A stretch of DNA of 63,633 nucleotides, filler included, from Reticulomyxa filosa (taxonomy: Eukaryota; Protista; Foraminifera): assembly GCA_000512085.1 (NCBI GenBank). It is 18 parts of 18 records of this genome, joined end to end, with 100 filler letters (N's around TTAATTAATTAA, not from the genome) between each part and the next. Parts side by side here need not be neighbours in the genome. Positions count along the whole stretch, not along the records: positions 21,820 to 27,093 come from ASPP01009013.1; 17 more parts are not named here. The stretch is one strand, 5' to 3'. Positions 1-63,633 of this stretch are shown in pieces. The notes beneath the pieces are model-generated. The model saw only the letters and a list, made by a program, of their open reading frames with translations, ran no database searches and had not been told where the DNA came from. Both the position numbers and the translations under genes were made by a program. The stretch's first letter is position 1, and each line of letters begins with the position of its first letter.

Positions 1-11
1 AAAAAAAAATG

Positions 12-554
12 CTAAACATTGATATTTGGTAAAGTAGTTGTCATCGGATTCGAAGTGGCGTAAAGAGGCTGTGTGCGCATGTAGGACATCGATGGAACTT
101 GCATCGTTTGTGGATAATGCATTGGCATGCCAACACTCATTGCCATGCTACTCATACCCACGTACATACCCATGCTTGTGTTCATATTGAGAATAGACGT
201 AATGGTTGCATGATACGCACTGCTCGCGTTCGATGTCGGTCGATTGACCTCTGCCATCTTGGCCTCAAACTCTTGCTGCATTTCTTGCAGATGCAAGCCC
301 ATTTGTGATATTTGCTGCTTGATCAATTGCAAATCTTGCTTCAATGGATCTGATGCTGTCGCTGTGGTGTGAGCCTCAAACTCGTTCATCAAGTCCATTA
401 ATACTGGACCTGTTGATACATACTGCGACTCTGCTGGCAATGACGCAACACCCCCTTGTGTCATCCCTCCTAATTTATACACGTTGCCGTCTGCTAACAC
501 ATTCATTGCCCCTGAGGTCACCGTAGCCGAGTGCTGATAAGACCGTTGGATCAC
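12..554 (-). CDS. Hypothetical protein fragment (coiled-coil plus Met/Ser/Pro low-complexity region)
   Basis: 180-codon ORF with higher GC than its flanks and a heptad-like segment LKQDLQLIKQQISQMGLHLQEMQQEFEAKM. Start is uncertain. Confidence 0.5.
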   Translation of the reverse strand: MIQRSYQHSATVTSGAMNVLADGNVYKLGGMTQGGVASLPAESQYVSTGPVLMDLMNEFEAHTTATASDPLKQDLQLIKQQISQMGLHLQEMQQEFEAKMAEVNRPTSNASSAYHATITSILNMNTSMGMYVGMSSMAMSVGMPMHYPQTMQVPSMSYMRTQPLYATSNPMTTTLPNINV

Positions 555-750
555 CGCATTGTGCGCTCATTGCACGAAAACCATCCATCATCTTTCGGTA
601 GTATGTTTATCTATCCCTTTGGGATACAAAACTGAATTTTTGAAAGATCCTTTGAATTTTATTCGCAACAGCGTAAGAATCTTGTCAAAGCAAAAACATA
701 AAACTGGTGAATCTCTAGTATTTTTTTTTCGTTCAATCTATTTGCGTCAC

Positions 751-2660
751 TCAACTGTCTAAAGAGTTTATTGAAAAAAAAAAAATACAAAAGTTCCACC
801 ACAGAAAAAATTTGGCAAATTTTTGTTTATACGTGAATTTTTTTTTTAATTTTGAAACATATAAACATGACAATATTGTTAAAAAATAAAATAAAGTATT
901 ACATGCGCACGAGTGTACATGCAAAATGCACCAGTATACGTAACGAGTAAGCAGGGGGATGGAAGAAAAAAAAAAGTACTGTATTGAAAAGTGTTGAACG
1001 AAAGAAGCACAAAATCGTAAGATTTCGTCGGCGATGACGTAGCCATCATAGTAAGAATGACGAAAGGAATTGTTAGGGATGCTGGGTTGAGCAAGTTTCC
1101 AGCGGTACAAAGTTTTGTTTTGATAAACACGAACAATATCATCAACGCAAGCATTCATTCCATATCCAAACATTATGTGCAACCATATCAACATTTTAAG
1201 CGGATCAAAAGCGGATTTTTGCGTTGCATTTACAGCGGCATATACGTCATCGTTAAATCGACGTTGGGACTTTAGTATATTGAATTCGTAGCGTTTGGAG
1301 GCAACATATTCGTCGTCGTAAAAACGAGTCAAATTGCAAACAATAATGCAATCGAGATTGACTAATTGAGCAATGTCAATGTTGCCCAAATAAATCGGAA
1401 TCTCTCCTCCCAACAATCCCGTGTAAATCTTTTCGCTGGTGTATCCATACGTAATCGTATTTTCAAAGTTGATCGAAAACTGAAAGTCGCAGAAACAAAG
1501 CGGCAACAAGTGGTGACTCGTCTTCGGACCATAATTTGTATATTTCGGATTGCGCACGTTGCACAACAGCGACGGATCTGTGCGCTGCTCCCATAAAGGG
1601 GATTGATACCCACCGATATATGTACACTGCGGCAAATGCGAGTACCTCTGCAACAGTACGTACACCAACAAATGTCGGAACAATGAGCCCATATAATAGC
1701 GCGACGAATAAAACGTTTTCGTCAATATCGCACAAAAGTAATTTTTTTCATTGTTATTATTATTATTATTATTATTGTTATTATTGTTAGAAATGATCAA
1801 ATTGCTATAATTTATTACTTGATTGTATAACTTCTTTTGCAACGGCTTGAAACAGTAGGACATGTCCCTTTGGAATATTCCTTGAATCCACAGCACTTAT
1901 ACAGTCCTGTCTCGGCCATGACTTTGTACGTTGCAAATTTATATCTACGTCGTTGCAGTCTCGATTCCGGATATTGTTCATTTCGAATACTTCTACAATC
2001 TCTTCCATTATCAATAGCTAATTGTATTTCAATGTCAAATACTCTCTTTTCTTTTTTTTTTTTAAAAAAAAGTGCTTATTTTTTGAAACTCTTTCTTTCT
2101 ACACATACAAATATACATGTATATATAATATAATGGACGCAACAGAATATTGGAATCCCAATAAGGGTTGTTGATCCACTGCTTTAAATAACGTATATTT
2201 GTGGACGGCAACACACCGACAGCATGGCAGAAAACGGTATTGGACTTGGACGAAAGCAGTTGGTCCGATTGGTTGGAATAGTCTGAAGGGAGAGGGGCTT
2301 CGACAGGAAAAGTTGGAGTGACTCCGATTTATTCTGTTTGTACCAACTCATGTAATATGGCTTCACATGTTTGACGATCTGGCTGCAATCCACCGAGAAA
2401 ATCCATTAGAATTTGTCTTTTGTCACGTCCAGTTGTGTCAATTGCTGCTTCGTAAAATCCAACAAGTCTTGGTGTGAGTAGTTGCCGGATTCATACGTGC
2501 GAGATAACCATGTGTCAATTGCTATAGTGTGCACTTCCCAATGCTGGTTTGACACTTGCAAACTCTCCATCCATTGCTTACTGTCCACAAATGCCTTGCT
2601 ATGCGAATATCTTTGAGTTGGGCATTCACCTAGTAATAAATAATAATGTGGACTCGCATC
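751..2660 (-). CDS. Glycosyltransferase family 10 (alpha-1,3/4-fucosyltransferase-like), intron-containing, possibly disrupted
   Basis: FQFSINFENTITYGYTSEKIYTGLLGGEIPIYLG matches the GT10 motif (YKFxLAFEN...YxTEK...GxxPIYxG). Upstream coding-like blocks lie at 2184-2660, with an in-frame TAA at 2406-2408. Ends are approximate. Confidence 0.8.
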
Positions 2661-3299
2661 TCTTTCTCGATTCTCATCGATTTTTTAATCATTGTTTTAA
2701 ATTATTTGTCATTTTTGTAATATGATAGTTAATGAATTTTATTTTACTTTTTATGGAAGTAGCAATTTTGTTAAGCATAAGTCGGTATTTGTGTTGTTAG
2801 CGGTTGTGTTATGTTTTTTACAAGCAGAAAAAAAAGTTGTATGCAAGAGCTGAAAAGAAGAAAGTGACTAATTATTTCGTATTAAACATAAAAGACAATA
2901 CTATAAAGTAATTCTTTCATTTTGTATTTTTCTTCTCGTTATTGTTAGCGAAATTATTGAATATTTCACTTATAGTTCCTTTTATCAAAAAGTCAATCAA
3001 AAGGGCAATGATTTCTTGAAGATAACATTAAACAACAGTTGTATTTTTTTATCATTGATTGCTATGACATCAATTTCTTAGCATCAATTTGAGAGAAAAA
3101 TTAAAAGAAATGATAAGTTTCCAAATTTTTCTGTAATATCTCTTGTCTTGCATCGTACGAGGGAAAAATCACTTAATTTGTTAAAATGAAGTAAACATGA
3201 AGCAAAAAAAGCAACTGGGTCTTAAGTATGAACCAAAGCGAGACCTTTTTTTTTCCTCAAATAGCATAATGTTTTGATATATAATATTCCAAATATAGA

Positions 3300-6200
3300 T
3301 GAAAAGATTGGAAAGGAAAAATGACACAGGTGTTAGAAGAAAGACAGTAAGATTCATGTCTCACGTATTAAACATTTCGGATTGATAAACATGTTGTAAA
3401 CACAACGATGAAAATAGGAAGTGACAATACTTGAAGCCCTTGAAAAGACAGATACGAACAAAGATGGACAAGTTAGCTGGAGTGAATTTAATCAATGATG
3501 ACTCAATTTATAGGCAATGTTAATATTGCATTTTGTATTTTGCATACCTATTGTGCATAACTCATTGAATCTCCCAGCAACAAATAAATAACAAATTGTA
3601 ACTTTGGATTTTTTAATTTGGTTGTGATTTTCGAACATTTTCCGAAACAAATAAGTTATTATTATTATGATTGTTGTTGTTATTACATAGCTATCACAAC
3701 AGCCAAGCTCGAAAGAAGAAGCAGCCAGTGCGACGGAGCTGAAAAATCAAGTACTGTTTGTTTGCATTATTCTGTTGTGTTTGACTTGGAAATGGATATA
3801 TAAATACAACACATTTGAAAGACCGAAATGGACGATATCAAAAGTCGATTCGAAAAATTCGACAGGTTTGTGTTGGAGAGGGAGATGGTACAAAAAAAAA
3901 AGGGGAGGATCAATGAATTTTTTCTTTATGTGTTAAAGTTTTTGGAAACGGGGCATGTTTGAATAGCGATGGAGACGGCAAAATTGATTTGCCTGAGTTG
4001 AAGTCTCTTCAATCTTTGGTAATTATATATATATACATACATATAAGTATATGTATAACATATATAATTTGCGTTTGCTTATTTTGATTGGAACTGAAAC
4101 AAGTACAAAGACGAGATCATAAAGGGCGTGGAAGAAGTGTTCAAAAAGATCGATAAGGGCGAATCGAAAGACTTTGAGTACAAAACCGATGCGCTTGGGA
4201 AATTCCAAACAGCGATTGATGAGTTCAAAAAGAAGAAAAATCGACTTCCCAACGCGACCAAGTTTTTGCGATACTGGAGAGCCGCCTTTGAAGACCAAGA
4301 AACAGAGGTGGACACTGGCATGTACGCGCAGTTGTCGGGGGTATACAAGGATGCAAAGGAGCTGGCCATGCAATTGAAACATAGAACCGACGATGTGTTG
4401 CAAACAAAGTTGTTGGACTCGAAGACCAAAGCAACTCTGCGAGACCTGTGGAAATGGATTGAAGAAAAGGGGCTTACCACCTTGCAAAAGTCGCAAGATA
4501 ACGACGAGGAACTCGACAAGCTGAGGCAACAGTGTGATGTTCTTTCTCAAGAGCATGCTTCACAAAAGACATCATTGGAGACACAAATGAAAATTGTATA
4601 TTTATTTATTTATTTTGATTAATTAAAACAATAAAAAATAAAAATAAAAATAATGAAATCATTGATATAGTCAGCAGAATTGGAAAAACAGCTTCTTAAC
4701 TCGCGTATTGAAGTAGAGCAATTGAAGGACCAATTACAAAGTTTTGCGGAAAACCAAGAGATCTTCCAAACCATTGAACAGCAGCTGACTCCACTGGAAA
4801 CTGATGTAAAGCAAAAGGATCAGAACTTGAATCTCGCCCAAAAAAGCTGGAAGATGTGCGCAAGCCTTCAATTCGTGTTGTGAAGAAAACCAAATGCTCA
4901 AAAGCCAACTCAATTATCTTAACGTTGTCACCGACAAATTGGGCAGAGCCCGAAGTGCTTTGGAATCTACTAATCAAGTTTTTATCTATTAAATAAATAA
5001 ATATGTATATATAAATATTTATATATTTATATACACATGTGCATATTGTATAATTAAAAAAAAAATTTACAATACAAAAACGTCTCCAAGCAGACTCATG
5101 GATTCAACGACAATAAACCAGGTCCGCCTAAGTCCTTTGCCGAGCCCAATTGTCAAAGACACGACCAGCACCAGCGCAATGCTGTTTGCCATCAACGAGC
5201 AGCGAGTGCGAATATCAACAACGTGCAAAGAACTCGCTCGCGTAGCATGATACAGGCCTTCCCTACCAATGACTTGGAGGAGGACATTAACGCAAATTAC
5301 ATCTACCGTACAGGATCGCCATCACCGAGAATATCTACGTTCAGTTGTTGTTTTTATGTGCGTGTGTGTATGTGTTTGTAATGCAAGAGAAGAGAAAGCT
5401 ATAAAAAGGTATTCCAAATAAAATAAAATTTAAAAAAAAAAAAAAAAGACGACAAAATGATCGCGATGACAAATTTGGTCAAAAAATACTAATGTTGAGA
5501 ATAATACGAAAAGACGTGAACGCGTTGAAACAAAGCAAACACTTGCCTCTTGTGGCAGAATATCAAGAGGTATGTTCACAATTCAAGTCTGTTCAACTTT
5601 GCATGATATAATGGAGAGAGAATGAGATTGGGAATGGGGATGGCAGGAAAGAAGGTAGGCAAAGAGTCAATGGACCAAAACGAACTGATTGATATCTTGC
5701 AAAATATAAAACCGGTCCTAGACATACAAGAAAACAACCAAGACCCTTCCGGTGTTAGCTCCAAAGTTGATGACTTGAAAGAGTACATTCGAGGCTCTAT
5801 TGACAAGTTGCCCCTACAATTGCAAACTACTCACTCGGCTCCTGTTCGCATTACGCTCTTACACTTATTTTATTTTGAAAAAAAAAACAATACGTACATA
5901 AAAATAAATCACTCCCGTTGCAAACTGCTAACAAAAAAAAAAGACAAGAGAAGACACCAAGTCGAAGATAGAAACGTACGGCAACGAAGAGTAAATACAA
6001 ATCGAAATAGTGCTAGATATGATCGAAACAAATAACAAAACGAAAAAACAAGCTGCGCTTGAAGACACTGAGTCGCTCAAAGAGACAAAACCAAAATAGA
6101 AAAGGTAATGGAAGAAAAAATATCGGAAACTACAAAGACTGATGCCAATACGAATGGAACATCCATTAACAACACCAATCAGGTATTACTTGCTTTTTTT

Positions 6201-7990
6201 TTTAAAAAAAAATAAATTATCATGTTATCCTTATTGAAAGAGAAATCAATACACACAGATTAGTGATTCGTTGGAAAACTCACCACGTCGTTAGATAAAT
6301 CGATCAAGCAATTCAATAGCATGATGGATACAATGAATAGTCGAATTGCAGTTTGTAATATTGTGATCTTTGTACCTTTTTATGCGTGTTTTTTAACGAA
6401 CGGGAAAACGCGGAATTATAAAAAAAAAACAAATGTACATGATAACGTAAATAGTAAACACAACAAATGATGAAACAACAACTAGACGTGTTTTTGAGGC
6501 AATCGCCGCAAAATAAATTTACAACCATTGACCAACAGGTCAAATCTACCAATGATGAAATGACAAGCAAAATGGAGGAGTTGCAAAACAAACTAAACGA
6601 ATTGATGCTGAGCCAAAAGCAAGTTGCTGCAACAGCCAACGAAGCAGACGAAAGATCCATTTCTGAAATTTTGAAAAATTTGGAAGTTGCTTACAAAACA
6701 AATGAAGATATTAAAACGTTGATTGAATCAAATTCAAGAACATTTACAGTTTGTTTATAATAAAATAATAATAATTATTGCTATTATTATTGCCTAAAAA
6801 AAAATAGAGCGAATTAGCGTTATTGTCTACCAAATTGTTACAAGAAATAGAAAAAAACTTGGAAAAATCCAAAGAAATTTCTCAAAGCAATGAACATAGA
6901 ACTGTTTTGACGCAAATTATAAATTGTTTTGGATTGGATTGTTAAATCTTGACGTATGTGTGTGTTGTATGGGGAAAAAACTACAGGAAGAAGAAAGAAA
7001 ACAGCCAACGGAAGATCTAAATGATCTGGAAAAGACAATAGATAGTTGGTTTGCAAATTTGTCTGCGATCCTTTCCAACCGTGAAACGGATAAAGATACA
7101 GATAGCACAAAGACATTGGATAACGTTCAAAGAGAAGTGCAATAATTGAGGGAATCAGTGCAAGAACAAAATCAACAATTGCAATTGATACTGCAACAAG
7201 AACACAAAGAAATCACACTACAAAATCTCGAGTCTTTTGATTCTCATCTCCAAACTGTTTTGAACAAGCTGTTGGATGCTTGTACCTTCTTGAAGATAGC
7301 ACAAAGGGCATCTTCCACTGAATTTGAACAAATGTCGTGGCTGAAACAGTTTGTTTTTATTTAAAAAAAAAAATGAATAACACATTATACGTATACTATA
7401 TACAATACATAATATGTGTACATAAACATATATACGATATATCAATATTATGACAACAAACTCTCTTAGCCAAGGCAACTACTTGCAATTGATATTTCCC
7501 AGCTGGAAACAAACATTGAACTTTGCTTTCAAAGAGTTGCGTCATTTCTGGGACGCCCTTGGAATATAGATGTAAAGACCATAAGGAAAAATGTCATATG
7601 ATCTAAAGTATTGTAAGCAAGAAGCAATGTCACGTGAAGCTGCAGTAGACGAAGAAAGACTCACACAAAATGTTTCTCAAGCGATGACAAAACAAATCAG
7701 CACAACTCTGACTGAATTACTGCAACATCACATAGACCAGGTCACATACGCAGTCAACCAGCAATTCAAATCTTTCAAATACTTTCGCAATACTACTGTC
7801 ATTCTTATGATCCTTGCGTTTTCCGCTGCATGTGTATTCTCTTATGTCTATCTTATTTTATGTATTTCAAAAAAAAAAAATCAAATTTTATTAACACTAT
7901 TATTGGGGTTGTGGAATAAATAAATATTATTAACAAAAATTTATTTGTTAGATACAAAAGTATTAGACGTATTACTTAATGTTATGTATG
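3300..7990 (+). CDS. Multi-exon EF-hand plus long coiled-coil protein with C-terminal TM helix (several frameshifts and one in-frame stop)
   Basis: EF loops DTNKDGQVSWSEF (~3451) and DSDGDGKIDLPEL (across intron 3866-3966). Many coiled-coil exons at 4128-7750, then hydrophobic TTVILMILAFSAACVFSY near 7800. Confidence 0.6.
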
Positions 7991-8057
7991 TAAACAAGAT
8001 CCAAAAGCCAGAACAAAATATAATGTATTTTTATCTTTTTTTTTACCAACCTTATAA

Positions 8058-8196
8058 ATATATAATGTAAAAAAAATTAATAAGTAAAGTTATACTTATT
8101 ATTATAAAAAAACAAAAAAAAATAAGTAAAGTTATACTTATTTTTATATAACATATAATGTAAAAAAGTAATAAAGAAAGTTATCTTTATTATTAT
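8058..8196. repeat. Short degenerate AT-rich direct repeats
   Basis: Three copies of AATAAGTAAAGTTATACTTATT-like sequence (~8078, 8121, 8170) and two copies of ATATAATGTAAAAAA. Confidence 0.55.
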
Positions 8197-8296
8197 NNNN
8201 NNNNNNNNNNNNNNNNNNNNNNNNNNNNNNNNNNNNNNNNTTAATTAATTAANNNNNNNNNNNNNNNNNNNNNNNNNNNNNNNNNNNNNNNNNNNN
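8197..8296. other. Artificial contig-joining spacer N44-TTAATTAATTAA-N44 (first of 17)
   Basis: Identical 100-nt spacer with stops in all frames. It also starts at 18575, 20250, 21720, 27094, 29822, 31062, 40651, 42022, 43342, 45038, 46751, 48135, 54332, 55464, 61115 and 62349. Confidence 0.98.
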
Positions 8297-8341
8297 TTTT
8301 TTTTTTTTTTGGGGAAAAAAAAAAAAAAAAAAAAAAAAAAG

Positions 8342-11300
8342 ATGTGCGATCCTGAACGACTCAAACGACAAAACCAATTGTTACAAAGTCGATTAAAGGG
8401 AGACCACAAAGACAAAGATAAAGATAAAGATAGCAAAGGCACTTGCAGTATCGACCCCGACACCAAAGCAAACAATGAGGTGGATACAGAAACGGCGATC
8501 GTGGAGAGGGCGATGGAACAAAATGAGAGGACGATGACGTCGAACCGAAGACAACTATTTGAGTGCAATGTCGACTTGGCGAGGTATTGGATGATCCGTG
8601 ATCACTGGTCGACGGCGTGGTCGTACTATCAGAAGGCGCTTCAATTCCAAAGCTCGGCGGAAGAAAGCAAGACAGTTGTGAAGAAAGAAAACGAGAACGA
8701 TAATCACAATGAGAATGAGAATGAACACAGCAGCTGGGATCGATCTCACGAACCACAGTCTAGTATGTCTAACAAGTACGATGTGAGCACAGTCAAACAC
8801 GAACTGGACTTTGCACAGTACATGTGCGACACCTTAGACTTGAAGAAATGGGCCGACAATCAATGTCTTTCCAACGTGGACGGCAATCTCAATCCCAATC
8901 CCAATCCCACTCTCAACCCCAATCCCAAATTTGATCCGATACAATGTGATACTACTAACGTTGAACCGCTCCCACAGCCACAGTCACAGTCACATTGGAC
9001 AGAGTCGTCCATGGCACAACGTTTCTTTGTCAAATGCGAAGCCATGTTGCTCAATGCCGAAACCACTGTTCCGGCATTCAAATGTGCATTGGATGAATGT
9101 TTGCATTGTTTCACTACAGTTTTTTTTTTTTTTTTTAAATGACCAAATTATATACAATGTCTTTGCAATTTTTTATTTATGTATTATGTATGCATACGTA
9201 CACGTACATATTGGTTTGAGAGTCTATTGTATTCAACTATTTTTTTTTGAAACTGAATAAACAGACAAAAGGGAGGGGTGATTGATTACAAATCAAATAA
9301 AAAAGATATGCGACGCACTGAGCAGTACCAAAGAGTCGAACAACGTGATGTCAAAAATGCTGGAGGAAATGGTGAGTTTGACGTGGACATTGATGGGGAC
9401 GATCAGCAAGAAGTTTGTGACCACGGTGTTATCAATTCAGGAAATGAAGTCGGACAAAAAAATAATCGATGAAATGTTCTTTGACGAAATGTATTTCACC
9501 GTTTGGAACACACGAATCAAAGAGCTTTTAGCAAATGTTCGACACTCACGACATGGACTTTGCAGCAACGACAATGGCAATGACAATGGCGAGAAATACA
9601 TGACACGAATGCAAGACCAACTTACTGTGGGCGACATTGTGGTCCAAATGGTCATACCGAATTTCTGTCAGTCTCGCTCTTCTTCGTCCTTCTTTGATTG
9701 CATTGTCGCACCCTTGCCTGAACTTTGGGCGCGTTCCGAATACCCGTCGTCGCTGTTGGATCGTCTCAATGAGTTCTTGGATCAATGCGTCTTTGGCGTC
9801 GGAGATTGGAGCGCGATCGATCCCAGTCAGCACATCTTTCCACACAGAATTCTCCTCAGCGTCAGGGCCGTCTATTATCACATCTTTGGATCCATCGTCA
9901 CCACCATGTGCAAAAACAAACAAACCGACGCACAAGTGGTCGTTACAACCCTTGCTTACTTTCAAAGTTTTTTTTTTTTAGTGTGTCTTATCTATTTGTA
10001 TTCATATTGTAATGTGTGCGTCGTGTGTATGTGTAAATGTATATACAAGACACTCCCTTTTTTTTTTGGGGGCGGGGGGGGGGGGGGGGACCAAATAATG
10101 GAATAGAGTACTCGAATGTGTGCCAAGTAATGGACATATCATTTGCAAAAACGGCGCTACATAAAATAGTTGAAAACAACAAAGTACAAATGGAAACAGA
10201 AAACAAGCACAAACTGACCAATGAAACCACAATCACATTAAATCCAAGAGATCCTCGCTGTGCTCCGTTTGTAACTTGCAATGGACAAAAACACGCCATT
10301 GTGGAAATATTAACGCAACTCCATTCTAACCGTGAATTGGTTGGTTGTGTTTTGTTTTTTTTTTGAAAACGGAATGAAGGAATATATATATATATATATA
10401 TATATTGTGAACACTCACTTTACTATTTTATATTGTTATTATGAAAAATAAATGAATAAATAAAATAAACAAATAAACAAATAAATAAATGAAAGGATAA
10501 GGTGCAAATGGGTATCGAGTACTGCACAGATGTGTTTATGGAATACTTGTGGCATAACAATCGACGTTATCTTGTGTGCAAAGAAATATTGACTCAATTT
10601 CCCACAGATAAGCTGTCAATTTCACCCGAATCGAAGCATAACGCTGCCGTTGCTTTGGCTTGTAGTGCAATGTACGAAAGTAATAGTAACAACGAATATA
10701 AGCTATTGACGCACATGCTCGGCTTGGTTCAGAACAAGTCGTCTGTTCGAAATTTGGTGAGTCATCATATTTACAAATATATACATATAAATATATATTT
10801 ATTTATGTTTATATTTATATTTAAATATAATTTGTACTGAATAGGAATGTGTACTATTATGTGCAAGCGAGCCTTTGCGCTTGAATGACAGTCCTTTTGA
10901 CTTGCAAAGTTCGAATAACCGACTGAACGTCAAATACTTGACCCACTTCGAGACGCTGGTATGTGGTGACTGGTATGAGAAATGGAAACACCAGTTGTCA
11001 CAAGTGAGAGATGAAAAGACGCTGGCGAAACAACAGTTGACAGCCTCGCAGTCCTCACTGCCTTTCGATCCTATTTTGACACAACGACTTGATGACGTCA
11101 AGAAATGCGTCGCTATGGCGCAATTTCTTTATCACTGGTGTCGATACATTCACGTTTTATTTGTCGATACCAAAGCTACTCCAAACAATACCATTCCAGT
11201 TTGTTTGTTTGTTTTATTTGTTTTCTAAGAACTCAAACAATCAATCATAGCAATGATGTTTTTTTTATATGTACATACACATATATATAAATATACATAT

Positions 11301-12860
11301 GTGTATATGTGCACAACCCAACACAGTGCTTTTTGAGATTATTGCAATGTATAATGCACTTGATCAAGTTGAAGCAAGTCAAATGGTGTTGCAATTGGTT
11401 CCACCGAACACGCTATGTAACCGGGCCACACATTTTCAATAAAATTCGTGTATTGTTGTACATGCTGCAACGAGTATGTGAGAGTAAGTTCCAGACTAAA
11501 CCTCTGTCCATCGACATACCTTTTTTTTTTTTTTTCAAATTTATTTGTTTAAGCCGATAAAAGAGAAACTTGGACTTGGGTGTGATGAACGGAATAACCA
11601 TTATCAATTAAAAAAAAAAAAAAAAAAAGAACAAAATGCTGCAAAATGAAGAAAAGTTTTTATCCAAATACATGATCGAAGAATACAAAAAAGGATGGAT
11701 GGACGAACTATTAATAAAGTGGATTCAGCAAAAGTGTCAATCTTCGTTGTTGTCGTTAAGTAGTCAAGGGCCATCCATTGTGTCCACAAAAGGAGAAAAA
11801 AAAAAAAAAAGACAAAGTAAACAACAATGGAAATGCAATGGTGTTGTAAAATAGACATGTCCGAAGGTATTACAAAGGCCTATTTGCAGTGTGTGTGGAA
11901 ACGTGGGAATTGGAATTGCATCTTGTTATTTCCAAATTGAAAGTGGCCGACAAAAACAACAACTTGAAAGAGTTGCATGACCTCTTTCCTGTTTGCGAAA
12001 AGACCCTGTTATGTCTGGCGAGCACTTTGTTTCAAAGTGAGCAAATTAGTCGATGTTTGAAGTTACTTACTCTTCATTAAACCTTACGTAAATCTCTTTA
12101 CATATATCAGGTCGTCCAAAGTTAAGAGAACAGGAGAGGGGGGAATTTGTATCGATGTGGTGTTATTAGTGTGTTGCTAAGCTGCGGCTCTTTCTTGGAT
12201 AATACACAAGTTGTGACTGTAGAAGACGACCACAAACAAGTCTCATTTCGACGTGTTATTCGCGAATTCCCGTATCTTTTGGACTTGTCTCATAATCATT
12301 CTTTGACCATTGTACTGGTAATATTTTGCTTGATTAAATTGAACAGTTTTGTCTTGCACTTTTTTTTTTTTTTTTTTCCTTCTCTCGTTATTGTCTTTTG
12401 ATGTGCCATATTTGATATCATACCTCCACACACATACCAAGGACTGTTTGAAGCTTTTCTGCTGCTTCAAACGTGCGAATACAAAGGCCGAGTTCAAGAT
12501 GCTTTGGGTGTATTATCCAATAAAGAATTTGAATTACCCTCCTATCTTGACATTGTTGCTACGATACCATGGTTTTATGAACCTGTTCTTTTATGTGCAT
12601 TACAACGTTAAGATACATTGGCTTTTGTTCATTGTCGTAAATATCTTTATTGTTATTTTTGTGTCTTTGAACAGACAAATTTCGAGAAAATGAAATCGTT
12701 TCTGAAGAGTTAACAAATTATCTCGAATCTTGTCAGATGGGACGAAGTTGGAATTCAAAAAAACGACAATACTTGATTGGTTGATACAAAGGCTACAAGA
12801 AATACAAAAACAAATGACTTAAAGCGTTTCCAGTTTTTATGAATTACTTTTTAAAATTCA
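8342..12860 (+). CDS. Large multi-exon alpha-helical/TPR-like protein (weak resemblance to Integrator subunit 8)
   Basis: Series of + strand exons (8342-9119, ~9280-9966, ~10100-10339, 10496-10756, 10845-11198 and onward) separated by GT..AG introns. TPR-like ECNVDLARYWMIRDHWSTAWSYYQKAL. Family assignment is speculative. Confidence 0.55.
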
Positions 12861-13513
12861 TCTTGGTAGATTAGCTACTTTTTATACATTGCCACACTTT
12901 TTTTATATCAAAGATAAACGCCAATATAACTTATTTATTAGTGTTACTAATTCACTGAAATACGTGGTGATATTTCGATTTTTTAAAAAACAAAGAATTT
13001 GATATACTATGTCCAGCAGAAAAAATAATAACAATAGGAAAATCAAGCTGGTTTGTTGAGTATTTTTTAGATTTTTTGCTTATTCGGCAAAAAAATTTTA
13101 CTCACTGCTTGAAAAAGTGAAAAATCTTTTATAGAAGTAATGCTATTTAACCTAAAGTTTAATATGAATAGATTATCTTTTAAACAAGTCAACAAAATAA
13201 AAATAATCCAAACACACAAAAAATAAAGTGTGCTCTATTTTTAATTGAAATTAAACACTTGATTGGCTAATGTCTAACAAAACTTGGTGTTCCCTTTAAA
13301 AACACTTAACTGCACAACAAAAAGATTTTTGAAATTGAAGCGACACACCTTTTTTAGTTTTAGTGTCATTGATTCGATATAATCTTAGTCTGGGATCCCA
13401 TCCGTTTAAAGTAAAACTAAGTGATGGACAGTGTTTGGGTAAGTTTAACGAAAAAAACGTAATTGAGTCTTCTAGGAAGTTAGGGCAAGAGTTTTTCAAG
13501 TAAATACAAATGA

Positions 13514-13948
13514 GACAATATCAATGATCCAACAAATAAAAAAAAGGATGAGAAGAATTCATGGGCAAACACATACAATGAGGACAATCGCCATAATTTG
13601 TATGGCAATACGGTATGGGCAGACTCTGACAAAACAGAGGCTGTGAATGCCGTCTTGTTAGAGCCACAAACTATGGATAACTCAAAAACAAAGAATAATT
13701 ACTCCAATACCAATTTGCCTACAAGTCCTCAAACAAACAGCGATTGTTGCTCAAGTACGAGCAAAGTGTTGTGGATTTTTATTGGTATTGCCGCTTTAGT
13801 CTTTGTGATTGGCATAATATTACTCTCCGGCAATAATTCGTCTCAAACTGGGGCTGGTGTCGGAATGCTGCTATGTGGACTCATCGCACTAATTTTATTT
13901 TGCTGCTGTGGGTTCAAAGTAATAGGCTGGTGTGAATGCAATAAGTGA
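13514..13948 (+). CDS. Small membrane protein with two TM helices and Cys clusters
   Basis: Open frame with VLWIFIGIAALVFVIGIILL and GVGMLLCGLIALILFCCCGF. Start codon is unclear. Confidence 0.6.
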   Translation, partial: DNINDPTNKKKDEKNSWANTYNEDNRHNLYGNTVWADSDKTEAVNAVLLEPQTMDNSKTKNNYSNTNLPTSPQTNSDCCSSTSKVLWIFIGIAALVFVIGIILLSGNNSSQTGAGVGMLLCGLIALILFCCCGFKVIGWCECNK

Positions 13949-14335
13949 CTACGATTGATTTATTTTGTTCTGTCATGAGTGTAATAGTTTAATTTTTTTT
14001 TTTCCTGCTTTCCTTCTCTTAAAAAGTCGTTTTACCCATTGTATTTCCAAAGCTTCTTTTTTTTAAAAAAAACAAAATTTCACATGTTGAAATCAACTCA
14101 ATACAGTAATATTTCACCCGATGCAATGCTTTTCAAAAATGTTTGGGACACAAATGGACACTGAACTTTTTGTCTGTTGGCCCCTTTTACAATGGAATTT
14201 TAACAAGCCATTTTCTTACAATGCAAAGCAAAAAATAAAACTGTTTATTTGACATTGAATTTATTGGGTATATGTAGATCCTCAAAAATCCCAATTTTTT
14301 TTTTTTTTTTTTCCAGTTTGTGTTTGACTTCTGAA

Positions 14336-14997
14336 TTATGTTGCAAGGTCATCTTTTATCGCTTTAGTATGAAAAAAGAGATCAGCAACCAATGGTAGAT
14401 GATCACTAGGATAGTGTTGATTAGGCATAGGAGGGAACGAGTTGATGGCAGCGAGTTCTTTTCTCTTTCTTCTGTCCACTTTGCTTCATTTGTGTCCACA
14501 TCGCCTTTGGTAGGACGAGGAGGGATATGATACGTCAATCCATTTTGCCAAGGCATTTCAAGAAAGCCACCGACTCTGAACTTGTCATTAAAAAAAATAT
14601 AATCCAAACATCCAGCAAAGGTGTTCGTTTTGGTGGTGAATGGGGGTTCTTTGGAATCGCAAGAGGCTTCTTTGTAAGCTGATTTCCAAATCATTGTTTT
14701 TGGGACACTCCAATCGGGAAGTTGTTTTGCCGCTTCCACATTTTTTTTGCCAATGTACGCTGCAAACTTCCCAACCGCGTCTTCCGTAGTGCTATGCTCA
14801 CTCCAATACGGTACACGTGTGCAAGGATGGTCCAAATGCTCCCGAGGCAATTTTCCAGTTGTCCACAACGTATATACACCACTCACCAAACCTTCTGCAC
14901 ATCACAAGCAATTTAATTGCGCATATTTGTACATTTCTAACATTCACTCACAATCTACCGCTTCGACACAATATAAATATATATGTATGTATACATA

Positions 14998-15031
<34 letters not shown>

Positions 15032-16080
15032 TATGTATAAACAAAATAAAAACCCTTTGGAAGTTTTGGATTGAATATGTCTTCTACGTCTTTAAATGGT
15101 AACGAGTTGGAATCTAATCCGATCACAACAGGTATGGCAGCAAGGTCCAATTTCCATTCATCCTCCATGACCCGATGCAAAGCGTGAGACAAGAGGAAGG
15201 CTTGAGCGGCTTTGAGATCTGGGAAACGTGGGTTCCAAAACAAGTGGGTAGTAACGGCCACAAATTCGGAGTGGTTTTGGAAGCGACAATGCAAGGCGAT
15301 GGCCACGTCGAACTTGGTTTTCAAAGATGATCGAAAGTCGCTCGACAATGGACCCAAGACCTCCGAGTGCTCCTCCCTTTCCGCCTCGCTGCCTAGTCGA
15401 ATCACTTGCCAATTTATCACTTCCACCGTGCTCGTTTTGAAAAATATCGCGTCCGATTGCACCAATGCTCCACGCTCGCTTTGCAACAGATTTGAGGACG
15501 ATATTTCCTTTCTTTCGCCGTGGATACCTCCATAGCCAATCTTGCGCATTTCTTCCGCAATACTTTATTATAACATGTACATATTTTTATATTTTTTTAT
15601 ATTTTTTTTTTTATTTTTATATACAACCGACAAATCAAACACTTTTTGATGTATTGATCTCTCTCTCTCTCTCTCTCTTTCTGAATGTGTGTGCATCTCT
15701 TGCTGTGAATTGCATGCTACAAAATGTATACTAAGCAAAAAAAAAAAAAACAACAACAACAAATCAACACACCTTTGATTATAAGTCCGTGGGGTGGTCT
15801 CTTGCATGCATACAATGTCAGGATCATAGGCTTGAATTTGAGCCAGCACGCGAGGAAAACGGTAGTTCCACTGTCGCTGTTTGATGTCTGTGTATGGATA
15901 GAAGTCGCTTAGGGCGTATGCCTCGCCATCCGCAAGGATGTTGTAGGTCATCACTCGGACACTGGAATGCATAAACGCGCTTGAACGTATCATTCGTTGC
16001 TTGGATTTGTAAAAAGATACGAGGTCGTCATCCTTTTTTTCTTCTCCTCCTCCGCTTTGTCGTTTTATACAACAGCCCAT
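14336..16080 (-). CDS. CCR4/nocturnin/PDE12-family EEP nuclease (3 exons)
   Basis: RVMTYNILAD, DIVCMQE, THLFWNP, GLDSNSLP, CLDYIFF, and YPSDHLPL after a 1-nt shift in an A-run near 14460. N-terminus is MGCC. Confidence 0.9.
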
Positions 16081-16530
16081 TATTATCACACAAAACAATA
16101 CAATTAAATCAAGCCAAGTTCTTCGAAAAATATGAATAATTTGAGCCGTTTCTTTTTTGCTCAGTCAAGATAACAAATTTTGTTTGTTAAAAAAAAAATT
16201 TTTTTCTTTTTTTGACAACGAAGTGCTGCTCCACCCAACAAAGGAAAATAATTGCGAAAAAAATTTGTTGAAGCACGCGCAATAGTTTACATTTTTTATT
16301 TTTTTTTTGGTGAGTTGTCTTGTTTGCACTACCTTTGTCTGCAAAAGAAAAAAGCTTAGAGGACAAACATATAATAAAAACTTCTGTACAATAAAATAAT
16401 TTGGAATTTTTTTCTTCTTTTTCAAACTCTACTAAAAAAAGTAGAAAGTCAGAATAGTAGTTCATATTCTTACTTAAAAAAAAAACTCGAATTTTACTCA
16501 TACTTACTATTTTTTCCCTTTCAGATTAGA

Positions 16531-18560
16531 TATGACATCCAGGAAGATATCCAAGGTCTGTTGACTTATGCGCTGTTTCAAAATAATAAAAAAACACTTT
16601 CAAACAATAAAACAGTGCCATCTGAACTATCGAGTTACACCGTTTTTGTCGAGCTCTTCTCGTCTCTCAGCATATATTTTATACATATATGTACATATCC
16701 ATCTCTATTTTTGTAAAGAGAATTGCAAATTGTTCCTGGGAATAGTTTACCTTGATCTTACATGAGATCATCGTCCCTTCCAACATCCGAAAAAAGTTAT
16801 CAGCCGGCAGTATGTTTTATATAGTTTGGAAACGTGGTCAAGACCAGCCCATCGAATCAAAGCATGCAAAAGTGGACTCGAGCAGCAACAACACATTAGA
16901 CACAGAAAAGTGTATTGTTTGGAAAGAAGTGGAGGAATTAAGTATGAAAAGCACACTAATTAAAGATAAACAAAGTGAGCAATACATGCGTAAGCCCTGT
17001 CGTGTGTTGCTGAAGCAGGTCTACAACAGCACTCATTCCACCGTGGGAGCAGCCAAGTTAGACTTGAGAGACTACGTATCCTGCAAAGAACCCACTTCGA
17101 TTGACATTCACTTTACCAAATGGTCTCGTTTACATCTGTGTTTGTTTGTGTGCATGCGCATGTATACGTACGTGCCACGTTGCTCACCGATCCTCTGTTG
17201 CTACAATACAAGCAAAAAAAAAAAAGGAATTTTTTTATTTTGTTTATGTTTATGTTTTTCCGCTTGCTTTGACAGCAATATTACAGATATCTGTTTGAAA
17301 GCAACAATCACTGCTGTATTATTAGATGACGAGTTAATGCTTTGCCAACAAAATCAAATATTATATATGTATATAATATTTGATTTTGTTGCAAAATGCG
17401 AAAATGAAATTTTTCAAACTAAAGGTAAACATATCCTTTTCAGTACAAAACAAACATACGTGCAAATAGCACAGACGAAGAGGATGATTGCATGAGTGTT
17501 ATATCGACACGTACGGTGGACGTAGAAGGACTGAACCTGGAATGTGATGACTCCAGTAGCCCGCCGTTGGTGTCGGAGAACACGCAACAACATTCATTGA
17601 GCATGTGCCAGCCGCTTGTGCAGACTCATGAGGACTTTGTACACATACGTCGTCGCTCACGTCATGCCAGTGGCGAGTACGGACTCTCTTCTATCCCCTC
17701 CACCTCTTATCTCGACGCTTCTGTTGACGCAGCTCCGGAAACACACTCTTTCTTGCCATTCACTGCTCACAAAAGGAGCAGAAGCACGGGGCAAACACAA
17801 TTCTCCGACTTAGTATGTCGTTATATTTGTGCTTGTGTATACGTATACTTTTTTTTTCTCATTTCGAATGGAAGCTTTGATGCAACCAAGAGAAAGTTTG
17901 TGGTAGAGAGCAAAATATTTGGATAGCAAATAAGGATAGAACGAGGGATTTTGGGATTTAGGACCAATGTTTTAAATGATGATGTTGTTGTCTCTTCTTT
18001 CTTTCTATTCAAATAGTTTCGCCAAAATGCACAATTGGAAACAAAACTAAAAACTCAAGAAAATGAAAAAAAACAGCTTGTTACGCAAATACAAGACCTG
18101 ACAAACAAATGCAGTATACGTAAGTGTTTCTGCAAAAAAAAAAAAAAAAATGTTTCCAATTCAAATAAAAATGGAAAGTAAATACATATTTTAATATTTA
18201 CAGTTTCATTGCAACATATATGTATATGTTTATCTATTTAGTTTCGTTAAAGTGCAATGAGTTGGAAAAAGAAAAAAAAGAACAAGTCGACGTATTTGAA
18301 AATGAGCGCAACGCATTGAAAGCGCAGCTGACTGATCTCGAAGAAGAAATGATGCAATGCACGACAGATCTGAAATCTACAAAGACAACGAATGCGCAAA
18401 TGCAGGAACAGATTTCTCGTCAAGTCAAAAAATATAATGAATTGGTCAATGTTTTGTCAACAGTTTCGCATTTGTTTCTTTTTTTTTTTTTTTACACAAA
18501 TATATATACATATATTTTAGTTTTATCTCCTCTCCTTTTTTTGCTAATGTAGAAACAAAA
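16531..18560 (+). CDS. NT-C2 (EEIG1/EHBP1-type) domain protein with coiled coil, 3' truncated
   Basis: YIVWKRG...VWKEVEELSMKSTL...TVGAAKLDLRDYV is the NT-C2 pattern. Spliced exons continue into a coiled coil. Confidence 0.8.
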
Positions 18561-19059
18561 AATAAATTAATTAANNNNNNNNNNNNNNNNNNNNNNNNNN
18601 NNNNNNNNNNNNNNNNNNTTAATTAATTAANNNNNNNNNNNNNNNNNNNNNNNNNNNNNNNNNNNNNNNNNNNNGATGAAGTTATTTCAAATGAAGTAAA
18701 AAATAATTTTTTTGAAATGAACGCTTTATTTCAATAAAAGAAGATTTGAAATTAAGTAATATGATTTTTGTTTAGTCTAAAGAAAAAAAAACAAGTATCA
18801 ATACTTGAAATGCCCATTTCAAATATTTTTATGAGATCTGAACCTTTGATTCAATATGAAATTTGTTTTATATCAAAATAATGAATGTAATAAATTTAAT
18901 TTAAATAAGGTAATTGAATTATTTGTATCAATGATGGCAAAGCATATAATGACAAAATGATAGAATTTGAAAAGAAAATTTTGGAAAAATTTAATGAATA
19001 ATTTGTATGTAGGTCCCTATACTAGATTTATTTTTCGTCTTTTTGGTAATCACTTAAAG

Positions 19060-19197
19060 TTTTTCTATTGCTTTCCAGCAAGGGTTAATCGCCGTTGGAA
19101 TGCCTTTCTTGTCTTGGACTTTACCTTGACGTTTTAGATCGTGTCATCGGATTCAACGTCTAAGATAATGGTCTTGCCAGTCAAGTTCTTCACAAAG
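19060..19197 (-). pseudogene. Ubiquitin pseudogene fragment
   Basis: Reverse strand reads FVKNLTGKTIILDVESDDTI*NVK / KVQDKKGIP / RLTLAGKQ*, i.e. ubiquitin residues ~4-50 with stops and frameshifts. Confidence 0.85.
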
Positions 19198-19664
19198 TTA
19201 TATGTTAATATTTCTAAATTATATCTTATGTGTTATTGATCATTTGGTCGTGTATTTGAAAGTGGAAGTAGGAATAATCTAATATAAAACAGTGGGTAAA
19301 AATTATTTCTTTTCATAACTCTTCTAGCAATAGCATTATCTTTTTCCATTTACATTTCAATTCAAAGTTTATCTTAAGCATTTCTATTACTTTTCAAAAT
19401 TATTAAATGTGTTTCATTATTTTTCTTTTTTTTTGTCAAAAACAGAATGACTTTAAAAGAATTTTTTGTTGAATGAAATATACAAACAACAAAATTGTGT
19501 GCATGGATAATTAGATCATATTGTGTTCTTAATATGGCTCATCATTTTGAATCAAATTAATCAATTTAAGTATTACATTTTGTTATTTCATCAACATAAT
19601 TACTTGATTAATATTATTTCATTTAGTTTATTTTCATTGAAAATCGATATTGCTTTGTGTGTGT

Positions 19665-19813
19665 GCTATTTTTGTTGTTAGTTTTACTTTGCAATGATCA
19701 TGTTGTTGAATTGGACATTTTCCATTATTCTGTTTTAAATATTTTTGTATACATTGTTCTCCAACCAAATAAATTTGATCGGTATTCTCATGTTCATTAC
19801 AATGTAATTCCAG
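19665..19813 (-). pseudogene. Isolated RING/zinc-finger half-domain fragment
   Basis: LELHCNEHENTDQIYLVGEQCIQKYLKQNNGKCPIQQHDHCK followed by a stop, with no N-terminal CxxC. Confidence 0.6.
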
Positions 19814-20449
19814 AATAATATCTCATCTTAAGATACTTCTATCTATGCAGCAGCTGTTAAAAGATGTTCAGAATTGAAGTGCACTAACTCAACCATTGTA
19901 TTAAAATTGTAAAAAGCGAGTATATTCTTCTAGATATCATATTTTATATGGATAAATTTGATTTGTAAAAACATTATTTGATGGTTAAAGAAACAACAAT
20001 TGTTCAAATAAAATTAATATCTAAATATTTTATATAATGTATATTTATCTTTCATTTTAAAAATTTTTTTTTATGTAAGTTTTTCCTTTTATAAACAAAA
20101 GTTCAACCAGTTTTTTCATTTTGCATCATCAAACAACATCTCAACAGAAAAGCAAAAGAAATTACAATAATGAACTTAAACTTATCAATCAAAGTTGAGT
20201 CCAAGTTGTCTTTAAGTTTTTATTCTTTATTTTATTTATCGCTATTACGNNNNNNNNNNNNNNNNNNNNNNNNNNNNNNNNNNNNNNNNNNNNTTAATTA
20301 ATTAANNNNNNNNNNNNNNNNNNNNNNNNNNNNNNNNNNNNNNNNNNNNATATATATATATATTTATATATATATATATATGTATATGTTATATGCTTGC
20401 AAATAAAAATGAAAAAGTTTGAAGAAAAAAAAAATTTTTTTTTTTTTTG

Positions 20450-21719
20450 ATTCATTGAACCTTCAAAGTGAACAAAGGGGGAATAACCTTTACATTAAAA
20501 AAAAAAAAAAAAAAATATGGTGGAATGAATGAGAAATAGAGTTCGTTGGAAATGCAAATGTTGTATGCGATGTTCCGCATAACGCTGCTAAGCGCGTTGC
20601 TCGACGTGGACCTGATGGAGTTTGCGGCATGGTCGTTGATGGACGAGCTGATGGTGTTTCTGAAGTCGCTGGCATTAGTATGTATACTCCGAAGCAAAAT
20701 GGTGCCTGGAGTGGACGTTGAGTGCCACAACCTGTCGTATTACAAAATGCTGTTGTACACGTGTGTGCTGCTATTCGCCAATGTGTTCAACTTTGCCATC
20801 AACAGAAGCGTCATTCTAATATCTCGGGACATTGTCGATTGGAAGCATTTGACCCTGTTGATCTTCGACGCCGTCGCCCTGTGCGGGGACACCTTCCATG
20901 GACTGTCATTGATCATGATCAACTTGGGAATAAAAATTAATAAGAAATGGGCAAAAAATGCGTTTCGTTTGCTTCACACTTTTTTTTTTTAAAAAAAAAA
21001 AAAAAATTATATATATATTGATTAATTGATTTGATTGTTTATTTTTTATTATTATTATTATTTATCATTGGCTTGTAGCGACATTTGGGTATATTACAGC
21101 GACTTGCTGTGGACGGCCTTGCTAAGTATGGTGCACTTGTGCTATTATTGCTTCGTTTGGAGCATCCATGGACTATCGCTGTCTGTCATCGACTTTTTGC
21201 TTGTTTTGAAAATTCGATCGTGCGTCAAAGCCATCCACGATTCCTTTTCCAATTACATCAGCTTCAGCACCATCATCAATCGCATCAACAACCAGTTCGA
21301 AAATGCCACTCCTGCAGAACTGCAAGACGAAATTTGCGGCATTTGTCGCGATGAAATGCACTCTGCCAAAAAATTGCCATGCAAACATATGTTTCATTTG
21401 TTTCGTGTTTTTTTTTTTTTTTTGTGCATATATTACAAATATATATATATATATACATGTATATGCATGTTTATATGTTTGCTGCATGCTTGCATTTAAA
21501 CCTTGATCACACAGACGATGTCTTACCAATTGGATGCGATACAAAAGAATATGTCCTGTTTGTCGCCGTAATTTGATGAATGACAACAACACAGATTATA
21601 GCAATAATAACAACAACAACCATATTCCAAATAATCACAGCAATCCAAATCTTATGAATCCTATCATTTTGGATAATTTAGATAACTTGCCAAATAATCC
21701 CATCGATAACAATAATAAT
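20450..21719 (+). CDS. HRD1/gp78(AMFR)-like multi-TM RING-H2 E3 ubiquitin ligase (partial)
   Basis: Several TM segments, then CGICRDEMHSAKKLPCKHMFHL|RCLTNWMRYKRICPVCR across an intron, followed by an Asn-rich tail. Confidence 0.85.
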
Positions 21720-21844
21720 NNNNNNNNNNNNNNNNNNNNNNNNNNNNNNNNNNNNNNNNNNNNTTAATTAATTAANNNNNNNNNNNNNNNNNNNNNNNNN
21801 NNNNNNNNNNNNNNNNNNNTATTTATTTATTTATTTATTTATAG

Positions 21845-22143
21845 GTGGTGCGTTGGAAGAACCTCCAGAAGACTTGAAACCGTTTTTGAAAATGCTAAAG
21901 GTGGGCGTTCCAAAAACCGCGGTGATGAATAAAATGCAGGCGGCTGGACTCGATCCTGCACTACTGGACCAATACGGCGATGGAAATCAAGCCAAAGCCG
22001 ACAATGCAAGCGCTGCTGCGAGCAGACCTCCAAATCCTATGGTGGCCGCCTTGAAGGCTAGAAATGCTGCTGCGTCATCAACTCAAGAGTCCACAGGAAG
22101 TGGAGGGCCACCTCCACCACCACCTGTTCCTCGTCCCCCTTCG
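21845..22143 (+). CDS. Exon with WASHC3/CCDC53-like helical motif and polyproline (actin-regulator or formin-like fragment)
   Basis: KPFLKMLKVGVPKTAVMNKMQAAGLDPALLD followed by GPPPPPPVP. Confidence 0.65.
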
Positions 22144-22540
22144 TAAAAAAAAAAAAAATTTGTAAAGTGTCATTGGTGTGATGTGTGATGCGTGATAATA
22201 TGTGTGTTTTTACTTGTTTTTGGTGTTTGTGAACTTCCTTTCCACTTTTTTTTTTTTTTGGATTGCTTGCAATGTGCTGGCAGCATTCCTTCACTTTAAA
22301 TAAAATTCAAAAGATAAACTTTACATCTCGTCAAAACTGCTTATACTTTGTTGCAAAATTGTTATTCAAGACAATAGTGGTCATTGCGCTACTTAGTAAA
22401 AAAAAAAAGAGGCTAGTGAATTGAAGCTTATTGCTAGTATCCAAAAATCAGCCAAAACTATAACTGAAAAAAAAAAAAAGGGGGAAAAAAAACTAGGTGA
22501 AAAGAAATTTCGAGTAATTGTTTTTTGATCTTCAAGAAGT

Positions 22541-25500
22541 ATGTCATTTCAGGCGTCAGTTTGTATTGAAAACAAAACGTATAAAGTGACACTTACCTGG
22601 TTGTCCTTAAAACTTTTGAAAGACAAAGTGAAAGAATTAATAATAACTAATCAACACAAGCCGAAAGACACCGAGTTTGATTTTACAATTAGTGATGCAA
22701 ATGGTCAACCCATTGACAATTTTTCAAAACTTCGAACTGTGTTTGAAACTAATCCTGTTAATTTTTTGGTTAATTTTGGCGACAGTTTTGTGTTGATTTG
22801 CTTTTTATTTTGAAAAAAAAAAAAAAAAAAACATTGGGACACAAATAAACAGAAAACAATGACGAAGAAAAAAAGAATTCAGAACAAAGACAAGAAGATG
22901 AAACAAAAGAAGAAAGCCAGCAAACATTGAATCAAGCTGTAGCTATTCACAAGGAAAAGAATTTGGAAAATGAAAGTAACGAGAAAGATGAAAATAAAAA
23001 AATGGAACCTGCTCAAAGCAAGGAATGGAATGAAGCAAATAAAAAAGCTCGTGGAATGGTGGAGGAAATGATTGACAAGAAACAAAAAGGAATTGTTGTT
23101 GTCGCAACAAATATTGATCAATTGGCAAAAGCAAATAAGCAACAACAATCTCAAAAGGATGTTGTTTTTTTTTTTACGATGATGATTAATTCGGCTCAAT
23201 ATATGAAAAACAAATTGGTGATTTCGCCATATACTGTTTATTTATTTCATTCCAATGTTATCACTTTTGATGATATTACGATTGATGGATGCGTTTATGT
23301 TATCGATTGCAGAGTCAATGGAATTGAAAATTGTCACATTACTCAACAAGTAATCTATACTGAAGAGGCTTGCTTTCGGCTAGGTGCTGTTCATGAAAAA
23401 CATGGAAGATATGATAAAGCAATTGAATATTATGAAAAAGCATTGAAAATTGAAATGGATAAATTGGAATCACAAAATGCAAGAATTATTGACTTATACA
23501 ATCGTGTAGGATTTACTTATAAAAAAAAGACAATATGATAAAGCAATTGAATATTTTGAAAAAGCATTACAACTTAGAATAGAGACACTGGGAGCAGATC
23601 ACATTGCTGTCTCTAATTCGTACACTACTTTAGGAAATGTTTGTAAACAAACAGAAGAATATGATAAAGCAATTGAATATTATGAAAAGTCAATAACAAT
23701 CAAAATAAATAAATTAGGACCAGATCACGCTGAACTTGAGCCTTTGTACATAGATGTGGGACTTGCTTATCAACGCAAAGGAGAAAGCAACAAAGCAATT
23801 CCATATTTTGAAAAATCTACAAAAATTTGGGCAGAAAAACCAGGTGAAGATCAAGTTGCAATTGCATCAACGCTTAATTTATTTGGGCAATCATACTTTT
23901 TGAAAGGAGAGTATGATAAAGCGATAGAATATTTTGAAAAAGAATTGAAAATACAACTGAAACAATTTGGTGAAAATGACCCATCTGTTGCAAGATCATA
24001 CAATCAATTGGGATTAGTGTTGATAAAGGGAAAAGGCCAAATAAATGAATCCAAAGAATATGCAGACAAAGCTTTGAAGATTCTAATGAATAATAAAAGT
24101 AATGATTTTGATTTGGATATTGCAAATTCATATGATATTTTGGGACTGATTTTGGAAAAAAAAGGAACAAATGACAAAGCAATTGAACATTTTGAAAAAT
24201 CATTAGAAATCAGACTAAAAAAGCTTGATAATGATGATCAAGATATTGCCTGGTCTTTTCATTATTTGTCAAATGCATTCAAAAATAAAAATGATTTGAA
24301 CAAATCGATTGAATTTGGTGAGAAAGCGTTACATTTGAGATTGAAAAAATTTGATTCTAACGATCCATGTGTTGGTGAATCATATACTCTTTTAGGAGAT
24401 ATTTATTTTGCAAAAGGAGATAAAGTTAAAGCAAAAAAGTATTATGACGATGCAATATTGATTTTTACTGAACATTTTGGTGAGAATAATCAAAAAACAC
24501 AAAATATTAAATTAGCGCTGGAAAAGATTGATCAAGTTTAACTGTCTTTGTTGTTGTTTCATTGAATTGAAATAAAAACATAAAAAAATAAAACAAAGGG
24601 AAAAGAAGAGAAAAAGAAATGGATGAAATGGTGGAAAGAAAGAAATGAAAAAGATAAATCAGAAATAATTAAACAATTTGAACAATTATCAACAACAGAT
24701 TTTGAAATGTGGTTATTACAGCAAAGTAAATGGAAGAATAATTTTAATCGTGAAAATATTTCTGCCATTTGTATTGCAATTGAATCTTATATTCACTATC
24801 ATGTTTTGTATTTTTATGTATTGCAAATAATAAAAGTATAATGAATTTTATGTGCTTTGTTTAATTAAATTGAATAGGAAAATGAAGAAAAGAAACAAGA
24901 GGAAGTTATTTGTTTATTTTTATTTTCATTTTTTTTTTATGTTTTGATAAATAACAAGAATAATTGCAAAAATAGTTTGAAGCATATCTAACAGTAAACA
25001 AAGATACAAAAACTATAAAAATGAAAGAATTAACTTTTGAAGAACTTCTTCGTCAAAGCTATTCATGTTTGAGTTCAAAAGATTTCCAAAAAATAAATAA
25101 TGAAAATTTAAAAATGCAATTGATGGATATGCAAGATAATATTATTGAATCAGATGAAGCTGTAAAAAAAGAATTTAAAAAAAATAAGCCTTCATTTAAA
25201 TTAAATTGGGTATCATTTCAACAATCAATAATAAAAGGAGAAAATAAAATAATAAAAAATGGATTAGTAATAATGATTGGTATAAGTGAATATGATAAAA
25301 ATATGGGATGGCCTAATCTTCGAAATGTAAAAGAAAAGGATATTATTAATTTTAAACAATTATTTAAAGAAGAATTGAAATATGAATTTGTATGCAATGA
25401 ATCTCCAAAAATGACAAAAGAAGAAGTTCAAGATTTTATGGATCAAATAATAATAAATTATAAACTTCGTAAAAATATAAATAGTTATGATGGATTAATA

Positions 25501-25980
25501 ATGATTGTTTGTGGACATGGAGATGATGGAAATGTATTAGTAACAAGTGATGGAAAATATGTATCAATTGATAAAATACGAGCTTCATTTAATTGTCATG
25601 AAATGGAATCATTCAAAAATTTTCCTAAAATATTTATTATTGATGCTTGTCGTGGTCAAAATATTCCAAAATCACATGAAATTGTAATGAGAGGAAATGA
25701 AAATGCAAATAAAAACTTGCCAATATATGGGCATAATGATGATGGTTTTTTAACTATTTGGTCAACAACTAAAGGATTTCAAGTTGGTGATTTGTCTTTA
25801 TTAAGTAAAAATATTAAAGATATTGTTATATCTAAATATAAAACTGGCTATCCTTTTAAACAAATGTTACAAGATATTCGAAAAGAGATTCGCAACAGTA
25901 AAAGTGGTGAATTGTATTGTGTGGAAAGTCAAGACACTACTTCTTATGACATTGTTTTTTCTGCAAGAAAAATCTATTAA
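22541..25980 (+). CDS. PB1-like / 9x TPR / helical domain / PB1-like / caspase-like (peptidase C14) fusion protein
   Basis: Predicted exons 22541-22784, 22853-24535, 24599-24802, 24878-24904 and 24976-25980. All junctions are GT..AG and in frame, with one 1-nt shift in the A8 run at 23521-23528. Catalytic His in CGHG (25516) and Cys in DACRG (25648). Confidence 0.8.
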
Positions 25981-26377
25981 AACACATTTCTTTTTTTTTT
26001 AAAAAGGACACGTCTGATTTGTGTTGTAAAGGTTACATTTTTTCAATTTGATGTTTAGCGCCTAATCAGGAATAGAAGGAAGGGTACAACAAACATATTA
26101 CTTTCGGCATTTTAAGTCCGCGTAATGTAATTTGCACACCGTTTTTTTTTTGTACTAATTGATACCACATCAATTTCTGCCAAATTTGAATTGAGCATAA
26201 TTGTTTCGTTCTTTTGCCTTCCTTTTCACTTTCAACCCTCAGACAAATTCGAAACTGAAAGTACAAAAATAAGTGAGTGTGTTTGTCCTTCAACTTTACA
26301 ATAGAAGCTCTTTTTAAGGAAAAAAAACGCTACCGCATAAAAAAAAACTTGATAGAAATAAACAATCAAAAAAAAAA

Positions 26378-27093
26378 ATGAATGAAGCAATGAAAAGAGA
26401 ACTTAACACTAAACTTTTTGAAAACGAAGAATTGAAAGGAGATTTGGAATTACCTGGGGAAATGGACAAGCGACTCAAAGACATTTCTACATTGGAACGA
26501 CGAGGCAAATCAAAAAACATCAATATGCCAATACACCATAAGGAAAAAAAAAACCTAAGTGTTGAAGATAAAAGCAATGAAGATGAACAAAAACACGGCA
26601 ACAATGACAATAAAAACACTTTGTTGTCATCTTCATTTCTTTCTGACAATTCACTAGTGACCCTCAAAGGACACAAGAATTATGTATGGAGCGTTGACTA
26701 TTTGCCATTTGATGATCGGCATTATCTTTGTTCTGGATCAGAGGATAACAAAATTTGTGTATGGGATATTGACAACGCTGAAAAATTGAACATTTTGAAT
26801 ATGCATTCGAGTTATGTGTTTTGTGTGAAATTTTCACCGTATCATACCAGTCCTACGATTTGTTCAGCATCGTGGGACAAAACCATTCGTTTCTGGGATT
26901 TGAAAGCGTCTGAAGAAATTCAAATATTGAATGAACACACAAATGGTGTTTGTAGTATTCAATTTTCGCCATTTAATGGTGGTCGATATTTATGTTCTGG
27001 ATCGGGTGATAATACCATTCGGTTATGGGATATGGAGATGAGTAAATCGTTACATGTTTTCAATGGACATGAAGATTATGTTTGGTGTGTTGA
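26378..27093 (+). CDS. WD40-repeat protein (3' truncated)
   Basis: Repeated GH...VWSV...LCSGSEDNKICVWD / ICSASWDKTIRFWD / LCSGSGDNTIRLWD. Confidence 0.92.
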
Positions 27094-27350
27094 NNNNNNN
27101 NNNNNNNNNNNNNNNNNNNNNNNNNNNNNNNNNNNNNTTAATTAATTAANNNNNNNNNNNNNNNNNNNNNNNNNNNNNNNNNNNNNNNNNNNNATACAAC
27201 AAAAAAAAAAAAAAATGAAAAAGCGCAAGAATCATTTATTTGAGGGGGGGGGGGGATGATAAGCAAAAAAAACATATATATGTACACATACATACATAAC
27301 ATATGTGTATATGTATACGCATACATATATATCGACTTTTTTTTGTTAAG

Positions 27351-28560
27351 GTATATGCAAGTATGTGACACATTGGGAAAGCATGGACGACGAAGGAAAA
27401 TGGAAAGTTTGCTATTTGGCGACGGAGTATTGTGCAACTCAATGGCCGGGCGTGCACAAAAGTATGAACCTGTTTTCGTATACAACTAGCATACTATATC
27501 CAAGAAATCTTGATCCTGTCTCTCAACTGAATGATCACTTCAAATGCAAAACTATAAATTGTAATACTTTCCTGGAGCACTGCAAACGCCTGAAGTGCAT
27601 TCAAAGAATTTTCTCCCAAATTGTCGCCACAGTTTCCTGGCTGCACTCACAAAAAGTCGCTCATTTGGATATCTCCTTAGAAAATATTATGATTGCCGGT
27701 TTCAAAAATACTTTTTTTTTTTTTTTTTTGAAAAATGGCCTCTTTTTTTCTGTGTTTTATTTTAATTTCTTTTGGCGAAACTTAACAACAACAATAAAAT
27801 AGGTGGAACAGACAAAAATCCGTTAATCAAATTCATCGACTTTGGTGTCGCGGTAGATTTCTCAAAATTTGATTCGCAAAATCCGCGGTATGGTGCATGG
27901 GTTGGCAAACCACAGTACATGGCATTAGAGGTATCTCTTTTATGTGTGGCGATGAAACAAACTAAACAAACGACAGTATTTTTTGATTTGGATAGGTTGA
28001 ACATGTTGGACAAAGAGGGACATTCGATCCCTTCGCTGCAGATATATGGACACTTGGAGTATGTTTGTGGATCCTCATGTTCAAAGAATATCCATTTCAA
28101 CAAAGACCTTACAAGGACAAATCGATATTGCCATTTGAAAAAAATAAATCTGTAGAAACAAAGTATTTGAAGGCTCAGATGGTCAAAAGGAACTTATTGC
28201 CTTTTGTTACTGTCGAGGTGTTCAGTTGAGTTTATTTTTTGTTGTCCATATTTAATTCACTTTCCCTCCCCTCTTCAGCTTTGTTTTTTTTGATGATTTT
28301 AGCCGTATTGGCGAAAATCTTCAAACCGGAAACTCAACGGATAAATATTACACAGCTGGCTGCACTTAATTTTTGTGCTCAGGTGTTTTAAATGTTACAT
28401 ACAAATAAGCAATTTTATGTTTGATGGAAAGAAGGAGAAAAAAAGAACTATTTTCATTTGATGATGTTACATGCATGTTATACACGTATATTAGACTCCG
28501 ACGTCGACCAGGGAAAGTACTGATAACACTGAAGATGATACTAAAACAGACTAGTGATTG
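27351..28560 (+). CDS. Ser/Thr protein kinase, C-terminal part (CAMK-like, non-RD)
   Basis: VAHLDISLENIMI, IKFIDFG, GKPQYMALE and ADIWTLGV distributed over spliced exons. Confidence 0.88.
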
Positions 28561-29195
28561 CTTTGATAATGATGGGACTGGGATCCCATAATATTCAAAA
28601 ATAGAATCGAGCACTCTTTTTTCTTATTGATTTGGTAATTTTTTTATTTGCATCGTTTTACGTTACACGGTAATTCAATTTTAAAAACAAATGTGTTCTT
28701 AAAAAGTGATTAACACTCGAATTTTTCAAGAGTTAGTTGTCGTACATAAAATTTTTTTGATTTTTCAAAAAAAAATGTTCTATTGCAAGTCTGGATGTGA
28801 GCCTTTAAAAATAGTAGACAAAAGCATTTGAAAGGCATGAGCCAAATGACACTCCTGTGGCTCAAATTTTCTCTATTTTTCAATCCAAAAATTTACCTTT
28901 TGGAGTTAGCTCCGCAAGAGAACAGAAATACACCATTTCTACATTTTTGCTTTATTACATTGCTTTGGAATTGTAGAGCGATATTCCATTAATTATTTCA
29001 ATGTGAAAGACTTCATTCTGATTTGAAGATTATAATGCTAAATTGCATTTCTACATTTATCTGTTGTAATATCAAAAATAAATACAACTAGTTCAATAAA
29101 TATCAGTCACTTTTGTTAATTGCCTTAATAGCACAGCCTCTCCCAACAGGTTTTTTTTGTTGAAATGTTCTCCCCGGCTAGGTCGAAGATACATT

Positions 29196-29821
29196 ATGAA
29201 TCAATTTGGTGGTTTTCCATTTACACCATATGGTGCTCCAATATGGCCTGACTTTAAAGCGCCGTATAATCAGTTTCCTTCGCTTGCCTCGTCGAATCCA
29301 GGAGGAATGGGTTTATATCCTGCAACGAGTCAGGGACCAAGCCATAATAATGCGCACATGTACTATGACACAACGGGCAGTGTAACTCCCCACGGGTTGG
29401 GCGCACCATTTCCAACGACATCATTGCCCACAGCAAACAACACAATCCAAATGTTGATGCACATGCAACCAGGTCCCCCACCATCAATGGCCTTAGGAGG
29501 AGCACAATCGTTAGGTCTGGCGCCAGCTCCGTCAGCGTCGACGACAACGACAACAGTGATGGCGACGTCTGGAGCCACAAATCAATCGCAATTATTTATG
29601 TCAAAGCTGGGGTCCACCTATGGTCCGGGCATAGCAACGACAGGTAGCAATAGCCTCGGTACCCGAACGAACAATGCAAATAACAATCCCAATGGAATTG
29701 GAAGCCTCATGCCTTTACCTCTATCAGGTACATTAATGGGTGACCACCCTTCAACTATGCTCAGAGCCAACAATGGCAATAACATCATTAACAACAACAA
29801 TAATAATAATAATAATAATAA
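29196..29821 (+). CDS. Low-complexity Pro/Gly/Thr/Asn-rich N-terminus of an unknown protein (truncated)
   Basis: Open frame of more than 200 codons running into the spacer, with coding-like GC. Confidence 0.55.
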
Positions 29822-29921
29822 NNNNNNNNNNNNNNNNNNNNNNNNNNNNNNNNNNNNNNNNNNNNTTAATTAATTAANNNNNNNNNNNNNNNNNNNNNNN
29901 NNNNNNNNNNNNNNNNNNNNN

Positions 29922-30121
29922 ATGATGCCGACCGGCTCGTGGCCGACGATCAATCCCCTGCGGACTGGATATTCGCCGCGAAGGATGTGCACGTCGGTAC
30001 CGCAGATCGTCGTCGTGCTGATTCGCACCAGCGCATCCAGGGGTCCGACATCGGGCACCGGTCGCGACTCGAGGACGATCCGGCCCGGCTCGGCGAAGAC
30101 TGCCGCCATCATCTTTGGCAT
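29922..30121 (-). CDS. Bacterial zinc-dependent alcohol dehydrogenase (MDR/GroES-like), N-terminal part
   Basis: TTICGTDVH and GHEPVG zinc motifs, GGAGG ribosome-binding site upstream, high GC. Confidence 0.92.
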
Positions 30122-30278
30122 CGCTTGTCCTCCGTTGTTCGCAAGCTACGGTAAGCGCGGCGGATCGGCGGGGAATTGATATGGCTCAAGCGGCATCGGC
30201 ACGCCCGACCGAGCCCGCGACCTCGCCATCCCTTGATCTGGATCATGTTGTGGCCCGCGGGCGCTGGTAGCTTTCGAC

Positions 30279-31022
30279 ATGGTCAGGCAATGGACTCTTC
30301 TGACGATCCTGTCGGGCGCGCTCTCCGCGGCGGCCGTCGAGGCGCCGCGCGCGCAGGGCTACGAGGCATTGTACCGGAAGTGCTACGAGGAAGCCGCGCC
30401 CGAGCAGGTGATCATCAGCTGCACGGCGGTCATCTCGCGAGGCCTCGTCGACCAGAACGACCTGGCCACGGCCTACAAGAATCGTGGCGATGCCTACGAT
30501 GACACGGGCCAGTACGAGCGGGCGCTGGAGGACTACGAACAAGCGGTCAAGATAAACCCGCTGGATGCGGAGGCCTTCAACAGCCGGGGCACGACGTACA
30601 TTGCGCAGGAGCGCTACGAACGCGCCGTCGAAGATTTCGATCAGGCGATCAGAATCAATCCCTCGAGCCCGATGGCGTACGGAAACCGGTGCTTCGCGAA
30701 TGCCGTCCTGGGAAAGTTCGAGCAAGCCTTGTCCGACTGCAACGAGGCTCTTCGCATCAAGCCGAAGTATTCCGGCGCCTATGCCTCACGCGCTCTCGCA
30801 TACCTGAAACTGAAGCGTTACGACGACGCGATCGCCGACTACACGACGCTGATCAAGAGCCAGCCCGACAATCCCTACGCTCTGTTCGGCCGCGGCGTGG
30901 CGAGGCAAATGAAGGGAGATGTGCGAGGCGGCGACGGTGACGTCGCGGCGGCGGCATCGGTCAAGCCGGACATTGCCGAACACATGGCCAGACTCGGGAT
31001 CACGCTTCGAAATCTCCGATAG
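30279..31022 (+). CDS. Bacterial exported TPR protein
   Basis: Signal-peptide-like N-terminus and 34-aa TPRs (AYKNRG..., AFNSRG..., AYGNRC...). Intronless and GC-rich. Confidence 0.88.
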   Translation: MVRQWTLLTILSGALSAAAVEAPRAQGYEALYRKCYEEAAPEQVIISCTAVISRGLVDQNDLATAYKNRGDAYDDTGQYERALEDYEQAVKINPLDAEAFNSRGTTYIAQERYERAVEDFDQAIRINPSSPMAYGNRCFANAVLGKFEQALSDCNEALRIKPKYSGAYASRALAYLKLKRYDDAIADYTTLIKSQPDNPYALFGRGVARQMKGDVRGGDGDVAAAASVKPDIAEHMARLGITLRNLR

Positions 31023-31235
31023 CTACGGTGTCGTCCGACCGAGCCAGTAGCCCACGCTCACNNNNNNNNNNNNNNNNNNNNNNNNNNNNNNNNNNNNNNN
31101 NNNNNTTAATTAATTAANNNNNNNNNNNNNNNNNNNNNNNNNNNNNNNNNNNNNNNNNNNNTTTTTTTTTTTTTTTTTTTTTTGTTAGCATTTATTCATA
31201 TGCATACCTACAAAAAAAAAAAAAAAAAAAGGTAG

Positions 31236-32160
31236 ACCGTTTGGGACCCTGCTGGAATGGAGAGATATGCTCCTATTGCAAAAACGTTTTTCCGAAGGGC
31301 ACATGGCGCGGCAGTAGTATTTGCAGCGGATGATCCCAACTCTTGGAAGGCGGTAGAGTTTTGGTTGAAAGAGTTGGATGATAACGCTCCTGATGACATT
31401 GAATGTATTCTCATTTGCAATAAAACAGACATTCTAAAAGAAGAAGAAAAAACGGAAGGCGATAATAAGAGAGATCAAAAAGACCCTGCTGTAACTGAGG
31501 GGGTTTGATACTTGCTGTACACATTTACATAATACATATATATATATGTATATAAATATATGTATGTACGTATACATAAACGTGTTTGGATGTGACCATG
31601 CATTATTCAAAGTATTGAATGTTTGCCACTATTTTTGCTTGAAATAGCAACGTTTGTAAGCAACAAGATTGAATATGTGAAATAAATAGAAGGACGATGA
31701 GAATGATGGACAAGACTCGTATGCGTTGCTTCAAAAGGCAATTGAAGTTGCGGGGACACGTCGTATTCCATTGTATCTGACCTCGGCTAAATCGGGAGAA
31801 TGTGTGAGACAGGCATTTGAAGAGCTGGTCTCGAAAATACTTGCAAATGAACGAATTGTGGATAAGCTGTATCGTGAAAGAGACGGAGCTTCTCCAATTA
31901 AGAAAAACAGTATCGGAGCCAATTCCAAACGCAACGCCAAAAAATCGGCTGGTAATGAAAACGACTCATTCGTTAGTTCGAGAAAAATTTCGTTCAAAAA
32001 AAATAAAAAAGAAAGCCAGCAAGATGCTGAAGACTTCAAAAATAATGCCGCAAACGATGAATTCGACGAAGACAGCTGGGTTAAAATTTCTTCTATTCAT
32101 TTGGAAGACTTTAAGGAACCTCCGCAAAAACAAAAGTTTGCTAAGCTGAGAGGTTGTTAA
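31236..32160 (+). CDS. Divergent Rab-family small GTPase (5' truncated)
   Basis: WDPAGMERY (G3), ILICNKTD (G4), YLTSAK (G5), terminal Cys. Intron from ~31503 to 31689. Confidence 0.88.
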
Positions 32161-32695
32161 TTGTTGATTACTCCAGCCAGCATGTGGTTGATGAGGAACA
32201 ATTATAATTACATTGTTATAATTTCTTTTTGTGATTCTTTCAGTACGTAATGAAGGAATTCGGGAATATGATCAATTTTATGCTCTAGATAAATCGGTAA
32301 ATTTAGACGTTGATTTTCAAAAAAAAAAAAAGATTAGTTTAATTAAAAAACAGGTCAATATGTTGCTGAAAACATGAATAGATCAAGAATAAAGGGTCAC
32401 ATTTCAATATCTCTTTTATAAAAAAATTGATCAAAAGAGTGCATGGAGCAGTTGCAATATGCAGCGCTCTTATACACCAAAAATTTAAATGCATCTTTCG
32501 ACAATTGTCAAAATCAAGCTTGTTTATAATGATATCAATTGCATTAAACTTTGATAAAACTTCATGCATTACAAGTAAAAAGCAAGACTTCCTGAAAATT
32601 ATGGCAAACTTGAACAAAGATGACGATTTACAGTATTGAATTAAGTTGGTTACTCTAAAAAAAAAGGAACAAAATTTCAGATTCGAATATTAAAA

Positions 32696-35687
32696 ATGGA
32701 ATCACATATTTTAGAAAAAGAAGAAGCAGTGCCCAAAGAACAAAAGTATGTTTTATTGTGCAAAAAAAATTAAAATGTTATGCACGTAAAACAAAAACAG
32801 CACGTCAGCGTTGCCGCCACAACCTGATAACAGTAAGTGAAACTATTCTTTGTTTTGTGTTTTTTGTAACACTTCAAGATTTTGAACAAAAACATGATGT
32901 ATTTTTAAACAGAATCGTTGGAAATAATCAAACCTGAAGACAGTGGTGAAACTTTAATCGCAAAGCTTAGATCGTGGAACAGTGGCAATGAATTTACAGG
33001 AGAAAAAAACTTTCCACATTGTTTGCCTGGTGAAGCAGTGTTGCATTGGAGTAGAGAAGATTGGATAAGTGTTGGGCTATCTCCACTTTTTTATAATTTT
33101 TTTCAAGCAAAACATCAAAGTTAAAAATAATTTTTATATGATCTATTAAAAAATTTAAAAATAAAAAAAAGTTTTGCACATAAGTAAAAAAAAGGTTAGT
33201 GTACATGTATAAATACAGAAAATGACAAACAAACCATCAAAACCAAAGGTACTTTTAACATAGAAAATTTTACCTTTTACTGTATATATGACAAAATCAA
33301 CAAAATTAATACTTTGTTATTTTAAATAGACATAAAATCAATGAAAGAACTAGATAAGACACTAGATGAACTATCTGTCACTAGTAAAAATGCTACTATG
33401 AAAATATTAATGAAAAAAGATAGATCATTAAAATTGCCTGAATCGAAGGTATCTTATTTTCCGATAAAAGAATTCGATGAAGAGTCAAGGCAGCGAGAGT
33501 TCCAGACATTAAACGAAGTAATTCAAAAAAATAAGGTATTTGTAATTATATGTAACAAATATTTTTTTAATTCAAAGAGGTTATTTAATATATTGTGTTT
33601 ATAGTCAGTTGTTGGTCTACCTCGTATTATCGTATACGGTGGGTCCGGTGTTGGAAAGTCGCATTTTGTTGATCATTACGCAAATTCCTATTGTAAGAAG
33701 AATATAAATGTAAGGATAGGATGCTTATCAATAGCGTTCAATGATTCTACTGTATTGAACATAGCAAATGAAACAGAAGAAAAAAATAATCTATTTGATA
33801 GAGAAACAGTTAAAAGGATAGTATTTGAATATTTCTTTGTTACAGAAATAAAATCAATTGAAAAAGAAGAAAAAAAAGAAGAAAATATAGAAATTGTTCG
33901 AACAGAAAAAACTATACCAGTGAGACGATTATCACTTGGAACAAGTCAAAGTGATATTTTTTGTTCTTTTAGCGAAAAATTTAATCAATGGTGGAAGAAA
34001 TATAGATTAAGTACAGTTGATTTATTCAATCTCATCATGAAAGAGCAAACAAAAAATTATGATATTTTTATCCTAATATGTGATGATTCTACCAAATGGG
34101 GAAACCTAGAAGTTATTTTTTTTTACTGTTTGTCAAATAGATTATTTTTAAAAATATGTATTGTAGGAAAGTTATTTCTATCATCCATGTAATGGGGAAC
34201 GTTTATTTTCAATTATCTTCACAACAACCGCTTCAAAGCCATCCATTGGGAAGTCAAGTTCTGAAAGACAGTTGGATTGGATTCATTTAAAGGGATTAAA
34301 TTTGGAAAACTTAATGTATAAACTATACCCAGATTATCAACAATCTTTTTCTTTCAGGTCAATAGTCGCAATGTGCGGCAATCATACTCGCAGTTATTCG
34401 TTAATTTACGACTTGATGGAAAGAGATGAAAACATTTTCAAAGGTAAATTAGATAAAGTGGAAAGCTATCAAGATGTTTTAAAATTTTTTTCCAGTGAAT
34501 GGAAGGAAACAGCTCCTTTTCGATATCTGTTCTCCAACTTTTTTGAATTTGAATATTGGCGTCTTGTTGTCGCTAAAGCTTTTTTAAGAGAAAGAGTATA
34601 TCCAAGTCACACAGTTGGAAATACAATTTCAACATGGAAGGATTTGGCAAGTGGTGGATATATTTTGATGAATGATGGTGCAAGTATGTAAACAAAAAAG
34701 ATAGATATATTAGCAATGTATAGTCAAAAAATACACAAAAAAAGGCTATGACGACGACCAATTCGTATCATTTTCGGTGCCGCCTATGCTATTAATAAGT
34801 GCAGCTCTAAGTTCGAATTCTAATTATCAAAATATAACATTTGTTAGAGATTTGAAACTGATTTACGATTCATTTATCATATTGAGTACATTATCGATAG
34901 AATCAGTATTCGCAGGACTAGTGTCATTGACTATAAACGCAATACTCATAAATTTAGATCCTGATTTAAGCTTAGGAAAATCTGTTTCTGACAATGAAAT
35001 ACTAATTAATAGCGAAACGCTGTTTCGTTCATTGAAAACTTATTTTAAATTTGTAACACATGAAGAAATTTACATTTCTAAACATAAAGAAAATTTTAGC
35101 AATCTTCTCCTGATAAACGAAGATCTGAAATGTGGATTGCATCAATTTGGATCTAGCAACGAATGTTTTGATTTTTTATTCAAGTATATTATCCCATCAA
35201 ATAAAATATCAACTAAACAAATAATACCAAAAAAGAAGTATGGTGTTATCTTCTTCCAAGTAAAGTGGCAAGAATGGAACAAAATAGATGTAGATGTTCT
35301 GTTGTTTTTGTTTCTAAAAAAATCTTTATTTTCATATAAATCAAATTATTGTAACACATTAAATAGTCGTCCCTGGATTCGGTTACAAGTCTTAATAAGA
35401 AAGTAAACGATTGTAAAAAAAAACAAACTAATTTGCAAGCAAATGTGCTAAAAGAAAAGGAGGAATGTTCGAAACTAGCCAAAGGTTAATTGTATTTCTT
35501 TGTATCTTCAATTTTTATCTTTTTGTAATAACACATTCTTTTCGATGTAGGTGTTTTTAGCGAAATCAATTTCATATTATTGGGAAGAACAATGCAAGCA
35601 AACGATTTGGCCCAAATAACGATAGATGAGTTGACTCAAGGATTCGAACAATTTCTTTTGCCTATATTTCAACATGCATTTCACTGA
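32696..35687 (+). CDS. Crinkler/RHS-like protein: small N-terminal header, P-loop NTPase, PD-(D/E)xK-like nuclease
   Basis: Spliced gene with Walker A GGSGVGKS (33638-33661), xAFN motif, Walker B FILICDD, and C-terminal NECFD...IFFQVK (35158-35265). Stop TGA at 35685. Confidence 0.7.
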
Positions 35688-35868
35688 TTTTAAAATTAAT
35701 CTTGTGTGAAATCATCTTTTTTGCTGGATTAAAATGTAAAATCGATTGTGGCATTTCATTTGGAAAATTTTCAAGAAAAATTCAATGCTTGCATACATTT
35801 TAATATTTAACATCAACATCTTCTTTATGAAAAAATCAATATATTCATAAAATATTATAGACTTAGTA

Positions 35869-36915
35869 CAGTAAATTGCAAAAAAAACTGACATACCTAA
35901 GTGGCACCATTATGAAGAGAATCGATTTCCATGGAAAATAAACATTTAACCTTAATTTTTAAAAATATCTTGTAGTTTTTAAATATGAAATTGGTTTGTA
36001 ATATCTTTTTCCTATGTTGATCAAAACATTGTTTTTTTAAATTTTGCATGAATGCATTTAAATCGAATCTGTATTACCAAGAAGTAATTTTTAAATCTTT
36101 TTGTTTCTTTTTTATGAATCTTCAAGTCACGTAAATACTTTTTAAAAAATTAGCATTGTATCTTTCGTAGTTTTAAAAAAAATTGACAAGTAAAGTTTAA
36201 CTTTTTTTATTTATTGTGAACTTAAATTTTAGTTTGTAATTTTGTCAGATTTAAAATTTTTTTACCTTTGATTTTTTGATTTTAACATTAACTCTTAAGG
36301 CTTATTTTGATAATTTTTAAAGTTATTTGTTTCAATCACTTCCACACAATTTTATCTTTGCTTCATAAAAAAAATATCATTTCTTATAATAAATTAAAAT
36401 ATAGTCTTTGTGTCAATTTCAAATTCAAAGTCTGGATTAATAAGACTATCTTTTAACTTTAGCTTTTTATTTGTCTCCACAATAAATAATTTTAAATAGT
36501 CAAACCTTAAAATAACAACGAAAATTTTTTTAAAAATAAAACATACGTAGGTCAAGTCAATATTATAAGTATATGAACGTCAAGTGAACGGAGGAATCCA
36601 CAGTATGTTAAAACTTCATCAACAAATTACTTCTTACTTTGTTACTTTTCTTTACTTTCCTTTTGTTATTTTATTTTATTATTAATTTACTTTCATTTTA
36701 CGAAAACTACTATTCTCTTTTAAGTAAACACCTCTCGTATTATAGTTAGTACAACAATATTATCAGCAGATGTCCCACAAATATAAAAAAAATTATATTA
36801 TAAACCTTGTATATATTTTTTAAAAAATTAAATTTAATGTTTATTTTTCATGTAGAAAATCGATTATCTTCATAAGGTGCCACTTAGGTATGTCAGTTTT
36901 TTCTGCAATTTACTG
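35869..36915. mobile_element. Non-autonomous Tc1/mariner-type element (MITE), 1047 bp
   Basis: TA|CAGTAAATTGCA...TGCAATTTACTG|TA. Imperfect ~80-bp TIRs share the core CTGACATACCTAAGTGGCACC. Interior is AT-rich with no transposase ORF. Confidence 0.88.
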
Positions 36916-37167
36916 TATTTTGTTTGATAAATTTCTTGATATAAACAAAAATTTCTTTAAAAAATATCAATATCAAAAGTATATACTAGCATTAACTGTA
37001 GATTTATCTAATGATTTGGAGAAACACATTGATTATCAAATTCACCAATTTGAACTAGTCTACGATATAAAAATAAAGAATTGCAACAATATCAGTAAAT
37101 GGATGCTAAAATAAAAAAATAAAAATAAAACATATAGAGAAATAACATGTAAATGATAGTATTGTAC

Positions 37168-38265
37168 TCAATGTTGAATACACAGCAACCAAATTTGTTT
37201 GATATCTCGTTTTTCGGGATATGCTAGTATTAAGTCAGCAATTTTGCCTTTATTAGCAGCTCGAAGAGTGCTTGCAAAATCTTCCCAAACATCAGCATTG
37301 GGATTTTGAAGCAAAGCTTTCAAATAATACTGACAAGAAGTGTCAAAATGTTTGTCATTGAAATGAGCGACAGCCATATTCGTTAAAGCCCGAACATAAT
37401 TTGGTCTTCGATCAATTGCCTTTTGATATGCATCTAATGCCGATTTGAAAAGTCCAGCATTTGACAAGCAAGCCCCCAATTGATTCCACAACGCATGGTT
37501 GTCAGGTTGTAAGCGCACACAGATCTTGAATTGGTCTGTGGCTTTGGAGAAATCGGTGGTGACACTATAAAGAACGCCTAAAATCTTATGTGTTTCCACA
37601 TTGGTCTCTTTTTCATCCACAGCAATGCCCAAATACAAATCGATCAGTTCAAATGCTATGTTTGCGTTTGCTTCATTGGGATAAGTCTTATGATGCCGAT
37701 CAAGCCATTGTTTATACGTACCATTACGTTGCAAACACATACACAAATAGTGGATGACCTTATTCGAATCTCCTTCATTTGCATAGGCCATGGCCAGTTT
37801 CACCATTGCTAACACATCATTGTGGTTCATTTTCAAACATTGCTCAAAGGCTGCAATGGCCAACAACTCACATTCGTTTTCCATTTGGCACTCTCCGAGC
37901 ATACGCCACACGTCCGACAGTTGGATGTTTGTTGGCAGCTTTGCGTTCTTGGGATGACCCACCAATGCTTCAAAACACAGAATGGCGTCCTGACTTTCTG
38001 ATTCTCCCATTAGTTGAAGACCCTTTTCATATAATAACGCGTCCTTCCAACTTGTCCAGTATTTGTTCTCCATTGGCTTCACAAAGACGTACTGCAGTTC
38101 GCTCTCTTCGTTACACTTCACTATCCTCGTTTCTCTTTCGGCAACACTCAAGGACTTCTTCTCCTCTGTCGCCGTTTGACCGACGAGTTCACTTTTGTTC
38201 GAATGATCGTCCACATTTTCTTTTTTTTCTAACTGAACATCTGTCCGTAAATTTAGGCTTTTCAT
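37168..38265 (-). CDS. PEX5: PEX5-like PTS1-receptor TPR protein (short, intronless)
   Basis: AILCFEA, WRMLGECQMENECE, LGVLYSVT, LWNQLGACLSN and RPNYVRALTNMAVA match the PEX5 TPR domain. Confidence 0.8.
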   Translation of the reverse strand: MKSLNLRTDVQLEKKENVDDHSNKSELVGQTATEEKKSLSVAERETRIVKCNEESELQYVFVKPMENKYWTSWKDALLYEKGLQLMGESESQDAILCFEALVGHPKNAKLPTNIQLSDVWRMLGECQMENECELLAIAAFEQCLKMNHNDVLAMVKLAMAYANEGDSNKVIHYLCMCLQRNGTYKQWLDRHHKTYPNEANANIAFELIDLYLGIAVDEKETNVETHKILGVLYSVTTDFSKATDQFKICVRLQPDNHALWNQLGACLSNAGLFKSALDAYQKAIDRRPNYVRALTNMAVAHFNDKHFDTSCQYYLKALLQNPNADVWEDFASTLRAANKGKIADLILAYPEKRDIKQIWLLCIQH

Positions 38266-38585
38266 GTGTTTGTGCTCAGCTGAAGCTAAATAATCAATGA
38301 AAAAAGATATCCAGTGCTTCCCGTTCCTCTTTTGTAGTTAGACTTTTCAGCTTCTAAGTCCCCTCGGAATTGAAAATATAGAAATGCTACAATTACTTTT
38401 TTCGATTCAAAATTTGTTTTCATGGAAAAAAAGTGAAATAGCATTACAGTGATGGTAGTGTAATCACATTTGCATCAAATTATCATTGTTGAAATGTCAA
38501 TTTCAACATGTCCTGACACTTCCCAATCACTTCACTTGGATTTAAGACAAATTGTTATCTCAATAAAGTAGTAAACAAAAAAGTT

Positions 38586-39856
38586 TTACTTTGGATAGCT
38601 TGTGTATACACCAATAGCTGCACTGATGAAGCCAGATGCTGAGACAAGTCCTTCATTAAATGGTTTTCCGGTCCAGTTTTTGTCAAATTGAGTTTGATTT
38701 AAGCAAACCACAAGATCACCCAGCAGCGCGACAAATCTGCAAACCAGTCAAATATTTTTTTTACTACAAGAAATAAAAAACACCGAAACAACAACAAAAA
38801 AAAAATACTTAACGAAAAGTATTCACTTTTCAAATTGGCATCAGTTTTGGAGGTGTCTTCATCATCAGCTTCTTCACTTTTTCCTATTGAGTATCAATCA
38901 AAAATGTGATCACTTTTTTTATGTTTGGAAAATTCCATTGCTTTTCTTTAAACTTTTTTTTCAAAAAAAAAAAAAAAGTGTCAGAAATATGCTTAAAACT
39001 TGTATCACGATATCTCTTGATCATCAAAATGGAAATGATCAATTGACAAAGTAAACCGCCAAACCACCACTTGCCAGCAGTCACGTTAAGAGCAGCAGCA
39101 GGAGCATTTGTCAAAAATTTGGCTTTTGCCAAGTACACCTTGGCGTCATAATACCAATACACACCATAAAATAACGCCATTCCCAGTGACAACAACTGTT
39201 TCAATCGTCCACAATAAAAAAAAATTTGTTATTGATTGACATCGAAATTTTTTGAAAAAACAGGGGATAAAAAAAAAAGATGTTCCCCTTTACTTCTCTT
39301 CTCCTCTTTTCTCAAAACTTTTAAGGCCAGCTCTTCGTTCATTTCTAAAAAGGCAGAAAATCGATCCACCTCATTCAAGGATTTCAACAGACGAAACCCC
39401 TTTCGGCATTGCGACAAATCTGCTGCTAAATCATTTAACCTTTGTGCATACTCTTTGTGTTTGCCAGTCACAAGCAAATATGCCAATAGTTTACTGGCAT
39501 ATTGCAACCATTTAGTAAATTTATCTCGTCCTCCTGTTAGCATGTTGTGTATTGCATTTTTTGGTTTCTTTTGTTTAAGTTAGAGTCGCAAAGGTTTGTT
39601 TGTTTGTCGGTTTCACCCTTTTTATTCTCTTCTTTTTTTGGTACACTTTACAAAAAACAAAAAAAAATATTGTTTCAGGTACTTCTCACAACACCAACCT
39701 AATCCATTCAAAAAGTTGTTCAGACGCTTCAATTCTTTTTTATCGAATGCCAAACCTGACGACGCCTGTCTATTTATATTGCTGTAACGTCCTGTGGCTC
39801 CACAAAAAAGAAAAACAAATGGGGAAACTCATGCAACACGCAACTTTGAGGCTCAT
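38586..39856 (-). CDS. PEX11: Peroxisomal biogenesis factor 11
   Basis: GRDKFTKWLQYASKLL and LSQCRKGFRLLK, with C-terminal GDLVV...GLVSASGFISAAIGVYTSYPK. Multi-exon; start approximate. Confidence 0.85.
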
Positions 39857-40614
39857 GTTTCTTTCGTTTACTAATCAAAGTGATTGTTATAAATGTTCTG
39901 TTTGAAGTTTTTCCCCCACCAATTCAACCTTCACTTTTACAAAAAAAAAAAATTTGTTCTGTTTGTACTTGTTCAAGCTTTTGTAATTTTCAGTACCATT
40001 TGGCAACTTTTTGTTGTTAATGAGTATCATAGATCACTTGTTAGCCAGTTGCTATTGTACAAGCGTCAAAAATTAAACTCAAATCCCTGAAACAACACTC
40101 TCTTATTGTTGATTATCTTATAGAGGTGCAGGCAAAAAATTTATGTAAAGACAAAAGATAATGATAGCCGAAATATTTTCATTCTACTTGCTTTATATTG
40201 TCGAGAAAAGTTGTTACTTTTTTAAAGGGAGAAGGGAAAAATATGTTTACTGGCACTAGCCCAAGAAAATAAAACATTAATCGTGAAATTAATTTATTCC
40301 ACGAATGTCTGCTCAATCAAGAACAAGTTCAGCCAATATGAGGCCGGGTAGTTCAAAAGATTCTCTTTCATCTGGCCGTGAACATTCAAACTTGCTTCCG
40401 GAGACACTAAAGTACATTGAATCGGCTTCTCAATATAGATCAACGTCTGTGTCAGTTCAGTTTTCAACGTTGGAAGAGTAGAGTAAACATGCATTGCATA
40501 GGGAAGTCAGGAAAAAAAAAAAAGCGGAGAGCAGCATCGAAACAGTAATGCACTTCGAATTGCTTCTTTCCTCAATTAAAATACGTAACTTTTTGCGGAT
40601 GCAAACAAAAAAAA

Positions 40615-40650
<36 letters not shown>

Positions 40651-40750
40651 NNNNNNNNNNNNNNNNNNNNNNNNNNNNNNNNNNNNNNNNNNNNTTAATT
40701 AATTAANNNNNNNNNNNNNNNNNNNNNNNNNNNNNNNNNNNNNNNNNNNN

Positions 40751-42021
40751 TCATCACCATGTCCTGATATTATTATTATCAATGCATCATACTGCTTTTT
40801 GTTTTTGTGAAGTTTATGACTGGCTATCAAATCTGTCAAAAATTCATTGATGTCATCTTTGTTCATCTTGGGTTCTTTATTGCATACAAATTCATAATTT
40901 AATTCTTGTTCAAATATATACTTGAAATTATTAATATCAATGTCTTTGGCATTTTCAAGATTGGGCCATTTCTTGTTATCTTCATATTCACTGATGGCAA
41001 TCATTATCACCAATGCATTCTTTATTACTTTTGCTTTTCCAATAATTAATGATTGTTGCAATGGAGTCCAAAGTATTTTAAATATAGGTTCATTACGTTC
41101 AAATTCTTTCTTCACAAATTCATCTGATTCAATAATATTATCATTCATATCAACCAATTGTATTTTTAAATATTCATTACTCATTTTTTGAAAATGTTTC
41201 AATTCCAAACAATAATGACTTTGACGGAGAAGTTCTTCAAATGTCAATACTTTCATTTTTATTAATTTTTTAATTTCATCGATTATCACATAAGCTTTTA
41301 ACTATATTATATTTTGTTTCATAAAGTCAAATCAAAAATAAGGTTTACACATTATTAATTAACTTCCTCTTCTTTGTTGTCTTGATTGGTCTATTTATTA
41401 AATAACACAAATACAAATATCGACATGCATTATTATAATTAAGTCAAAAGAAAAACTAACAAAGGCAAAAAAAGTCTCAATAGAAAAATAAATAAAAATG
41501 ATATCATCTTTTGTTATTTCATATTTCCATTTACATTCATTCAATAACCATAGTTTAAATTGTTCATTTGACATTGTTTTAAATTTTTCAATTATTTCTG
41601 TTTTATCTGTTTGTTCTCTTTGATTCCACCATTTCATCCATTTTTTGTTTTTTTCCTATTTTTATTTTTTTTATTTTTATTTTTGTTTAACGCATAATAT
41701 AAGTATATTTTATAACAATGATTTCATTTTCGTTTTGTCCTTTTTCGTCCATTTTATTTGCGTTCTATTTCAAAAAAAAGAAAAAATTTACATTTATTAA
41801 TTTGTTATCTTCATTTTTCAATTATAAATCAATGCTCAACATCGTTATCTTTTTTCACTTTGTTTACTATTGTTTCCATTTCATTTTTCTTCTTTTCTTT
41901 TTCGATTCCTTTTTTCATTTCTTCTTCACTCAACCATTCACGAACTTCAGTTTTCGTGTGTGTTGACATAAGCTGCTTTCCATCAAATCCTCCAATAATA
42001 TGCACATACGTGTTGTCTTCA
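40751..42021 (-). CDS. Kelch-type blade / helical domain / PB1-like / caspase-like protein (both ends truncated)
   Basis: Spliced EDNTYVHIIGGFDGKQLMSTHTKTEVREW...DND|NANK...EII|EKTKKWMKWW..., then LTFEELLRQ...IIIISGHGD. Clear paralog of 24599-25530. Confidence 0.8.
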
Positions 42022-42121
42022 NNNNNNNNNNNNNNNNNNNNNNNNNNNNNNNNNNNNNNNNNNNNTTAATTAATTAANNNNNNNNNNNNNNNNNNNNNNN
42101 NNNNNNNNNNNNNNNNNNNNN

Positions 42122-42161
<40 letters not shown>

Positions 42162-42249
42162 TTCCAAAAAGAAAATTCTTACATTTTTTTAACTTAAAAA
42201 AAAAAAAAAAAAAAAAAAACCCTTTTTTTTTTTTCCCACCCTTCCTCCC

Positions 42250-42767
42250 CCCCATACACGTACTTGTATGCAAAGGAGTTGTGTCGGCTTGCCCACGTCC
42301 CATAATCGAACAGTCTTGTCATTACCTCCAGATAGCAGATGCGTGTGACGGTCTCCTCGCCACTTGACTTCTCGGACATCTCCTCGGTGCCCTCGCAAGG
42401 CTCGCAATGCGTCCAACCCAGCTGATTTCGTATTGTTGTACAAACGCAACAGTCCACTCTTCCCTCCGACTGCTATGATCCCGTTATCATTGCGGATGTC
42501 ACTCACTATTGGAGGGTTCTTAAACGCCAGTCGCTTTCGGGTCGAAAAGTCTTCCCCGCTGAATACGCGCACATCCAAACTACTGCACGTCGAACAGTCG
42601 TAAGGCCTGCCTTGGCAAAATCTCACAAACGGCACGGTTGTGTGCAGTTTGTCTGTTGACCGCACCTTATATGCATCCCAATATTGATTCTCTGGGGTTA
42701 CTAACTTTACACTTTGAGGATAGCTTATCCTCTCTAAATATATATTTTTGGATTTTACTGTGCTCAT
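42250..42767 (-). CDS. UTP15: U3 snoRNA-associated WD40 protein UTP15-like, N-terminal part
   Basis: TPENQYWDAYK, IRNDNGIIAVGGKSG, LRALRGH and LLSGGNDKTVRLWD. Confidence 0.7.
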
Positions 42768-45137
42768 GTTTTGACGGAAAATTATGACAAGGGGCTTTTT
42801 TTTGAATTTTTTATTTCAAAAGATTAAAAAAATACGGTGTTATTGGCATGAAACAAACCAACACATTCACACTTCAACAGTCTGTTTTGATACTGTGTTA
42901 GGTTTTTAAACAAATACATTGATATACATTTAATATGGAAATAATTTTTTACTCTTCTTGAACTTGTCAGTGTATAATTACACTTGATTCATTGTTCATT
43001 GTTTTGCTTGGTGCAATTAACTAAAAACAAAACGCGATAACCATTATTCTCTTTTTTTTACTTCGCAGTCGCACAAATATTCTTTCTTCAGTACAAAAAA
43101 GTACATGGCAATGTTATCATGATAAACTCAACAGCAAATAAACACAAATTGCAAAAAAAAAAAAAACTTCTTAAAAATTCCAAAAAAAAAAATGAAACAA
43201 AATAAAATTACAAAACTAAAAATAAAATAATAAAAATGTTTGCATGACGAAAGAGAAAAATTTTGAACTTTTTTTAAATGTTAAAACGATAGACTGTAAA
43301 AAAAAATTAATTTTTTTCTTTAACATAAAGTGCGGCTTTATNNNNNNNNNNNNNNNNNNNNNNNNNNNNNNNNNNNNNNNNNNNNTTAATTAATTAANNN
43401 NNNNNNNNNNNNNNNNNNNNNNNNNNNNNNNNNNNNNNNNNTGTAATATCAAGTAGAAATTGCACGTGCAGCTGCAAGAAGTCTGCTGTTTAAAGCCTTG
43501 TACAACTTTGTCCCGTCTATTGGTATTTATCTGCTGTTGGAATACGCATCCAAAGACTAGATACAGTACGGCGACAAAACTGACTATTCCTTTCAAGAAG
43601 GCGACTATCCAACTGCTAATGACAAACACAATGAGTGTCGTTTTGCACTTGCGATCGTATACAGTGCCAAGGACAATATCGACCACGTCTTGTTTGGTCT
43701 CTTTTGATGTTTATCCAATTTTTGCTTTTTTATCGAGTCAGGTCAAGAATGGAGAAATAAATTTTAAATACGTCTCATTGTTCAATTTTTTTTAGAAGTC
43801 TCCACAAGTGTAGTTTTTAAATATTGTTTGGTTTTTTATTCTTTCGAAATTTTTTCCAAAATTTGGATTTTTCGCTTACTTTTTTGGAAAAGATTAGCAA
43901 TACTTTTTTTTGGTATTTGTGAAATTTCCATTATTTTTTGTCATATTTCAGAAAATAAAATTTTAATTGCGTTACTTTTTTATGTGTCGAACAATTGCGT
44001 TGTCAGTGTGAATTTTTTTTATCGCTGCATATAAAATGCACTGCGATGATTGTTTGCAAAACAAAAAAAAACACAGATATTACCCAAAAGTTACAGAAAA
44101 TGCAAATAAAGTCTAATTTTTATACACCCAACACACCATCTGATAGTGACTGAAAAGGTAATGACAATAAGAAGGGTCAAAAATGCGACTGCAGCTGAAT
44201 ACTATCTGTAATCGTATTCATCACTAAACTCAGCAAAAGGAAATAATAATATAAAGACTTTGTATTCAAGAAAATATATGGCAAAAATGAATCTTTGTAT
44301 GATCTCATTTAAGTCTTCCTGATCATCAATTTGGAGGTAATAATGCTTAGCGTTAAATTGTCATCTCTATGTTGCACAGCAACTCATAAAGAGGATATTA
44401 TATTTAATCAAATACAAAGGTCGATTTCGACGTATGCAATCAACGATCCCATTATACAAAAGTATTAAATTGGTAATAACGAGGGTCAATGTGAGAATCA
44501 AAAATGTAAGTAAGTTACTACATTTTCATGTGGAAATTGCAAGAGCAGCTGCAGGTAATATGTTGGTTGAAGCCATACGTCGGCACTTGAGTCGATCGTC
44601 TCATGTTTGATGTTTGCATTAGGTATCGACGTTTTTATTCAAGTTAATGTGTACCTTGTGTTGTACATTCGGAAGTACTCCAATTGCAAATGACTGATTC
44701 GAACGAGTAGATTGTAATTCCAAATCGCTCGGGTAAAAATTGTTCTAATTTTTATTGATATTATAATATGACATACTTATTGTTATCATTGTCATTGCTG
44801 TTATGATTAATTAAACGATTCGACTGACCATATTCTTCTTGTTCTATTCCAATGTATTCCTCTTCCGATTGTGCAATTCCTCTTTCTCTGGTTCAAATTT
44901 CACCTCAATGTTGCCTGCCCGTGGATATTCCTCGTTTGCGTGCATCATCGTTTTCACATATGTCGGCACTTCTGTCGCTGTTGAGTTTTTTAAATACCCT
45001 CTAATTAATATAAGGAAAACACATTATGTGGCTCATTNNNNNNNNNNNNNNNNNNNNNNNNNNNNNNNNNNNNNNNNNNNNTTAATTAATTAANNNNNNN
45101 NNNNNNNNNNNNNNNNNNNNNNNNNNNNNNNNNNNNN

Positions 45138-45180
<43 letters not shown>

Positions 45181-45760
45181 CATACGCTTTGACTTGGTCA
45201 GCAAAGACGTCCAAAAAAGCACGCAATCGAACTCGAAAGTTGAAAAAGTCGGTTCGAAAGTACCAATGATTTTGTTTCGAAACTCTCACCATTGCATTGA
45301 CAATTGCAAATGCAGTCGCGTCGTCGACGTGACGAATCATGCTCTCCACGACAAAAGGGATCTGTGGGCAAAATCGTAATGAGTCGTGCTCGACTGCCAA
45401 CACAACCAATATCTTACGAGCACTATACTTTTTTCCTGGGGCCAATGTTTTGAACCGACATCTGCTCCCAAACATTGGAAATTGCGGGAAATTGTGCATT
45501 TCTATCCCCTCAAATAATGTCTTACTCAATTCTTCATAGCTGCGCATATCTCTTTCACTGGCATTGGTTGCCTTTATCCAAAGCAAGCCTCGTTGCTCTT
45601 CTGTACAACCATCTCTTGCCATTCTTCGAAGTAACCTATATTCACTCTTGTTTCGTGTGCTGCGGTCGTGTTTGAGCCAGATCGCATCACTGTCCACGTC
45701 AGAGAGCTTTGTTCCAGGGCTCACTGAGGTGCTGCTAATAGAGCTTATGTTCATACCCAT
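45138..45760 (-). CDS. TBC-domain protein, TBC1D24-like, N-terminal part
   Basis: LRRMARDGCTEEQRGLLW, FPQFPMFG and LRFCPQIPFV. Confidence 0.78.
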
Positions 45761-46322
45761 CTTAACAAAAAATACTAATAAATCTTTAGAGGTAAAAAAA
45801 AAAACAAATGTAGAAAAATTGAATTTGCAGTATACACGCTACGTTTGTTGTAAGGGAGGCGTTTTTTTAAAATTTAGTGAGAAACAAAAAAAGACAAGTG
45901 AGTGATTCTCCGATAAGGACGTGCATTAGTATCAGATAATATATTGATTAAGCTGGGCAACAAAAAAAATAGATAGTCAGGAAAACAGCCTAAAAAGATT
46001 TGTGGAATAGTTTGTAACACAAGCTTTTCAAGGCCTTATGACAGTGGGAACTATTTTGGAACATCTAATATCAATATTGTGAATTTTAGTTATATTAAAC
46101 TACTTAGCAATTCCACATCCAAACATCTGTCATTCCAAATCTTTTAAAAAAATAAAAATAAGAAACCATTTCTGCTAATTTGATAGTATCTCTTATTAGT
46201 TTTATACACAATTTTCTTTTGCAGATTTGCAAAAAAAGAACTACACTGTGAAGATTGCAGAACGACTCAAAAAGAAAAAAAAAAAAGAGAAGCGTTTGAT
46301 CAATAGGAAAAGTGATAATGCA

Positions 46323-46531
46323 CTATTCGACGCACCATACCTCCAAATTTCGTATCTGAAATTCTCCGTCGGGATTCTGCACCAAGCGTGGACACCTGAG
46401 TGCAAGACACTGATTTGCGATGCCATGATTTAAACTTTTATCTACATAAATGGCGTATGTTTCCCTATGCACGAACGAACAACAAGAGGTGTGTTTACTG
46501 TAATGAAAGCAAAACAAAAAAATGTAGTGTA

Positions 46532-46562
<31 letters not shown>

Positions 46563-46750
46563 TGTGTAACGAACCCATCGCCAATGGCCATAAAATCTTT
46601 GGTGACATCAATGCAAGCATTAGCATGATCTCGCTGTTGCAAACGAGAAGACGCTCTAGTATCTTTTTTTTGAGGCAGTATCGACTGTTCTTCAGGTACT
46701 TTTTTCTCCGTTGTCGACACCTGTGTCATTTGTTGTTGTTGTTGTTGTTG
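46323..46750 (-). CDS. TLDc-domain C-terminus of an upstream gene
   Basis: FMAIGDG | ...IYVDKSLNHG...EFQIRNLEVW matches the end of the TLDc domain. Confidence 0.72.
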
Positions 46751-46899
46751 NNNNNNNNNNNNNNNNNNNNNNNNNNNNNNNNNNNNNNNNNNNNTTAATT
46801 AATTAANNNNNNNNNNNNNNNNNNNNNNNNNNNNNNNNNNNNNNNNNNNNTTTCACTTTTCGCAAAATGTATTTCACTGGAAAAAAAAAAAAAAAAAAA

Positions 46900-48070
46900 G
46901 TATCATTACATGGCCATACTCCCCCCGTTTCATTTGAACTTCCAAAAAAGCTTGACACTCGTCAAAATCATCTTCAAAGTCAAGCAAGTCCGTTGTAATT
47001 TCTGTTTGTTTATTTAGTTATTTATTTGTATTGAGCAAATGACAAACCCATTGAAACAAATGAAATCACACACACACACATAAAATAGTAACTTGAAATG
47101 ACTGCTATTTTTTCATGACTTAGTTGGACAACGATTTCTCCAACCATCGATGCAGCTGCTCAAACAAAAAGCGCATATGAAAAAAAAAAAAAAAGTACTA
47201 TAAACAAGAGAGAAAAAGAGTGCTATGATGAGGCTTTGTCTTTCTCTTAGTTGCTTTTTTTTTTTTTTTTTTTTTTAAGCAAAAACGTACCTTTCCCTAT
47301 TCCACAGACGACACACTTCTCCTCCAAACGCAAAATACGACGCGCGCGGACAAGATATGGTCGCAGTGCTCTCTTCGAGTAATCACCGGTGACAGCGATA
47401 TGAATTCGGTTGCTACGCGGCGCTTGGGTCAGCACAGGCACACGACAATATCCTGGGTGCTCATTGTCGGGCTGAGCGATCTGCATCGTGGACATTGCAT
47501 CGCGAGTGTTTGATTGACGGCGTTGGCAAGGATGATGTTTTCTTTGAATGCTATGGCCGCGCCATGCATTATCATTGTCATTGACTTTGTTGCGATTTAC
47601 ACGTATATTCAAATGTGCTACTGCCTGCTGCTGCTGCTGCTGTTGATAGACCAAAGAGGTATTCGTTACATTCAACGGACTAATGTACACATGAGGACTC
47701 AAAGTAGATGACCCCAGCCGATTTAATGTAGACTCAGTGCCGTTGTGACTTATTTGCAACAGCAGCGTTGTTGTCTTGTCATTGGCTCTTGCAAGATGGC
47801 CACTAGCATTAGACACGGTACTGCGCCCATGTCCATTGCGATTGCCATTGCGATTGCTGATTCCACTATGACTTCCAATGCTCCCTTGCAACACGCTCCC
47901 GTCGTTGCTGGCCGACGTGGGAAGTCCTCTCATCCCTGATGCGTCGAGTGACATGGTCAATCCACTCATCATTTTGCCCACGCCACTTCGGAGGTTGTTA
48001 CTCCACGTAGGGTCGTCGAGCGAACACGATACATTGGAAAATGGAATCGATTGTGTGGAGGAGACTTGAA
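46900..48070 (-). CDS. Alba-like nucleic-acid-binding domain after a low-complexity region
   Basis: RIHIAV...LRPYLVRARRILRLEEKCVVCGIG|AAASMVGEIVVQLSHEK fits the Alba pattern (YVxxA...GxGxA...xAE). Confidence 0.55.
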
Positions 48071-48092
48071 CTGCTATTTAATATTTTGTACA

Positions 48093-48134
<42 letters not shown>

Positions 48135-48278
48135 NNNNNNNNNNNNNNNNNNNNNNNNNNNNNNNNNNNNNNNNNNNNTTAATTAATTAANNNNNNNNNN
48201 NNNNNNNNNNNNNNNNNNNNNNNNNNNNNNNNNNGCAGTGTTATAACATATTTCTTTGGTGGTTTGATTTTGGCTGTG

Positions 48279-50849
48279 GAATGTAGTTTTGAGAAGTTGT
48301 CAGGCGAATTGAAGTTGTGCCAAAATAAATTGAAAGAAATGCAGCAAATTGACAAACTTTTGTCAGAAGATTTGCAACAAGTGCAAGGAACCATTGCCAG
48401 TGCCGTTTCAGAACTTCAAAACGCCAATGGCTTGAGTATGGAAGTGTCTCATTCTCCTACAGTTCTTCTTCTTCTTCTTACTATTATTATTATTAATTTT
48501 TTTTTTTTTTTAAAGGAAAAGTTAAAAGTGAATTGCAAATTGGAGTTTTTTTTTTTTTTTAAAAAAAAAAAAAGAGGTTTGATCAATCAAATGAACAACA
48601 TTTGACAACATTATTGCCAAGACTCCGAACAATTGACGGCGAAGTGTTTAATGTGTTGACCCATTTTCAAGAAGCACAAATGGCAATGCGTAATCTATTT
48701 GCAGACGGTGTGTCGATGGTTGCAGAGTTGCAAAAATCTTTAATGGATGAAAACAACAAGCTGGCTGCTTTGTCAGAGTCGTTATCCAGAAAACAAGAAG
48801 TTTTTGGGAACCCTCCAGACTCCCTTTTTCTAAATATAAAAAATTGATCCAACATTGAAATACTCACATTGATGTATATGTTATATATGCATATACATAT
48901 ACATATATATATATACATATATATGTATATGACAGTTGTTTGACCAATTAGTGAAAGTGAAAAAACTTCCCCAATCGTATGTTGGCTGTTTGGAGGAAGT
49001 AGTACGTCGTCGTGCGTTTGGCCAGGTAATGAGCAAGGAATTGTCTCATTGGAATGAGATCTTTAACCAATATCGAGAGAAGGAAACCATTCGACGGATC
49101 GAATTCTTGCACGAGCACGGATGGAATCTACCGAGTGATCTGGTTGCCGGATTGAGTAACAAGCCCGGCGTTTGTGAGCTGCGGTATCAACACTTGGAAG
49201 ACGGTTTGCCGCTAATCGAATCCTTCCAAAAAGCCGCCAATTCCAACGAGATTGTCACACAAGTCGATATCGAAAAACAGCTTCAACAGTCGCTTGTTCA
49301 AACACTGTTGCCGCCAGTGGATAATAAATCGGATTTAAGTGTGGAGCTAAAAAGTTACTTTTTTTTTTTTTTTTTGGATACATACTTTTGTGGCTCTAAA
49401 TTTTTTAAATTATCATTGTCCCTCTTTTTTTTTTTTTTTTTGAACTCTGGACAAAGACACCCAAAAATTGTTGAAAGAAAAAGCACTCGCATTGACACGA
49501 CAAAAAGAAGAGTTTGAAAACGAGCTGAAGAAATGGCAGATACAAAATAGCGAATTGAAAAAAGAAAGAAATAGCTTGAAATACGAGTTGGAAAGCTATC
49601 AATTGCCAGTGATTGAAAAAAGTCGCTCTGGAAACAACGTTGAAGACTCACTCAATTTGTTGGAGGCACAATTGTCCAAAATGTTTGGGAACATTCAAGA
49701 TCCTATGGTCTTAAGTCGAGTGAATCAATATTTTACTCGGGCTCTCAACGAAAATAATAACAATAACAATAACAACAATATCAATAGTAACAGTAATAAT
49801 AACAACGGTGTCAGCAATGGCAACAATCATAAAAATAAGGACCAAGAAATTCAGGTCAACTTGGCAAATGAAATTATGGCCGCTGAGATGGACTCTGTCA
49901 AAGCAGAGGCACTGAAATTAAAAACTCAAAACGATTTGCTATCCGATCGTGTTCGTAAATTGAATTATGAAAATGAAGCTTTGCGTGAGGAACGTAAAAA
50001 TTTGCATAACAACATGGGCACGCTAAGAGACCAATTACGTGATCTCACACTCAATCTGGAAACCCTTCGAGCAGAGGACCAACAAAAATTAAACGCTTGG
50101 ATGAAGCTGAACCAAAACTTGTGCATCTCAATGAAATGCAAGAAGCGCTATTTGATCTCAAACATAAATATACGACATTGACACAAGAATCCGAAGCCGA
50201 AAATAGAAGATTATTGCTGACGATCAAAGAATTAACCGAGGAGCTCGAAAAAAGTCAAAAAGATTCAGTTTAGGCTTCACTTGTTGTTATTACTACTTTA
50301 AAAAAAAAATAAAAATCTCTATGTTTGCTATGTTACATACTTTTTGATTCAAAAAGATCACAAATGGTGGAAATGTAAAAGAAGAGAAAGACATGGAAAA
50401 AGGCATTACAAATTTCAAGGGCTTTCGCATTTGTATTGACGAAAATTTTAATACGGGTGACCTTCTTTTGTTCAAAAGAATTGCCAAAAGAGCAGCTGTT
50501 GATCATTCCAAAGAAAAAGAAAGTAGAAATCCATCCATGACTATTTATATGGCTTTTATATCCGATAGCAATTCTCCTTGTTTTTTGGAAGGAGAATTTG
50601 TAAGCGAAATGAAAAACACCCCCGAATGGATTGTTGGTAAAGTCGCACGCAAGAAGGATACTTCATTGAAAGTTAAGTACAATATCTCCTTTATTCAAAA
50701 CAAATAATATCAGCATCAATAAATATAAACTAAAAGGTTTCAGCGTTCGGTTTGCTTAAAGATGACCATATTATATTAGTTTCAGTGACAGATTGGCAAC
50801 AAGTGTTCTTTGATGACACAATCATTCGTGAAGCACTACTTAATAGTTG
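48279..50849 (+). CDS. ATG11: ATG11/RB1CC1(FIP200)-like autophagy scaffold, C-terminal part
   Basis: LPQSYVGCLEEVVRRRAF, coiled coil, and claw-like FNTGDLLLFK...YMAF...PEWIVGKV...RFGL. Confidence 0.82.
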
Positions 50850-51142
50850 AACGGATCTTAACACTTCTCTTTTGATACGAGTGAGCAAAAAAACTGTGAG
50901 TTTCTCATGTTCGTCAATACTTTTATAACAAAAGATCAAAGTTTAAATGTTTTTGTTAAACACATTTTTCACTGAAAAAGAAAATGCTACGAAGAGAAGA
51001 ACTACCTTTGTGTGGTTGAATCAAATATCATTAATAAGAAAAAGGAAAGAGTAAATTGATAATGTGTTCTAACAATGCAACACAAATCCTGCAAAGTTGT
51101 TAAAAAAAGATGAAGGTCAAACACCTGTACTTATTATCCTAA

Positions 51143-54100
51143 TTATGTGTTTACCGTAAGACCTCGATTTTTCAAATGTTCACCAAGCTTTTGGAACGGT
51201 TTTGAACGTGAGGAATCACCATCTTTTTCGCTACTATTACCCGAATCCTTCTCTTTTTCTTCGTCTTCTACATCCGGAATGTCTGCTGGAATAGAGTCGA
51301 TGAAAATGTCTATGGGCGATCTCTTGTCTTTGTTTTTGGCATTGAATGGTGAATGCTTCCAAAATACGCCACAAACTAATTTGATGCAGAACAGACACAA
51401 TTGCTTATTTTTTTTTTGTGGAAAAAAAATGAATAAATAAATAAAACCTGCTGCGACAAATGTCCACCGCAATGGAATAAAGTATAAGCAAAGCCCAACA
51501 ATACAACTAGCAACACAGACAATTTTAGATTGCTCTTGGATATTCCATTTGTAAATACTTCGCATTTTTCCCAATTTGATTTTAGCATCCCCTAGCCTAG
51601 TTTGGATTTCACTCAATTTAATTTTGGTTTGTGTGTAGCCAGCTTTCAATTTATGAAATTTAGCAAATATCCCACTACTTTCTCCACTGTCTTTGTCGAC
51701 GTCATTAGAATTGTTTAGTTGTTTTTCCATTGCCTCTTTAATGGAAGGATCAGCAAAGTATTTCTTTTGATGATAGGCTTGTCGCCGAAGTTTTTCTTGT
51801 TTCTGTTTCAATTGCAGCTGTTCGTACCCTGCATAACGAAGCATACTTTCAAACGTCTCATTGACTTTTTCTCTGTCAGTTTTCAGTGCCACCATGAACA
51901 ATGAGTTCAAGATCAGCAAAAACCCAGGAATATTCCCGACCCAATCCATATACGCTACGAACATCAGTCCCTTATTTTTTTTTAAAAAATACATTTAAAA
52001 TTAGTTGTTCTTTTTTGGGTGAAAAGAAAAGACAAAAAGAAAAAGGAATAAAAACAAAACAGCGACAACAGCAAACGTCAAGCCAGGATTAAACCAAAAA
52101 ATCAAACAGCTGAGCAAGTCGATACATTTTTCAAAAGGCTCAATTTCAACACCAATGGCTTTGACATGTTGAACAAAGGTTTTCGGTTCAAACTCTTCCA
52201 TGGCTTCAAATTTTTTCTGTTGTCGACTAGATAGTTTCAACCCGCGATATGTTTCTGCAGTAATTTCCATGCCCGAACTAAGTAAATCACTGCCGTAATA
52301 TTTGGTTTCTTCATTGTCGGACGCGAACATGCCCGTGACACTAGAGAACCAACCACGTTCAAACGAGTCCAATTGTTCGCTGATTTTGCGAATGTGGTCA
52401 CTTTGATCGGACGACGTGGAGTACCTCCAAAACGCGACCGACTCATACACCTCCGAAGTCGAGTTGGAGGCAGAGGCTGAGTCATTCGATGACTTGGATT
52501 TGGAGTCCATAATGTCGACAAACATTTGGTGCAAGGTGATATCTCTCAATATGTCATCTCCGGACTCTTTCAGCAAAAAGTGTCGCAGTTTCTCATTGTC
52601 TTTGATCTCGTTCACAGCTTTCACTGTTTTGCGCATTGTCTTTATCGCCCAATACAAGCGGTCTCTCGTGTCTGATCCCGACAACACGTCCCACAGTTGA
52701 TCTTCGTCGTTATGATGGATACGCTACGTATTTATTTCCACACACACACACACACCTCTTGTTTTTCTTTTTCCTCTCAGTGGATCATTTACAAAGAGTA
52801 GCATTGCGTACATTATTTGTCGCGCATGTGCATGAGACAAAGATTGAAAACAACAACAACAACAACAATAAAAATACGAAACGATAGTGGCATCTCTTTG
52901 AATGAATCCTTTGGACTTGCAACACTCAATAGCAGCAATATCTTCTAATTTGCACGCAAATGTTTTTGTCATCACACTTCTTCCATGGAACACTGCTTGT
53001 CGATCCGTCAAAGCTACAAATCCAGGTTTTGGCAAAACTGCGGACACATCTGCCACACTTTGGTTTTTTTTTTTTTTTGAAAAAAGAAAAAGTTGAAGTC
53101 ATCCCATTTTGTCAAAAGTAATGTACAAACATCCCAAAAAATTTGTGTATTCTCCCTTTTTTTTTTTAAAAAAAATTTTTTTTATTTTATTTTGTGATGT
53201 GTTTTTTTTTTTAGTTTGTATTAACCCCTTTTGGAACAACAGCAATCTCTCATGTGAAGTGATGGTATTGTTGCCGACAGCGGACCTCACGTTGGTTCCT
53301 TCTTTGGATTCCAAATCAAAGCATTCTTTCAATTTGGTGACATATTGCAGAAATATGTTCATTGTGACGAACCCGTAACCATGTCCTCCTCAGTTCCGGC
53401 GGTCATTTTGGTCAGACTCGAATTCGAATTCGAATTCGAATTGGAGTGGTTATTGCCGCCATTTGCGAACGTGTGGGTAGTTGCTGTCGATCCCGCAGCC
53501 GATGTCGGTGTTACAGTCGTACGCACAAGTGGTGACGCGTTGTTGCTTTTGGAAGCGTCGCCTGCTTCATTGTCTTTACTGCTGATGCCTTTGAATCGCT
53601 CCGTAAGCGACTTGCGCTGTTTCTCTTTGTCTTTTTCTTTGTCTTTGTCTTTGTCCTTTTCTTTTTCGGAGTGTGTCACAGCATCCGACAAATGCGTTTC
53701 TCCTCCTTTCTCTGTCAGCAATTCATGAGCCGCCATTTTGTTTCCTGCTGCTCCATTATGGTCTTGTCGCTTTGATAACTTTTTCAACATTATGAACACC
53801 CTTTTTGTCATCACATCATTCCAAATCTCAAAGTTTTAGTCACCCAATCAAAAAATAAAAAATAAAAAATAAAAAAAAAGACAACAAATCTTATCACCCA
53901 ATCAAAAAATAAAAATAATGATTTTTTTTTCAAAAAAAAAAAAAAAAAACCAACACCTTTTAACATTCGTGACTGTAGCCAAAGGTTCCATTTTCGGTGC
54001 CCAGTTCTTAAAGGCAGGATACAAAATGTTCGAATTAAACACATTGCCATCTTCTTTGTCAGAGCCCTCTTTATCCGAGTGGCTTATCAAAATTGAAAAT

Positions 54101-54180
54101 GCCAATTTCTTATTTTCAAATACAAACTGCGACTTCGAACGAATTGCATTCGTGATCACAAAGTCATGATAGCTTAGCAT
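51143..54180 (-). CDS. GRAM-domain protein with PRT_C-like membrane C-terminus (GRAMD4/MCTP-like)
   Basis: GCLYITFD and PGFVALTDRQAVF GRAM-like segments, then IQTRLGDAKIKLGKMRSIYKW...LYFIPLRW. Confidence 0.7.
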
Positions 54181-54431
54181 TTTTTCACTGTCGCTGTTCA
54201 TTTCATTGATATTATTTGTAGCTCCGTTTTTTGTTTTTTTTTCTTCCTCTATTCTCTTCTCTCTTATTCCCTTGCTTGTTTTGTACATGCATGATTTGTG
54301 ACCTTCTTTTTTTTTTATCTCCATGCACGTCNNNNNNNNNNNNNNNNNNNNNNNNNNNNNNNNNNNNNNNNNNNNTTAATTAATTAANNNNNNNNNNNNN
54401 NNNNNNNNNNNNNNNNNNNNNNNNNNNNNNN

Positions 54432-54500
54432 TTCATGAAGAAAATCAATCATCTCTATAAGGTGCCATTTTAGGTGTCAACTTTACTTTGCATTCTACTG
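54432..54500. mobile_element. Diverged right TIR of the same Tc1/mariner-type family
   Basis: TTCATGAAGAAAATCAATCATCTCTATAAGGTGCCA...TGCATTCTACTG|TA aligns with 36847-36917. Confidence 0.8.
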
Positions 54501-55463
54501 TACAAGCAATGGTATTTGCAAACAAAGTTAACTATTCGTTTAAAGATTTAATGTTATGTCTATGCAAGACATTTGGTGGTAAACATCGAGTTGCAGAATG
54601 TACAAGTGAAATTTTGCAATTCTCAACGAGATTTAACGAAGAACTAGCTGAAATCCTTTTGCGATGGCATAAAGCAAAGTTTGCGCTTACGACAGAATTG
54701 GATTATGCTGAGGAATGCAATGTACCATCATGTAAAAGGGTCAGGCCATCTGATTATACATTAATGCAGGCGCTATTGGACTCTTTGCGAGTACTAGTAC
54801 GACATCTAATCTTAAATAAAGAGCCAACATCGTTATTAGAAACGGAAAGAGTACTCCAGATGGCTCAGAATAGATTTGAAGAAGAAAGTAGATTGAAAAG
54901 AATAGAAATTGTCAAGTGATCACAAAACCGAGATTAAGAATTCAAGGAAAAATTAGAGGTTAGAAAACATGAATACATAGGAAGTAATAGTAATATACGT
55001 AGTAAGTTACTGGATCATTGATTTAATAATCGAAATAAATTCCGACAGAAAAAAATACTCCGAATTATGTAAAAGATATAACTAGAAAAAACGAAAAAAG
55101 GAGTTGGAATGACGAATGTTGGAAATGTGGATCTCATGGTCATAAACAAAAGGATTGTATGAAAGACAAAGAAGAAAATGAAGTAAACTTAATTGAAGAA
55201 CAAACTAATAATGATAGAAAACTTGATAGCTACGCACTAACTGTAGTTAGTTTAGATATTGCACTAAAATCACCAGATGCAATGCAAATACAAGTTCAAA
55301 TAAAAGAATTGGGTATAATACATGCATTAGCGGACACTGGAGCTTCAATTTGTGCTATGAAAGATTCTATTGCTCAAAAATTTAAAAATCTCATAACAAA
55401 AGATGACAGACCATTTTTGGTTGCACATGCAGGTGGTGTCATTGAATTGAGAGAAAAATTAGA
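54501..55463 (+). mobile_element. Degenerate LTR retrotransposon gag-protease (probably Ty3/Gypsy)
   Basis: CWKCGSHGHKQKDC zinc knuckle (55117-55158) in frame with aspartic protease ALADTGAS (55333). Upstream gag has a stop and frameshifts. Confidence 0.85.
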
Positions 55464-58400
55464 NNNNNNNNNNNNNNNNNNNNNNNNNNNNNNNNNNNNN
55501 NNNNNNNTTAATTAATTAANNNNNNNNNNNNNNNNNNNNNNNNNNNNNNNNNNNNNNNNNNNNATTGGAAAGAACGTTTTCAATCAACATAGGTGGATAA
55601 AAGTCTCTGCGAATAATTGTGGCGCAGCATAGGTAGTCGAAATGCAGTCTACTGGCGCCAACAAACAATGAACACTCGGATTTTTGAATCTTGATTCGTG
55701 AAACTCTTGCAGCGATGGAGTCGGAAAATACAATTAATTCTATCTCTTTCTTCACTAATCAACAATGTCCAATGTTCAATGTTCAATGCTGTGTGCCTTG
55801 CGTTTGGATGTCAATCGAGAAAGCAAGAGAAAGAAGAACAAGAGAGAATACGTCCAAAAAAGGAAGTACAAATATATCCTTCATTGGGTCGTTAATCCGA
55901 AAATTGTTGAGTGAACGCATTTGTGATTGATGCGAGAATTTCCAGCAACGACCATTATTCAAGGCCAAAAAGTGTCTATCATAGATCGGATGAATTTGGT
56001 ATTCTTGGAAATATCAATCATATGACTGCATTTGAACAGTTGAAAAAAATTATCCCAGTTCAATTATCGACGATCAGGATCTTGGAGCTTTCCGACTACG
56101 AATGCAAGTCCAGCAAAAAGGATGTAATAATATCACTCAAAATGGAAACGATATCGATATTGCGGTATCTCAACAACAACAGCAACTGGATTGGTAAAAG
56201 AAATGAAAGATAAATAAGAAGACATTGTATAAAATAAATAAGTACACATAATAATCGAGTGAGCCACTCTCGCATGGAGCTATCTTTTCAATATCGTTGC
56301 TCAATTTGGTAAAAACTCAAGCCAACATCACAATCAAACAAGAAGATAGGAGGAGAATGATGGATAGAAAGAATATTCAGATGATATAGTGTTGGATTTG
56401 TTTTAAAAAATAAAAAAGACGACTGTTGACTTTTACTTCAGTTATGAATGCTCTTCATCCCATGGTGGCGGATTTGCGCACTTTTATTTATGGACTAATT
56501 TCACATCATGCACCCCTCAATGGAAGCTTATTGACAGTTGTGACAATATCAAGCGCAGCGTCAGTGATGCTTGTAATGGTGACGACGAAATGCAGTTCAT
56601 ATCATCTCTTACTCATTTGTCAATTGTTTCAATACGTTGGATCGGTGTTTTGCGTGTCAATATTTGGGTGTCAATGCTATATTCTACGATTTGAAGAGCT
56701 AATATTGTTTCACATTTGTTACAAAAGGAGCAACACTGTGCCAGTCGATAATTGGATCGAGATTCAAAAGTCGCGCCATTATTTGACAAATCAAGAAAAA
56801 GGCATGGATATTGGCAATGTGTTGGCCCTGATGAATGGATACACGAACATCATTTTGTGTCAGCAGTCGAGCCTTCTCTCTCCCTCCCATAGACAGCGTC
56901 GATATGGCATGAATTATTTGGTTTAAAAAAAAAAAATCGAATCACTCGGATTCGAAATGTGGAAGAGTTTACAATCGACAAGACCACCACTTAAAAAAAT
57001 GGTAGCTCTAGGGGACGAGCCTTTTCAATGATGACAATTTTCCCCCAAGTCCGTCAGTCGTCCTAAAATAACAAAATACTTGATGGGAAGAGTAATCATT
57101 GAAATTGAAGCGTGCATTCGCAAGACCTCAAAAGTTACTGTTATTTTGGTTGGTCGTTTGTGCGCCTGCCCCCCTTCTGGTTACCTGACGCTATAATTCG
57201 TGTTTAGATCCATTACTTGAAAAGGTTTTTTGTGTACTTTTTTTTTAAATATGTACATATTAAAACTAATAGCAACACCTTTATACGTATATTGATTATT
57301 TATTTATGTGTTGCTTGAAATTTTTTAATAGATATTCCAAGATGTGTCAATGAAGTTTTTGAATGTGGATGGAAATATTTATGTTATTTATATTGTCATT
57401 GGTGCTGTAGCGAGTCTCCAGCGATAATGGCAATAGTAATAGCAACAGCAGCAGTATCAATATCGATGGTTGCAGTAGATAAAAGTAACACTGGCAACAT
57501 CATTGTTGAATTGTTGCTGATGATGGAAATCATGGAAGTCTCACTACAATACGCGCATTTGTCATTTCTCCAATAAAATGTATTTGTTCATTATTGAACA
57601 AATATCTATTAGTGATGACGTGCGTCGAATGTGGATCATAGTATTGCGTTTTGAATAACGTATAATTTGGGGAAAAAAAGTGAGAGGTCCATATCGTGTG
57701 TATGTGTGGCTCATGATGGATTGAAAGTAAATTGCACAATTGAAAGTGGTGAGCTGATGATCATAGTAATTATGTGTGCAACCTATATTCCAAGTTATAA
57801 TATTTTTTTTTGATGTGATTAAAATATATACAATCAATACACACGTATATAACATAGATCTCCAAAGAATACAATAATGTCTATCGAGAGATTGGAAAGT
57901 GTTTGTGATGGTTGCGGTACTAGTAAACAAAGACAAACAACGCCAAGTTGGTGAATATTTGCTTGCAAGTATTTAACGCTTGCCTCAAAATTTTTGATTT
58001 TTTGTTTGAATTATATTTTTTTAATAATAATTTCAATTCCTTCCTCCAGCTCACATGACATCTTTTATCAAATTATGCTCATCGTAAAAAAATTTTTGAA
58101 TTTTAATATTTTAAATCTTAAAGAAAGTAGAAAATGTGCAAATAATTCGATTTGATTTTCGCTTTTGTCTTTGGAAAAAACTGACAACTGGAATTAATTG
58201 CAGGTCTTCAATTGTCTAAACTTTGTATGAAGAAAAAAAAAACAAGAAATTCTTGCCGTCATGACAAAAAGAAGAACTTATAACAGAAAGGAACAAGAAG
58301 ACGACAAAAAAAAGAAAAGGAAGAGAAAGAAGAAGTAGAGTCTGAATCCAATTAAGCCAATAAGAACAAAAATGGCAGTATTGGGTAATTGGAAGTTAGG

Positions 58401-58789
58401 AAGATGCGTAAGATACGAATGAAAATGAAGAAGATCCAACAATGATGATAATGATAATTGTAATATCATTTGTTGTTTATTACATAATAAAATCATTCAT
58501 TTTTGGAATATCGAAAGTAACTATAAATTTCATCAACTGACGTTAGTAGAGTTGTTGGAATTGAATTCTCAATATTTAATGATGACCTCACATAACAATA
58601 ATACATCAAAACATCTAAATTATTTTATATTGTGATTAAATAAGGAGTGTATATGATAAAAAGATGCCAGAATATTATATTTTAAGTTCTTATGATTAAA
58701 AAATAAGGAAAAAAGAATCAAAAGCATGAAGAAAGTGGTATTAACATTATATGTATCGAACAATAATTTTTTCAATTTGCAAATCTCAA

Positions 58790-59600
58790 TGTTTGGGAAC
58801 TTCTTTTCACAATAAAGTTTGTCATCCACCACTCCTAATCCGAAGTACGACGATTGCAAACGTATTTGATGTGTTCTCGATACTTCCATGTCACAATTAA
58901 CATAAGAGAGCATGTGTGTTTTCGTCCATGTTGTGACACTTGATGGAGCAACTTATCGACTTTTTTTCATTTTCTTCAAAGGCTTCACTGCGATGACAAT
59001 TGATAATTTCACTACATTGTTTCAAGTTTTTTAAAGTCTGAAAAATTTTGAAACCTTGTCATCATCTTCTTTGCTCAGTTTTTATTGTATTTTTGTTTTT
59101 CCCATCTTCCACACCAATAATTTTTGTTTGAATCAAAGTATTCCAACTCCACAGTTGTGTCAAGTGATGAATGAGAGCACAACCAATTTTCGTTAAATCA
59201 ATTTCTTTTCTTCTTGGTATCACATGATTTTTTTTGTTTTGTTTTTGAGAAACTTTGAGATCAAAATAAGCACTTGTTCTGTCATCGCATTATTTCTTGA
59301 TCACAATGAAGAAATGTATAAAAATAAAATATTATCCACCACTGACCGATATTGGTCTAATTCATTGAGTTCGTCACCATGCTTCATTGCATTAAACTGT
59401 AACAAATTTTGTCGTCATATTGAAATGGTGTGAAGGAACCATGACAGAGAATAAGACACTTCCTACACATGAAATTGCTGTTATTAGACAAGTGCACATT
59501 CATCACCTCCTCTATTTCTTCGTATCAATACATAATCAATTCTCCCCAGTGACCAATATATTTTTCCAGAGGAACTCATATCTATAAACTTTTTCACCAA
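58790..59600 (-). pseudogene. Decayed RluA-family pseudouridine synthase fragments
   Basis: SRTHQIRLQSSYFGLGVVDDKLY resembles GRTHQIR...GDxxY. Upstream RKCLILCHG and DMSSSG remnants contain stops. Confidence 0.55.
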
Positions 59601-59769
59601 TAAATAAACAATGCATAATCGAGAGATGTTGCAAATATTTTGTAATGCCAGTTATCATGAAAAAAGAGTATTTCTTATGTGGTGGTGTTTGAATGATAAA
59701 TCAGAGTATATTTGGATGGACTTTAGTTCGTCTTTATTTACGGATTTCAATTTCACTGACTTCCGTCGC

Positions 59770-60340
59770 TTGTCGCTTTTCACATTCTCCTGTGACCATT
59801 AGACAAAAATTGTCCAACAAAATGCGAAAGATTTCTCGGTCGTCAAAGCTGACCGACTCCATAAACACAACCTTGCCAATGTCGCCTGTATCGAGAATGA
59901 TTCTATCACCGGCTTTTCACGAAGCGAGTGGTTTATCCAATAATTTCATTTGTATTGATTCCTTTCGTATAAATATATATGTATACATATTGTTCATGTC
60001 AATTTGTTCATTTGAATAAACAAAACAAAATTATAAATTATAAATTATAAATGATTATTAAAGTAAACCTGTTCGTCCTGCAGCCACTTCAACATAATCA
60101 TTTGCTTGCAAATTTTCCAAGCACTTTGCTTAATTTCTCCTTTTCAATTTCACTTTGCCAAAATCAGAAGTGTCAGAGTATCTGATAATCAAAAATCCAA
60201 ATCAGTTCAATCCAAATATTCTTTACAAAATAATGTGTATCCAAAAAAGATTTGTGATTTTCATGTTGAATTCGTCCAATTCAATGTCAAATCAATTGTC
60301 TTTCCCAATGAATTTGATCACCTGCAAAAAAGTCAACAGA
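59770..60340 (-). pseudogene. Decayed CAP-Gly-domain gene fragments
   Basis: *KAGDRIILDTGDIGKVVFMESVSFDDREIFRILLD, plus a second, more decayed copy near 60200-60330. Confidence 0.45.
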
Positions 60341-61214
60341 TTGTTTTTTCAAGCTGTCAAAAATCGATATGCAATTCGACAATTAAAAGTGCATTATGTA
60401 TACATAATATGTACGTATGTTTAAAAAAAAATAAATACCTTTTTTATTATTAGTCAATTTAATTCGATTATCAACGACATAATCACGAGCTGAATAGTAT
60501 GTGTAATCACAGTAAGTTCTTGTATGATCTTGTACTTGCCAGATCATCAACTGCTAGTTCAAATCATTGTTGTCTACAGGTGTACCATCATCAAAGTTGG
60601 TGGATCGGCGATTGTGAGTAATGGAACAGTCTTTAGCGATTTGGTCCAATGTGGCTTTGTTTACAAAATTGTTTGAAAAGATATGCAAAGAACGGATGTT
60701 TGTTTGTTACAATATTGTCTTTATTCTGTTCGTCCAGCTGTCAAAATTTTCAAAATCTGTTATCGTTGTTAGTTTCAACATACCTCTCGCTTGAAGTACT
60801 CTACGGTCTTGACGCACACTCAACCGTTGCTGTAGTGTTTCCACCACTTGTCGAAATTGTAGTGATGTCTTTCTTTTTGAGGATCTTTTTTTTTGTCAAA
60901 TCTACTTTGGAGGATCTTGACTTTAAAGACTAATTGCAAGCTTTGTTTACGTTCGTCAAGTTGACTTCTTTCCACTGTTAAGGATTCTATGGAAGAAACC
61001 TTTTTTTTAAACTGTATTTTTTGGTAAGGCCGCGATCACAATAGTTTTTTTTCACATGGTGTTGTTATTTTGGATGTCTTGGGTTTACACAGACTCTATT
61101 CTTTCTTTTTCGGCNNNNNNNNNNNNNNNNNNNNNNNNNNNNNNNNNNNNNNNNNNNNTTAATTAATTAANNNNNNNNNNNNNNNNNNNNNNNNNNNNNN
61201 NNNNNNNNNNNNNN

Positions 61215-62263
61215 ACTTAACTCCTGAACACACACATCTGGAAATCGATCCGATGGTGCTACTTGGTGTCGTAGCTGGCTTGATCCCGTATCCGCATCAC
61301 AATCAATCGCCTCGCAACACGTACCAATGCGCAATGGGCAAGCAGGCGATGGGCATCATGGCCTCCAACATTGAGGTGCGCGTGGACTCACTGCGATACG
61401 ACCTGGTGTATCCACAGAGACCCATGGTGCAGACCAAGACGATCGACTTTATGAATCTGCACAAGCTGCCCGCCGGCACCAACGCCATTATCGCAGTGAT
61501 GTCGTTTTCGGGTTACGATATCGAAGACGCCGTGATCCTGAACAAGGCGTCATTGAACCGAGGCTTTGGCCGTTGCGTGGTGAATCGCTGCGAAGAGATT
61601 AGCTACAAGCGTTATACGTATTGCGACAAGACGGACCGTCTGTCTAAGCCCACTATTAATATCAGTCGCGTGTGGATCCCCAACGATCCCAACAACAACG
61701 CCGAGAGATCGTTGGACTTGGACGGGCTAGCCTTGCCTGGATCTCGTGTCGAACCCAACCGAGGTATTCTGGCTCTCAAGTTTTCCCCAAAAGACACTCG
61801 TCCCAAGACGTCGATGAATTCCAGACCGTCGCCATCATCGTTACCGTCATCATTATCATCATCATCATCATCATCATCGTCGTCGTCGTCGTCGTCATCG
61901 ACATCATCGGCAGAGAAGTCTCTGCCGACTACAGCTCCTGTGTCCGAATACTATCGCACCAATCTACAGTGGAGTCATGACAACCCTGCCTTTGTGCAGC
62001 GCGTCATTTGCACTAACAACGAAAAGAACAACCTGACCGTCAAGGTCCTGCTGCGCGAACATCGCATTCCCGAGCTGGGCGACAAGTTCAGCAGTCGACA
62101 TGGACAGAAGGGCGTGTGCGGACTCATTGTCAACCAAGAGGATATGCCGTTCAGCGACCAAGGCGTGTATCCCGATCTGGTCATGAATCCCCATGGCTTC
62201 CCTAGTCGAATGACTGTTGGAAAAATTATTGAATTGCTCACCGGCAAAGCTGGAATTTTACAT
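61215..62263 (+). CDS. RPC2: RNA polymerase III second-largest subunit, internal exon
   Basis: LIPYPHHNQSPRNTYQCAMGKQAMG, SGYDIEDA, GDKFSSRHGQKG and NPHGFPSRMTVGK (Pol III-type variants). Confidence 0.93.
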
Positions 62264-63633
62264 GTCAATATACATACATATATGTATATGTTTATATCGA
62301 TTATGCTTTGAACATTTAAACCTTTTTTTTTTTTTTTTTTATTTTTTTNNNNNNNNNNNNNNNNNNNNNNNNNNNNNNNNNNNNNNNNNNNNTTAATTAA
62401 TTAANNNNNNNNNNNNNNNNNNNNNNNNNNNNNNNNNNNNNNNNNNNNATCTTTTTTTTTGCTTTCTTGATTGCCACCAACACGTCGTCCGTATTTCATA
62501 GCGATCCCGGAAGAAGTTCAGCAGAGATAACAGGCGCTTACTCGACAAACGCAATTCCAAAACGCTTGCGGTAATGGAGGCAGAAAATGCAACCGACTAT
62601 ATCTCTTTCTTCATCAATCAGCGATTCTCAACGTCGACCCCATCCAAGTTGTGCATTTGCGTAAGCACACAAACAGTTTCTGTGCGATCTATGTTTTAAC
62701 AAACTTAAGTTCATTTTCATAACGATAAAATTTTCATTGTTCTTTGACGCTGGCAGGTCGCATTTCGATACCATTTTTGGTGCTGTGCCACATCAAGAGT
62801 TATCAGCAGGACTTTTTTGCATCTAAGTTGGCAAACAAATCTTTCTACTGCTTCGAGTTGCAATTGCCGGACATCAACAAACTCCTTTAGTATTTTTCAT
62901 TGGAGCACAATATGTGAAGATAGCCCACGCACACGAGTGGCGAAATTGCGCTTTTCCTGGACGCGAAGAAAAATTCATAACCAAGTTCGACAATGCCGCA
63001 GACTACTTTTTTTTCTTTCACAAATCCCGTTATTGGAAATTGTCGAACAGGCGCTTTGCAATGATTAGAACGATTTAAATTGGCGATCCATTGTTCTCCA
63101 AGTGCTGGAACAATTGAACGAAGATAATAATTTTTTATTCATCTCCATTCACCAACGCTCACTGCACTCACTATCCCTACAATCAGCAAAGTTGCGAATA
63201 CGCGCACGTACCCACTTTGATATTGGCGACCGATCTCCTCTGCTACATTATTGACGCCCATAAAAATTGGTTCCAATTTCCACAACGGTATAATCAATAT
63301 TGTTCGTCGGCACCTGTCGGTAGACATTCAACAACCAAACAAAGTAATTTAAACTATTTTTTCTTTCTTTAATAAATACCAAACTTTGGAATCCTCTTTC
63401 TCCTCCAACTTTTTCTCATCCAATGATTTAGCTAGTTTTGCTAGCTTCTCCACAACGTTTGGCCACTTCTACTTTGTCAATTGTTCGTGCGTGTGGCCAA
63501 CGCACTCTTTCCAAGTTTTCAGGGCACAAATCCCTTTTTTTGCAAATTTCTTCACTTTTTTTTTTTCTCTTTTTTTATTCTTTTTTACATTTTTTTTCTT
63601 TTTTTTTCTTTTTTTTTCTTTTTTTTTCTTTTT

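What the first reader, a model, noticed from the sequence alone, without database searches (positions are those of the whole stretch)
22541..25980. Hidden single gene: TPR sensor array fused to a caspase-like protease
Seen in sequence: the apparent stop of the TPR ORF (GTT TAA at 24536-24541) is a GT donor. A 63-nt intron (24536-24598) joins ...KIDQ to GKEEKKKWMKWW in frame. Two further phase-0 introns (24803-24877 and 24905-24975) lead into a C14 domain with intact HG and DACRG motifs. Established knowledge: DACRG is caspase/paracaspase-like rather than the DSCHSG of metacaspases, and 42-aa TPR arrays serve as sensor domains in fungal and invertebrate NLRs. Inference: a one-component ligand-activated protease for defence or cell death in a protist.
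Basis: partly seen in the sequence, partly recalled or inferred. Interest (0 to 1): 0.85.

Follow-up and report, generated by a model that had tools for sequence, protein, structure and literature searches.

The report
TPR–caspase-like fusion gene, already annotated
This stretch of the foraminiferan Reticulomyxa filosa really does encode one spliced gene joining a TPR repeat array to a caspase-like protease, but the join is already in the public annotation, it is one of many such fusions in this organism, and this copy carries a frame break that may make it a pseudogene.

Summary
The piece is identical to Reticulomyxa filosa contig ASPP01009013.1. All are 63-75 nt, start GTT and end AG, and paralogues support each one. 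The first join (…LALEKIDQ|GKEEKKKWMKWW…) already stands in GenBank protein RFI_12441 (729 aa, TPR_12 + Peptidase_C14), so the gene is not hidden. At least seven other annotated R. filosa proteins combine TPR and C14, and others combine Kelch and C14.

I add three things.
- **Gene extent.** The gene starts further upstream, at ATG 22541, with a 68-nt intron. That gives five exons and about 1,050 codons. The order is beta-grasp, small beta domain, KLC-type TPR array, helical "KWW" module, second beta-grasp, C14.
- **Specificity.** The protease resembles animal caspases in fold and sequence, but two of the three S1 residues that bind aspartate are themselves Asp. The inter-subunit linker keeps a conserved Arg/Lys-Gly. 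Cleavage after Arg/Lys therefore looks more likely than after Asp.

The frame break in the A8 run 23521-23528 is present in the assembly. No RNA run was listed, so expression and the break remain untested. A ligand-activated defence or death role is inference only, and no NTPase domain is present.

The parts
22541..22784 (+). Exon 1: start codon and N-terminal beta-grasp-like domain (MSFQASVCIENKTYKVTL...); ends in phase 1
   Evidence: 41% identical to the N-terminus of P0198 (E = 1e-17). Same start MSFQASV in P0187, P0192 and P0205. The equivalent region of paralogue P0187 models as beta-beta-alpha-beta-alpha-beta.
22785..22852 (+). Intron 1, 68 nt, GTTTTG...ACAG, phase 1
   Evidence: Splicing gives ...NFGD-K-NNDEE, matching P0189 ...FIDKNNDEE and P0187 ...FINKNNDEE. 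GC is 22% against 30-32% in the flanking exons.
22853..23520 (+). Exon 2, first part: acidic linker, conserved small beta-rich N-domain (GIVVVATNIDQ...ITIDGCVYVIDC...HITQQ), first TPR
   Evidence: Aligned with 20 paralogues. No Pfam family. This copy lacks about 70 residues that all paralogues have between the N-domain and the first TPR.
23521..23528 (+). A8 homopolymer where the reading frame changes; the upstream frame then stops at TGA 23536-23538
   Evidence: GenBank splits the locus here into two gene models: L007 453-1719 and 1818-4161.
23522..24535 (+). Exon 2, second part: KLC-type TPR_12 array, ending ...LALEKIDQ
   Evidence: TPR_12 229.9 bits in 6 stretches. C-terminal repeats align with P0057, P0187 and P0188. 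The TPR part of the paralogue model matches kinesin light chain TPR (Z 15.5, rmsd 1.2, 96 aligned).
24536..24598 (+). Intron 2, 63 nt, GTTTAA...AAAG, phase 0; holds the in-frame TAA at 24539-24541
   Evidence: Same junction as GenBank RFI_12441. A donor at the same codon boundary occurs in six paralogous loci.
24599..24802 (+). Exon 3: 'KWW' module, function unknown, taken as helical from its sequence pattern only
   Evidence: 70% identical to P0052 (E = 3e-32). Present in TPR-C14, Kelch-C14 and short C14 paralogues. No Pfam or Atlas match.
24803..24877 (+). Intron 3, 75 nt, GTTTTG...ATAG, phase 0
   Evidence: The GenBank model instead reads into it (VLYFYVLQIIK), which has no counterpart in paralogues.
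24878..24904 (+). Exon 4: 27-nt microexon ENEEKKQEE
   Evidence: Counterparts are NNEEKKEEKEQE in P0188/L009, SNQDHKQEKKENE in L008 and NNQDHKEEKKENE in P0189. In the two loci read as DNA (L008, L009) it is followed by a GTT donor.
24905..24975 (+). Intron 4, 71 nt, GTTATT...ATAG, phase 0
   Evidence: GC is 14%.
24976..25980 (+). Exon 5: second beta-grasp (about residues 1-80) plus the caspase-like C14 domain, then stop TAA. His 25516-25518, Cys 25648-25650, Asp of DACRG 25642-25644, Asp at the caspase-3 Arg207 position 25789-25791
   Evidence: The leader xxAYxxVxxxxKxIK upstream of ATG 25021 is conserved in 22 paralogues, several of which lack a Met at that position. AlphaFold model mean pLDDT 88.6. 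Foldseek matches caspases. Pfam PF00656. Pocket columns.

Best explanation
Window 22541-25980 (+) is one five-exon gene of Reticulomyxa filosa.

**Shown here.**
- The domain order is N-terminal beta-grasp, small beta-rich domain of unknown fold, kinesin-light-chain-type TPR array, about 60-residue 'KWW' module, second beta-grasp, caspase-like C14 protease.
- It belongs to a large foraminiferan family in which the same C14 unit is attached to TPR, Kelch, WD40-type or kinase modules.
- The protease has the caspase fold and an intact His-Cys dyad.
- Its S1 pocket carries Asp at two of the three positions that are Arg/Gln/Arg in Asp-specific caspases.
- The linker between its large and small parts has a conserved Arg/Lys-Gly.

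**Inferred.**
- The enzyme most likely cleaves after Arg/Lys, like paracaspases and metacaspases, and may process itself at that linker.
- The TPR array binds a protein or peptide ligand. Binding or ligand-driven clustering would then bring protease domains together and switch them on, as induced proximity does for initiator caspases.

**Open.**
- The assembly has a frame break in an A8 run inside the TPR array.
- If that is a homopolymer sequencing error, the gene is intact. If it is real, this copy is a recent pseudogene, or makes only truncated products.
For: **Identity.** The piece equals contig ASPP01009013.1. GenBank RFI_12441 already joins TPR to C14 at 24535/24599.

**Single gene.**
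- Only 81 nt lie between TAA 24541 and ATG 24623, against 394 and 397 nt for the two true intergenic gaps.
- Six paralogous loci have a GT donor at the same codon boundary and an in-phase, stop-free acceptor, despite different raw frame offsets.
- Four of the six have no ATG in the downstream exon.
- Paralogue P0187 (1101 aa) has the same full architecture.
- ATG 25021 is not a conserved start.

**Constraint.** dN/dS against paralogues is 0.2-0.55 for every part, on both sides of the break.

**Protease.**
- Pfam C14. Profile hit to caspase-3 at E = 1e-18.
- Model mean pLDDT 88.6. Foldseek top hits are caspase-9, CED-3, caspase-8 and caspase-3.
- His and Cys are near-invariant in 39 sequences. 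Asp is conserved two residues before the Cys and at the caspase-3 Arg207 column.
- [RK]-G is conserved in a low-confidence linker with no conserved Asp.
- The S1 logic for caspase-7 (Arg87/Gln184/Arg233) against MALT1 (Asp365/Asp462/Glu500) comes from PMC4357240.

**Family breadth.** Kelch+C14 and RGS+kinase+C14 proteins occur in the EukProt protein set of Bolivina argentea.
Against: - No RNA evidence: no sequencing run was listed, so splicing and expression are inferred from comparison only.
- The frame break at 23521-23528 is in the assembly. This copy also lacks about 70 residues that all paralogues have. Both fit a decaying copy.
- The stop right after the donor is kept in all six paralogues, with three different stop codons. 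A genuine TPR-only end would look the same.
- In this copy and its closest paralogue, the first S1 position is Arg, as in caspases. The pocket is therefore mixed, and specificity cannot be read off with certainty.
- Nothing shows that the TPR array binds a ligand or controls the protease.
Confidence: 0.8

Rival explanations
1. There are two neighbouring genes. A TPR-only gene ends at TAA 24539-24541. A separate caspase-like gene starts at ATG 24623 (MKWW...) and has two introns.
For: - The in-frame stop directly after the last TPR codon is kept in six paralogues, using TAA, TGA and TAG.
- An ATG is present at 24623 in this copy.
- Several annotated paralogues (P0001, P0008) begin at MKWW/MEWW.
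- P0002 has no repeat domain gene upstream on the same strand.
Against: - The gap would be 81 nt, against about 395 nt for real intergenic spacers here.
- The KWW exon has no ATG in L008 and L011, and in L010 only within the AT-rich stretch just upstream of it. The downstream exons of L006 and L009 have none.
- P0002 has Ile in place of the Met.
- GenBank itself joins the two parts in RFI_12441, RFI_00725, RFI_29501, RFI_04677 and RFI_02778.
- The 'MKWW' start in L003 sits 147 nt after a Kelch ORF, and the Kelch-KWW join is annotated in P0005.
Confidence: 0.08
2. The architecture is that of a single fusion gene, but this copy is dead. The one-base-class frame break in the A8 run is real, and only a truncated N-terminal product, or nothing, is made.
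For: - The frame break is in the assembly.
- There is an internal loss of about 70 residues relative to 20 paralogues.
- The family is large and fast-evolving, and many members are fragmentary.
- No RNA run was listed.
Against: - This is the only break in about 3.1 kb of AT-rich coding sequence.
- The five other A runs of 7-8 bases in the exons are in frame.
- All four introns keep GT..AG.
- The catalytic residues are intact.
- dN/dS is 0.30-0.44 on both sides of the break.
- Long homopolymers are a classic source of consensus errors in draft assemblies. The chemistry used for this assembly could not be checked here, because the genome paper is not in the library.
Confidence: 0.35
3. The protein is a true Asp-specific caspase, as suggested by its grouping with animal caspases, and it acts in an apoptosis-like pathway.
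For: - The best sequence and fold matches are animal caspases.
- Klim et al. 2018 place Reticulomyxa proteases with animal caspases at 92-95% bootstrap.
- The Arg aligned with caspase-3 Arg64 is present in this copy.
Against: - The Gln of QACXG is Asp, and the Arg207 column is Asp, in nearly all family members.
- The Arg64 column is variable in the family (R, K, P, E, S, D).
- The linker has a conserved Arg/Lys-Gly and no conserved Asp.
Confidence: 0.2

Closest known systems
GenBank RFI_12441 and its R. filosa paralogues RFI_00725, RFI_29501, RFI_04677, RFI_02778 (hypothetical proteins; UniProt 'Caspase family p20 domain-containing protein')
   Same: RFI_12441 is the same locus with the same TPR-to-KWW junction. 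RFI_00725 has the same full architecture: beta-grasp, N-domain, TPR, KWW, C14.
   Different: - The public model of this locus starts at an out-of-frame ATG downstream of the frame break.
- It misses exon 1 and the N-domain.
- It reads into introns 3 and 4 and so loses the conserved FEAYLTV strand.
Animal caspases (MEROPS C14A), e.g. caspase-3, -8, -9, CED-3
   Same: - Caspase fold, His-Cys dyad and xACRG active-site motif.
- A large and a small part separated by a flexible linker.
- Best sequence and structure matches.
   Different: - S1 Gln and second S1 Arg are replaced by Asp.
- There is no CARD or DED prodomain. The prodomain is a beta-grasp, preceded by TPR and KWW modules.
- The linker has Arg/Lys-Gly rather than Asp sites.
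Paracaspase MALT1 and metacaspases (MEROPS C14B)
   Same: Acidic residues at the S1 positions two before the catalytic Cys and on loop L5, which give Arg/Lys specificity in MALT1 (PMC4357240).
   Different: - Overall sequence and fold matches are better to caspases.
- There is no DSCHSG motif and no death or Ig domains.
- The first S1 position is not a conserved acid.
Prokaryotic caspase homologues (orthocaspases) fused to TPR, WD40 or Sel1 repeats, and TPR-CHAT/Csx29 of type III-E CRISPR systems
   Same: A clan CD caspase-like protease in one polypeptide with a TPR array. In Csx29 the protease is switched on through its partner complex (PMC3501461, PMC11089037, PMC9825189).
   Different: - This one is eukaryotic and spliced.
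- The protease is Peptidase_C14, not CHAT.
- The TPR array is N-terminal to the protease, with extra KWW and beta-grasp modules.
- There is no CRISPR partner.
Fungal and animal NLR/STAND receptors with TPR sensor arrays
   Same: 42-residue TPR_10/TPR_12-type repeats that could serve as a recognition surface. The family is large and variable.
   Different: No NACHT, NB-ARC or other NTPase domain was found in any part. The domain order is also the reverse of effector-NOD-repeat.

Membership tests
Peptidase C14 (clan CD, caspase fold) | Significant match to Pfam PF00656 | tested here: met
   70.2 bits against a cut-off of 21.4, residues 81-305 of the 319-aa ORF.
Peptidase C14 (clan CD, caspase fold) | Catalytic His-Cys dyad in the conserved positions | tested here: met
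   GHG (His, codon 25516-25518) and DACRG (Cys, codon 25648-25650). Both are near-invariant in 36-39 aligned relatives.
Peptidase C14 (clan CD, caspase fold) | Caspase/hemoglobinase fold | tested here: met
   AlphaFold model mean pLDDT 88.6. Foldseek probability 1.0 and target TM 0.75-0.79 to caspase-9, -8, -3 and CED-3.
Caspases in the strict sense (C14A, Asp-specific) | Basic S1 triad Arg-Gln-Arg (caspase-7 Arg87/Gln184/Arg233) | tested here: not met
   The Gln position is Asp (DACRG). The second Arg position (caspase-3 Arg207 column) is Asp. The first Arg is present here but variable in the family (PMC4357240).
Caspases in the strict sense (C14A, Asp-specific) | Closest relatives are animal caspases | tested here: met
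   The 60 PDB sequence matches listed (of 179) and the 50 fold matches listed are all caspases or CED-3. Klim et al. 2018 report the same grouping.
Metacaspases / paracaspases (C14B) | Acidic S1 pocket and Arg/Lys specificity | tested here: inconclusive
   Two of the three pocket positions are Asp, and the linker keeps [RK]-G. Specificity itself needs an enzyme assay.
NLR / STAND receptors | Central P-loop NTPase (NACHT, NB-ARC or similar) | tested here: not met
   No NTPase family was found in any exon by Pfam, even at E up to 5 for the N-terminal parts. No Walker A motif is visible in the N-domain.
Kinesin-light-chain-type TPR (Pfam TPR_12) | Repeated TPR_12 matches and KLC-like superhelix | tested here: met
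   TPR_12 229.9 bits in 6 stretches. The first repeats of paralogue P0187 match KLC1/KLC2 TPR at Z 15.4-15.5, rmsd 1.2-1.3.
TPR-CHAT (Csx29) | CHAT protease domain (PF12770) | tested here: not met
   The protease part matches PF00656 only. CHAT appears only in unrelated bacterial TPR proteins, which were picked up through their repeats.

The most novel reading that the evidence does not exclude
Foraminifera hold a large family of proteases that are caspases by descent and fold but have an acidic, Arg/Lys-type pocket. Each is wired in one polypeptide to a different recognition module (TPR, Kelch, WD40, kinase) through shared KWW and beta-grasp adaptors. That would be an NTPase-free, one-component sensing and proteolysis system for non-self recognition or cell death in a giant syncytial protist. 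The stop codon kept inside the donor of the TPR-C14 intron would let intron retention produce a TPR-only decoy or regulator.
Probability: 0.2. Interest if true: 0.75.

Novelty: new variant of a known kind. Interest (0 to 1): 0.45.

Why it matters
Reticulomyxa proteases are cited as evidence that caspases predate animals, and they serve as outgroups in caspase trees (PMC5982838, PMC10959488). Suppose they have the caspase fold but an acidic S1 pocket and an Arg/Lys processing site. Then 'caspase by phylogeny' and 'Asp-specific by chemistry' come apart, and the origin of Asp specificity could be tested with one recombinant domain.

The family also shows modular fusions of a death-type protease to repeat arrays without a STAND NTPase. 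That is a simpler design than apoptosomes, inflammasomes or fungal NLRs.

For annotation, the locus shows how one homopolymer break and mis-called short AT-rich introns split and distort a gene of about 1,050 codons.

Tried and rejected
- **Joined protein.** Every search used single exons by reference or database paralogues.
- **KWW module.** No Pfam family even at E = 5 and no Atlas neighbour.
- **N-domain.** No Pfam family. The wide structure search of the paralogue model was filled by TPR matches (residues 227-330), so the beta-rich domain (about 125-220) was effectively not tested.
- **Beta-grasp duplication.** A duplicated origin for the two beta-grasp units is not supported by sequence (E = 0.61). 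They are alike only in predicted secondary structure.
- **Genome paper.** The R. filosa genome paper is not in the library, so the sequencing chemistry behind the A8 run could not be checked.
- **Literature.** Searches found no paper that discusses TPR- or Kelch-caspase fusions in foraminifera.
- **ATG 25021.** I considered it as the true start of the protease and rejected it. The conserved leader extends upstream, and the Met is replaced in several paralogues.
Full report
**Source and public status.** The finding's piece (window 21820-27093) is base-for-base identical to Reticulomyxa filosa contig ASPP01009013.1, assembly GCA_000512085.1.
- A 369-aa TPR protein sits at locus positions 453-1719 (window 22272-23538).
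- RFI_12441 (P0197, 729 aa) sits at 1818-4161 (window 23637-25980). It carries TPR_12 and Peptidase_C14.
- P0197 reads ...LALEKIDQGKEEKKKWMKWW....

The fusion of TPR and caspase-like domains at this locus is therefore already public. It is annotated only as a hypothetical protein.

**The observation.**
- Pfam confirms a TPR_12 array (229.9 bits) and a C14 domain (70.2 bits against a cut-off of 21.4).
They are 14-22% GC against 24-32% in the exons. All start GTT and end AG.
- The frame break lies in an A8 run at 23521-23528. The upstream frame then meets TGA at 23536-23538, which is where GenBank ends its first model.

**One gene or two?** No RNA run was listed, so the test is comparative. I read six paralogous loci: L006, L007 (the window), L008, L009, L010 and L011.
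- In all six, the codon after the last TPR codon (...EKI[DN][QEG]) is GTT followed by a stop, giving a donor GTTT[AG][AG].
- The conserved next exon lies 79-97 nt downstream, in raw frame offsets 0, 0, 1, 2, 2 and 1.
- In each locus an in-phase, stop-free GT..AG intron reaches it. The intron is 63-83 nt in five loci and 37 nt in L010.
- In four of the six loci, the open frame leading into that exon contains no Met. Such an exon cannot start a gene of its own.
- The spacer in the window would be 81 nt, whereas the two real intergenic gaps on this contig are 394 and 397 nt.
- Paralogue RFI_00725 (P0187, 1101 aa) is annotated with the complete architecture.

I put the single-gene reading at about 0.9 and the two-gene reading below 0.1.

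**The gene model.**
- *Exon 1* (22541-22784) starts MSFQASV..., as do P0187, P0192 and P0205. It is 41% identical to the N-terminus of P0198 (E = 1e-17).
- *Intron 1* splices ...NFGD-K-NNDEE, which matches ...FIDKNNDEE in P0189.
- *Exon 2* (22853-24535) holds an acidic linker, a conserved beta-rich domain with no Pfam match, and the TPR array.
- *Exon 3* (24599-24802) is a 'KWW' module, 70% identical to Kelch-C14 paralogue P0052.
- *Exon 4* is a 27-nt microexon with counterparts in P0188, L008 and P0189.
- *Exon 5* (24976-25980) begins FEAYLTVNKDTKTIK, upstream of ATG 25021. This leader is conserved in 22 paralogues, and the Met is Val, Leu or Ile in several of them, so 25021 is not the start.

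GenBank's model reads into introns 3 and 4 (VLYFYVLQIIK; VICLFLFSFFFYVLINNKNNCKN) and loses FEAYLTV. All searches used single exons or database paralogues.

**The frame break.**
- It is the only disruption in about 3.1 kb of AT-rich coding sequence. Five other A runs of 7-8 bases in the exons are in frame.
- dN/dS against three paralogues is 0.30-0.44 for the parts on either side of it and 0.26-0.34 for the C14 exon. The sequence has therefore been under purifying selection for most of its history.
- A recent loss would not show in that measure.
- This copy also lacks about 70 residues that all 20 aligned paralogues have between the N-domain and the first TPR.
- I could not check the sequencing chemistry, because the genome paper is not held.

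My odds are about 0.6 assembly error and about 0.35 real break.

**The protease.**
- A profile of 36 relatives matches caspase-3 at E = 1e-18.
- An AlphaFold model of exon 5 has mean pLDDT 88.6. It shows a beta-grasp (residues 1-80) followed by a caspase fold.
- The best Foldseek matches are caspase-9, CED-3, caspase-8 and caspase-3. This agrees with Klim et al. 2018, who grouped Reticulomyxa proteases with animal caspases.
- The specificity pocket differs. In caspases, Arg, Gln and Arg on loops L1, L4 and L5 bind the P1 Asp. In MALT1 the same positions are Asp365, Asp462 and Glu500 and bind Arg (PMC4357240).
- Here the L4 position is Asp (DACRG). The L5 position, aligned without gaps to caspase-3 Arg207, is Asp (…GFQVGD). 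Both are conserved across the family.
- The L1 position is Arg in this copy but R, K, P, E, S or D elsewhere in the family.
- The modelled low-confidence linker (residues 230-252) contains a conserved [RK]-G and no conserved Asp.

I therefore predict Arg/Lys specificity (about 0.6) and self-processing at that site. Both are inferences.

**Family context.**
- R. filosa has at least 50 C14 paralogues.
- The same C14 unit follows TPR arrays (P0057, P0186-P0188, P0197) and Kelch propellers (P0005, P0052-P0054, P0059). It also follows an HSP70 fragment (P0129).
- In P0196, P0198 and P0200 the same modules come in another order: beta-grasp, C14, N-domain, TPR.
- Relatives in the EukProt protein sets of Bolivina argentea and Nonionella stella include Kelch+C14 and RGS+kinase+C14 proteins.
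- No NTPase domain is present anywhere in the window's gene, so it is not an NLR.
- The nearest designs are bacterial orthocaspases with TPR or WD40 repeats (PMC3501461) and TPR-CHAT/Csx29 (PMC11089037). These are analogies of architecture, not membership.

**Mechanism.** The architecture, the fold, the catalytic residues, the pocket residues and the conserved linker motif are shown. Three points are inferred.
- The KLC-type TPR array is a ligand-binding surface.
- Ligand binding or clustering activates the protease by proximity.
- The role is in defence, self/non-self recognition or cell death.

None of these could be tested here.

**Verdict.** The gene is real as an architecture but is not hidden. 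The points of interest are the family-wide acidic pocket in a caspase-type fold and the modular, NTPase-free fusions.

Noticed in passing
window 24536-24541; L006 1906-1911; L008 5167-5172; L009 4500-5; L010 5315-20; L011 5792-7: In six paralogous TPR loci the intron donor is GTT followed at once by an in-frame stop, and all three stop codons are used (TAA, TGA, TAG). An unspliced transcript would end as a TPR-only protein. This could be selected for, or it could just be the local donor consensus.
   Followed up: partly
P0196, P0198, P0200 (R. filosa proteins): The same modules occur in another order: beta-grasp, C14, N-domain, TPR. This points to domain shuffling within the family.
   Followed up: partly
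L003 4528-7258: A Kelch-repeat ORF ends 147 nt upstream of the MKWW exon of C14 paralogue P0001. GenBank calls two genes there, but the Kelch-KWW-C14 join is annotated in P0005, P0052 and P0053. The L003 pair is probably another split fusion gene.
   Followed up: partly
window 23370-23380 (between ...HITQQVIYTEEACFR and LGAVHEKHG...): This copy lacks about 70 residues that all 20 aligned paralogues have (…SVIxYxF…WPID…SNFDxAIxLxRF…). They lie between the N-domain and the first canonical TPR.
   Followed up: no
window 26378-27093: A WD40-repeat gene starts 397 nt downstream on the same strand and runs off the contig. In L002, C14 paralogue P0002 is likewise followed by a WD40 gene, and it is preceded on the other strand by a gene with a weak nSTAND3 match.
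   Followed up: no
window 21853-22146: This is the last exon of a CCDC53 (WASH complex subunit 3) homologue (Pfam E = 6e-10). The contig starts inside the preceding intron.
   Followed up: no
P0053 residues about 320-470: This Kelch-C14 paralogue has two KWW modules in tandem. P0129 joins an HSP70 domain to the first 76 residues of the C14 leader at a contig end.
   Followed up: no
window 23637-23720: GenBank's RFI_12441 starts at an ATG that is out of frame with the TPR repeats (MFVNKQKNMIKQLNIMK...) and uses a small intron to re-enter the frame. This looks like an artefact forced by the upstream frame break.
   Followed up: partly

What the first reader, a model, noticed from the sequence alone, without database searches (positions are those of the whole stretch)
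40751..42021. Same caspase cassette attached to a different (Kelch-type) repeat domain: exon-shuffled sensor-effector family
Seen in sequence: this paralog has the same WMKWW exon, short acidic exon and LTFEELLRQ...SGHG exon as 24599-25530, again entered through a phase-0 intron. Upstream, however, it has HIIGGFDG...STHTKTEVREW, a Kelch-like GG blade, instead of TPRs. Two copies among only 18 contigs imply a large family. Inference: a portable protease cassette is recombined at a phase-0 intron onto variable repeat sensors, analogous to NLR domain shuffling but with no NTPase seen. I do not know of a description of this as a system.
Basis: partly seen in the sequence, partly recalled or inferred. 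Interest (0 to 1): 0.88.

Follow-up and report, generated by a model that had tools for sequence, protein, structure and literature searches.

The report
Kelch-linked caspase-like protease gene
This short contig of the foraminiferan Reticulomyxa filosa holds the middle of a gene that joins a Kelch propeller to a caspase-like protease through exon-sized modules. It belongs to a large, partly shuffled family whose proteins are in the databases but whose architecture I could not find described.

Summary
The piece is a whole 1,271-bp contig of Reticulomyxa filosa, and the gene lies on the minus strand. It reads in this order:
- the last blade of a Kelch propeller plus a helical linker
- a 4-helix 'WMKWW' module
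- a 27-nt acidic mini-exon
- an exon with a PB1/CIDE-N-like beta-grasp domain and the first half of a caspase-like (peptidase C14) domain, ending at the catalytic His (SGHG) where the contig stops.

All three introns are GT..AG, 62-185 nt and phase 0. They sit at the same codons as in complete paralogs, for example the protein NCBI names 'caspase-8', which has one module per exon.

The cassette also follows TPR arrays, a Ras-like GTPase, a TRAF zinc finger, an ARM-like region and a vWA remnant. A topology test rejects a single switch of partner domain. No STAND NTPase was found.

The deposited model RFI_24670 is artificial at both ends and omits the Kelch exon.

Limits:
- No RNA evidence could be had.
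- The catalytic Cys lies off the contig.
- 'Sensor-effector' is inference.
- The S1 pocket is not caspase-like, so Asp specificity is doubtful.
- Caspase homologs in Reticulomyxa were published in 2018. The modular architecture appears undescribed.

The parts
41841..42020 (-). Exon A, cut at the contig edge. It encodes the last blade of a six-bladed Kelch propeller ('YVHIIGG', 'STHTKTEV') and then a helical Lys/Glu-rich linker ending '..KKDND'.
   Evidence: It aligns to the Kelch tails of P0018, P0027, P0040, P0052, P0025 and P0054 at 38-51% identity. The equivalent residues 302-349 of P0138 are two strands plus a long helix in a model with pLDDT 92.9. The fold matches Kelch propellers. dN/dS against the nearest paralog is 0.41.
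41656..41840 (-). Intron 1: 185 nt, GTTGAG..ATAG, phase 0.
   Evidence: The donor is positionally homologous to the annotated exon-1 donor of P0138 (L006) and to the same site in L009. The acceptor is identical in four paralogs. There is no RNA evidence.
41717..41752 (-). The first coding exon of the deposited model RFI_24670 ('MDEKGQNENEII'). It is probably an annotation artefact lying inside intron 1.
   Evidence: It lies in a stretch of about 100 nt that the paralogs L009, L006 and L002 lack. A predictor needs an ATG on a truncated contig.
41461..41655 (-). Exon B: the 'WMKWW' (W) module, a lineage-specific domain of four helices.
   Evidence: It corresponds to the 0-0 exon (222-246 nt with the acidic tail) of P0018 (two copies), P0027, P0044 and P0138. 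The model has pLDDT 91 with four helices. No match was found in Pfam, the PDB or the Atlas.
41391..41460 (-). Intron 2: 70 nt, GTTAGT..ATAG, phase 0.
   Evidence: The same intron occurs in the nearest paralog L009 at 88% identity.
41364..41390 (-). Acidic mini-exon, 27 nt, 'TNQDNKEEE', phase 0-0.
   Evidence: It is a separate 27-30 nt exon in P0044 and P0245 as well, and is fused to the W exon in P0018 and P0138.
41302..41363 (-). Intron 3: 62 nt, GTTAAT..ATAG, phase 0. This is the entry to the protease exon.
   Evidence: It sits at the same codon, two residues before 'AY[VI]I[IV]', in Kelch-type, TPR-type and Ras-type paralogs.
41068..41301 (-). Exon C, first part: a beta-grasp domain of PB1/CIDE-N type ('AYVIID..LTFEELLRQ..IIESDEFV..FKILW').
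   Evidence: In the model of the P0138 equivalent, the top fold matches are PB1 domains (Z 8.4, 8.2, 8.0), followed by CIDE-N (7.7, 7.4) and ubiquitin-like domains at about 7. There is no Pfam PB1 or CIDE-N hit.
40753..41067 (-). Exon C, second part: a short linker and the N-terminal half of the peptidase C14 (caspase-like) large subunit, from 'ALVIMIAISEY' to 'SGHGD'. It is cut by the contig edge.
   Evidence: Paralogs 70-89% identical hit PF00656 and continue to 'PKIFIIDxCRG'. The family profile hits caspase-3 at E 2e-21. dN/dS is 0.24.
40759..40761 (-). Codon of the predicted catalytic histidine (in SGHG).
   Evidence: It is invariant in 30 foraminiferal sequences and aligns with the His of caspase-3 'SHGE'. 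The deposited model splices this codon out.

Best explanation
The contig carries the middle of one minus-strand gene of Reticulomyxa filosa. The encoded protein is built from four modules in this order:
- a six-bladed Kelch propeller, of which only the last blade and a helical linker are on the contig
- a foraminifer-specific four-helix 'W' module
- a PB1/CIDE-N-like beta-grasp domain
- a caspase-like C14 protease, of which the contig holds the part up to the catalytic His.

Each module is an exon or exon group bounded by short phase-0 introns at positions shared with paralogs. This is why modules can be dropped, doubled or placed behind other N-terminal domains without breaking the reading frame.

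Shown here: the anatomy, the homology, the conserved intron positions and phases, the family size, the several partner domains, and purifying selection on all exons.

Inferred mechanism: the propeller (or the TPR array in other members) binds a partner. The W and PB1-like modules bring several chains together. The protease is then switched on by proximity, as initiator caspases and paracaspase are, but without a death-fold domain and without a STAND NTPase.

The S1 pocket has an invariant Asp two residues before the catalytic Cys and lacks both caspase arginines. The cleavage preference is therefore more likely basic than Asp.
For: - Identity: the piece is 99% identical to RFI_24670. Every exon matches full-length paralogs.
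- One gene rather than two: the donor at 41840 is homologous to the annotated Kelch-exon donor of P0138. The conserved coding 'EKNKK' lies upstream of the only Met of the W exon, so an upstream exon is needed. The linker type 'EWL[SN]EEE..KKDxN' occurs in the fused Kelch-caspase models and in P0170, which lies 90 nt upstream of the cassette model P0245. Kelch proteins that go with WD40 carry a different tail. Sixteen deposited models join Kelch, beta-grasp and caspase.
- Folds: Kelch model pLDDT 92.9, matching Kelch propellers at E 7e-13. W plus beta-grasp model pLDDT 91.4, with PB1 domains as top matches at Z 8.0-8.4.
- Protease: the family profile hits caspase-3 at 2e-21, and His and Cys are invariant in 30 sequences.
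- Modularity.
- Partner switches.
- Constraint: dN/dS is 0.30 over 314 codons against the nearest paralog.
- Expression of the architecture elsewhere: Kelch plus C14 sits in one predicted protein of Bolivina argentea in EukProt. To my knowledge that set comes from a transcriptome.
Against: - No sequencing run could be listed, so no junction read supports any splice of this copy.
- An in-frame stop follows 3 codons after the proposed donor of exon A. A Kelch-only gene plus a separate cassette gene therefore remains possible, and NCBI annotated the locus that way.
- The contig lacks the rest of the propeller, the catalytic Cys and the small subunit, so intactness of this copy is unknown.
- Some paralogous loci are visibly decayed (L001).
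- The beta-grasp assignment to PB1/CIDE-N is by fold only, with Z only about 1 above generic ubiquitin-like matches and no Pfam hit.
- A homodimer prediction of that domain gave no answer.
- There is no biochemical evidence for activity, oligomerisation or any ligand.
Confidence: 0.7

Rival explanations
1. There are two adjacent genes rather than one. A Kelch-only gene ends at the TGA three codons past 41841, and a separate W/beta-grasp/caspase gene starts downstream, either as NCBI annotated it or at the Met of 'WMKWW'.
For: The stop codon lies right after the proposed donor. NCBI split the locus here, and did the same in the nearest paralog L009, where the Kelch model P0170 and the cassette model P0245 lie 90 nt apart. 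Several deposited models start at 'MKWW'. Many Kelch proteins are annotated as stand-alone.
Against: The same donor position is used in the fused model of P0138, whose W exon has Val in place of that Met. 'EKNKK' in front of the Met is conserved as coding sequence. NCBI's start exon lies in an insertion that paralogs lack. Many 'stand-alone' Kelch tails are read-through into an intron. The caspase-type linker is specific to this class.
Confidence: 0.2
2. This copy is a dead fragment of a repetitive, decaying gene family and makes no functional protein.
For: The contig is only 1,271 bp in a very fragmented, repeat-rich assembly. Paralogous loci show frame shifts and partial second copies (L001). 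Many database members are short fragments. No RNA evidence was found.
Against: All four exons are open. The splice signals are intact. dN/dS is 0.24-0.41 in every exon against a paralog at dS 0.37. However, that measures constraint since the duplication, not today.
Confidence: 0.15
3. The family is real, but it is not a death or immune sensor-effector. The proteins would be regulatory proteases that Kelch or TPR adaptors bring to cytoskeletal or trafficking substrates in the reticulopodial network.
For: Kelch propellers are general protein-binding adaptors, and the best fold matches are substrate receptors such as KLHDC10, KLHDC2/3 and LZTR1. The same Kelch family is also fused to WD40 or stands alone in hundreds of proteins. 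The Kelch core is well conserved, with about 85 positions at least 90% conserved, unlike a hypervariable receptor. It is established knowledge that metacaspases and paracaspase have many non-death roles.
Against: The partner domains in this and related foraminiferal proteins (TRAF zinc finger, MATH, SAM, TPR) are those typical of death and immune signalling. The large, patchy, partly decayed family resembles conflict-driven families. Neither point is decisive.
Confidence: 0.3

Closest known systems
Caspase-like proteins of Reticulomyxa filosa reported by Klim et al. 2018 (PMC5982838), later used as outgroup in metazoan caspase trees (PMC10959488)
   Same: This is the same protein family and the same organism. 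Those authors already showed that the C14 domain groups with animal caspases. My PDB searches agree.
   Different: The passages I retrieved from those papers (term searches on 'Reticulomyxa') treat the C14 domain only. I found no mention of the Kelch, TPR or other partners, the W and PB1-like modules, the exon structure or the S1 differences. No paper in the searched library combines Reticulomyxa with Kelch, or foraminifera with caspase and Kelch.
Animal caspases (peptidase subfamily C14A, e.g. caspase-3, -7 and -8)
   Same: They are the best sequence matches among solved structures (caspase-3 at E 2e-21). The His and Cys dyad lies in 'GHG' and 'ACRG' contexts, and the order of large and small subunits is the same.
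   Different: There is no CARD or DED; a beta-grasp domain sits in front of the protease instead. The residues equivalent to caspase-3 Arg64, Gln161 and Arg207 are Leu/Lys, an invariant Asp, and a deleted loop. Asp specificity is therefore not expected.
Paracaspase MALT1 and metacaspases (C14B)
   Same: They share the C14 fold and an Asp two residues before the catalytic Cys, which in those enzymes lines a pocket for basic P1 residues (my knowledge of the published structures, not tested here). The protease is fused to protein-interaction domains, and paracaspase is activated by oligomerisation.
   Different: They are not the nearest by sequence: no metacaspase or paracaspase appears among the 60 best PDB matches. 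The accessory domains differ (death domain and Ig in MALT1; proline-rich or zinc-finger prodomains in metacaspases).
Bacterial caspase homologs (orthocaspases) fused to WD40, TPR and other repeat domains
   Same: A C14 protease is joined directly to a repeat domain without an NTPase. They form large and variable families (my knowledge, not tested here).
   Different: Those are prokaryotic single-ORF fusions. Here the joining is through phase-0 introns in a eukaryote, with Kelch as the main partner and two extra modules in between.
NLR/STAND sensor-effector proteins of animals, plants and fungi
   Same: They combine a repeat domain with an effector domain in a combinatorial way, in expanded families.
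   Different: No NACHT or NB-ARC NTPase was found in any member scanned. One member carries a small Ras-like GTPase instead.
PB1 and CIDE-N domains (p62, Par6/aPKC, MEKK2/3-MEK5; DFF40/45, CIDE-A)
   Same: They share the beta-grasp fold with the same strand and helix order, and they are the top structural matches. The family motif '..D..N.IIESDE.V..F' resembles the acidic OPCA motif of PB1 domains (my reading, not tested).
   Different: There is no sequence-profile match. Head-to-tail assembly has not been shown (one search gave no answer).

Membership tests
Peptidase C14 (caspase/metacaspase superfamily, Pfam PF00656) | Significant match to the family profile | tested here: inconclusive
   The window's half-domain gives no Pfam hit even at E<=10. 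Paralogs 70% and 89% identical to it (P0002, P0004) hit PF00656, as do the long members (E 1e-12 to 1e-32). A profile of 30 family members hits caspase-3 at E 2e-21.
Peptidase C14 (caspase/metacaspase superfamily, Pfam PF00656) | Catalytic histidine after the hydrophobic strand (xxxSHG / GHG) | tested here: met
   'ALIIIISGHG' lies at 40756-40785 with the His codon at 40759-40761. The His is invariant in the family and aligns with the caspase-3 His.
Peptidase C14 (caspase/metacaspase superfamily, Pfam PF00656) | Catalytic cysteine (QACRG / DxCHSG context) | not testable with these tools
   It lies beyond the contig edge. In paralogs it is invariant as 'D-x-C-R-G' about 38 residues after the His.
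Caspases in the strict sense (C14A, Asp-specific) | Nearest relatives are animal caspases | tested here: met
   All 60 best PDB matches are caspase-3 or caspase-7. This agrees with PMC5982838.
Caspases in the strict sense (C14A, Asp-specific) | S1 pocket Arg-Gln-Arg (caspase-3 Arg64, Gln161, Arg207) | tested here: not met
   In the profile alignment to caspase-3, Arg64 pairs with a nearly invariant Leu (a neighbouring variable Lys/Pro/Glu; Glu in the window copy). Gln161 pairs with an invariant Asp. The 'SWR' loop carrying Arg207 is an insertion that the family lacks.
Caspases in the strict sense (C14A, Asp-specific) | Death-fold prodomain (CARD/DED) in the long-prodomain members | tested here: not met
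   The region in front of the protease is a 4-helix module plus a beta-grasp domain. No CARD or DED was found in Pfam scans.
Kelch beta-propeller | Pfam Kelch repeats at or above the curated cut-off | tested here: met
   This holds for paralogs: Kelch_1 scores 25.2, 22.3 and 20.5 bits against a cut-off of 20.1 in P0025, P0040 and P0054, and Kelch_6 scores 26.0 against 25.3 in P0070. Precomputed Kelch families are listed for most of the 120 shown hits. The window itself holds only about 25 residues of the propeller and gives no Pfam Kelch hit.
Kelch beta-propeller | Six-bladed propeller fold, with the window's segment as its last blade | tested here: met
   The model of P0138:1-350 has pLDDT 92.9 and pTM 0.91. 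Its best matches are KLHDC10, NS1-BP, LZTR1 and KLHDC2/3 Kelch domains (E 7e-13 to 1e-9). The window's 'YVHIIGG..STHTKTEV' aligns to strands 302-306 and 317-321 of that model.
PB1 / CIDE-N beta-grasp domains | Beta-grasp fold closest to PB1 or CIDE-N | tested here: met
   VIA-align gives Z 8.4 (MEKK3 PB1), 8.2 and 8.0, and CIDE-N 7.7 and 7.4, with rmsd 2.3-2.7 over 70-73 residues. Generic ubiquitin-like domains score only about 1 Z lower. Foldseek E values are 0.01 or worse.
PB1 / CIDE-N beta-grasp domains | Sequence-profile match (PF00564 / PF02017) | tested here: not met
   None of the 56 members scanned hits either family at E<=1.
PB1 / CIDE-N beta-grasp domains | Head-to-tail self-association | tested here: inconclusive
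   A two-copy complex prediction scored 0.01. The tool's verdict was 'no answer', which counts neither for nor against.
NLR / STAND sensor-effector proteins | Central NACHT or NB-ARC NTPase | tested here: not met
   No such Pfam family appeared in the proteins or N-terminal parts scanned, which include TPR-type members of 1,100-1,200 residues. The first 270-400 residues of the long TPR-type members have no Pfam match at all, so an unrecognised domain cannot be excluded.

The most novel reading that the evidence does not exclude
Foraminifera have built a caspase-type signalling system of their own. It consists of dozens of NTPase-free proteins in which interchangeable binding domains feed, through a lineage-specific helical module and a PB1/CIDE-N-like assembly domain, into a caspase-like protease with a metacaspase-like pocket. 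The binding domains are Kelch, TPR, TRAF zinc finger, MATH, SAM and Ras. On this reading the beta-grasp domain plays the filament-forming role that CARD and DED play in animals. The family would serve self/non-self or pathogen-triggered local death in a giant syncytial cell, and phase-0 exon shuffling would be the means by which new specificities arise.
Probability: 0.15. Interest if true: 0.85.

Novelty: new variant of a known kind. Interest (0 to 1): 0.58.

Why it matters
Caspases with regulated, adaptor-driven activation are usually treated as an animal invention. The Reticulomyxa homologs have so far been used only as a tree outgroup.

If these proteins are active, they show a protist lineage wiring a caspase-type protease to Kelch, TPR, TRAF, MATH and SAM modules through a PB1-like domain instead of a death fold. 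That gives an independent test case for how proximity-activated proteases and their sensor domains are assembled.

The one-module-per-exon, all-phase-0 layout is also a clean example of exon shuffling outside animals.

In practice, the finding shows that the deposited models of this family are often split or truncated. Here the model loses both the Kelch exon and the catalytic His, which would distort any census or phylogeny built on them.

Tried and rejected
- Pfam on the three window pieces gave nothing usable. There was no C14 hit and no Kelch hit, only sub-threshold noise.
- phmmer of exon C against the PDB gave only chance matches (E 0.16).
- The look-up of sequencing runs listed no run, so read laying was not used and splice junctions could not be tested.
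I searched exon by exon by reference and used the deposited model P0001 and complete paralogs instead.
- The Atlas search for the W module gave no usable feature hit and only generic helical matches. Foldseek and VIA rows hardly cover that module, so 'no known fold' is not claimed, only 'none found'.
- Complex prediction on two copies of the beta-grasp domain returned 'no answer'. It is not evidence either way.
- Rfam found no family on either strand. Tandem repeats are only A/T-rich low-complexity runs. Plus-strand ORFs are low-complexity read-throughs of the antisense strand.
- I considered a 48-nt exon at 41764-41717 ('NANKMDEKGQNENEII', phase 0-0, good acceptor) as part of the gene. I rejected it as unlikely because the stretch is an insertion absent from L009, L006 and L002. 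It cannot be excluded without RNA.
- I considered the HSP70 plus cassette model (P0055) as a further partner. It is not counted because it may be a chimeric model and I did not inspect its contig.
- A test for diversifying selection on the Kelch domain was not done, because DNA was on hand for only a few paralogs.
Full report
**What is there**

The piece 40751-42021 is 25% G+C. It is 99% identical over its coding part to hypothetical protein RFI_24670 of the foraminiferan Reticulomyxa filosa, whose only contig is 1,271 bases long. So the piece is a whole short contig of assembly GCA_000512085.1.

The gene lies on the minus strand. Translating the three minus frames and reading the DNA gives four open blocks:
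- Exon A, 42020-41841: '..EDNTYVHIIGGFDGKQLMSTHTKTEVREW' followed by a Lys/Glu-rich stretch ending 'KKDND'.
- Exon B, 41655-41461: 'EKNKKWMKWW..' to '..FFAF'.
- A 27-nt exon, 41390-41364: 'TNQDNKEEE'.
- Exon C, 41301-40753: 'LKAYVIID..LTFEELLRQ..FKILW..ALVIMIAISEY..YDALIIIISGHGD'. It runs into the contig edge.

The three gaps (185, 70 and 62 nt) start GTT, end ATAG and fall between codons. Their G+C is 18-20%, against 27% for the exons.

**Is it more than chance, and is it one gene?**

tblastn of ten paralogous proteins onto the piece matches all blocks. The Kelch tail matches six full-length proteins at 38-51% identity, with E down to 1e-15 in this small search space.

I mapped deposited gene models onto their contigs. 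The most complete relative, P0138 (758 aa, named 'caspase-8' by NCBI), has exactly three exons, all phase 0:
- Kelch plus linker, 1074 nt
- W module plus acidic tail, 228 nt
- beta-grasp plus whole caspase domain, 972 nt.

A DNA alignment shows that the window's 'GAT|GTTGAG' at 41840 is the positional homolog of the annotated exon-1 donor of P0138. The acceptor 'AAAATAG|GAAAAAAACAAAAAATGG' is shared by four paralogs.

The deposited model RFI_24670 instead starts at an ATG (41752) inside a stretch of about 100 nt in this intron that the paralogs lack. It ends '..KKQTW' by means of a 28-nt pseudo-intron that removes 'YDALIIIISGH', although the frame is open to the contig edge. I read both ends as artefacts of forcing a complete model onto a truncated contig.

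Several observations favour one Kelch-to-caspase gene:
- 'EKNKK' is conserved as coding sequence upstream of the only Met of the W exon.
- P0138 has Val in place of that Met.
- The helical linker type 'EWL[SN]EEE..KKDxN' occurs in the fused Kelch-caspase models and in P0170, which lies 90 nt upstream of the cassette model P0245. The Kelch proteins that go with WD40 end in a different linker.

The nearest paralog (P0245, 79% identical, sister with support 99/94) has the same split annotation: a Kelch model lies 90 nt upstream on the same strand.

No public run could be listed for the piece, so no junction read exists for this copy. I put the single-gene reading at about 0.8.

**What the modules are**

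*Kelch.* The N-terminal domain of the paralogs finds 313 R. filosa proteins, most with Pfam Kelch families. An AlphaFold model of P0138:1-350 (pLDDT 92.9, pTM 0.91) matches six-bladed Kelch propellers such as KLHDC10, NS1-BP, LZTR1 and KLHDC2/3 (E 7e-13 to 1e-9). The window's exon A corresponds to the last two strands and to a long helix that follows them.

*W module and beta-grasp.* A model of P0138:352-526 (pLDDT 91.4) shows a four-helix module and then a beta-grasp domain.
- For the helical part I found no convincing relative.
- For the beta-grasp part the three best structural matches are PB1 domains (Z 8.4, 8.2, 8.0). These are followed by further PB1, CIDE-N (7.7, 7.4) and generic ubiquitin-like domains near 7. 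Foldseek agrees in kind but only at E of 0.01 or worse. No Pfam PB1 or CIDE-N hit appears in 56 members.
- So the assignment is 'beta-grasp, closest to PB1/CIDE-N', by fold only.

*Protease.* The window fragment alone gives no Pfam hit. Paralogs 70-89% identical hit Peptidase_C14 and continue to 'PKIFIIDxCRG'. A profile of 30 foraminiferal sequences hits caspase-3 at E 2e-21, and all 60 best solved matches are caspase-3 or caspase-7. His and Cys are invariant.

In that alignment the caspase S1 residues are not kept:
- caspase-3 Arg64 faces a nearly invariant Leu (the window has Glu next to it)
- Gln161 faces an invariant Asp
- the loop with Arg207 is missing.

An Asp two residues before the catalytic Cys is what paracaspase and metacaspases have (my knowledge of the published structures). 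I therefore call the domain 'caspase-like by descent, with specificity probably not Asp'. I do not file it as a caspase in the strict sense.

**Family, partners and shuffling**

An exhaustive search with exon C found 104 cluster representatives at E<=1e-3. The strong ones I looked up are R. filosa. The weak ones I looked up are from the foraminifera Bolivina argentea and Nonionella stella, or from unnamed metagenome contigs.

Among longer R. filosa models the cassette follows these partners:
- a Kelch propeller: 16 models carry Kelch, beta-grasp and caspase together
- TPR arrays: P0021, P0241, P0242, P0246, P0248
- a Ras-like GTPase: P0236
- an ARM-like region: P0252
- a TRAF-type zinc finger: P0044
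- regions with no known domain.

On contig L001, vWA-like reading frames lie directly upstream of a frame-shifted cassette. For the Ras and ARM-like fusions I checked the contigs, and no Kelch exon is hidden in an intron.

The W exon is absent (P0040, P0021), single, or doubled in tandem (P0018, P0235). The beta-grasp is absent or truncated in P0054 and P0044.

The intron in front of the beta-grasp/caspase exon sits two residues before 'AY[VI]I[IV]' and is phase 0 in the Kelch-, TPR- and Ras-type genes and in the window.

A maximum-likelihood tree of the beta-grasp plus caspase part (37 rows) has these features:
- the TPR-linked cassettes fall in two well-supported clades
- the Ras-, ARM-like- and vWA-linked ones sit among Kelch-linked ones
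- deep branches are weak.

An AU test rejects the tree in which all non-Kelch cassettes form one clade (delta lnL 64, p 0.0006). The caveat is that I named the group after seeing a first tree.

My reading is that partner switches happened several times, but most members arose by duplication of whole genes.

The Kelch domain is itself promiscuous. In the 120 best hits it is alone in most, fused to WD40 in 12 and to the caspase cassette in 6. No NACHT or NB-ARC was seen anywhere.

In the other foraminifera the C14 domain is combined with MATH and SAM, with UEV plus a RanBP zinc finger plus SAM, with GGACT, or directly with Kelch.

**Constraint**

Against the nearest paralog, dN/dS is 0.41 for exon A, 0.38 for exon B and 0.24 for exon C, giving 0.30 overall at dS 0.37. 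All parts, including the Kelch tail, have therefore evolved as coding sequence. Oddly, the two short introns are 88-93% identical, better kept than synonymous sites. I did not resolve this.

**How it most likely works**

Shown: a modular protein in which a protein-binding propeller, a helical module, a PB1-like domain and a C14 protease follow one another.

Inferred: the propeller binds a partner, the middle modules bring chains together, and the protease is activated by proximity. A homodimer prediction for the beta-grasp domain gave no answer, and nothing is known of ligands or substrates. A non-death regulatory role is a serious rival.

**What is known**

Klim et al. 2018 (PMC5982838) reported caspase-like proteins of Reticulomyxa grouping with animal caspases. 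Later papers use one of them as an outgroup. I found no paper in the searched library that mentions Reticulomyxa together with Kelch, or foraminifera together with caspase and Kelch. None describes the modules or the exon structure. The Reticulomyxa genome paper did not appear in any search result, so I could not check it. The fusion proteins are in NCBI and UniProt under automatic names.

**Verdict**

I rate it a new variant of a known kind: C14 proteases joined to interaction domains. The value is moderate to good for the evolution of regulated proteolysis and for re-annotation of this genome.

Noticed in passing
window 41717-41752 and 40764-40791 (minus strand): The deposited model RFI_24670 starts in an intron-specific insertion. 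It ends through a 28-nt pseudo-intron that deletes the catalytic His motif, so it reads '..KKQTW*' while the open frame continues '..KKQYDALIIIISGHGD' to the contig edge.
   Followed up: yes
alignment A4 and the PDB alignment (family-wide; window 40951-40983 for the first site): The caspase S1 residues are not kept. Caspase-3 Arg64 faces Leu (with Lys/Pro/Glu beside it), Gln161 faces an invariant Asp, and the Arg207 loop is absent. The 'D-x-C' context is that of meta- and paracaspases.
   Followed up: partly
window introns 41391-41460 and 41302-41363 against L009:4613-4679 and 4710-4766: The introns are 88% and 93% identical between the two paralogs, although about 30% of synonymous sites differ (dS 0.37). 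Possible causes are composition bias of the estimate, constraint on very short introns, or gene conversion.
   Followed up: no
L001:1400-3750: vWA-like reading frames in shifting frames lie directly upstream of a beta-grasp/caspase cassette that has a frame shift just after 'SGHGDDE'. A second, degenerate large-subunit copy lies at 3470-3745. This looks like a decaying tandem locus or poor assembly.
   Followed up: partly
L009:2722-5970: The Kelch model P0170 and the cassette model P0245 lie 90 nt apart on the same strand. The Kelch model's last residues ('VGHAL') read through the homologous splice donor. This is probably one gene split by annotation, and a further Kelch fragment lies at 6-401.
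   Followed up: partly
proteins: The Kelch family has at least 313 members. Twelve of the 120 best are fused to WD40 through a different linker ('DPSQLSKNEIK..QYWIR..KLGWIDDF'). Many 'stand-alone' models end in hydrophobic read-through right after 'DPSQL', which suggests another missed phase-0 intron.
   Followed up: no
L002:1559-2068 (P0018) and P0235: The W module is present twice in tandem, each copy as its own 222-228-nt phase 0-0 exon. This is an exon duplication inside the family.
   Followed up: partly
P0110, P0099, P0090, P0105 (Nonionella stella, Bolivina argentea): Other foraminifera combine the C14 domain with MATH-MATH-SAM and a C-terminal SAM, with UEV plus a RanBP zinc finger plus SAM, with GGACT, or with Kelch directly, without the W and beta-grasp modules.
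   Followed up: partly
L006:3468-5639 (minus strand): A 723-residue TPR protein is encoded next to the Kelch-caspase gene P0138, on the opposite strand. I did not examine whether it relates to the TPR-caspase members.
   Followed up: no
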